From: Octopus sinensis
Taxonomy: Eukaryota
Direction: 5' to 3'
Length of the DNA: 64,000 nt
NCBI RefSeq assembly: GCF_006345805.1
Contig: NC_043004.1
Coordinates: 48,236,001 to 48,300,000, forward strand
The notes beneath the pieces were generated by a model. It did no database searches, was not told the DNA's origin, and worked only from the letters and a program-made list of their open reading frames with translations. How positions within the stretch are numbered: position 1 is the first letter of the stretch; each line of letters opens with the position of its first letter. The translations under genes were made by a program, and so were the position numbers. Shown here one piece after another: positions 1 through 64,000 of the stretch.

Positions 1-1195
1 GCCACATTAAAGTCGCAAACCTTTAACAAATTCGTTGGAGGGGAACACTTCCTCGCCAACTTCACTTTCCTTTACTTTTGAACTTTTATGCCGAGGACTG
101 CTAGACGTAACTTCTAAAATCCTTTGGTCTAGCAGTGCTACCAGGACAGGCACGGATGCCTCGAACAGTTTCAGGGCTGTCTGAGATGCATGCAGACAGC
201 CCGGATCCCACTCGCGCAGTATCCGAGCATTAATGACTTGAAGAGTCATGTCAAACATACGTTGTTGTGAATAGAACAGGTCCAGCTATCGGCCGAGTTT
301 ATCGTGAAAATCGCCTCAAAACCCTTTTAATAGGGATGGGAAGGTAATGCTCCTCTGTCTGGGGGTTATGGCGAAAGTGCTTTTTGTGCTGGACGAGACA
401 GAGGATAGAGACGGTTCTCTTCAAGCAAACCCTCGTTATACTTGCAAATCAAAGTGAGAGGCGCTCTTCCCCAGTGGACTTGTCAAATCTGTAACAAGAA
501 CGATTATGATGAACGAAACTTCTGTAAGTATTTGCCTGTAGATGGGAGAAAAACTGTTGGCAGAGAGTAAACTTGGACTTGTAGTGTTACTTGTTTCTCC
601 CAAGAAGACTGTATCATTCATACGCTCATGTTTTAGTATATCATGTATACTTTTCATCTCCTCTCCCTCCACCACCTTTTCTTCACCCTATTTTATGTAA
701 ACATCCACGCAAAGTGTAATCTAACGTGTCCTTTATAAGACGCCCCTGTGGCAAATAAGATAACTTGCCGACAAATTTACATCAAACGGCTGCAATTTTG
801 AGGGACAACTGAAAGTGCACATTCTCAGAAAATATTCTGAATCTACTACACTTTCCGTCCTCAAAATGCATGAGGATAAATATATTTGTGAATTATTAAC
901 ATCACGCTCTGAAGGAAAGAATAAAATAACAGGCGAATTTCATCATTCTTACACAAAACTGTTCGACTAAACTTACTTTTTTTCTTTCTTTCCTTTCCGT
1001 TTTTCCTTTCTTCTTTTTCTTTTTACCAGGTACAAAATTGAAAACTGATGTCATTGTATCAAAATAAGAACGCTGGAGTTGCTCGTTTATATTTTAAATG
1101 TCTTTGTTTCTGCAATTGTTTTCATTTTACATTTTGAACCTGGAAAAACAGACGATCTATTGAAATATCGTTCAAACCGTTAGATAAACAACTTA

Positions 1196-2465
1196 TTCGG
1201 CCATTAAGTATGAAATCTGTAGAAAAGAAACAAAGTTTGCTAATGTTTTATAAATACAAAGAATAGTTTTATTCATCAAAAGTATGCACCCATATTGTCA
1301 ATACACTTTGCCATTTCAGCGGTAGCTTGTCCAACCCGGAACTGTAAAAGCCTAGCAATCTAGAGTCAATAAAATCTTGGAATGCCTGTTTTACAGCATC
1401 GTCGGAATTAAATATTTTTCCTGTCAAAAACTTATCCAAAATTCTGGAAGACGTAGTAGTCAGTGGGGGCAAGATCATGTGAGTATGGTGGGTGATGGAA
1501 AACTTGCAACTCCAACTCCTGTAGTTTCGCCACAGTTATGTTTGCTATGTGTGGTCTGGTGTTGTCCTGCAATAAAATAGAAGTGCATCTGATGACTAAT
1601 CTTTTTTTCTGCATCATTAAGTCCAGTTGGCTGCAGTATATTTCGGCCGTGATTGATGAGCCAGGTTTAATGAAATCATAATGGATCACACCTGCGCCAG
1701 ACCACCAAACACACACCATCACCTTCTTTTGATGAATTTTGCTTTTTGGACTGTTTTGGTGGCTCGTCTTTGTCCAACCGTTGTGCTGAACATTTACGGT
1801 TGTTGTGATGGATCCATTTCTCATCACATGTTACAATTCGATTCAAAAGTGATTCATTTTTGTGAGGAGAAAGTATCATAATGCAGACTTCGAAACGTTG
1901 CTGTTTCTGATTTTCATTGAGTTCATGTGGAACCCACTTATCCGACTTTTTCATTTTACCGATTCAAACTAGGTGAGTCAATATTGTTTGCTTGCTCACA
2001 CCAAACAACAACGATAGTTCACTGGCAATTTGAGATGGATCTGACTCGACGGTGTCTTTCAGTCGTCATTATCCACCTTTGTTTCTGGTCGATCGCGTTA
2101 CTCATTTGTGAGGTCAAAGTTACCAGAACGAAATTTTGCAAACCAAATTGATAGTGTCTGCTGTGTAATGATATTAGAATGAAATACTCCATTAATATTC
2201 CGAGCTGTCTGTGATGCTGTATTTCCAAGAAAGAACTCATATTTTAAAACTGTTCGAATTTCCGACTTATCCATCTCTAAACAAAAAAAAGCAAAAAACA
2301 ATTTATAAATACTTTATAAAGCGCAAAAGGAGTTATAATAAAGAAATAGATGTGTCAGCTTTCTAACGAAAATTAAAGATTGTCAAAATATAATAATGGC
2401 GCAAAATGAGCAGCTATCAAAGTTTACCATATACTTTACAACAAATTTCATACTTGACGACCTAA
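1196..2465 (-). mobile_element. Degenerate full-length mariner (DD34D) DNA transposon
   Basis: Frameshifted ORF pieces carry WVPHEL, IVTCDEKW, LLQDNTRPH and HPPYSHDLAPTDY. Imperfect TIRs: ttcggccattaagtatgaaatctgt versus ttaggtcgtcaagtatgaaatttgt (reverse complement of right end). Flanked by TA; about 1.27 kb. Confidence 0.93.
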
Positions 2466-2749
2466 TATTACAAATCACATCGAACTCATTTTATTGTCTA
2501 TTTAACTTCGGGAAGAGTTACTTCAATCTTTATGAAATATTTTTTTTGTTGTTGTTTATGTTGTAGGTTAAGTTGGATTTGATTTTAAAAAGCAATGAGA
2601 GACTTACCCTCAAATTTGACAGCAAAGGTACAAATAATACAAGCTGGTTCCACCCAAAGAAATCCATAACAACGCTATTTGAAAATTATCCAAATAGTTT
2701 CAACAAAACAAGCATTGTTTAACACGTAATTGAATTTCTTTACATTATT

Positions 2750-3670
2750 CTCACAGCTCAGAGTTGTAGTTCGCAGAACCGACAGAGCATAGAACTGCTG
2801 ACCAAAGAGTCAATATCTCGAATCTACTAACCGCAACTTCTTTATTGTTGGTGCCCCCATCAACCCTCAAGTATTGTAAACTTACAATCAGTGCATCCCA
2901 ACTGAAACCAACTAATCTTCTGTTCGGCTGTCGGAAATAATTGATAACATTAGATTCTCCAATATCTCTGTCTATAAGGCTTTTGAAACTGCTATTTCTA
3001 GCAAATCGTACAACCACATAGATTATCCCTGGATGAGATTTTACGTAGAGATTCCTTGGATGATATCTGAATATACGAATAGATATATCCATATCAGTTA
3101 TATCCATGAAAGTTGGAATGTATGTGGGAAGTATGTTGGTCCTCTATAATTACATGGTTATTGACGTATCTACTTTCGACATATTTTGGCATTAGAAATA
3201 TTTTCTTTTGCTCTTACTTATAAATTGTTTATAAATTTAACCTTTAAAGGTATTTTCTAATATGCTGGCCATTCATAGAATTTTTTTTGAAAAATTTTAT
3301 CCTACATTAGATGCTAACTTAATAGTATTCACTTCCGGACTCTCTCACTTTACGAGAGTTTTTTGTTCGAATCGCACGTGGCTCGAGATGGGCTAGAGAG
3401 TTTCTATTTTGGATATATTTGGGGTACTTAATTGTGCTCATGACTTAGTGTTCGCTTCTTCTATGGGTATAAGTAAGTATTTCACTTATTTCTTTGCCGC
3501 ATTTATCACTGATGAAGGGAAGGTTCTTATGAACTAACTCTGAAATCGGGTCCGATCTTGGAAATACGTGCTTGTAGTGATAAATTACATGGTTATTGAT
3601 GTAGTGTCTATTTTTGGCATATTTTGACATTAGAAACGTTTTCTTTTGCCCTTACTTATAAATTATAGAG
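2750..3670 (-). mobile_element. Possible highly decayed Penelope-like relic with an ~85-bp direct repeat (3146-3230 / 3583-3665)
   Basis: Minus-strand peptides LPFISDKC and GIIY...IGES weakly resemble PLE linker and GIY-YIG motifs. The direct repeat is seen directly. Confidence 0.3.
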
Positions 3671-4220
3671 GAAAGACGTGTTTGCTTTTGCTCTGTGAAA
3701 AAACAAAAAGGTTTGCATAAATCGACGAAATAATCTACTAAAAGTAACAAAACGTAGAACTTTTTAACTCATAAAGTCTACTAAAATACATTAATTAAAA
3801 ATATATCACTTAAAAACATAATATATTTTGCTTGAAGCCAAATATAATACAGTAAAGTTAGTTACGCATGCTAGAATCTTCGCCGAAAATGCACGTGGTG
3901 GCAAGTCTTTAATTTATCTCCAGCCAAAACTAAGAAGGAAAAAGAATTATTTTCTTTTCTGTTGTGAAAAAAACTTCTTCGTACAAGCACGAGGGTTTGG
4001 ACTGTACCTTTTATGATAAGTATTGTTTTCATATTTTTGTTTATTATTTTTTTATTTCCTTTAATGTAAGCTAACATCTCAGTTACGATTTACGACGCCA
4101 TCTTTGTTTACATTCTGAGAATAACTTTCTTTCAATTTCTGTTTCGCTTTCATATGTTTATTTTCCCGTAATTAGTTTAGAATTAAATAATTCCTTTGTT
4201 TCCTCACTTTCTTCTACCTC

Positions 4221-4259
<39 letters not shown>

Positions 4260-4284
4260 CATACATATATATATATATATATAT

Positions 4285-4353
<69 letters not shown>

Positions 4354-4528
4354 GCGAACATTAGAAGTATAGTCGCAATTAGTTTAGTTTACATTCTTTA
4401 ATAATCTTTCGGTCTCTGTTTCAGCTCCGTTACATCTCTCTAAAATTATTCAATTTTAGATAGGGATATATTTATTTGTTACTTTATATATATATATTAT
4501 ATATATATATATATATTATATATATATA

Positions 4529-4559
<31 letters not shown>

Positions 4560-4699
4560 CCCATCCCCTCAATCTCCCTAAATATATAGACGCGAACATT
4601 AGAAGTATAGTCGCAATTAGTTTAGTTTAGAAGAAAACGTTTGTAGCTACGGTCAGGTATATATATTTATAATTTACATCCTGTTAGAAATCTTTAATT

Positions 4700-7600
4700 T
4701 TCTATTTCAGCTTTCCTGTTAATAATCTTTCATTTTCTTAATCTTTCATTTTCTATTTCAGCTTCGTAACATCCTCTCTTTCTTTTCTTTCTCTCTCTGT
4801 CTCTTCACTTCTCTCTATCACACCATCTTTCTTCTCTCAGCCGTTCAATCTTTCCTTGTCTCTTCACTTCTCCACTTCTCTCTGTCACACCATCTTTCCT
4901 CTCTCAGCCTCTCAATTTTTCTAAATATATAGTCGCGAACTTTCCTCTCTTACTCTCTCCTTATCTTCTCTCAGCTCTCAATCTCTCAAAATACATAGAC
5001 ACTTTCTTCCTCTATTTCTTCTCTACCCTGTATCACACTATTAAATTTTAAATATAATTAGATAGATAAATAAATAAAATATCCAAAATGTCCAGAACCT
5101 GGAGATGTAACGAATTGGCGTTGTTCCTGAGAGCCTGGCAATACACCGACGGAGATAATCCGAAGAACATAATTACAGCTGCGCTGAAGAGCAGTGGATA
5201 TAAAAGGACAATAGCTCAGATAGAACGAAAGAAGCAGGAGTTTATACGCTCCTATGCACTCATAAAGTCTCACATTGGCACGCTTGATGCCATCGTTGAC
5301 AGCGAACAAATTAAAGATGGCAAGGATGGAGACGCGGGTGCTGATGAAAGAAGTCACCCCCACTTGGTAGACACCCAGGAAGAAGATTCAAGTGAGAAAC
5401 CTGCCCGGGAAGTAAACCCAAGTGCAAGTGCTCCTACCAGCACCAAAAGCCAATGAGATGAAAGAGCCAAAAAAGAAATAAAAGGAGGAAAAACTAAAAG
5501 AAAAACAAAAGATGAAACAGCCAAAGAAGGAAAAACTAAAACTCAAACAAAACCAAAAAATGAAACAGCCAAGGATAGAAGCAATCCTGACTATCCATGT
5601 ACCAAAAAGGATGGAAACAGACAGCGCACACGGGTATGTAGGTTCTACCTGAGAGGTGTCTGCTGGCATGGAGAGGAAGGTGCAGGCTGCCGTTTTGCAC
5701 ATCGGGGACCCTGCCGCAGAAACACGAAACAGGTGAGAAACCAACTACCAAAAGGAAAACGGATGGGCCACACACCACTTGCCCCAAAACGGAGGTACGC
5801 CAACGTGTTATTGAAAGGGCAGCTTCTGAACAAGATTGTACAGCAGCTAACCTGGCTACATCAAACTCAAACTCGCAGATGGGACACACTAATTGTACAT
5901 ATAAGGCAACTTGGTGTAGTTATATGTGCTACATATCGCCCTCCAGATGCCCCAAGCCATGTAGGCAAGTTTGAAGACTGCCTTATAAAAATAGAAGTTC
6001 TAGTCACATTAGAACAACACATAAGTGTACTTCTTATGGGAGACTTCAATCTACCCAATGTCAGATGGCCCGATGGCCTTTCTCTCCCAGGAATGACACG
6101 ATGTGAACGAGGACAGGCGAGGTCCCTCCTGAACCTCATCAACACTCTGTGCATGGAGCAAGTAATACTCCAACCAACCAGGGCAGGTAACATACTGGAT
6201 CTCTGCTTCACAAATAATATGGATCTTATCCATAATGTGAAAGTGACACCGACACAACTCTCGGATCACAACATGGTAGAGCTGACCATGTACGGGCCAA
6301 AGGAAAGCATGGATATGCAGCCTACAAGAAACTCTCAGAATTTTTCCAGCTTGAACTTCCATAAGGCAAACTGGAAACAAATTGAGAAAGAGATCCTCAA
6401 ACAAAACTGGCCTGAATGTCTATCCTCGCCAGACATCGACATGAAACATCAACAATTCGTGTCTGTAATGCAAGCCATATGCTACAAATGTGTCCCAGAG
6501 ATAAAGGCCACTGTACACAAGAGCAAAATCCCCAGAGAGAGGAAAATTCTAATGAGACGGCGTACAAAAGTTTCAAATCGCATAAACAAACAAACTGAAA
6601 GCAGTGAAAAGTCCCGCCTGAAAATAAAACTGTTGGAAATTGAAAAATGTTTGCAACTCTCCCATGAAAAAGAAAGAGCAGACAAAGAAGCCTGGGCTAT
6701 AGACAACATAAAATCTGACCCCAAAGCTTTCTACAGGTATGCCAAAGAAACAGCTACGGTGCACTGTAGGATAGGGCCACTCCTTTAAAAGGATGGCACA
6801 CTCACAGGAAATCCAATGAGGGTAAGTGAAATACTAAATGAGCAATTCAAGAGTATTTTCACTCCACCCCTTGGGCATTTTCAAGTTAGCAATCCAACTA
6901 ACTTCTTTACCACAGCAGATATAAAATCGGAGGCAGCAATGATTGATTACATCAATATAAAGGAAGACGATGTAATAAAAGCTATTGATGAAATAAAAAC
7001 AAACTCAGCTACTGGCCCAGATGGATTCCCAGCAATCCTTCTAAAAGTATGTAAGAGAGTCCTAGCAAGATCCCTGCAGTTCCTCTTTCAGAGCTTCCTT
7101 ACAACTGGCAAACTTCCAAGAAAACTGAAGGAAGGTAAAATATGCCCTATTCATAAAGGAGGTAGCAGAGCGGAGGCCAAGAACTACAGACCTATCTCTC
7201 TGACCTCACACATCAGCAAGGTCATGGAACAAAGAGTCAGAAGGAAACTAATCACCTTTCTTGAAGAAAATGACTTGCTGCCTGACACCCAACATGGTTT
7301 CCGACCAGGAAGAAGCTGCTTAACTCAGCTCCTACAACACTATGACTGGGTGCTGAAACGACTGCTCAACCACTCAAATGTGGAAGTCATATATCTCGAC
7401 TTTACAAAGGCCTTTGATAAAGTCGATCATGGAATGCTATGTCACAAACTGCGTGATCTTGGCATAGTTGGAAAATTGGGAGAGTGGCTTCATGACTTTC
7501 TGAATGATAGAAGTCAGGTGGTAGTAGCCAATGGGACCACTTCCACTAACACGCAAATAGTGAGCGGTGTTCCGCGGGGCACTGTTTTGGAACCACTACT

Positions 7601-8375
7601 GTTCATAATGACCCTCTCAGACATGCCCTCAGCCACGCAGAGAGCCACGATCACAAGTTATGCAGATGATACAAAAGTTTCACAGGCAATACAGAACCCT
7701 GAAGACACTAAGCACCTGCAATGTGAGCTGGACAAAATATACAAGTGGACTGAAAAGAATAGCATGCAGTTCAATGCTGAAAAGTTTCAAGCTCTATGCT
7801 ATCAGCACGATAACAGCGATCCAACGAAGCTACACGAAGAAGATAGCCTCTGTGCAGCATATAAGCTATTGAGAAAGACTCAAGAGATTGAGACTCTATT
7901 CCTTAGAGCGTAGGCGAGAAAGATATGCCATAATATACATCTGGAAGATCCTAGAAGAACTTGTCCCAAACTTTGGCATCGAGAGTTACACAAATGCCAG
8001 AACTGGGCGCCACTGCATAGTGCCAAGGACTCCAAATTTGCCATCAAGATGTAGGACAAGATATTGTGATAGCCTGGGCTTCCGAGGCCCACAGCTCTTC
8101 AATATCCTCCCGAAGAACCTAAGAGACCTGCATAGGGTGGATGCAGATGTCTTTAAAATGAAACTGGATCTCTTCTTGTCAGGTATCCCAGATGAACCAA
8201 CTTCACGGCAGGAGGTGCAGATGAGGGCAGCTGCATCGAACTCTCTCATGTACCAAATGACAATTGCTAAAAAGCATTCGTGAAGTAAAATCATGTAGCA
8301 ACACCAAATGGCGGTGCCCCAGCATGGCCACAGCTTGTGAGCTGAAACTAGATAAATAAAAAAATAAAAAAATAA
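4700..8375 (+). mobile_element. CR1/L2-group LINE, internally deleted and inactive (ORF1 part with CCCH finger, APE endonuclease, RT)
   Basis: One frame from 5088 to ~7810 with two nonsense codons (5454, 6786). APE motifs YRPP, MGDFNLP, LDLCFT, SDH. RT motifs NYRPISL, QHGFR, YLDFTKAFD, GVPRG, YADD. C-terminal LYSLERRRERY. A-rich tail at ~8350-8375. The 5' boundary (CT-rich UTR-like repeats) is approximate. Confidence 0.92.
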
Positions 8376-8379
8376 ATAT

Positions 8380-8492
<113 letters not shown>

Positions 8493-9112
8493 GTATGTAT
8501 GTATGTATGTATATATATGTGTGTATGTGTATGTGTGTGTGTGGTTTTTGAAGCAAGCTTCTTGCCACACACCCACGACTCGGCAGTCCCAAAACAACTA
8601 AAAATCGAACTTGGATCGATTCTATCATTGTATTCGATGCAAAAACAAATAAACAACACGAACACAATTGATAACATCATTACAAAAATGACCACTCGGA
8701 CATCTTATATTATCAGCAAGTTCATTTTTCTTTCACGCCTCTTTTTCTTGAACCGACACAAACTCAAGGTAGAATTCTTGCCATTTGCGTCTAGTAGTGG
8801 TGCTCGCTTTTAACTCGTGTCTGTAGCTGTCAAGACAAGGACTGATGACGTCAACGATGACAGTTGTTAAAATCACACAGTTATGTCTATTGCCATGCTT
8901 GATCACACCAATATCCCATACAAACTTTGGACTATTCTTATTAGGTGTAAACATCTCTTTATCGTTCGAAGTAACAACATGAATGTTTGATAACGTATTT
9001 TTTGTTTGTTTGTTTTGGTTTTTTTTTTTTTTGGGTTTTTGTTTTTGGTTTTTGGTTTTTAGCATTTGACATATCTACGAAATTTGTGTTCTTTTTATCG
9101 ACTTCGCCTCAA

Positions 9113-9579
9113 GCGTAGAAGCGGCTGTGCAGTAAGTAGCTTGCTTACGAACCACATGGTTCCGGGTTCAGTCCCACTGCGTGACACCTTGGGTAAGTGT
9201 CTTCTACTATAGCCTCGGGCCGACCAAAGCCTTGTGAGTGTCTTCTACTATAGCCTCGGGCCGACCAAAGCCTTGTGAGTGGATTTGGTAGACGGAAACT
9301 GAAAAGAAGCCCGTCGTATATATGTATATGTATATATATATATGTGTGTGTGCGTGCTTGTGTGTCTGTGTTTGTCCACCCAACATCGCTTGACAATCGA
9401 TACTGGTGTGTTTACGTCCCGGTAACTTAGCGGTTCGGCAAAAAAAGAGACCGATAAAATAAGTACTAGGCTTACAAAGAATAAGTCCTTGGGTCGATAT
9501 GATTGACTAAAGGCGGTGCTCCAGAATGGCCACAGTCACATGACTGAAACAAGTAAAAGAGTAAAAGAGTAAAGAGTAA
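9113..9579 (+). mobile_element. tRNA-derived SINE family A, full length, with an internal ~42-bp duplication
   Basis: A/B-box-like head (gctgtgcagtaag...ggttcagtccc), central (TA)/(TG) tract, tail ggcggtgctccagaatggccacagtcacatgactgaaac(agtaaaag)n. Many copies in the window. Confidence 0.9.
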
Positions 9580-9845
9580 GCAAATCATCACACTGTTGAT
9601 TATCAAAATTCAGAAAATATCTCACCGTTGCATAACATAACCAGTGTGCGGAACGTATACTTATTTTATATAAGATAAAAACAATCACATTTATAGCAGC
9701 TGAGATCAACCGAACATTTCTACGGTGTGCTTCAGCTACTCTTTCTGAAATACTTAAGTCACTTCTTAAAAGTACAATATAAGTACATGCGAACGCGGCA
9801 TAAGGAAGAATCAGTGCATGTAATAAAATAAGGGATTTCATTAGT

Positions 9846-10198
9846 TTTCGTCTGCCATTACGTTCTGAGTTCAAATTCCGCCGAGGTCCACTTTGCCTTT
9901 CATCGTTTCGGGTTCGATAAATTAAGTACCAGTTACGCACTGGGGTCGATGTAATCGACTTAATCCCTTTGTCTGTCCTTGTTTGTCCCCTCTGTGTTTA
10001 GCCCCTTGTGGTCAATAAAGAGATAGGTATTTACATTCCGTGTTCAAATTCCGCCGAGGTCGACTTTGCCTTTCATCCTTTCGGGGTCGATAAATTAAGT
10101 ACCAGTTACGCACTGGGGTCGATGTAATCGACTTAATCCCTTTGTCTGTCCTTGTTTGTCCCCTCTGTGTTTAGACCCTTATGGGTAGTAAAGAAATA
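9846..10198 (+). mobile_element. SINE family B, head-truncated tandem dimer
   Basis: Two copies of gttcaaattccgccgagg...gcctttcatcctttcggggtcgataaattaagtaccag plus tail. The core resembles the Meta/MESC SINE domain (from memory, not searched). Confidence 0.85.
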
Positions 10199-10856
10199 TA
10201 TTTATGTTCTCTTTAAAAAATTATGGAATATCATTCTCGTTACTTTGGGTCAATTTACATTCATTTTTTTAAAAACCCTAAGCTACATGTTAACTCTTTG
10301 CAAAAACTGAATAGTTTCCGACATTCTGAAGATATATACAACGAAAACGTAGCCATATTTTTGTTAGGTGGCAACAACGTTTTTGCCTTGTATTCATAAA
10401 ACTATAATTGTACTAACTTTTCTTAATAGATTGCGTAAGAAAATTCCAAATTAATGCAAATAAATTTTGATATATGGATTTGGCCAGTAACAAGAAATAT
10501 TGCCCTTAAATGCACCGTAAAATGATATTCACGTGAAAAAATATATAGATAGAAGGCCATTAACTCTTCCATGCTGTAGCAGAGTTACGTCCCTTAGCAA
10601 AATCTTTTTTTTTTTATTACTGTAATAATAATCTTGTGTGTTTCTGTTTTTTGGGGGGTGGGGTCAAGATATATGAATGAGAAAATAAGAAGTGATAGAT
10701 GAATAAGGAAGAAAGGGGTGATGGCAAACTTGGGAGCGGTTGATGAAAATTCTACGGTGAAGGAAAAATCAGCCAGCGTTTCAGCTCTGTGTGAGTATAT
10801 GTGTATGTATGTAAAAGGGAGGTATGTGAATGTGTGTGTGTGTGTGTGTGTGTGTT

Positions 10857-10950
<94 letters not shown>

Positions 10951-11289
10951 GTGTGTGTGTGTGTGTGTGTGTGTGTGCAATCGAAGTGAGATGGTGAACG
11001 TTCAACGCTGAAAAGAATATCAAACAGCGTTTCAACTCTGTGTGAGTATATGTGTGTATGTGTGTACATGTACAAGGAAAGTATGTGAATGTACGTGTGA
11101 ACCAGCTTTCTTTCAGTAACAAGCGATGATCGATGTCACATCTCAAAAGAAAACCACTAAATAACATTGACAAGTGCATTAATTGTGACAAGTGCATTAA
11201 TATAGATTTACCATCCATATTCTATCTGTTTTGTTAAAAAATAATTATTACAATCAAACACACCGACACAAACATATACCCAAAACTCG

Positions 11290-12215
11290 ACATAAATCCG
11301 TTAATCCATTAATCGTTAATTAACGAAGTTAACATTTTCGTTAACGATTTAACTTTAAGTTAACTTTGGAAATCATTATCGGACTTATTAATTTCCGTTA
11401 TATTTAGCTTCCGTTAACTCAAGACCGTTAACCCCAAAATTTCATAAGTTTTAAAAGTTTCTATTGTTTTCAGATTGTCTTGGCATATTTAATATTGTAC
11501 GTGTCATTCTTTCAGCCTTTTTTAGGCCTTTTAAAATTTTAAACCATAAAATCAGCATTTTTAACTCTAAAGCAAAAAAAAACTGTAGTTTTGGGGTTCT
11601 AAAGCCCTCAAAAAAGATTTTATAATTTTGGCACTATGTAACCCTTACCGACCAAAACCTGGCAAGGGTTACATAGCTCCCTCTACGAAATCTTTTAAGA
11701 AGACAAACAAATCACGTTTGTGAATTCTCGTAACTCTGAGATAATATGGGTTTTTTTTTCTTCCAGAAAGCACAGAACTGGGAGAAAAGCAAAATGAACT
11801 GAGGTGGATGTCAACAGAGAAAATATTGACTTCCATAAAGTGGAAAAAATATATGGAAGGAAAAACGTTGGTAAATATGTCGGTGTGAACGCCAATAGCT
11901 GTTACGTGGTAGCAGGGCATGCTAGAAATAACGGCCAAATCTTTCCTTTTCTGGAAAAAAGAACCGTTTACGCGTGATTTCGATGTCACATTCGTTGAAA
12001 GCATTCAAAATATCCTGGAAAAAAAAATAAAACCGCGAAACAAAACTCCCTTAATGGGAAATTTCGAGGTCCCCACCACCCCTCCCACCTTTCTTTTCCG
12101 GAAAAAAGGTGACTTGCGGCGGGTTTGGCGGTCAGATACGTTGAATGCACTTGAAAAAAAAATCTGGAAAAGAATTATTACACACCGTTGTACGAAATAT
12201 TTACTGAAAGAATAA
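11290..12215. repeat. Dispersed non-coding repeat; related rearranged copy at ~29340-29660
   Basis: Shared blocks gttacgtggtagcagggcatgct.gaaata and tttacgcgtgatttcga...cacattcgttgaaagcat, the second inverted in the 29.4-kb copy. Boundaries approximate. Confidence 0.55.
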
Positions 12216-12835
12216 AATCTTGTACCGATTATGCTTGTATTTTAATTAATTCGCGTTAATGTACCTCATCTTGTAAAGTTGCAAAATTTTTTTCGGTTGC
12301 CATCTGGGATCATTTTAGTAACAAATCAAACAGGTAAGTTGCATTAAGAATTTCAATTTTAGTGTTTATCAATATAATGTTATTGCTTTTACACCTGTTG
12401 ATTAAATTTACCTGCCCATAAAAGTCAAATTTACTCAGTAAGATCAGCTAAAATTACATAACTATAAACCAGTAGTATTTAAAGCACCCACTGACAAAAT
12501 TTCAAATCTGTGAAAAATTTATAAAGTTATAAGCAAATATTGTGGACACCCCTCTTAAACCTGAATAATTCAAAACCAACTGAACCCGTGAAAACTTTAC
12601 GGAAAACATAAAAAATATAAGCATCTGTAAATTATGGGCTGGTGCCATGAGAAATGTTTCTATATTGTGATACAGAATATAGAAAGAAGTGTAAAACCAA
12701 TGACTATATAATCCAGCCAAAATATTTCAGTTACGCAAACGTAAACAGAATTACTATTTAGCCTTAAAATACATCGTATATATTCAAAGAACCTTCTTGG
12801 TTTAGTGGTACGGAACGTTCATCTGGCATTCTATT

Positions 12836-13122
12836 ATTCTTTTACTTACTTCAGCCTTTTGCTCGAAGAAATCGACCCTTGGACTTATTCCTTGTAAGTC
12901 TGGTGCTTATTTTATCAGCCCCCTCCTCCTCTGTCGAACAGCTAAGTTACGGAGACGCAAACGAATCGACATCGGTTGTGAAGTGATGGTGGCGGGAGGA
13001 CAAACACAGACACAAACACACACATAAATATATACATGTGTGTGTATGACGGGTTTCTTTCAGTTTCCGTCTATGAAATCCACTCACGAGATTTGGTCGC
13101 CCCGAGGCTATAGTAGAAACAC
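12836..13122 (-). mobile_element. SINE family A, partial diverged copy
   Basis: Reverse-complement match to the family A body and tail. Confidence 0.8.
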
Positions 13123-13614
13123 CCTTTAAATTATAGAGTTGAATTTCATATAGCCGCCTGTTGGCAACTTTTCTCCCCCACCCATTTTGTAGGAGTTATT
13201 ACCCATTTTTCTGGGCTCTTTTCACAGCTATACCCCATTCGAAATTTGCATTAGTTTTAGTATGAAAAAAAAGGAAGAGAGGTGGAACTTGTTTGTAGTT
13301 TGAAGAGGAAACGTTAAACGTGCCAGAAAAAAACATGGTATTTCCTCCCAACTATAAGACATGAAGAACTATAAAAGAAGGCGAATAAGTACAGGAGGTG
13401 GGGGGAAGAAGAGAGAACTAACAGTCGATCGTTCTAGAACTCCCAGAATGAGAACATAAACACCCGAAAGACTTTCCCTCTATTCATTACTAAATGTCTT
13501 TCTCTCTTCTTCATTAATAAAAGTAAAGAAGCGAGAAAAGATTTGTCGTATTTCAGTCTAATTGTCACTGTCTCTGTTTCTATTGCTTCACTCCTTTTCT
13601 TTACGGTTAAGAGA

Positions 13615-13912
13615 GTGAAGATGCGTGGCCCAGTGGTTAGGGATATTTGGCCCACGATCATAAAGTCATGAATACGATGCTCTGTGACGTGCTGTGTACT
13701 CTACTTCCCCTTGCTGCAGTCCACTGAGATGGCAAAAATGAGTTGTAGCTGTAATTCAAAGAGGCCAGCCTTGTCACTTTTGTGTGAGGTTGGATCTTCC
13801 TGAGAACTACGTTATGGCATGCCTGTCTGTGGAGTACTCAGCCACTTGCGCGTTAATTTTACGAGCAGACTGTTCTGTTGATCATATAAAGAAGATCCTC
13901 GTCGTCGTTAGC
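13615..13912 (+). mobile_element. SINE family C, diverged copy; a fragment also at ~14200-14345
   Basis: tRNA-like head (tggcccagtggttaggg) and the body gagaactacgtta...gtggagtactcagccac shared with 37543-37930. Confidence 0.7.
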
Positions 13913-14816
13913 CATTTTTCAAAATAGTGAAAGCACGTGTTTAGTATAAGCAGTGAAGGCTGAGACGAAATAATTGCTATTCCGTCGTATAGTGACTTTG
14001 CCCTGGATTCACGCTCAGTTTGCTAACAACAGCCTGCGCATCGGTGTTTACCCGAGAGCTTAGCCTCCGGATCTGTGAAACCCACAAATCCCGCTGTTAG
14101 GACCGGATTAACACCCATAGTGACCCTAACGACTAAAAAGATTTCCCTGTTCCTATATAGGATCTTTTTTCGTTTTCTTCCAACCACTTGAAGGTTTACC
14201 TTGCTCCAGTCCACTCAGCTGACCAAAATGAGTTGTAGCTCTAATTCAAAGGAGCCAGCCTCATATTATGTGAGAGGCTTAATCTCTCTGAGAACTACGT
14301 TAATCGTATGCATGTCTGTGGAGTACTCAGCCACGTGCAAGTTTGTGAGTTCATTTTATCTTCGTGTGGTAGTGAAAAGTGGAAGTAACATCCAATATGT
14401 GTTGTAATTATTTGTCTTTGATTTAACAATGTATCTATGTATCAACTTTTCTTTCGATATATGTCTCTCTCACTTTCTCCCTCACTTCCTCTGTGTCCCT
14501 CACCTCTCCCGCCTTTAATTTAACAATGTGTGTATGTATCTATGTGTCTACTTTTCTTTCGATTTATGTATCTACTTTTCTTTTCATCTATGTATCTACT
14601 ATGTATCTACTCTGAAATACTGATAAACATAATGAAGGATATTTGACTGGTACGTCATGCATGTTGGGTAGCCACATAGAGACTCCTTCGTAGGTTCGTG
14701 ATGTACAATGAAAGAACAATGTATAAACAGTCATAATAAAAAGATTCACTTATAGGCCTCATTTTGGTTTTCATGAAAACGATTCGTGGTAACTTAAGAA
14801 AATATCTTAATACTAT

Positions 14817-16745
14817 TTAAATAAACCAAATAATACATTGTAAAATGTATAGGTATAAAATTGTCTTGAGGTGATTCGACGAACTGAGAGCCTCTACATG
14901 ACATGTTCCACAGCAATTTTGTTTCATTGTATCGTCATAATATTTACAAAGTTTTCTTCGGCATCCTTCACGCTTGTCCCCGTATTTGCAGCTCTCTACT
15001 TTCCTGGCGAGCAAAGCACAAGTCCAGCAACACATAGAATAGAAATAATCATTATAACAATAATAGTTTCTTCCGAATGTAGCATAATTACACGTAATAT
15101 TAAGTTCATCAATTACATCGGGATGTTTATCCCCCAACCAACAATCCATAGGTATTTTTGGTGGGTCTCCCTGCGTTGTACAGTGCCCTTTGATGCACCA
15201 CATACCCTTGCCACACGTTGTACCTTCTAGGGGCATCATTCCAATACACATGCCTTTCTGGTAACACATCATATGGATACAAAATCTCTCAGTTCTTTGG
15301 AAATTCTCATTTTCGCAATAGTATATATCCGATTCGTGAAAAAATCTGTTATAGCATTGTTGACTCGCGCTGAGCCATTGTCCAGGTTTGATCATGGTAT
15401 TTAGATGGTACTCTGGCACTATGCTTCTTCGCCACAAACAAGCGTACCTCTTGTCGTTGCGACCTTTTTTGACGATACCTGATACGTAGTCTCTCGAACA
15501 CTGTGAAAATGAAAACAGGTTTAAGCTTAAATCCGTATTCTGGAATAATTCAAGGAGTGGGGACATTACGTATCTGTCTTCGGGGGGACACTGGGTGTCA
15601 AGCGTATCAAACGGTATTCCAACCGAGCGTCCAATTAATTGGACTGCAGCAAAAGCTGTTCTCAAACTTAGCCTTTCAGAAAGGATGCTTATAGAATCAC
15701 TTGAACAAATTCTGTTTGCCTTACCGAAACCAAGTTCCTCAACATATGGAATTATGTCGTGTAATGTTATAAATACTATATGGTCCATACCGCTAGTATA
15801 TTCTTCGCTTGAATGAACCAACCAATTTTTCAAGCGCATCCAAATGTCTTTTGGATCCTTTGATGCCCAATCAGCAAGAATCAAGTTGTGCGCGTGTTTC
15901 GTTTTAGTAATAACCATGTAATTACTTATTATATCTAAAGAAAAGTCTTCAGTAGTCAGAGAATGGAATACATATTGTATCAATGAAATCAGAGTACTAT
16001 AATATGAGTGTATTAATTCGTCCGTTCTTTCTTCTACGTTTTCAACATAATGTGGTATTACAAGCATGAAGTGCTCATATATTGTATAGTCTAGTATAAT
16101 TGATAGTTCAATATTCATCCCAGCGAAACCGCGGCTTTTCGCCGTTTGTCGCTTTTTCCTAAATTGTGAATATGGAGGTTTTAAATGAGCTGTATTATTC
16201 TCTGAAATACGATCACACGCATTCTGTGATGCTGCTCCTTGCAGAGGGTGTATTGTATGCCGGTGTCCATATTTACCTTGGAATCTTCCAACGTCGAGTT
16301 TTAAAAAATCAGGATAAAGAATGAAATGGAAACCATTGTAGCAAAACATTCCAGTTAAAAGATATTGTTTGAAAGTTTCGTTTCGTGTTTGCTCTTTTTT
16401 ACATTGAACTGTAAAATAGCCATTTTCGTTGACGTATATACCAGACGTATTAACACATGTAACGTTATGTTGGACGAGATTCTTCTGAAAACCTTTATAA
16501 TTTAAGATATACGTATCAAACGATTCATATGTTCTTGAAGATTTTCTCAGTTTTAAAATTATTTCATGTTTATTTGCTTGAACCTTAAAATAAAGTGCAT
16601 CTTTATTCTGGGTCCTGTTGGTATGCGGGATTTTGATATTATATATCCAGGCAGTAAAGGGTTTTGAGCCTAGACTTCCAGCATTTGCTTCACAAAAGTA
16701 ACAATAAAGAATGCTTAAAAGTAGATAGGTAAGAAATCGCCCCAT
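14817..16745 (-). CDS. Intronless ADAMTS/MIG-17-like M12B pseudo-metalloprotease (642 aa), predicted secreted and possibly GPI-anchored
   Basis: Uninterrupted 1929-bp ORF. Signal peptide MGRFLTYLLLSILYCYFCEANA; prodomain; furin site RKKR; M12B start IELSIILDYTIY; degenerate zinc motif QLIGRSVGIPFD; Met-turn YVMSP; FSQCS; ADAMTS-type Cys-rich region (PGQWLSASQQC...EGTTCGKGMWCIKGHC); two CCxTC-ending modules; hydrophobic C-terminus. Confidence 0.9.
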   Translation of the reverse strand: MGRFLTYLLLSILYCYFCEANAGSLGSKPFTAWIYNIKIPHTNRTQNKDALYFKVQANKHEIILKLRKSSRTYESFDTYILNYKGFQKNLVQHNVTCVNTSGIYVNENGYFTVQCKKEQTRNETFKQYLLTGMFCYNGFHFILYPDFLKLDVGRFQGKYGHRHTIHPLQGAASQNACDRISENNTAHLKPPYSQFRKKRQTAKSRGFAGMNIELSIILDYTIYEHFMLVIPHYVENVEERTDELIHSYYSTLISLIQYVFHSLTTEDFSLDIISNYMVITKTKHAHNLILADWASKDPKDIWMRLKNWLVHSSEEYTSGMDHIVFITLHDIIPYVEELGFGKANRICSSDSISILSERLSLRTAFAAVQLIGRSVGIPFDTLDTQCPPEDRYVMSPLLELFQNTDLSLNLFSFSQCSRDYVSGIVKKGRNDKRYACLWRRSIVPEYHLNTMIKPGQWLSASQQCYNRFFHESDIYYCENENFQRTERFCIHMMCYQKGMCIGMMPLEGTTCGKGMWCIKGHCTTQGDPPKIPMDCWLGDKHPDVIDELNITCNYATFGRNYYCYNDYFYSMCCWTCALLARKVESCKYGDKREGCRRKLCKYYDDTMKQNCCGTCHVEALSSSNHLKTILYLYILQCIIWFI

Positions 16746-16829
16746 AAGAAAAAACTTTTACAAACTCAGCAAATACGCAGTCGATATCACGAACGCTTAG
16801 AATATTCCCATTTAGCACAGTTTCTCTTA

Positions 16830-16837
16830 TGACGTCA
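16830..16837. promoter_or_regulatory. Perfect CRE palindrome TGACGTCA, ~85 bp upstream of the ADAMTS-like ATG
   Basis: aTGACGTCAt seen directly; function is inferred from position. Confidence 0.5.
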
Positions 16838-16909
16838 TTTAACCCGACCTATAATCGTTCCGCTTTTCTCTTCTGCAGAAAAAAAAAACACATACATATA
16901 CTTGCACAA

Positions 16910-16920
16910 GCGCATGCGCA
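16910..16920. promoter_or_regulatory. NRF1-type motif GCGCATGCGCA, ~165 bp upstream of the ADAMTS-like ATG
   Basis: Matches the NRF1 consensus GCGCATGCGC in an AT-rich context. Confidence 0.45.
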
Positions 16921-16999
16921 TGCCCCAACAATAAATATTGCCCAGCTAAATATAATACAGACCCACCAAATTTGGAAAAATCTTGTTTTTCTATACAGT

Positions 17000-17046
<47 letters not shown>

Positions 17047-17367
17047 ATATATATATATATATGTGTGTGTGTTTGTGTGTTTGTCCCCCTAGCATTGCTT
17101 GACAACCGATGCTGGTGTGTTTACGTCCCCGTCACTTAGCGGTTCGGCAAAAGAGACCGATAGAATAAGTACTGGGCTTACAAAGAATAAGTCCCGGGGT
17201 CGATTTGCTCGACTAAAGGCGGTGCTCCAGCATGGCCGCAGTCAAATGACTGAAACAAAAAAAATAAAAGAAAGATGAAATATATACCTGCCCGAGCGTC
17301 AAACCAATACGCCTAATACACCTGCTTATTGTTTATACACCGGTCGTCGTCTTGTTTTTCTATACAG

Positions 17368-17407
<40 letters not shown>

Positions 17408-17416
17408 TATATATAT

Positions 17417-18745
<1,329 letters not shown>

Positions 18746-18869
18746 ATATATTTATATATATATAATATATATATATATATATTGGTAAAACGGTAAGATA
18801 ACAAAAGAAAGAAAGAGACCTCAATATTATGTAAGTAGAGGAAATTTATCTATAAAATAATACATATAT

Positions 18870-19260
18870 GCGCAGGAGTGGCTGTGTGGTAAGTAGCTTG
18901 CTAACCAACCACATGGCTCCGGGTTCAGTCCCACTGCGTGGCATCTTGGGCAAGTGTCTTCTGCTATAGCCCCGGGCCGACCAATGCCTTGTGAGTGGAT
19001 TTGGTAGACGGAAACTGAAAGAAGCCTGTCGTATATATGTATATTATTATATGTGTGTGTGTTTGTGTGTTTGTCCCCCTAGCATTGCTTGACAACCGAT
19101 GCTGGTGTGTTTACGTCCCCGTCACTTAGCGGTTCGGCAAAAGAGACCGATAGAATAAGTACTGGGCTTACAAAGAATAAGTCCCGGGGTCGATTTGCTC
19201 GACTAAGGCGGTGCTCCAGCATGGCCGCAGTCAAATGACTGAAACAAAAAAAATAAAAGA
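18870..19260 (+). mobile_element. SINE family A, full length; 3' half plus flank duplicated at ~17060-17400
   Basis: Family A head and tail. The same downstream flank follows both copies. Confidence 0.9.
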
Positions 19261-19356
19261 AAGATGAAATATATACCTGCCCGAGCGTCAAACCAATACG
19301 CCTAATACACCTGCTTATTGTTTATACACCGGTCGTCGTCTTGTTTTTCTATACAG

Positions 19357-19398
<42 letters not shown>

Positions 19399-19483
19399 GT
19401 AAATGTAATATGTAACAATTGTTTCGGCAGCCAACGTAATTTCCCTTTGTTTAACGGTCATTTTCATGGGATTTTTTTGGGTG

Positions 19484-19553
19484 GCCAGATAACTGAAGAG
19501 ATAGCGGCGTGGATTTCCACCCCGGCATCCGAAACTCGGAGTTTTATCATGGC
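19484..19553 (+). ncRNA. Type I hammerhead ribozyme motif inside a fold-back cassette
   Basis: Stem I GAUAA/UUAUC, core CUGAAGA, 31-nt stem II hairpin, GAAA, stem III ACUC-G-GAGU, cleavage triplet GUU. Confidence 0.75.
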
Positions 19554-19622
19554 TACCGAATAATTGTCATATATTACATTTACAGATAAATTCCTCTATT
19601 TACATAACATCGAGGTCTCTTT

Positions 19623-22040
19623 CATAAAATCCACAAACCCAACAACCCTGGCCGCCCATTGTCTCCGCCTGTAACTGCCCCACGGAGCTCATCTCAAAAT
19701 ACCTCGACCGTGTCCTTGCCCCCCTAGTGGCGTCTCTTCCCTCCCACATCCATGACACCAACCATGCTCTCCGGCTTTTCAACTCTTTCTCCTTTCCTCC
19801 CGGCTCCTCCAAAATCCTTTTTACAATGGACATCCAGAGCCTCTATACCGTCATCTCTCACCATGAAGGACTGCGGGCACTTCAACACTTTCTCGACCTC
19901 CGCCCCAACCCCGAACACGACACCTCCACACTCATTCGTCTGGCCGAACTTGTCCTTTCTCTTAACTGCTTCTCGTTCGCGGGCGAGTTCTACCAACAGT
20001 TCTCGGGAGTGGCCATGGGAACGCAAATGGGCCCCAACTATGCGAACCTGTTCGTTGGCTATGCTGAGGCCCAAATATTCTCAAGTTTCACTGGTCCCGC
20101 TCCCGAACTATACGGTCGTTACATTGACGACATTATCGGTGCCACCTCACTCTCCCGTGAACATCTAGATTCCTTCCTCTCTTTCATTCAATCCTTCCAT
20201 CCTGCCCTCCACTTCACCTCCACTATCTCCAACACCTCTGTCTCTTTCCTCGACATTTCGGTCAGCATTCATCACTCCACTCTTACCACCTCCATTCACT
20301 ACAAACACACAGACTCACACTCATACCTAAACTTCTCTTCCTCCCACCCCAAACACACCAAGCTTTCCATCCCCTATTCCCAATTCCTCCGTCTATGTAG
20401 GCTCTGTAGTGACGACCATGACTTTGAGACTCAGTCTCAACTCATGGCTCTCCACTTCATCCTACGTGGATACCCCCTCACCACTATCCACACCGCCCTT
20501 GCCAGAGCACGTTCCTTAGACCGTGCATCTGCTCTCTCTCCTCCCCCCCCCGAACCCGCCTTGCAGTCTCCCGCCTCCCTTATCCCCTCACTTTCCACCC
20601 CACCACCCTACCTCTCCAACGCACCATTCTTCGAGTTTTCCGGCATCTCCAGTCCGACCCGTCCACTTCACACCTCTTCCCTAACCTCCCCCTCCCCTCC
20701 TTCAAACGAGCCCATAATCTACGAGACCTCTTGGTCCACAGCTTCTTCCCTGGCCCTACCTCCCAACCTGGCTCGTTCCCCTGCTCCCGCCCACGTTTCC
20801 ACACTTGCCCTTACCTCTCCAACACCACTCTCCTCACTGGCACCCATCATTGACCCTATTGCATCATCGACTCCTTCACCTGCACCTCCAGCAATATCAT
20901 CTATTGCATCTCCTGCTCTCTTTGCCATTCCCTGTACATCGGACAAACGGGACGCCGCTTGGCTAACCGGTTCGCGGAACACCTCCGAGACATCCGCCTT
21001 GCCAATGACACACCGGTCTCACGCCATTTCCGCTCCACCGGTCACTCCCTGCAACACCTGTCTGTGTTCGGATTGTCCTTGCACAGAGGCCATCCGGATT
21101 CCCGCTTGCGCCGTGAACAGGGATTAATCTTCTCTCTTCGCTCTTTTACGCCATTTGGTCTCAACTCTCCCCCACCTTTTCATCTAACCTCCCCCCAACT
21201 CCTACTTCACTTCAGTCCTTCATCTTTTCACCCCTACTCTCTTTCCCTCCTCTTCCCTTCTTTCCCTTCTTCCCTGTTCTTCTTTCTTCTTTTTTCTTCC
21301 CTCTTCCCCTTCTCTCTTTCTCTCTGCTCCCTCACTCCCCTTCTCTCCCCCTCCCCTCCTCTCCTCTCCCTCTCCCATCCTTTCCCCTCCCCATTCTCCT
21401 TCCTTCTCCTCTCCCTCCTCCTCTCCTCCCCTCATCTCCTCTCTCCCCTCCCCTCCTCCTCTCCTCTCTCTTCTCTCCCCCTCTCACTCTCCCCACAACC
21501 CCCACTCTATCCCAACCCCCAGCCGAACCCACACCCCACATGGGATTTCCCCACTCTCGCCCCCCACCTCCCCACAACATCACACCACACTACACTACAC
21601 CATACGACATTACACATCACATCATACATACACACGTCCAGACCACACGCACGTCCAGACCACCAGCCCTCTTTCACACGCACATACATACTCTCTTATA
21701 CACACACGCACCTTCATGTTGGGGCGAGATCACTTGACCCTGTTATCTCCCATACTATCCCTCTAGCATCTAACGTCTGAACTCTGACGTCTGACCTCTG
21801 ATCTCTGACTTCTGCCTGAAATCAGAACGCCATGTTGGACCGTTAGCTCCTACACGCATTTTTTTCTCTCCTTGTTTCTCTCCTTGTTTCTTCTCTGTGT
21901 ATCTTTCTGTCGAAGAGCGTAGGCTCGAAACGTAAAAGACTTGTTTTATTTATATTCCTGAGCGCCATACTAATGCAATTGTTTGTTTGTACTCCACCTG
22001 CCTTCGTCTTTTGTTTATTTTCGTAAACCTTCCCGTTATA
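19623..22040 (+). mobile_element. Penelope-like retroelement (Neptune-like), 5'-truncated and disabled: RT, GIY-YIG and 3' pLTR
   Basis: KIHKPNNPGRP, TMDIQSLYT, GVAMGTQMGPNYAN, YGRYIDD and FLDI motifs. After a frameshift at the poly-C (~20545) comes a Cys-rich linker with an in-frame TGA, then NIIYCISCSLCHSLYIGQTGRRLANRFAEH...PFGLN. A hammerhead-like motif lies in the 3' region. Confidence 0.93.
21902..21939 (+). ncRNA. Minimal hammerhead-like motif in the PLE pLTR (variant core CUGUCGA)
   Basis: Stem I UCUUU/AAAGA, stem II GAGC-GUAG-GCUC, GAAA, palindromic stem III ACGU, triplet GUA. Confidence 0.65.
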
Positions 22041-22076
22041 TATATATATATACATATGTATGTTATATATAATATG

Positions 22077-22229
<153 letters not shown>

Positions 22230-22315
22230 TATTAGAGACAAAACCACTATTTTGCAAACAAAACAAGGAAAGACTTAATCAAAACATAAATTTTAATAAA
22301 TAGTCAAAAAAACCG

Positions 22316-22358
22316 CCACTACAATTGTTTCTTGTCTTGATCGACAATCTTCAGGTGG
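22316..22358 (-). ncRNA. Type I hammerhead ribozyme with canonical core
   Basis: Minus strand reads CCAC-CUGAAGA-UUGUC(gaucaa)GACAA-GAAA-CAAUUG-UA-GUGG. Stem III is the palindrome ACAAUUGU. Confidence 0.85.
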
Positions 22359-23170
22359 ACTTCCAATCTAAAATATCAATATTTTAAAATATAAAAATAA
22401 TAATTTTAAAATAATTAAAGTATGAATGAAAAAATATAAATATAATCCATATATAACCTATATATAATCCATATATAATCAATATATAAACAATATATAA
22501 ACTAAAATAAACCTATCAACAATTAAATATAAAATATAAAATATAAAATATAAATATAAAACAAAACAAAAAATAATAATAATATAATAATAAACTATAT
22601 ATACACCCATACACATATACCTAATTATATATAACCATATCTAACTACATACACTAAATCACACCCCTATATATATATCCCTATACATACACATAAAAAC
22701 GTCTAGGCAACTATAAATAAATAAAATAGCTAAATACTTCAACACAATACTTATTCATACTCCCACACACACACACATACAACCCACATTCACGCTCTAG
22801 AAAACGGACATCACTTAAAATTATGAACTGAGAAAAGAGATAAAGAGAAAGAGAGGAAGCTATCGGATTGGAAACTTCAAACTACAAGTGTGAGACGAAG
22901 GTCTCCTATATATTACACGGATCTAATATTATTGTTGTTACTTATAAGCTTGTATCATCTGTCTTTCCCTCTCTTTTTAGTTTTGTTTTACTTTCGACGG
23001 ATTCGTTTTCAAAGGTGTGTTTAAAAAGACACACGCACACACACACACCACACACAGAGTCTCTCAGAATAATACTTATATATAGTATACACATTTTTCT
23101 CTCTTGTACATACGTTTTCATTTCATTCTATTAATCTTTCATTTCTCTTTTTAATATATATATATAATAT

Positions 23171-23273
<103 letters not shown>

Positions 23274-23479
23274 CATACACACTTTCTTTTAGTGCATAAC
23301 CATACTATCTGATTCTCCCGCTCTCTCTTTTCTATATCTCACCCTCTCTATCTATCAATCTATATCTATCTATCTATCTGTCTATCTATCTATCTATCTA
23401 TCCCCGTCCCCCCTCTCTCTCTCGTTACTCTCTCTCTCTCGTCTCTCTCAGAAATTCCGATCAAGCAGTCTTTGGTAAG

Positions 23480-24375
23480 ATGGCCGCACTAAGTGTGTTG
23501 GGTTGCTCGCAACACCGCGTCCTTCTCGTCCGAATATTTCTTTTTCTAGCGGTTCTTCATTACACAAGTTCAGCCTTAACAGCTGATGAATATTCAATCA
23601 TTTCAAGCCCGTCCAGTTCCATATCTGTGATTTCATTCAAGAGCTTGACTCTAAGAAGAGTGCGTCGGAGCATCAATGATACGGATACCACACCATCTTC
23701 AAGCACCGTTCAGTCGTTACTTAGTAATACCTCATCATCACAAACGACCAAATCTATAAGCAGTTCATAACCACTTCTTACAATAAAGGACACAACAGTT
23801 AAATTGGCTCCAACAACAGCAACAATATCTACTGCTAAATCTGTTCCTATTTCTACAGCAACCTCAAGTTTATCTCTATCAACCGCAACAACTTTGCCTT
23901 CAACAGCTGTAACAAATGATAAAGTCACTGATACTTCTACAAAACAGTCGACTCATTCTGTTACGGCCAAGTCCACCTCCGCCCCCCCCCCCATACTCCA
24001 ACTACTACTAATACACCAACTACAACCACTCCAGGATTAACTACACCTTTGATGAAAGTTGTTGAGGATAATCACAGATACTATAAGTCGTTAATCATTC
24101 AAGAGGAACTCAATAAGCACTGGATAAACATGGATGATGGGCCATTCAGTAACCACAGAGTTTTATCTAACAATCACAGAGTGGCTGCTCCAGTGAAAAT
24201 AAATTTCAAATTTAAATTTTTTGGACATACTGTAGTGAATTTAACCATAGCTACTGGAGGTTTTCTTTACATGAGTCCATTTTTACACAAATGGCTAACA
24301 GCAACACAGTACATTGCACCTCTCATGGCAAACTTTGATACCTCCATTGGTAAAGGTTCAGAAATAAGATTTAAG
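23480..24375 (+). pseudogene. PLXDC2: Intronless, disabled plexin-domain-containing protein copy (PLXDC/TEM7 family), N-terminal half only
   Basis: Signal peptide, RRVRR site and S/T-rich region, then EDNHRYY...LSNNHRVAA...FKFFGH...TIATGGFLY...LTATQYIAPLMANFD, matching PLXDC1/2. In-frame TAA at 23768, frameshift at the C11 run (~23985), and homology lost at ~24375. The symbol denotes the family, not proven orthology. Confidence 0.85.
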
Positions 24376-24605
24376 AGATTAGGAATTATGCACCTTATTT
24401 ACATTTGTCGGATATTTTTGCCCTCATCTTCTTTGTTGTTAACACAACGTTTCGGCTGTGGACAGTTTGTTGGTTTCATCCTCTCTTTTCTTCATAATGG
24501 GAGTGGATAGTATGTTTCTTTGGTAGTAGTTGCTTAATAAACACACACACTCGCACGCACATACACACAGACATACACACACAACACACACACACATACA
24601 CACAC

Positions 24606-26348
24606 TAACTCTCACGCGCACTCTGCTCTTTCTTTCTTTCTTTCTCTTTCTATCCCATCCCCTTTTCGTCTTTTTCCCTCACTTAACTTGTCTCTTCCTC
24701 TCTCTCATTCTCATTCTTCATCTCCCTCTCTCTCTCCTCCTCACCATTCTTCATGGTCTCCTCGCACCATTCTCCTTCTTCTCTCCCTTCCTCTTGCTCC
24801 TCCTCCCCCATTCCCGTCGTCATCTGCGACGATACTTCCGCCGTAACTGCTAACGGTCTTTCTCGCCCGCCTTTTAAGGCTACTGGACGACTTTTCCTGC
24901 TCTCTCATAGTTCACAAAAAATTCAGCGTTTGCAAACTTTTTTCGTTCGGCGTCAACAGCCCTTCTTATCTTGTTCTCCCTGTCCTGTCTGTTACTGTTA
25001 TATATATTTTTTTTACTGTTTATATATATATGTTTTACTGTTTATATTTTTGTACTGTCGTTACTGTCTCGTTTTTTAACATTTTTTTACCATTTTTTAC
25101 CCCTCTGCGAAAAGATCTCAGAATTTTAATTGATTTGCTTTTCGCAGGAAGGAAAGTTTCTTGTCGAAGATACGTCTCGCTTTTATCCTTCGAAACGTAG
25201 AGTAGATGAAACCTTAGCGACTGAAGAAGGGTTTTTTTTCGTTGTGTTAACTATCCTGTACTCCATTTTTTGTTGTTTTAAAAAAAATGTCCTGTTCCTT
25301 TGGTTTGTGTCTATGTTTTCGTTTCTCTATGTGTTCGACGTCCCTTTGGTGTCCTGTACTCATATATGCGTGTTATGTACATGTAGAGTAGGTACGTACA
25401 TATATGTTTATATATATGCATATGTTTTATTTCTTTTATTAATATATTATACGACTAAACGCACGCACCCTCTTAAGTAAGATTGTTCTGTTTATCAAGT
25501 TTCGCCTTGATATTAACTCTCACGCGCACTCTGCTCTTTCTTTCTTTCTTTCTTTCTTTCTATCCCATCCCCTTTTCGTCTTTTTCCCTCACTTAACTTG
25601 TCTCTTCCTCTCTCTCTCTCATTCTTCATTCTCTCTCTCCCCCTCACCATTCTTCATGGTCTCCTCGCACCATTCCCCTTCTTCTCTCCCTTCCTCTTGC
25701 TCCTCCTCCCCCATTCCCGTCGTCCATCTGCGACGATACTTCCGCCGTAACTGCTAACGGTCTTTCTCGCCCGCCTTTTAAGGCTACTGGACGACTTTTC
25801 CTGCTCTCTCGTCGTTCACAAAAAATTCAGCGTTTGCAATACTTTTTTCGTTCGGCGTCAACAGCCCTTTTTATCTTGTTCTCCCTGTCCTGTCTGTTAC
25901 TGTTATATATATTTTTTTTTACTGTTTATATATATATATTGTTTTACTGTTTATATTTTTGTACTGTCGTTACTGTCTCGTTTTTTTACCATTTTTTTAC
26001 CATTTTTTACCCCTCTGCGAAAAGATCTCAGAATTTTAATTGATTTGCTTTTCGCAGGAAGGAAAGTTTCTTGTCGAAGATACGTCTCGCTTTTATCCTT
26101 CGAAACGTAGAGTAGATGAAACCTTAGCGACTGAAGAAGGGGTTTTTTCGTTGTGTTAACTGTCATGTACTCCATTTTTTGTTGTTTTTAAAAAAAATGT
26201 CCTGTTCCTTTGGTTTGTGTCTATGTTTTCGTTTCTCTATGTGTTCGACGTCCCTTTGGTGTCCTGTACTCATATATGCGTGTATATGTACATGTAGAGG
26301 TAGGTACGTACATATATGTTTATATATATGCATATGTTTTATTTCTTT

Positions 26349-26355
<7 letters not shown>
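24606..26355 (+). repeat. Two ~840-bp direct repeats (24606-25446, 25514-26355), probably PLE pseudo-LTRs
   Basis: Near-identical units. Each has a hammerhead-like UUGUCGA...GAAACGUA segment (25158-25202, 26068-26112). The unit end recurs inverted at ~63390-63510. Confidence 0.8.
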
Positions 26356-26411
<56 letters not shown>

Positions 26412-26420
26412 ATATATATA

Positions 26421-26597
26421 TGATAATGGCCGTCCATTCGTGACAGAGGAAGACCATTGCTGACCTTCAGGAACATTGTGCGCTCTAGGACTAACTTATA
26501 TTTTGAATCTGCAGCTCTGTTGGTGGAAAATGAGCCCTGCTCTTGACAAGCATGCACGACTGCAAACATTGCAAACCAAGCTTTCGCTACACCAGAT
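26421..26597 (-). mobile_element. RTE-clade LINE 3'-end fragment; a related one at ~51910-52220
   Basis: Minus strand encodes CNVCSRACLSRAGLIFHQQSC*, an RTE-type C-terminal Cys/His motif. The 3' UTR block cacaatgttcc.gaaggtc.gcaatggtcttcctc is shared with 51915-51966. Confidence 0.65.
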
Positions 26598-26601
26598 ATT
26601 A

Positions 26602-27792
26602 CAGGAGTAAATAGGCACCCCTATAATCATTAAAATTTATTTAAATCTCAAATTATACATTCAAATTATTTAGTAATTTTATAATGTGAATATTTAATAT
26701 TTAGTAGACATGCCCTTTGCATTTTTTAATGCAATAACCTATTAGACATGTTACTGATCAGATGACGAATATTCTTTTCAGAATTTCTTACCAATTTTTA
26801 TGCAGTAACCTCAAAACATCTAGCTTTGATGATGCTTTTTTTTATTCTTTTTACGAATTGTCTTGTCCATTATGTCCCAGAGGTGCTGAATAGGGTTCAT
26901 ATCTGGTGACTGGCTTTGCCATGGAAGCGTTTTAATGCCATTCTCATCCAACAAATCTTGGCTCATTTTAGCCAAGTGACAAGGAGCCCCATCTCCCATA
27001 AATAAAGAGTCTTCTTTAATCGTTTCACAACTGGAGAAGATTGGAAGGATTTTTTTCTGCAAGGTGGACATATATTTATTTCAGTTTATGTTTCCCTCAC
27101 ACTCCACCAGCTCTGGTCAACCATTGCTCCAAATTGCTCCCAGACTAACATAGAATAGCTGCCAATCTTTTCACATCAAATTCTTGATCACAGAGTCTCC
27201 AGACCCACACTCGACCACTGTCAGGAAATACAGCAAATATGGACTCATCAGAGAATATGACAGGGTCCCAAGATGCTAGTGGCCTCTCCACCATCTCACT
27301 GGCCCAGTCTTTTCTCCGCTTGATGTTGGCTGGTCGGAGAAATGGCTTCCATCTTGCTACTCTGTCATAGTAATCAAGTTTGTGGAGATACTTGACAGGT
27401 GTTCTGGGACTGACATCAACTTGTTCTGCTATGTCAGAGGCCTTGCAATGAGGATTATCCTCCACACATCACTTAGCAAAGAGAAGGGTCCTGTCAGAGG
27501 GCCCTGGTTGATCTGGGTGAGGTGATGTGGACTCCTTCCCGTCTTTGGTGAACTGCACAATCACTCTATTGACTGTAGAAAGCGGGATTTTACGCTTTGT
27601 CCCCCTCCAGAATGACCCACAATACGGACTCTTTGAAATTCAGACAGTTCCAAGGCTTCTTTTGTACATGGCATGATTAAACAGTCACATATAGAACCTG
27701 AAATGTAAAAATGTCAATTAATAAAAAATATATACATTTACAAGTTAGAGTATACATAAAACGATGTTTTATGGTCTGTCTATTTACTTCTG
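26602..27792 (-). mobile_element. Degenerate Tc1-like (DD34E) transposon
   Basis: VIFSDES, MGDGAPCH and WQSQSPDMNPIQHLW motifs, plus HTH/RWKPFL. TIRs caggagtaaatagg / ctatttacttctg, with TA at the left end. Confidence 0.9.
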
Positions 27793-28389
27793 TCATGTCT
27801 GTGTATTTGTGTGTGCGTGTGTACATGTGTGTGTGTTTGTGTGTATGTGTGTGTACAAGGGGATTCTTTCAGTTTCTGTCAACCAAGTCCACTCACAAGA
27901 CTTTGTGAAGCGCGCACCTACAGTAGAAGGTAAGGAGTCATGCAATGGGATTTAAACCCAGAACCATGTTGTTGAGAAACAAACTTCTTACCTCACAGAA
28001 ACACTTTTTATTTTTCAGTCAGAAAGAAAGACAGTACCAGTGAGTCTCTACAAGGTCCTCTGAGACTGCCAAGACATCAAGTAGTGATATTAAACAGGGT
28101 AACAGATTAAGCTCGCCACACAGGGTATACGCATTCACAAACACACATACAAGTATACACACGAACACATACCTATATTTATACAAATATATCTTTTATC
28201 TTTTACAGTTTTCAGTCATTAGACTACGGTCATGCTGAGGCACCGCCCTAAAGACTTTTAGTCGAACGAATCAACACCAGTATATATATATTTTTTAAAG
28301 CCTGGAAGTTATTCTGTCGGTCTCTTTTGTCGACATAATTACACCGACACCGGTTGTCAAGCGGTAGTAGGAGACAAAGACAACACACA

Positions 28390-28730
28390 CAGTTGGCGTG
28401 TATCCTGTTGCTCCATGAAGCTGAAAGTGTTTGTTGGGTTCTGGATTTGAAAAAGAGTTCATAGATGGCCTTCTCTTGTAATTTCGTAGCCACGTTGGTG
28501 CTCAGAGAGCGGCTGGCTTCTACAAGAAAACGTATCGTATCTTTTCCTTGTGATTTCACAGAACAATATCTGGCCGGTTCTCTTTTAACTTGATGACTGC
28601 TTTAATTTTTTAAGTTCCACCAATAATTCTTTCGACCCATCGGTCTCAATATGGTCAACTTCGTCTGTTGGTGTTTTCTTTTCTGTTATCCTGTTCCAGA
28701 CGGTTCTGGCCATCGCATGGAAAGATATCT
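28390..28730 (-). mobile_element. Fragment of a restriction-like-endonuclease non-LTR element (R4/Dong/NeSL type)
   Basis: Across frameshifts the minus strand reads KENRPDIVL*NHKEK...FLVEAS...NVATKLQEK..Y, fitting the RPD...E...K...Y RLE pattern. Confidence 0.55.
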
Positions 28731-28765
28731 GGAGAATAAATAGTATATAAGTAATAAGTATATAC

Positions 28766-28796
<31 letters not shown>

Positions 28797-28803
28797 TATA
28801 TAA

Positions 28804-28834
<31 letters not shown>

Positions 28835-29194
28835 CTAGCAGTATCGCCCGGCGTTGCTCGGGTTTGTAAGGGAAATAACTATAAAGCATTTTTAGAGAGT
28901 TATAGCAAAAAAATGGGGGAAAAAATGATGGTAAATTTTTTTTGATAGTTAAAAAGGTCGAGTTGCGTCCCTTAGACCATCTGTGGTTTGTGTTTCTGAT
29001 TGTCGACCCCATGTCGAATTTATCGATCTTTTTCAGAAGTGGGGGAACTTTTCAAAATTTTCGCTGCGTTAGTTTTGAATTATGACATTGGGCTATGTGT
29101 GTGTCAAGTTTCATCAGAATCGGTTCAAAGCCGTGGTCAGAGTGAGGGTACAACCAAACAGACACACAGAAACACACACAGACAAACTGCCGTT

Positions 29195-29200
<6 letters not shown>
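28835..29200 (-). mobile_element. Non-autonomous Helitron
   Basis: 3' hairpin CCCGAGCAACGCCGGG plus CTAG end, identical to the end of the 43358-43725 copy. The 5' boundary merges into (TA)n. Confidence 0.75.
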
Positions 29201-29227
<27 letters not shown>

Positions 29228-29242
29228 TATATAATATATATA

Positions 29243-29273
<31 letters not shown>

Positions 29274-29275
29274 AA

Positions 29276-29310
<35 letters not shown>

Positions 29311-29820
29311 ATATATGTGTGTGTGTATATATATATACGTAAAGGTCACCTGGAAAGTCTGAGTTTCCCAACAACGTTTTGTTTCATTTTGTTTTGTTTT
29401 TTTTTTCTTTTTCGGGTTATTTCGCATGCTTTCAACGAATGTGTCGTCGAAATCACGCGTAAAAGGCTCCTTTCTCCGGAAAAAGAAAGATTTGGTTACT
29501 ATTTCTTGCACGCCCTGCTACAATGTAACAGGTATTTCGGGTCCTTTATCGCAAATAGCCGTTACGTGGTAGCAGGGCATGCTGGAAATAGCAGCCAAAT
29601 CTTTGGAACTGAGAAACGTTAAATGCACTTTAAAAAATTGTAATGGTATTCCCTCGGGGCGATCTTTCACTTTGTCTCTCAGAACTGTCATCTAGATCAG
29701 CTGGTTTTGTTCATTAATTTCCGTAATTTTTTTTGTATTTACTTTTATTTTGAAGTGGAAGAGAGAAAATGAAAGATGTATGAACATATATATATGAAAT
29801 AGACATGTGAGGGAGAGGGA

Positions 29821-29852
<32 letters not shown>

Positions 29853-30009
29853 ACACATACGTTCACTTAATCACTATCTCTCTTTCTCTCTCGTTCTCGC
29901 TCTCTCTCTCTCTCTTCCTCTCTCTCTCTCTCTCTTCCTCTCTCTCTCTCTCTTTCTCTATCTCTCTCTCCTCTCTCTCTTCCTCTCTCTCTCTCTCTCT
30001 CTTTCTCTA

Positions 30010-30040
<31 letters not shown>

Positions 30041-30159
30041 ACACACACATACACATGCACACATACATACAAAAAAGATGTACTCATATGTATTGATGTA
30101 CATATGTATACATGACAACACACCCCTTCACTCTCCCTCTCACTTTCTTTCTCTCTTCT

Positions 30160-30190
<31 letters not shown>

Positions 30191-32588
30191 TCTCTTTCAC
30201 ACACACACGTCCCATTTCATATACATATACATATTTCACTTTCTTCTCTCTTTCACTTTATAACAAAAGTAAATAAATAAGAACTTTTTACAGAAATCAA
30301 CGACTTAAAAAATAATTTTAAAAAACATTGAAATATTGTCTGTTTAAAGAAAGCTAAAATATAAACTCTTATTGTATGTGTATTTGTCACACATAGCAGA
30401 CATGTGCTTCTGTTGATTGACATGCCATGACATTCATTATATGTGTGTGTATTCTGTATGTGTGTTGATGTAACAGAAGCCAATTTTCTTTTTCATCCTG
30501 AAATAACAAACAAAAATTGTGTTTACTCGTTTTCATTAATAAATAGAGGTCCAAATGTCACAAAAATCTGTACTGCACTGCCTAATCCATACATTATAAG
30601 AAAATAAATATGCTAAAAGAATAACGATAAACTATACTATTTCTGGGGTATTTCGGCTACAAGCAAACATCCCTAGGGTTTTAGTATTATTCATATATAC
30701 ATATACATATACATATACATATGTGTATCTATGTGAGTTTTTGTGCCTGCGTTTGTCCCCCCACCCACCATCACTTGATAAGTGATGTTGGTGTTTTTAC
30801 ATCCCCATAGCATAGTGGTTTGGCAAAAGAGGCCGATAGAATAAGTACTAGGCTCTTACAAAGAATAAATCCTGGGTTTGATTTCTTCAGCTAAAATCCT
30901 TTAAGGCGGTGCTCCAGAATGGCCGCAGTGAAACAAGTAACAAAATAATAAAGTAACATTAAATCATTAAAATTGTTTAAGATATTAATGCATCAAAATT
31001 TCAGCAATTTCTTTAATAATTTTACACAAAATTTTATTAAGAATTGTCTACAGCTTGGATATTACGAGAGCTGAGATTAAAAAGTGTTGAATTTAAAATA
31101 CATTTGGAATGGGACTAGCAGATATGTAACTAAAATTAATGCATTAAACAAACTGAATGATTTATATCCCTTCATAAAGGTAGCAATAAAAATAGAAAAC
31201 ACTTTGGTCTAATAACATTGGGATATATACACAATTCAGACCATACATAATTATTTCATTCAGTGATATACAAGGAGGGATTGTCTTAAACATTTTCGAG
31301 AACCATCACAGAAAATGCAGTTAAGTACCAGGAAAAAATATTCAAATTATAAAGCAAATTCTTCTGTTAAGTATTGCAAAGAACTACCAGCATTTCAAGT
31401 AGAATCAGCAGAGTCCAATTTGTTAATATTGATTAGAGACTATCTCTAGACATTCAGTAATATTTGTATATTGCCTGATTCATTAAATCAGATATATTGA
31501 TCAGAAGTAAAATATTAATCAAAAGTAAGAGAAGTGTACAGAATCTATTATGTACTAAAATTAGAATCCTTTGTTTCATGTTTGAAATCTTGGTTGCGAT
31601 TATCAACTGCTTTTATATTAGTTTCAAATTTGGGCGCAAAGCCAACAATTTCTGGAGAGGGGACAGTTTGATTATATTGAACCCCAGTACTCAACTGGTA
31701 CTTATTTAATTGACCCTGAAAGGATGAAAGATAAAATTGATCTTGGCAGAATTTGAACTCAAGACGTGAAGATGGGTGCTTCTAAACATTTTGCCCAGCA
31801 TGCTAATGATTCTGCCCGCTCACCACCTTGACAACTGATCACCTGCACATTATGACTAAGATAGGTCTTTCAAAGAATATCCATATCGTTACTAGATCAA
31901 GAGAATCATCATCATTTTACATTCATTTTTCCAAGTTTGCATGAGTTAGATGAGTCCTCTCCAACACGGCTTCCATTAATTTGTTTCATTCTTTTGCCAC
32001 TTCCTTTGTCAGGTTCAACATCCTGAGATTAGATTTTTACCATTTCTATGTCTTCAGTGTTTCTCTCCCACTGGTTCCTTCCACATGGATCTCCTAAAAC
32101 TTTACATACACATTACATACCCATGCCAATACAGTCCCCTCTCTTACACATATCTGATTCATCTTATATCCAGATTTTCTCTCAACTCATCCTATATTAC
32201 TTTATTTGTTACACACTAACATTACACATCCAACAGGGCATGCTTGTTTCATTTCTCCTCAACTTTCACAATTCTGCATTCAGTAGCCACATCTCGCAAG
32301 CATGCAGTATTTATAGTCCTTACTTGAGCATCATACGCTCAACCTATCACTCAGAGAGAGAACCTTGTGGTCAGCAGAGATAACTTTTTCCCCCTTATTG
32401 TAATTCTGGTTACTGACAATTTGGTCACCTATATAACAGAAGATATCAACTACTTCTGAAGAGCCTTCTGGGCATTGCATAGAATTTATGCTACTGGAGC
32501 TCTGACAGCTAACTAACTACTGTATCCCTATCACAATCACAGTAATTATTCACTGCATGCCTTTAATTTCATTATATATTTTGTGCAA

Positions 32589-33149
<561 letters not shown>

Positions 33150-33189
33150 GCCACAGATTACATTGGGTACATGTATTAAGTTTCTCCCC

Positions 33190-33660
33190 ATTCCTTTTCC
33201 GTATATTGAGCAAAGTTATTAACAGAGTCCTGTCTTTTTTTATTCTGATGAAAACTTCAGATAAAATTTACTCTGAAGTTTCTTGCTAGAAGATTTTGTT
33301 TCCATGTCTGGAATTTCCACTTAACATCCTCCAGATCGTCTGTTATAAAGAATAAGTCATCAGCGTATAGAAGTTACCATTCTTCACTTCTTTAGTTATA
33401 AATTTAGGGGTTATAATAAACAAGAGGAAGCTGAGAACCGATTCTTGATGGACACCTACTTACACTCTGAATTCTTCAATAACGCATTGCCAACCTTCAC
33501 TTTGCTGACTGCATCTCTGCATATATTTGCACCCCCTTCACTAGTCATTCATTTACTCCTAGTTTTTTTAGTTGCCCCCAGATATAATTCATGGTACCAT
33601 GTCAAATTCATCAGTTTTCTGCAAAATATGTTTGACTTAATGTTCATGCAACTTATATTA
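33190..33660 (-). mobile_element. Decayed RTE-like RT fragment; further RTE-like pieces at ~31910-32570, 34465-34920 and 36340-36600
   Basis: Minus strand VGVHQESVLSFLLFI and W*LLYADDL. The 34.8-kb and 36.5-kb pieces share the tail aacccatgccagcat...ttaaacgat followed by (GAT)n. Confidence 0.65.
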
Positions 33661-33993
33661 GTATGTTTCAGGATAAAAATTACTACCTGTAAATTCACAG
33701 TCTATATGGCTAATGTAAGTATGATATTTAACCTACAAAACAGTATTGCTAATTATTATTCACTTTGATATGTTAAGGATTAAGGATATGTTAAGGATTA
33801 AGACTTGAGATCAGCAGTGGCTCCTAAACATTTACCATTGCAAACGTTTCTTGGTAAATTGCTAATTTTTTTAACCATTATATATATATATATTATTAAT
33901 ATTAGGGAAGTTATTTCCGAGTCCACAGGGGAGAGAAGTTCAATTTAGTAGTACTAAAATGAATTACTCACTGTATTATATACATATATATAG

Positions 33994-34429
33994 ATAGGTT
34001 TAAGAGACAGAATCACCCTCAAGCAACTCAATCATCATTGAACGACATTATCTACGATAGGTACATACAGGACTAAATATTAAAATTATCAAAATGAATA
34101 CCTTCAATTCTTATTCTAAATCATATACTTTACATTATATAGACTACGCGCGTTTCATGACAACAAATTCCTCGATATTGCTGAAATAGGTCTCGAAATA
34201 CAATACCCTATTAAAACGATTACATTGCCAATTTTCAGGTCTAGATTATATGAACGTATTTTGCTATATAAAGACATGAAAAACTAAAATTATATAACTA
34301 GTTGTCGGAATAATTGAAGGTATTAATTTTGATAATTTTTTAATATTTAGTCCTGTATGTACCTATCGTGGATAATGTCGTTCAATGATGATTGAGTTGC
34401 TTGAGGGTGATTCTGTCCCTTAAACCTAT
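33994..34429. repeat. Fold-back cassette with ~100-bp inverted arms (33994-34095 / 34326-34429) and a hammerhead motif in the loop
   Basis: Arms are near-perfect reverse complements. The loop, minus strand 34140-34243, reads UAGAC-CUGAAAA-...-GAAA-CGCGCG-UA-GUCUA. Confidence 0.85.
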
Positions 34430-34431
34430 AT

Positions 34432-34464
<33 letters not shown>

Positions 34465-36688
34465 TGTGGCATAGTCATGTGATGCATATAGACGAGGACA
34501 GCCACGGAAAGAAGTGCTGATCTCTAACTATGGATGGGACCTGTAGAAGAGGAAGGCCCAGGAAGACATGAGACAAGGTGGAGAAGCATGATCTTCGAAT
34601 TTTCGGCGTCATAGAGGCGATAACTAGTGACTGAGACCTTTGGCAATATGCTGTATTTGAGAAAACTTGTCAAGCCAAGTGAAATCGTAGCTGTGGCAAT
34701 TGCCAGTATCATGTAAATAACATCTGTGCTGGTGACACGTAAAAAGCACCCATTACACTCTTGCTGGAGTTAGGAAGGGCATCAAGCAATAGAAACCATA
34801 ACAAGTCAGACTAGAACCTGGTGCAGCTCTCCGTCTAACCCATGCCAGCATGAAAAGTGGACGTTAAACGATATGACAATGATATATCTATGATGAATAT
34901 GATGGTGATGATAGTTATAGAAAAATAATGTTCCAAAAATTTAATACCTCAACATTTAGATACTTTTCTTGGGAAAATATTGCTCAGGTTTTGTTTATAG
35001 TAAATATCATTTTGTGGCTCTTATCCTTACAGTTGATTGTATGAAAATTCCTGAACATTCTATGTTTGTAACTGCAAAAGTCATTGGGTGATGTACCTCT
35101 GTTGTGCAAAACATTGAGAGACCAAGGCCCCAAATTGCAGTCTAGATGGCAGTGTCAATTTTTACTACAGTCAACATTGCCATCAATTGCTACAACTAGT
35201 AGACAGACGCAAGACAATTTAACTGGTAGATCATCCAGATAAAGTCCATTTGCTGTGATTATGCAAAAGAACAAGGAGAAGAGTTAGAGATTCAGATAAT
35301 ATTTTGGTTATACATTTCAAATTTCAGGTGTTCTTCAACCAATGAGAAGTCATTTTGTTTCCATATTAAATTATATTCACTGTTATCATGGCCCAAGGTG
35401 TTAAGGCTTCTTTTACAGTTTCAGTTGGCTACAGTGCTTCGAAAGATAAAATGAATGATTAATTACAAACTCAAACTAAAATTGTAAAATCTACCACCTG
35501 CGTAAACTAATAACAGTCAATGGCGTGCAACAACAAATCTGTAGGTAAGTCCATGGAATGTCAATAAATTTGATTGCTGTGAATAAGAGAAATTGTAACA
35601 CACTTGTAAAATCATGGCTTTGGGAAAATATTTTCAGGTTCAGAATTGTCAAAGCATGGAATAAACTACGAGGGTGGTCTAAAAAGTTCATAGGTTGACG
35701 ATGAAGGAGTTATGCTACAGCTGTAAAATCTTTCTTCTTATTAATAACTGCATTATTATTAATAAGAACATTAGCAATGATATAATATTGGTTACACAGT
35801 GATTTAGTAGAGTTGTAGAAACATAGGAAATATGCGATGTGTTGTTTGTTCGGGCTTTGCGTGCTCTGAGTTCAAATCCCATCGAGGGATTCCCATACTG
35901 GTTGAAGGAAGAGAGAGAGAGAGTTATCATCGAATTGGAGACGTCGTTCCAAGATCGATAAATATAGATCCAGCCCAGGATAGTGGATTGCCAGAATTGT
36001 TAGGCTTCAATTTAATCTCTATCACCTGATTCAACACCACCTTCGTACCCTCGCTGGAGTCCATTCTGTTACAAACACTTGAATGGGGTCTCCAATTTGA
36101 AGATATTAAATATTGCTGCAAATCCTTGTTTTTGTTGGGAGAAAAAAGGGGGAACTGGAGTCTCCCATATTCCGAAAAACGGGGTGGGGTGAGGTGGAAG
36201 CCACGTAAATTTCACCCCACCCCCACCCCATTGATCTTTCACCTGCATATTTTTATTAAGAAAAAAAACTCGAATTTTTTTTGCATGGAATCAAGTACTC
36301 TGACCTAATATGCAACAAAAAAGGGGGCGTGGGAAAACCGGACTGGTGCGGCCGATGCCAGTGCTGACCATTCGAGCGTGATCGATGCCAGTGACAGTCA
36401 CATTTGGAAAGCACCCACTACACTCTCGGAGTGGTTGGCGTTTGGAAGGGCATCCATCTATAGAAACCTTGCCAGAACAGACTACACTGTCATTGCGGCC
36501 TCCTGGCTTGCCAGTCCTCAGTCAAACCGTCCAACCCATGCCAGCATAGAAAGCAGACATTAAACGATGATGATGATGATGACGATGATGATGATGTATA
36601 ATGATATATATAATTATGATAGATTGTTACCCATTCAATATTTAGGTAAACTTCGTCACCCACTCTCTCTCTCTTTCTTTCTCTCACT

Positions 36689-36787
<99 letters not shown>

Positions 36788-37542
36788 CACACAAAAATGA
36801 AAAATTGCAAAGGAAAAAAATCTATATTCAGGATTATTAGATATATTATATCCAGTGATTTTAAAAGGTATGAAAAAGATATTTTTGTTTTTAATATATT
36901 TTACTTGTCTAATGCATATACACAAACTAACGTGTGTTTTGTTTTTTTTTTTTGGAATAATTGTTTATCATTCGTTATCTTTCCACTGACTTCGGTACCA
37001 CTAACTTCTATAACCTGTGCATTTTCGCTAATTCAAATTCTTTGAATTTTCAACCTCTCGAAAAAGTATTTTTGCAAAATGTTATCAAAAATTATGGGTA
37101 AAGAAAGAAATAGCAAAAAATATTTGAAAATGTAGGTGGGGGTCAAATTGCCGAGAGTTCCACTCCACCCCTCCCAACCCCGTTTTTCGGACCCCAAAAT
37201 GGGTTTTGTAGCATACTAGGAGGACACCGAAATTCAGTCAACGAAAAAAAAAAAATGGGTGGGGTTCGGTTCCCCGCCCCCTCGGTTTTCTCTAAACAAA
37301 AATAAGAAGTTTGCAGCATATTAGGAGGTCAGGGTACTCGATTCCACGCAAAAAATCCGGGGGTTTTTTTTTTTTTTTCTTAATGAAAATCGTGCTGGTG
37401 AAAGAATCAAAATTTACCAAACAAAGTACTTGTCAAGACATCATTTTAGAAATCTGTTTCTAATATACGAGTTAAATGCTATTAGAAGGCAAAAACATTT
37501 CGATTGTCGAGTTTATTGGTACGTAATTTTTACTTTGAATAG

Positions 37543-37930
37543 TGTGGAAGCACTCCGTCGGTTACGACGATGAGGGTTCCGGTTAATCCGAATCAACGGA
37601 ACAACCTGCTCGTGAAATTAACGTGTAAGTGGCTGAGCACTCCACAGACACGTGTACCCTTAACGTAGTTCTCGGGGATATTCAGCGTGACACAGAGAGT
37701 GACAAGGCCGGCCCCTTGAAATACAGATACAACAGAAACAGGAAGTAAGAGTGAGAGAAAGTTGTGGTGAAAGAGTACAGCAGGGATCACCACCACCCCC
37801 TGCCGGAGCCTCGTGGAGCTTTAGGTGTTTTCACTCAATAAACACTCACAACGCCCGGTCTGGGAATCGAAACCGCAATCCTATGAGCGCGAGTCCACTG
37901 CCCTAACCTCTGAGCCATTGCGCCTCCACA
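37543..37930 (-). mobile_element. tRNA-derived SINE family C, full length; a variant with a different 3' part at ~49640-49912
   Basis: tRNA-like head with A-box and B-box (ggtttcgattccc) and a TCG (Arg-like) anticodon region. The 5' half is shared with 49755-49912. Confidence 0.85.
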
Positions 37931-38150
37931 TTTTGAATAACTCCAGCAGAAGTTAACCAACTCGAAAATTTATACAACACACAGTATTGCATGTACTAAG
38001 GGAGATTACTTGTTATAGCAATTCTCTCCCTTGACGGATTTTACATACACACATGAAGTAGGTAAGAACAAATATGCAAGGCTTTTTTTCTTCAAGTTTA
38101 AAATGAGACATTGCTGGCATAATTTCGTTATATCTATATTCCACAACACA

Positions 38151-38400
38151 TCTTTTATATAAAATCCGTTCTGGCTGTCTGTGTGTGTCTTCCAGGATCT
38201 CGGGCATCCTCCATCCGATTGCGCTCAAATTTGATTTGTAGATACCGATGGTATCAGGGCGTGTATAAGTCTTGAAAAAAATTACAAAAATCGATACCAG
38301 GTGAGAATGCGATCGATAAAGCCGTGGGAACGTGCATTTGTACGCGCAAGTGCATCAGCTGTTGCGATCGATACTACGCGTTGTGTGAATAAAATCGTTT
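38151..38400 (+). mobile_element. Possible Helitron 5' end
   Basis: Starts a|TCTTTTATATAAAA...tgtctgtgtg, like the 5' end of the 43358 Helitron. No 3' CTRR hairpin found. Confidence 0.4.
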
Positions 38401-39120
38401 TTCTTTGGAATAGAAAAAAAGTCTATCTTTATTTCTTCTTTTTGCTGGTGTCTCAAATTTAGATTAAATCAGTGTTTCTCAACGGGGAGGCCTATGGGAC
38501 GGTCGGACAAGTTGTTTTGAGAAAATTTGGTTTAAATGTTTGACAACTCAGCACCGTCCATTGGACGGGGGACGTTTTACTCGTATATACATAAAAACAG
38601 AACAGGCACACACACAGGCAAAGAACAAGCACGCACGTACAACCCATTAGCCTTCTTCTCCTCCTCCCATTTCGTCAACTGACAGTTGGCAAGACACAGA
38701 CACGTGCTTTCACGGAAACAGATGAATTTAAGTGTTTTGATTTTGTCGAGTCATATCGAAAGAATACCTTATTTTGTATATATTTTTTTCATTTTCACAA
38801 CTTTTTTCTTTGTTGCATTTGATTTAATTGGAGAGGTACGCTTCTGAAGAAGCGCCATAGAGTCAAGTTAATGTTAATATCCTTAATGCAGAATCTGGCA
38901 ATCCTTATTTCGTGTCGATACCAAATTTAGGCATTGTTTCTCGAATCATCGATTCCAACAAGGAGTTTTGAGGATCTACGACTGTTGTTCATGAAAGTAG
39001 AAAAATATTATGAAAAGGCTGAAAACAATCTAAGTACAATTTGCAAGTCGTGTTTATGTGATAAGAAGTTTTCATCTACAAAAATCCACTCACAAGGCTC
39101 TGGTTAGCCCGAGGCTATAA

Positions 39121-39347
39121 AGCGAGCTGGTAGAAACGTTAGCGCGCCGGACGAAATGCTTAGCGGTATTTCGTCTGTCGTTACGTTCTGAGTTCAAATT
39201 CCGCCGGGGTCGACTTTGCCTTTCATCCTCTCGGGGTCGATAAATAAAGTACCAGTTTCGCACTGGGTCGATATAATCGACTTAATCACTTTGTCTGTCC
39301 TTGTTTGTCCCCTCTATGTTTAGCCCCTTGTGAGCAATAAAGAAATA
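39121..39347 (+). mobile_element. SINE family B, full length, inserted into a minus-strand family A head
   Basis: Complete B unit flanked by contiguous family A sequence on both sides. Confidence 0.85.
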
Positions 39348-39572
39348 TATAATAGAAGACACTTGGCCAAGGTGACACGCAGGGGACTGAACTCGGACCC
39401 TTATGGTTGGGAAGCAAACTTCTTACCACATAAACACGATCTATATTCAATGAAGTGATAACGCTAGTTTTTTTGTTTTTTTTTATTCATAGACATAAAT
39501 GTATTTAAAGTGATGTTTGATACGGAAAATAAGAATAAACTTACACGGAGTAATCTTTTTATAATTATAATA

Positions 39573-39730
39573 GACGGAGTGGCTGTGTGGTAAGTGGCTT
39601 GCTTACCAACCACATGGTGCCGGGTTCAGTCCCACTGCGTGGCAGCTGGGGCAAGTGTCTTCTACTATAGACTCGGGCCGACCAAAGCCTTGTGTGTAGA
39701 TTTGGTAGACGGAAACTGAAAGACGCCCAT

Positions 39731-39763
<33 letters not shown>

Positions 39764-39990
39764 CTGTGTTTGTCCCCCCCCCCACCCCAACATCGCTTGA
39801 CAACCGATGCTAGTGTGTTTACGTCCCCCGTCACGTAGCAGTTCGGCAAGAGAGATCGATAGAATAAGTACTAGGCTTACAAAGAATAAGTCCTGGGGTC
39901 GATTTGCTCGACTAAAGGCGGTGCTCCAGCATGGCCGCAGTCAAATGACTGAAACAAATAAAATAATAGAAAAAAGAGTAAAAGAATAAA
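39573..39990 (+). mobile_element. SINE family A, full length
   Basis: Family head, (TG)n and tail. Confidence 0.9.
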
Positions 39991-40994
39991 GTTATCTGAA
40001 ATTTTTTATGATGTTTACAGTGGGGAAAATGGCGACGAACCAGCAGAATCGTTAACACGCTGGATGATAAAATGCTTAGCGGCATTTCGTTCGATTTTTA
40101 CGTTTTGAATTCAAATCTCGCCGAGTGGCCGATAAAATAAGTGCCAGTTGAGCACTAGGGTCGATGTAAACAACTTACCCCCTCCCCCGAAATTGCTGGG
40201 CTTGTGCCAAAATTCGAAATCAATATTTACTATGGAAGCAATCCAAATCTCACCAAGTATCTTTTAATATTCACAATTAAAATAAGGCGGCGATCTGGCA
40301 GAATTGTTAGCGTGTCTGGGTTCAAATTCCGCCGAGATCGACTTTGCCTTTGTTCCTTTCAGGATCGATAAAATAGTTACCAGGTGAACATTGGGGTCAA
40401 TCTAATCGAATTACCTCTGCCTCTCGAAATTGCAGGCCTTGGTATGTAACATTAATTATCAATGTTTAATCATAGTCTAAATCTATAAAGAAGTATAATT
40501 TGTTGTGTCTGGTGAGAGTCATTCTCTTTTAGTGCCTTATTATTTAACACACTCACCGGTAAAATTTCCACTTATTTCTTATTTTTATTTTCCTTAAATT
40601 TTCGTTGCGTGTTGCAACGTTTTCAGTAGTCTTGTCTCTCAAATCCAAATCCAAAACCAAATCCAAAAACGAAATATAAAGAAGTAGAAATGCTGAAAAT
40701 GTTCTAAGAACGTATAAAGACAAAACAAGAAAAAAATTCAAAGTATTTATCGTTTAAAGTAGAAATAAAGCAAAAGGAAACTAGTTTTTGGTTTCCAAAA
40801 TATACAACAAGCCCTATGAAGAGTACATAGTTTATAAAAGTAACTGGATAACAACAGCGAAAATGTGTGAAAGCTATGGTTGTGGTGGAGTTTACTTGTC
40901 AGTATAACAAGTTGTCATTAGTGCACGAATATAGATTGATCAAGTACTATGTTTTTGCTAATTTTGTTCTTATGTAGTCCAAATTAGAGCCATA

Positions 40995-54989: not shown

Positions 54990-57032
54990 AAAATAAACAC
55001 AGCACCTGAACAACTCTAAACTCCTATAATAACTGAAGAGTTTACCCAGGCACTGTAAAAATTAAGCAACTGGAAGGCATCCGGGCACGACAAGATCCCC
55101 CGACTTCTGGTATCCAACAGAAAAGCATAGAATGCTGGCTGAGAAATTTAATGAAATATTAGCAGAGCCAGAGACAATGCCTGAATGGCTTATGGAAGGG
55201 ATAATTATCCTAATTCTCAAATCCACTGAAATAGCAAACCCACAAAATTACGGACCGATAACTTGTCTCGCTACAATTTACAAAGCCTTTAATGCAAAAA
55301 TATCGTAATGAATGGGCAAACATCTGGAAGAAAACAACCTGTTTTTAGAAGAGCAGAAGGGATGCTGCAATAGCACATACGGCTGTAAAGATCAGCTACT
55401 GATCAATAAAGCCATAACTGAAGACAGTCGCAGAAAGAAGAAGGGTCTAAGTATGGCTTGGATCGATTATCGAAACGCTTTTGATAGTATTCCCCACACA
55501 TAGATCCTAGAAACACTACCCATGAACAAGGTAGCGCCAATAATCATAAAATATATAAAACATTCCATGAATGTTCCAGACAATCGAGGAACTCATAAAA
55601 ACCAAAGCCATCCCCATTAGAAGAGACACACTCTCTCCACTCCTTTTCTGCTTGGCACTGACACATTTATCTGACATGCTAAACGGAACTGGATGTGGAT
55701 ATAAAATGTTACGGCAAAACAATTGACCATCTCTTGTATATGGGTGATCTAATACAGTATGCTACAAATGATAAACAACAGGAATCATTACTGCAGACTC
55801 TACATGGATTTACCAAAGAAATAAACATGAAATTTGGCTTAGAAAAAATGTGCCAAAGCAACCTTGAAAAGAAGAAAACTAGTTAAGAGTAACAACACCA
55901 CATTAGATAAAGCAAATAAAATAAGAGAATTAGACCAAAGCCAGACATACAAATACTAAGGAATCAATGAACTAGATATGATACAATGCACACAAACGAA
56001 AGAGATGATAAGAAAGGAATATTATAGACGAGTTAGATTGCTACTGAAAACAGAGCTCAATGCGAAAAGCAAGATAATGTCAACACTCTAGCTGTCCCAG
56101 TTATAAGTTACAGTTACAATATTTTTAACTAGACTCTAAATGAACTAATCAAAATAGACAGGAAGACAAGCAAAATAATGACAGGATGTAGAATGTACTA
56201 CTCAAAATCTTACATAGGAAGGCTATAAATACAACGTATCGAAGGTTGTAGTGATCTTATACAGCTAGAAAATTATTACAGAATAAGCACCATAGGACTA
56301 CAGAAATACCTATTTCAGAAGCAGGGAAAACTAATACAAATAGCCCCAAAATACGACAAAAAAACTGTTTAATGAACAGTTCTTTAAGGAAGCTGACAAA
56401 TACAGAAAAGAAGTCATAGTACCTAACAACTATGATGAAAAAGAAGAAACAAAAACAGATGTAAAACAACTGAAATCCGGACGGAAACTGGAACAGCAAC
56501 TTATCATGATAAAGCGATGGCAAGAAAAGCCACTCCATGGCAAATACTGGGTTAAACTAAACAGAAAAGAAATAGGCAAAGCAAAATCCCCAAAATGGCT
56601 GAGAAGCTCAGGACTCAAAGCAGAGACTGAAAGGATTTTTAATTGCAGCACGAAATCAAAGCCTTCTCACCAGAAATTACCAAAGACATGTAATGAAAAG
56701 AAATACAAGTAACTGCAGGATATGTGGATATGGAGAAGAAACAATAAGTCATATTGTTTCTGGTTGCCCAGCCCTGGCTAAGAAAGAATATATTCAGACA
56801 CGAAAGAGTTGGGATCTACATACACTGGAAACTATGCCAACACTTTGGAATAACAACAGAAAAATGATGGTATAGGCACACGCCGGAAAATGTTGCAGTA
56901 AATGAGAAAGCAACTACTCCCAGGGATATGTCAATGCACACAGGTAGAGAAATTAAGGCCAATAGGCCGGATATAGCTGTCAGGGATCACCAAGGAAAAA
57001 ATAAGCTTTCTAATCGATGTATCAATACCATC
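54990..57032 (+). mobile_element. R4/Dong-clade non-LTR retrotransposon (RT, CCHC, RLE), truncated and decayed
   Basis: Motifs across broken frames: NWKASGHD, EEQKGC, GCKDQLLINKAI, AWIDYRNAFDSIPH, LSPLLFCLAL, HLLYMGDL, KPLHGKY, CRICGYGEETISHIVSGC, NRPDI and IDV. Flanked by (TAA)n-type tracts. Confidence 0.9.
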
Positions 57033-57066
57033 TTTTCCATCTGTTAAGTGTATATGACTACTACTA

Positions 57067-57190
<124 letters not shown>

Positions 57191-58089
57191 CTACACAATT
57201 TGCTATCAAGATGGAGATGGCGTTGTTGCAAGATATGATAGTTATATAATTGTGCAGGTTTCGATTTTAGCCTTTAGTTTATGTTGTTTTATCATCACTT
57301 GGGACAGTAGTAATGGCACAGGCAGGCTGGTATGATAAAGAAGTTAGCTGTGCAATCACATCACATTGTGGAATTCCTGGAATGTTTGACATTTTCTACT
57401 GGTAATGAATCCAGGACGGTGGGTTGGTGGAACTGCTAGAAGGTTGGGCGAGATGCCTTGCGATATTTGTTTCGATTCTTTGCGTTCTGATGAAAGCAAC
57501 ATTTGTGATAAAAACTGATGCCAAACTGTATTGGTTCAAGTCGGTGGTCTTCTTTTTCTGAGAATAAATATTGGTATCGCGGAGAAGGTAAACTTTCGTG
57601 TATGGATGACTGTCAGTCTTCTTACAAAAAAAAAAAAAATCTTGCCCAGTCCCGCGCATCACATTACTTAATAATCGTTGATGATTGATTTTCGTCCCCG
57701 TAACCTGGCGCTTCGGCAAAAGAGTCCGGTAGAATAAGTACCAGACTTAAAAAAAGAACAAAAATTATGTACTGGAGTCGATTTGTTGAACCGAAAGCAC
57801 TTCAAGGCGGTGCTCCAGCAGGGCCGCAAATTCAATTATTGAAACAAGTAAAAGATAAAAGATAAAAGATAAAAGATGCATGTGCAATTGAGTGGTAAAT
57901 CTTGACCAAGGATTATTTTGAAGTTGTCTCCTTCTTAGAATAACTCCTAGGGCTTAAATTCACGCCTCACTTTAGATAAGACTCCTACATTAAGACTGTT
58001 GCTAGACTGACAGCGTCTAAAATAATGGGAGCGATCTACCGTTGCCAAAACAACAACAACAACAAAAAAAGGTCCTGGCATGCGAAGCT

Positions 58090-58330
58090 GTAGTGTATCT
58101 GTATAAATCACCAAAAGAAAGTGGGTGAAGGTGTGTTTGGGGTGTGTGTGAAAACTGCTCCCACATCTTGGCTAGTTCCTTCAAACATGCACTGACTACT
58201 CTTGACAGATACAGAACTGATTGTGTACTCTGTTGGTGATCAGATCCTTTTATTTCTTCAACTGCTCTATCATCGATGTGATGCACGTCCGGTCCTTCTC
58301 CTACTGTTAATTCTATGGAAGGTCTTCAAA
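58090..58330 (-). mobile_element. Possible pogo/Tigger-like transposase C-terminal relic
   Basis: LKELAKMWEQFSHTPQTHLHP resembles the Tigger C-terminal pattern KEML..WE.....EK.HP (from memory). Confidence 0.35.
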
Positions 58331-58763
58331 CAAGTTTCATTTCCTTGTTCTGCTTTTTCAAGAAATCCTCATCAGCATTCATTTGCCAAATTTAACTATT
58401 TTGTATACGTGCTTCTTTGTTGTCTTCAAGGACGTGCAAGTTTCATGCTCAAAGTTGTTTTCCCCCCACTAGAATAATAGAATTATAGGATAAAGTGTTC
58501 CTTGTTTTTCCTCCAGAACATGTCTTTGATCTTTTAGATTCAGGGTTAACAAGTTCCTTGCTTAATGTTTGCGTTTTCCTTTGTTTTAATATTCTTTTTT
58601 TTTAACTATGTTATTCTATTTCGGTTCTTATCGTCATCTCGTTTATCGAATTTTATTGCTGTCACTTCTTTTATAAGTTATTTTGTTGCTATATCACTGC
58701 ATTTCATTTAAATCTTTTATCAATAATTTCATTGCCATCTTTTATTTGCTCTCTTAAATATAA

Positions 58764-58794
<31 letters not shown>

Positions 58795-59234
58795 GGAGAG
58801 AGAAAGGAGAAAGTAAGAGAGATTGCTTTGTGACATTCATACCGTTCCTTCTTTCTCCTAACCCTTTGCCTAGAACTAACATACAAGTCTTGGTAAGACG
58901 ATTTCGAGTACAGAAAAAAAATCATACTTTATTCTGGATGCGACATCCTTGTAAGCACGTCATCTCTCATAATCTTGAATTAACTCAAGTCTTATCGGTG
59001 AAGTTGGGTTCATGGGAACTGCGTGGAAACTCGTTCGTTGAATTGTACATGTTCTCAGGTGGCAAACTTAATTCATCTCCTGGTTTCACATTAGCATCTG
59101 GCCCTTGGGCGACTTTAACAGAGTTCTCATTCTTGTAAGCATTCTGAATAAGCTTCCGGTCTGAAGATAACTTCCGCATTTTCTTCAAAGAATTTCAGAA
59201 GCTCCGAAAAAATACAATGGATACCGAGTAAACC

Positions 59235-59281
<47 letters not shown>

Positions 59282-59285
59282 CAAC

Positions 59286-59332
59286 AAAACCTGTTACTCT
59301 GAGTTTCACGTTCCCGTTCGTCGGACAGTTTT
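59286..59332 (-). ncRNA. Minimal hammerhead motif (core CCGACGA) forming almost all of a 60-bp island between two (TA)n tracts
   Basis: CUGU-CCGACGA-ACG(GGAA)CGU-GAAA-CUC-A-GAG-UA-ACAG. Confidence 0.75.
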
Positions 59333-59339
59333 TGCTAGA

Positions 59340-59384
<45 letters not shown>

Positions 59385-59424
59385 AACTCTTTTGTAAAAC
59401 TGTGTTCTTAGATAAGGTATGATA

Positions 59425-59747
59425 TATCGATTAGTTCTGGAAATATGCTGTTACATATCGATTAGTTCTGGTAAGAGAAAAGAAGGTATCGATCACTTGT
59501 GGAAGTAGACGGGGGTTTATCAATCAGTTCTCATTATAGACTGTTATGTATCGATAAGTTCTGGTAACAGGTTGGACTGAATCGATCAGTTGTAGTTATG
59601 GACAGGGGTGTGTGTATCGATTAGTTCTGGTAATAAGTTGTATTGTATCGTTCACTTATAGTAATCGGTTAAGATGTATCGATCTGTTCTGCTAATTGGC
59701 TAGGATGTATCGATCTGTTCTGGTAATAGGTATAATATATCACTCAG
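59425..59747. repeat. 31-bp-period minisatellite with conserved TATCGATYAGTTCTGGTAA core and variable 12-bp linkers
   Basis: Cores start at 59425, 59456, 59487, 59518, 59549, 59580, 59615, 59646, 59677 and 59708, with a degenerate one at 59738. Confidence 0.9.
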
Positions 59748-60023
59748 ACCTACAGACATTTCGTTTAGTCTGAATTGCAATGGCAATGTTGGCCACTTGT
59801 CTTTAGATTGCATATTTTAAAATATATCAATGTGTTTGTTTATCGCAGGTTCTCTATCTCCATAAGATTTAAAGTGATTAAATGTTTGAGTTTCGTATAC
59901 GGAGATTTCGAATTAACAGTTTAGCAGAGTCTTATTAAAGTCTGTTCATGTCACCAAACCTGGATAATAATAATAATAATAATAAAAATGATGATGATGA
60001 TGACGACGATGATGATGATAATA

Positions 60024-60583
60024 AATGCCCTGATGCAGTATCTGGCAGTAGTTCTCATGGCTTCTGATCATCACTGATTTGAAGTGTCATCATGTACATG
60101 TTTCGCCTTGGTGTAAAATGTCGACTACAGCAAATATTCTGGTCAGTACCACAGATTCGCTTGTCAGTTATTTGACTATAACCAGTTGAGCATGTCCCTT
60201 GGTGGCTGGCATAATGTGCATCACTAATCACGAGCAGAAATAGTGGGGGTGGGGGAGCAACATAGCCATGTGTTGATAGGAATTATTTGGAGTTTGAATA
60301 ATTCACCTCTGTGAACACGTGTTTCATTCCACATCTTTAAACAAGCCTTATTCAGGGACCTTTTGAGCGGGATGGGCTACTCAACCTGAAGAAAATTCTT
60401 ACTGGATCCCACCCGCAAGGTCATGCGCTGTTTATGTTGATATAAGATCACTATGTCGTACACATATGGTTGTGATACACGTGCCTGGTGTACCCTTATC
60501 AGACGGGTAGTCATCATGGGTATATTCGGCTATATTTGTACCCCAGTGTCACTTTGATGGCATGCACTGCTCTCTCACTCAAT
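60024..60583. repeat. ~560-bp dispersed repeat embedded in (TAA)n; a second, deleted copy at ~61866-62279
   Basis: Both copies share ccctgatgc...ctcatggcttctgatc...accagttgagcatgtcccttggtggctg...ctctctcactcaa in the same orientation. No coding signal. Confidence 0.8.
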
Positions 60584-60606
60584 AATAATAGTAATAATAA
60601 TAATAA

Positions 60607-61853
60607 TTCATTCTTTTATTGTCCACAAGGGCTAATATAAAGATATATTAAAGGACATGAAACAAACATAAACGACAACACAAGACGATACAATGGATTT
60701 TCAAATCATGTACAGTAAATAACATGAAAATTAAACAAAAACAATATCCCAATAGGGGGAGGCGCTTTAAGGTCCTCGTAGAAAAACCCACAAAATCCAC
60801 GGGTGCCTGATCAACAGGGAAAGAGCCCTTCCTTCATTTCTTCACGAGTGTACGCTCAGAATCGATCCTTTCACACTGATAATTCTTCAAACATTCACCC
60901 ACCTTTTAATAAACTTGCTACAAGACAACACTTCCTTCTCCACCCTCAACTTCCTTTGTAAGTGTAACTTGAAAAAGTCGATGAGGGCTTGGCCAAAGAG
61001 GAAAGTGTCTGACTTTAGCCCTTTCAAACGAGTCCACCATACTACCTCTTTCGCTACAGCCACCAGACAAATAAAAATTGCCTGCCCCTCCTGGCCAAAG
61101 GAGGGCAGCGGGGCAATCTTCACTGGGGATTCAGCTGATTGCCGGATCCGTCCCACACGCGACAGCAGGTGTTCGACATAAACTCACAGGTCAGCAATGC
61201 TCGGGCACTGGACGAGTGCGTGCAGAACGGTTTCGTCGCTTTGCGCACACCTTGAGCAGGCCCGGCTGATGGCACTTCCGTGCCTGTAAAGCTTATCCGA
61301 AACGGACAACGTCCCTCGGTAGCACTGCCAGACAATGGATTTCTGGAAATTGTTCATAGGCCCAGGCCCGAAAGTTCTCCGAAAGAGACCGGCGTGTTTA
61401 TCTTCCTCGACGCCCAGAGTTTCCCCAAGAACGTCGTCGCACTTTCCCTCCACTAGCCCTCTATAGAACGCTAAAGTGAAATTACTACCGACTGCATTGC
61501 TCGCCTGGCGGAGGGCTGTGAGCGTTTGACGGCACTCTAGGTGCCAAGCGCCCTCCTCGGTCTACGCCTAATCCAGGTTTACAGCTCAGTCAAAGAGACG
61601 AGCTGTAGAAAAGTGAGTCGGACAAACAGCGACTACACCTGCTCACCGTAAAGGAAACGCTTGAGATGCTGTAGCTTGAGCGCATGTCTGCGCATCAGCA
61701 ACCACAGCATGTCCGGCCCTCCATTCAGCGGCTGTTGACAGCACATGGAGGCCCTGACCTGTAGAAGGCACCCCTTCCACAGAAAGCAGACGAGTAAGTG
61801 CACCAGCTTGGTCAACCAGCAAACGGTGCAAGCGGCAATAGATGACGGATGCG
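60607..61853 (-). mobile_element. Tx1/L1-like LINE 3' portion, 5'-truncated and decayed
   Basis: CQQPLNGG..M, WQCYRGTLSV and CSRCAQSDETVLHALVQC (zf-RVT-type). The 3' UTR ends in AATAAA plus (TTA)n. Confidence 0.8.
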
Positions 61854-62302
61854 AATAATAATATATACCCTGATGCTATACCAAGTACTGGCTCTCATGG
61901 CTTCTGATCTTAACTGAATGGAAGTGGTATCATATACATGTTTTGTCGTGGTGTAAAAGATAGGCTACAGCAAATGTTCTGCTCAATACCACAAATTTAC
62001 TTGTCAGTTGTTTGACTTTAACCAGTTGAGCATGTCCCTTGGTGGCTGAGGCTGATCACGAGCAGAAGTAGTGGGGGCGCATCGTAGTTATGTAATGAGA
62101 GGAATTCTTTGGGGCTTGAATAACTCACTTCTGTAAACATAGGCATTTTATTCATCATCTATAAATAAATCGTATTGAAGGACCTGTTGAGCGGAATGGG
62201 ATAGTCATGATGGGTATATTGGGCTTCGTATATTTGTACCCCAGTATCCTTTGATGGCATGCGCTGCTCTCTCACTCAACAACAGCAGCAGCAGCAGTAG
62301 CA

Positions 62303-62390
<88 letters not shown>

Positions 62391-62394
62391 AAGC

Positions 62395-62691
62395 AAAAGA
62401 ATACTAAATCGTGAAAATTCATATTTTAAAATATAATTATCAAATACGTCTTTAAAACGGTTTGAGAATTTGAATCGAATATACAGGCAACTACCCGTAC
62501 TTAAAGAGTTAATCGCGTATTTGAGGGAATAACAGATAATAGAAAACTTGAAGAACTTGCCGGTAATATACAAAAGAGATATTCAGAGAGCATAGAGTTT
62601 AGATACACGTGATATATTACTGCTGGTGAATGAAGTTAGAATCATAGAAAAAGAACTAAGTTTCTGGTGAGTCGTGAGACGAACTAAAATT
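62395..62691 (+). mobile_element. Decayed PLE 3' end with a degenerate hammerhead motif at 62659-62691
   Basis: ILNRENSYFK...LN resembles a GIY-YIG C-terminus. Motif reads AGUUU-CUGGUGA-GUC(GUGA)GAC-GAA-CUA-AAAUU. Confidence 0.45.
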
Positions 62692-63248
62692 AAGAATGTA
62701 AATGGTGAACTTTATGTTTATTAATATGGAAACCTGTTCAACTGAATCTATTTTAGATAGAAAGTGGAAACATTAAAATAGATGATTCGTGAACATTAAG
62801 GAGGAAACAAAACTATATTTTCAATGATGTTTGGTTCTGGCAGACATCACTAGAATTATTGGAATTCCGTGTGGAATTATATAGAACCCGATAAAAGCTG
62901 ATATAAGTTATTTGAAGCTGGCAATTGTTCTCTATTGGTCTGGGGAAATCTTGGTTCGGGATTCTGGCTGGAGATTGCTGCATTATTTTAGAAAATGGCG
63001 AATCTTATTTGCATTATAGGCAGGTAAGGTGAGTGTTTGAGCGTGTTTGTATATATATTCGTAATATATAGACAAATCTACACACACTTATACATACATA
63101 TATATATGTGTAATGTATATATATGTGTGTGTGTGTAATGTATATGTATATATATGTATATATATATATATATATAAATATATATATATATATTTATATA
63201 TATATATATATTATATATATATATATATATATACATTACACACACACC

Positions 63249-63506
63249 GCGTGGCTGTATGGTAACAGCTTGCTTCACAACCACAAGGTTCCCAGGTTCT
63301 GTCCCACTGTGTCACCTCGGGCAAGTCTCTCCTACCATAGGTAGACGGAGAGTGAAAGAAGCCTGTCGTATATATATATATATAGTGTAATAAATAAAAT
63401 ATATGCATACATACAAACATATATGTACGTACCTACATCTACATGTATATATACATGCATATATAAATATATATACGTAAGTACAGGACACCACAAAAAG
63501 ACGTAG

Positions 63507-63553
<47 letters not shown>

Positions 63554-63958
63554 GTATATATATATGAATATGCATGTATGTATGTATGTATGTATGTATG
63601 TATGTATGTATGTATGTATGTATGTATGTATGTATGTATGTATGTATGTATATATATGTATGTATGTATATATATGTATATATGTATGTATGTATGTATG
63701 TATGCATGTATGTATGTATGTATGTATGTGTGTTTTTGAGCTTGTGTTTGTTCAGCCACCACACCACCACCACCACCATCACTTGACAACCGCTGTTGGT
63801 GTGTTTTCATCCATTCAGCAGAAGAGACCGATAGGATAAGTACCAGGCTTAACAAAAAATTAAGTACTGGGGTCGATTCATTCGACTTAAGAGTCTTCAA
63901 GATGATGCCCCATTATGGCGGCATTCTTATGACTGTAATAAGTAAAAGATAAAAGATA
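63249..63958 (+). mobile_element. Diverged SINE family A copy containing an inverted pLTR-end fragment in its central microsatellite
   Basis: Family A-like head and tail. Segment 63390-63510 matches the reverse complement of ~26240-26350. Confidence 0.7.
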
Positions 63959-63959
63959 T

Positions 63960-64000
<41 letters not shown>

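Follow-up and report, generated by a model that had tools for sequence, protein, structure and literature searches.

A single-exon open reading frame of 642 codons occupies the minus strand of an Octopus sinensis locus that we analysed as a stretch of 64,000 nucleotides (the window; positions are counted from its first base). This frame, which encodes the protein P0001, is the longest in the 64-kb window, and its sole stop is the terminal one; in 300 shuffles of the bases the longest stop-free frame reached 170 codons. The three other window ORFs exceeding 300 aa are all pieces of LINE endonuclease/reverse transcriptase (RT), in agreement with the initial annotation, which had described one clean long frame among decayed elements. 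The parts of the gene and the other features of the window are listed in Table 1.

The processed pseudogene at 23480-24510 holds a signal peptide, a Ser/Thr-rich region and a NIDO-like half in one piece, its reading frame broken by a single in-frame stop and, at a C-run, by a frameshift. Its parent matches in three exons (G000:C8:27.717-27.726 Mb, 78-88% identity). Sequence matching gave only a weak NIDO lead for the copy, which we take to be derived from a plexin-domain-containing (PLXDC/TEM7-like) gene. Nesting of the P0001 gene in the intron of a host gene was considered and rejected, this neighbour being a broken processed copy and no host.

Table 1. Features of the window, with strand and basis of assignment
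Feature	Position	Strand	Basis
Dead M12B/MIG-17-like protein P0001, 642 aa	14817..16745	(-)	single-exon ORF; unspliced contig cover
Predicted signal peptide, aa 1-22	16680..16745	(-)	hydropathy 1.9-2.2 near N-end; helix 2-21 in model
Prodomain, aa 23-199	16149..16679	(-)	model residues 71-444 align with ADAM17 pro+catalytic chains, Z ~20
RKKR furin-type site, aa 196-199	16149..16160	(-)	also in P0002 and P0003
Pseudo-catalytic reprolysin-fold domain, aa 210-438	15432..16118	(-)	model and fold comparison
Dead zinc motif QLIGRSVGIPFD, aa 369-380	15606..15641	(-)	alignment to ADAMTS-5 and active paralogue
Met-turn M394	15564..15566	(-)	invariant in 44-row family alignment
ADAMTS cysteine-rich (disintegrin-like) domain PF17771, aa 454-523	15177..15386	(-)	Pfam
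Six-Cys module 1 (C535-C576), family-typical	15018..15143	(-)	PLAC-like by pattern only
Six-Cys module 2 (C586-C615)	14901..14990	(-)	Cys pattern; no Pfam/PDB sequence match
GPI-signal-like tail, aa 621-642: SSS, 5-residue spacer, 14 hydrophobic residues	14820..14885	(-)	inspection and hydropathy
Likely 5' leader	16746..16862	(-)	X3 and X6 contigs end at 16862; X1 aligned to 16826
Likely 3' UTR, up to ~1.1 kb	13730..14816	(-)	contiguous with ORF in contig X3
Mariner-type transposase piece	1432..1824	(-)	
Decayed LINE-like element (endonuclease/RT)	5763..7913	(+)	
Decayed LINE-like element (endonuclease/RT)	19826..21127	(+)	
Tandem array, unit 173 bases	9858..10198		
Tandem array, unit 196 bases	17388..18004		
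Tandem array, unit 183 bases	52883..53614		
Processed pseudogene	23480..24510	(+)	
Nine TTAGGG units, interstitial	41086..41137		

Four of 24 listed sequencing runs were mapped onto window positions 12500-16995. Runs X3 and X6 come from one study and were read as RNA from the behaviour of their assemblies, X1 is a guessed RNA run, and the three assemblies, at 51-68 M letters, are small beside a genome of 2.7 Gb. No run containing the gene is catalogued as RNA. A single contig spans 13730-16862 in X3, covering the ORF with no joint among the joints listed; single contigs likewise span 14880-16862 in X6 and, as aligned, 14632-16826 in X1. Contig depth is 86-95 over the ORF, against 9-11 for exact flanking pieces in X3. 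No cover lies above 16862 in the mapped runs, a common end outside the reach of the DNA control X7, which covers 14809-16085 only and leaves 16086-16995 bare. The RNA-like assemblies thus cover the ORF unspliced, and transcription of the gene without splicing is likely. A spliced transcript replacing the hydrophobic C-terminus, which the initial annotation had named as evidence against its reading, does not show in the X3 and X1 contigs, which continue through the tail and the stop codon. In 17 of the 24 runs, assigned by species label and with RNA type guessed, next to none of the gene's words occur, a result that we do not count as restricted expression.

The X6 contig ends exactly at 14880, in codon 622, where the tail begins, and does not cover 14600-14749; a filter, an allele branch or an alternative 3' end are candidate causes. 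Two very short upstream ORFs lie in the likely 5' leader (16811-16838, minus strand), one of them beginning at a TGACGTCA palindrome (16830-16837). We rejected this CRE as a hint of a testis promoter: the window has two copies with 0.75 expected, and 16 of 100 shuffles gave as many. It also lies inside the X3 and X6 contigs, and a GAC repeat ends in the copy that precedes P0005.

Domain structure and the altered zinc site

All three zinc histidines and the catalytic glutamate are replaced in P0001 (H>Q369, E>L370, H>R373 and H>F379), at exactly the coordinates first assigned to this loss. The segment aligns to HE.GH..G..HD of ADAMTS-5 and of an active paralogue, P0004, and in place of HExxHxxGxxH reads QLIGRSVGIPF in P0001 and its orthologue P0002 and QLIGRSIGIPF in the orthologue P0003. 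The scaffold residues described earlier as kept are indeed so: in a 44-row family alignment D380, C386 and M394 are invariant and G376 is nearly so.

An AlphaFold2 model of P0001 built from 116 sequences (pLDDT 79, pTM 0.72) retains the reprolysin fold when set against ADAMTS structures, the comparison that the initial annotation had proposed. It matches the catalytic and Cys-rich domains of ADAMTS4, 5 and 1 with Z 24 and an rmsd of ~3 A (for ADAMTS4, Z 24.4 and 2.9 A over 268 aligned residues), and the ADAM22 chain of the LGI1 complex with Z 21.4. The top PDB sequence match is ADAMTS-5 (E 3e-6). Prodomain, furin site and Cys-rich domain are all present (Table 1), the last of these, ADAMTS_CR_2, being the sole Pfam domain found in P0001 (49.4 bits against a cut-off of 27.3; E 6e-13). 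Pfam Reprolysin gave no match in P0001 at E<=1; the PF01421 cut-off is passed by P0004 and by another dead relative, P0008. TSP_1 and spacer likewise gave no Pfam match at E<=1, and only ~95 residues of Cys modules, plus the tail, lie downstream of PF17771. Judged from its sequence, P0001 is shown to be catalytically dead, with the zinc ligands lost and the predicted reprolysin fold kept. By its predicted architecture it is an M12B-fold homologue of the MIG-17 type and not an active protease, an ADAMTS or an ADAM; it is not classed as an ADAMTS because it lacks TSP1.

The two Cys modules had been labelled PLAC/ShK-like, and this name is carried by the cysteine pattern only. Neither module has a PLAC or ShK match in Pfam, both families are absent among the matches listed for 44 relatives (25 of 28 Pfam families), and a PDB sequence search with the Cys modules returned no match. 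A lone Cys module modelled from its single sequence reached pLDDT 43, and matches in the whole-model fold searches were taken up by the protease domain.

GPI-anchored proteins have a signal peptide, small omega residues, a short spacer and a terminal hydrophobic run, with no cytosolic tail. P0001 fits this layout by inspection and hydropathy: the SSS at 621-623 is followed by five polar or mixed residues and then by 14 hydrophobic ones up to the stop (the last 15 residues average 2.1 in hydropathy), without a cytosolic tail. The C-terminus is therefore present as first described, and its anchor-like character is kept in the orthologues, but its designation as a GPI signal is by pattern only.

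Relatives and origin of the gene

A search for orthologues and paralogues, suggested at the outset, yielded both. The orthologues are P0002 (O. bimaculoides LOC106874587, 84%) and P0003 (72%), and the O. sinensis genome (G000) contains two further relatives, each in one open frame. P0004 is an active, single-exon, tail-less MIG-17-like protease with an intact HELGHSLGVLHD (L002 1201-3189, plus strand; G000:C12269), whose orthologues are P0006 (O. bimaculoides "metalloprotease mig-17", 94%) and P0007 (Argonauta hians, 73%). P0005 is a second dead paralogue of 666 aa with a hydrophobic C-terminal extension (O. sinensis LOC115227129; L003 300-2297, minus strand; G000:C1761); no close orthologue of it was found among the best 150 of 1748 profile matches and in one further search. 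P0004 has an unusually long N-terminal hydrophobic stretch (a possible signal anchor), and a possible 5'-UTR splice donor lies ~610 bases upstream of P0005.

The family was collected by a profile search, from which the best 150 of 1748 matches were taken (E down to 1e-120); the 15 of 20 looked-up representatives that carry species names are all molluscs. We built one tree with FastTree from 147 of 154 proteins (those with at least 300 core residues; 7 dropped) and another with IQ-TREE from 28 proteins with the zinc-motif columns removed. Both contain a clade of ten proteins (100/100 in IQ-TREE), three active and seven dead. The dead members (P0001-P0003, P0005, P0008, P0010 and P0011) form one branch (98/96), the sister of which comprises the active P0004, P0006 and P0007. 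The branches of the clade are long and three rows are of odd composition, and attraction may affect the grouping. Since the seven dead proteins sit on one branch, one inactivation would have preceded at least one duplication, and a single inactivation common to this seven-protein clade is, on the tree, shown. Across path lengths of 2.5-3 changes per column the dead clade has persisted, and it has also undergone duplication. P0008, P0010 and P0011 are probably, by their place in the tree only, from more distant cephalopods; P0008 and P0010 list contigs of equal length (116,574) and are perhaps a tandem pair.

An altered zinc motif has arisen independently in several lineages outside the clade, in 14 of the 137 rows there (among the best 150 of 1748 matches); 15 rows had been flagged, of which P0153 falsely. 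Nine of the family form a separate dead clade (P0064, P0066, P0068, P0076, P0102, P0111, P0112, P0124 and P0144), with named members from scallop and freshwater mussel and no terminal hydrophobic tail; this is a predicted independent pseudoprotease lineage in bivalves.

Each of the seven dead members of the octopus clade carries a C-terminal extension of hydrophobic character (hydropathy 1.5-2.3 over 13 residues), which is weaker in P0003, P0010 and P0011 and is followed in P0005 by another 15-19 residues, whereas the three active members end soon after the last Cys. Outside the clade, among the best 150 of 1748 profile matches, 25 of 123 active relatives and none of the 14 dead ones have such a tail. 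The predicted tail, present in those 25 active relatives, is not an invention of the P0001 gene; the putative combination of dead motif and tail is special to the octopus clade among the relatives compared, and each alone is not. Death and tail fall on one branch and therefore count as a single event, not as repeated evidence.

The gene had also been called retro-derived. P0001 is intronless, as that view would have it, but the coding parts of P0004 and P0005 are single-exon too, and searches of G000, which used three protein queries and two Pfam families, found no intron-bearing parent (two of them with a stricter first pass, at which a split, distant parent could escape detection); the retro-derived label is, as it was put, unsupported. 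The same searches gave four short PF17771 and three short PF01421 exon-sized matches. Intron loss, if any, came before inactivation, because the active sister is likewise single-exon.

Selection and domain rates

In P0002 and P0003 alike the zinc motif is dead, the furin-type RKKR site is present and none of the 31 Cys is missing; the tail, too, is retained at 21 of 22 positions. An orthologue with an intact HEXXH would have spoken against the initial annotation; none occurs among the two found, both of which are dead. Invariant across P0001-P0003 are 21 of the 22 tail residues and 23 of the 27 residues of the dead-site helix region (aa 355-381), compared with 67% of the whole protein; P0003 has an Asn within the hydrophobic run of the tail. 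No stop, frameshift or Cys loss separates the three orthologues. Neutral evolution was simulated in 2000 runs to each distance: at that of P0002, 4 runs remained without a stop and 0.2% lost no Cys (mean loss 5.4); at that of P0003, no run remained without a stop. Given that both orthologues retain the dead motif, every one of the 31 Cys and 21 of the 22 tail residues, the gene is, on these comparisons, maintained by selection and no pseudogene.

The near-fixed, terminal tail bears on whether P0001 stays at the cell surface or is released. It could be a secreted or shed non-catalytic part of mucus, egg coat, spermatophore or salivary secretion, matrix-binding or adhesive, with the tail holding it until release. 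Passages of PMC7333891 describe a limpet protein, P-vulgata_8, as an "ADAM family mig-17" reprolysin without HEXXH occurring only in adhesive mucus; M12B genes are discussed as octopod posterior salivary gland genes in part of PMC7656900; and MIG-17 itself is secreted, according to an excerpt of PMC4856095. The conservation of the P0001 tail, far above that of the protein as a whole, and its terminal position argue against release, as does the Ser/Pro/Thr repeat tail that the limpet protein has instead (PMC7333891, same passages), and we consider the secreted form unlikely.

Domain rates were compared for the same species pair (O. sinensis and O. bimaculoides) in the dead P0001/P0002 and the active P0004/P0006. 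Over the whole protein there are 103 differences in 639 positions for the dead pair, compared with 41 in 662 for the active pair. The difference is concentrated in the (pseudo-)catalytic domain (49/229, or 21%, against 5/227, or 2%; Fisher p 4e-11), with smaller counts in the Cys-rich domain (11/71 against 2/70) and the Cys modules (16/84 against 4/85). The prodomain differs at 13/177 (7%) in the dead and 23/198 (12%) in the active protein, and between P0001 and P0002 it is the slowest large domain and the pseudo-catalytic domain the fastest. The usual rate pattern is, in this alignment, inverted in the dead protein, with the mature domain fast and the prodomain slow.

These rates weigh on a second alternative, in which P0001 would act not as a recognition receptor but as a regulator of its active sister or of other surface proteins, whether as a substrate or inhibitor decoy or as a trafficking partner. 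The same genome does encode an active tail-less sister, P0004, the helix around the dead site is conserved (23/27), and mouse ADAM1/2 act indirectly, on sperm migration and not on fusion, in the portion of PMC4848645 consulted. The catalytic domain of P0004, however, is identical to that of O. bimaculoides at 222 of 227 positions; the sister being nearly unchanged, a protein that partners it would hardly be expected to differ at 21%. We regard a regulatory role as quite unlikely.

The X1 contig shows 164 differences from the window along 2.2 kb; within 16125-16143 it is 9 bases shorter, at the site of a three-residue gap in P0002. If it encodes P0002, an assumption that makes dN/dS a bound and not a measurement, the non-synonymous changes number 114 or more and the synonymous ones no more than 50; dN/dS is then 0.62 or higher for the whole protein, 0.81 or higher for the pseudo-catalytic domain and ~0.3 for the prodomain. 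On the same assumption the pseudo-catalytic value would be 1.0-1.4 if 10-20 of the differences fall in UTRs. The initial annotation had held that a dN/dS near 1, together with no expression, would tell against it, and the bound comes close to such a dN/dS; it still does not indicate neutral decay, because no stop has appeared and 0 of 31 Cys are lost. On this bound the pseudo-catalytic domain would evolve near the neutral rate with its Cys and dead-site helix fixed, and other sites must then change at or above that rate. Such fast sites fit partner-driven selection, and relaxed surfaces could presumably produce them likewise.

A duplicate under relaxed selection, constrained only in its folding and with little function, would be expected to give such high bounds (conditional on X1 encoding P0002), and the 103 amino acid differences would need ~153 nucleotide changes if neutral, where at most 164 are seen. 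Against this reading stand the absence of stops, frameshifts and Cys losses in the three orthologues, the low prodomain dN/dS under the same assumption, the nearly fixed tail, and the age and duplication of the dead clade; we consider it very unlikely.

Possible role and comparison with known systems

We think it fairly probable that P0001 is a dead MIG-17-like protein, predicted to be furin-processed and GPI-tethered, whose fast-changing pseudo-catalytic domain makes it a receptor for binding or recognition. It would enter the secretory pathway by its predicted signal peptide, furin-type cleavage at RKKR199 would remove the prodomain, and GPI transfer would take place near S621-S623. Residues 200-621, including the non-catalytic reprolysin domain, would then be displayed at the surface, and this domain would bind a partner that may itself also be fast-evolving. 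The earlier reading of a cell-surface pseudoprotease stands in that the protein is dead, maintained and keeps its tail; anchoring is assigned by pattern only. ADAM22 and sperm ADAM2/3 serve as models for the receptor because they have a dead reprolysin fold and ADAM22 binds its ligand by it: excerpts of PMC5906670 describe ADAM22 as inactive and LGI1 as bound through its metalloprotease-like domain.

As to where such a receptor would act, gamete or reproductive-tract recognition is the most likely setting, which we put forward tentatively and only because of analogy, fast evolution and intronlessness. Conceivable but doubtful is the wider proposal that cephalopods independently made a fertilin-like system, in which a dead, GPI-tethered MIG-17-type clade on sperm or female tract, with a positively selected pseudo-active-site domain, would mediate species-specific gamete or sperm-storage recognition. 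Among papers on octopus reproduction, the main texts of PMC12691039, PMC6341066 and PMC8976471 contain no entries of the family, nor does the supplement of PMC11202624, which has no gene-level DEG table.

To our knowledge, few gamete-recognition molecules of cephalopods have been identified. P0001 is a concrete candidate for an octopus recognition protein, with the active, slow sister P0004 as a built-in control; should it prove a mucus or regulatory protein, it would still be a tidy case of pseudoenzyme evolution. Full-text searches, with subscription journals mostly outside their coverage, found no paper on the gene or its clade, and a search by orthologue accession found none. PMC7656900, in the part that refers to M12B genes of octopods as genes of the salivary gland, does not name the P0001 gene.

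Closest in layout is MIG-17 of C. elegans, described in the section of PMC4856095 available to us as signal-pro-metalloprotease-disintegrin-like-small Cys module without TSP1, the domain order of P0001 and of MIG-17-like M12B proteins. MIG-17 is secreted and needs catalysis, whereas P0001 has lost the zinc ligands and has an anchor-like tail; MIG-17 also has a C-terminal PLAC, while the two Cys modules of P0001 are not recognised as such. The molluscan family of M12B, ADAMTS_CR_2 and Cys modules (bivalves, limpets) shares its domain series with the octopus clade, which differs in being long-branched, short (two modules) and single-exon. P-vulgata_8, a molluscan MIG-17-like reprolysin of 638 aa, is in the passages of PMC7333891 secreted with a Ser/Pro/Thr repeat C-end, and its comparison with P0001 is by description only. 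For aa 207-524, vertebrate ADAMTS1/4/5/13 match best in both sequence and structure (~20% identity), but P0001 lacks TSP1 and spacer and is not active.

Dead reprolysin-fold pseudoproteases are already known from vertebrate ADAMs and from the one limpet mucus protein. The sperm proteins ADAM1/2 lose the protease domain upon maturation, and the role of ADAM1/2/3 is largely indirect (PMC4848645, in the same portion). The non-catalytic ADAMs (ADAM22/23/11; sperm ADAM2/3) have a dead reprolysin fold at the cell surface, the location predicted for P0001. They possess a true disintegrin domain and EGF, transmembrane and cytosolic parts, whereas P0001 has an ADAMTS-type Cys-rich domain and ends in a hydrophobic run; its lineage and the non-catalytic ADAMs are of independent origin.
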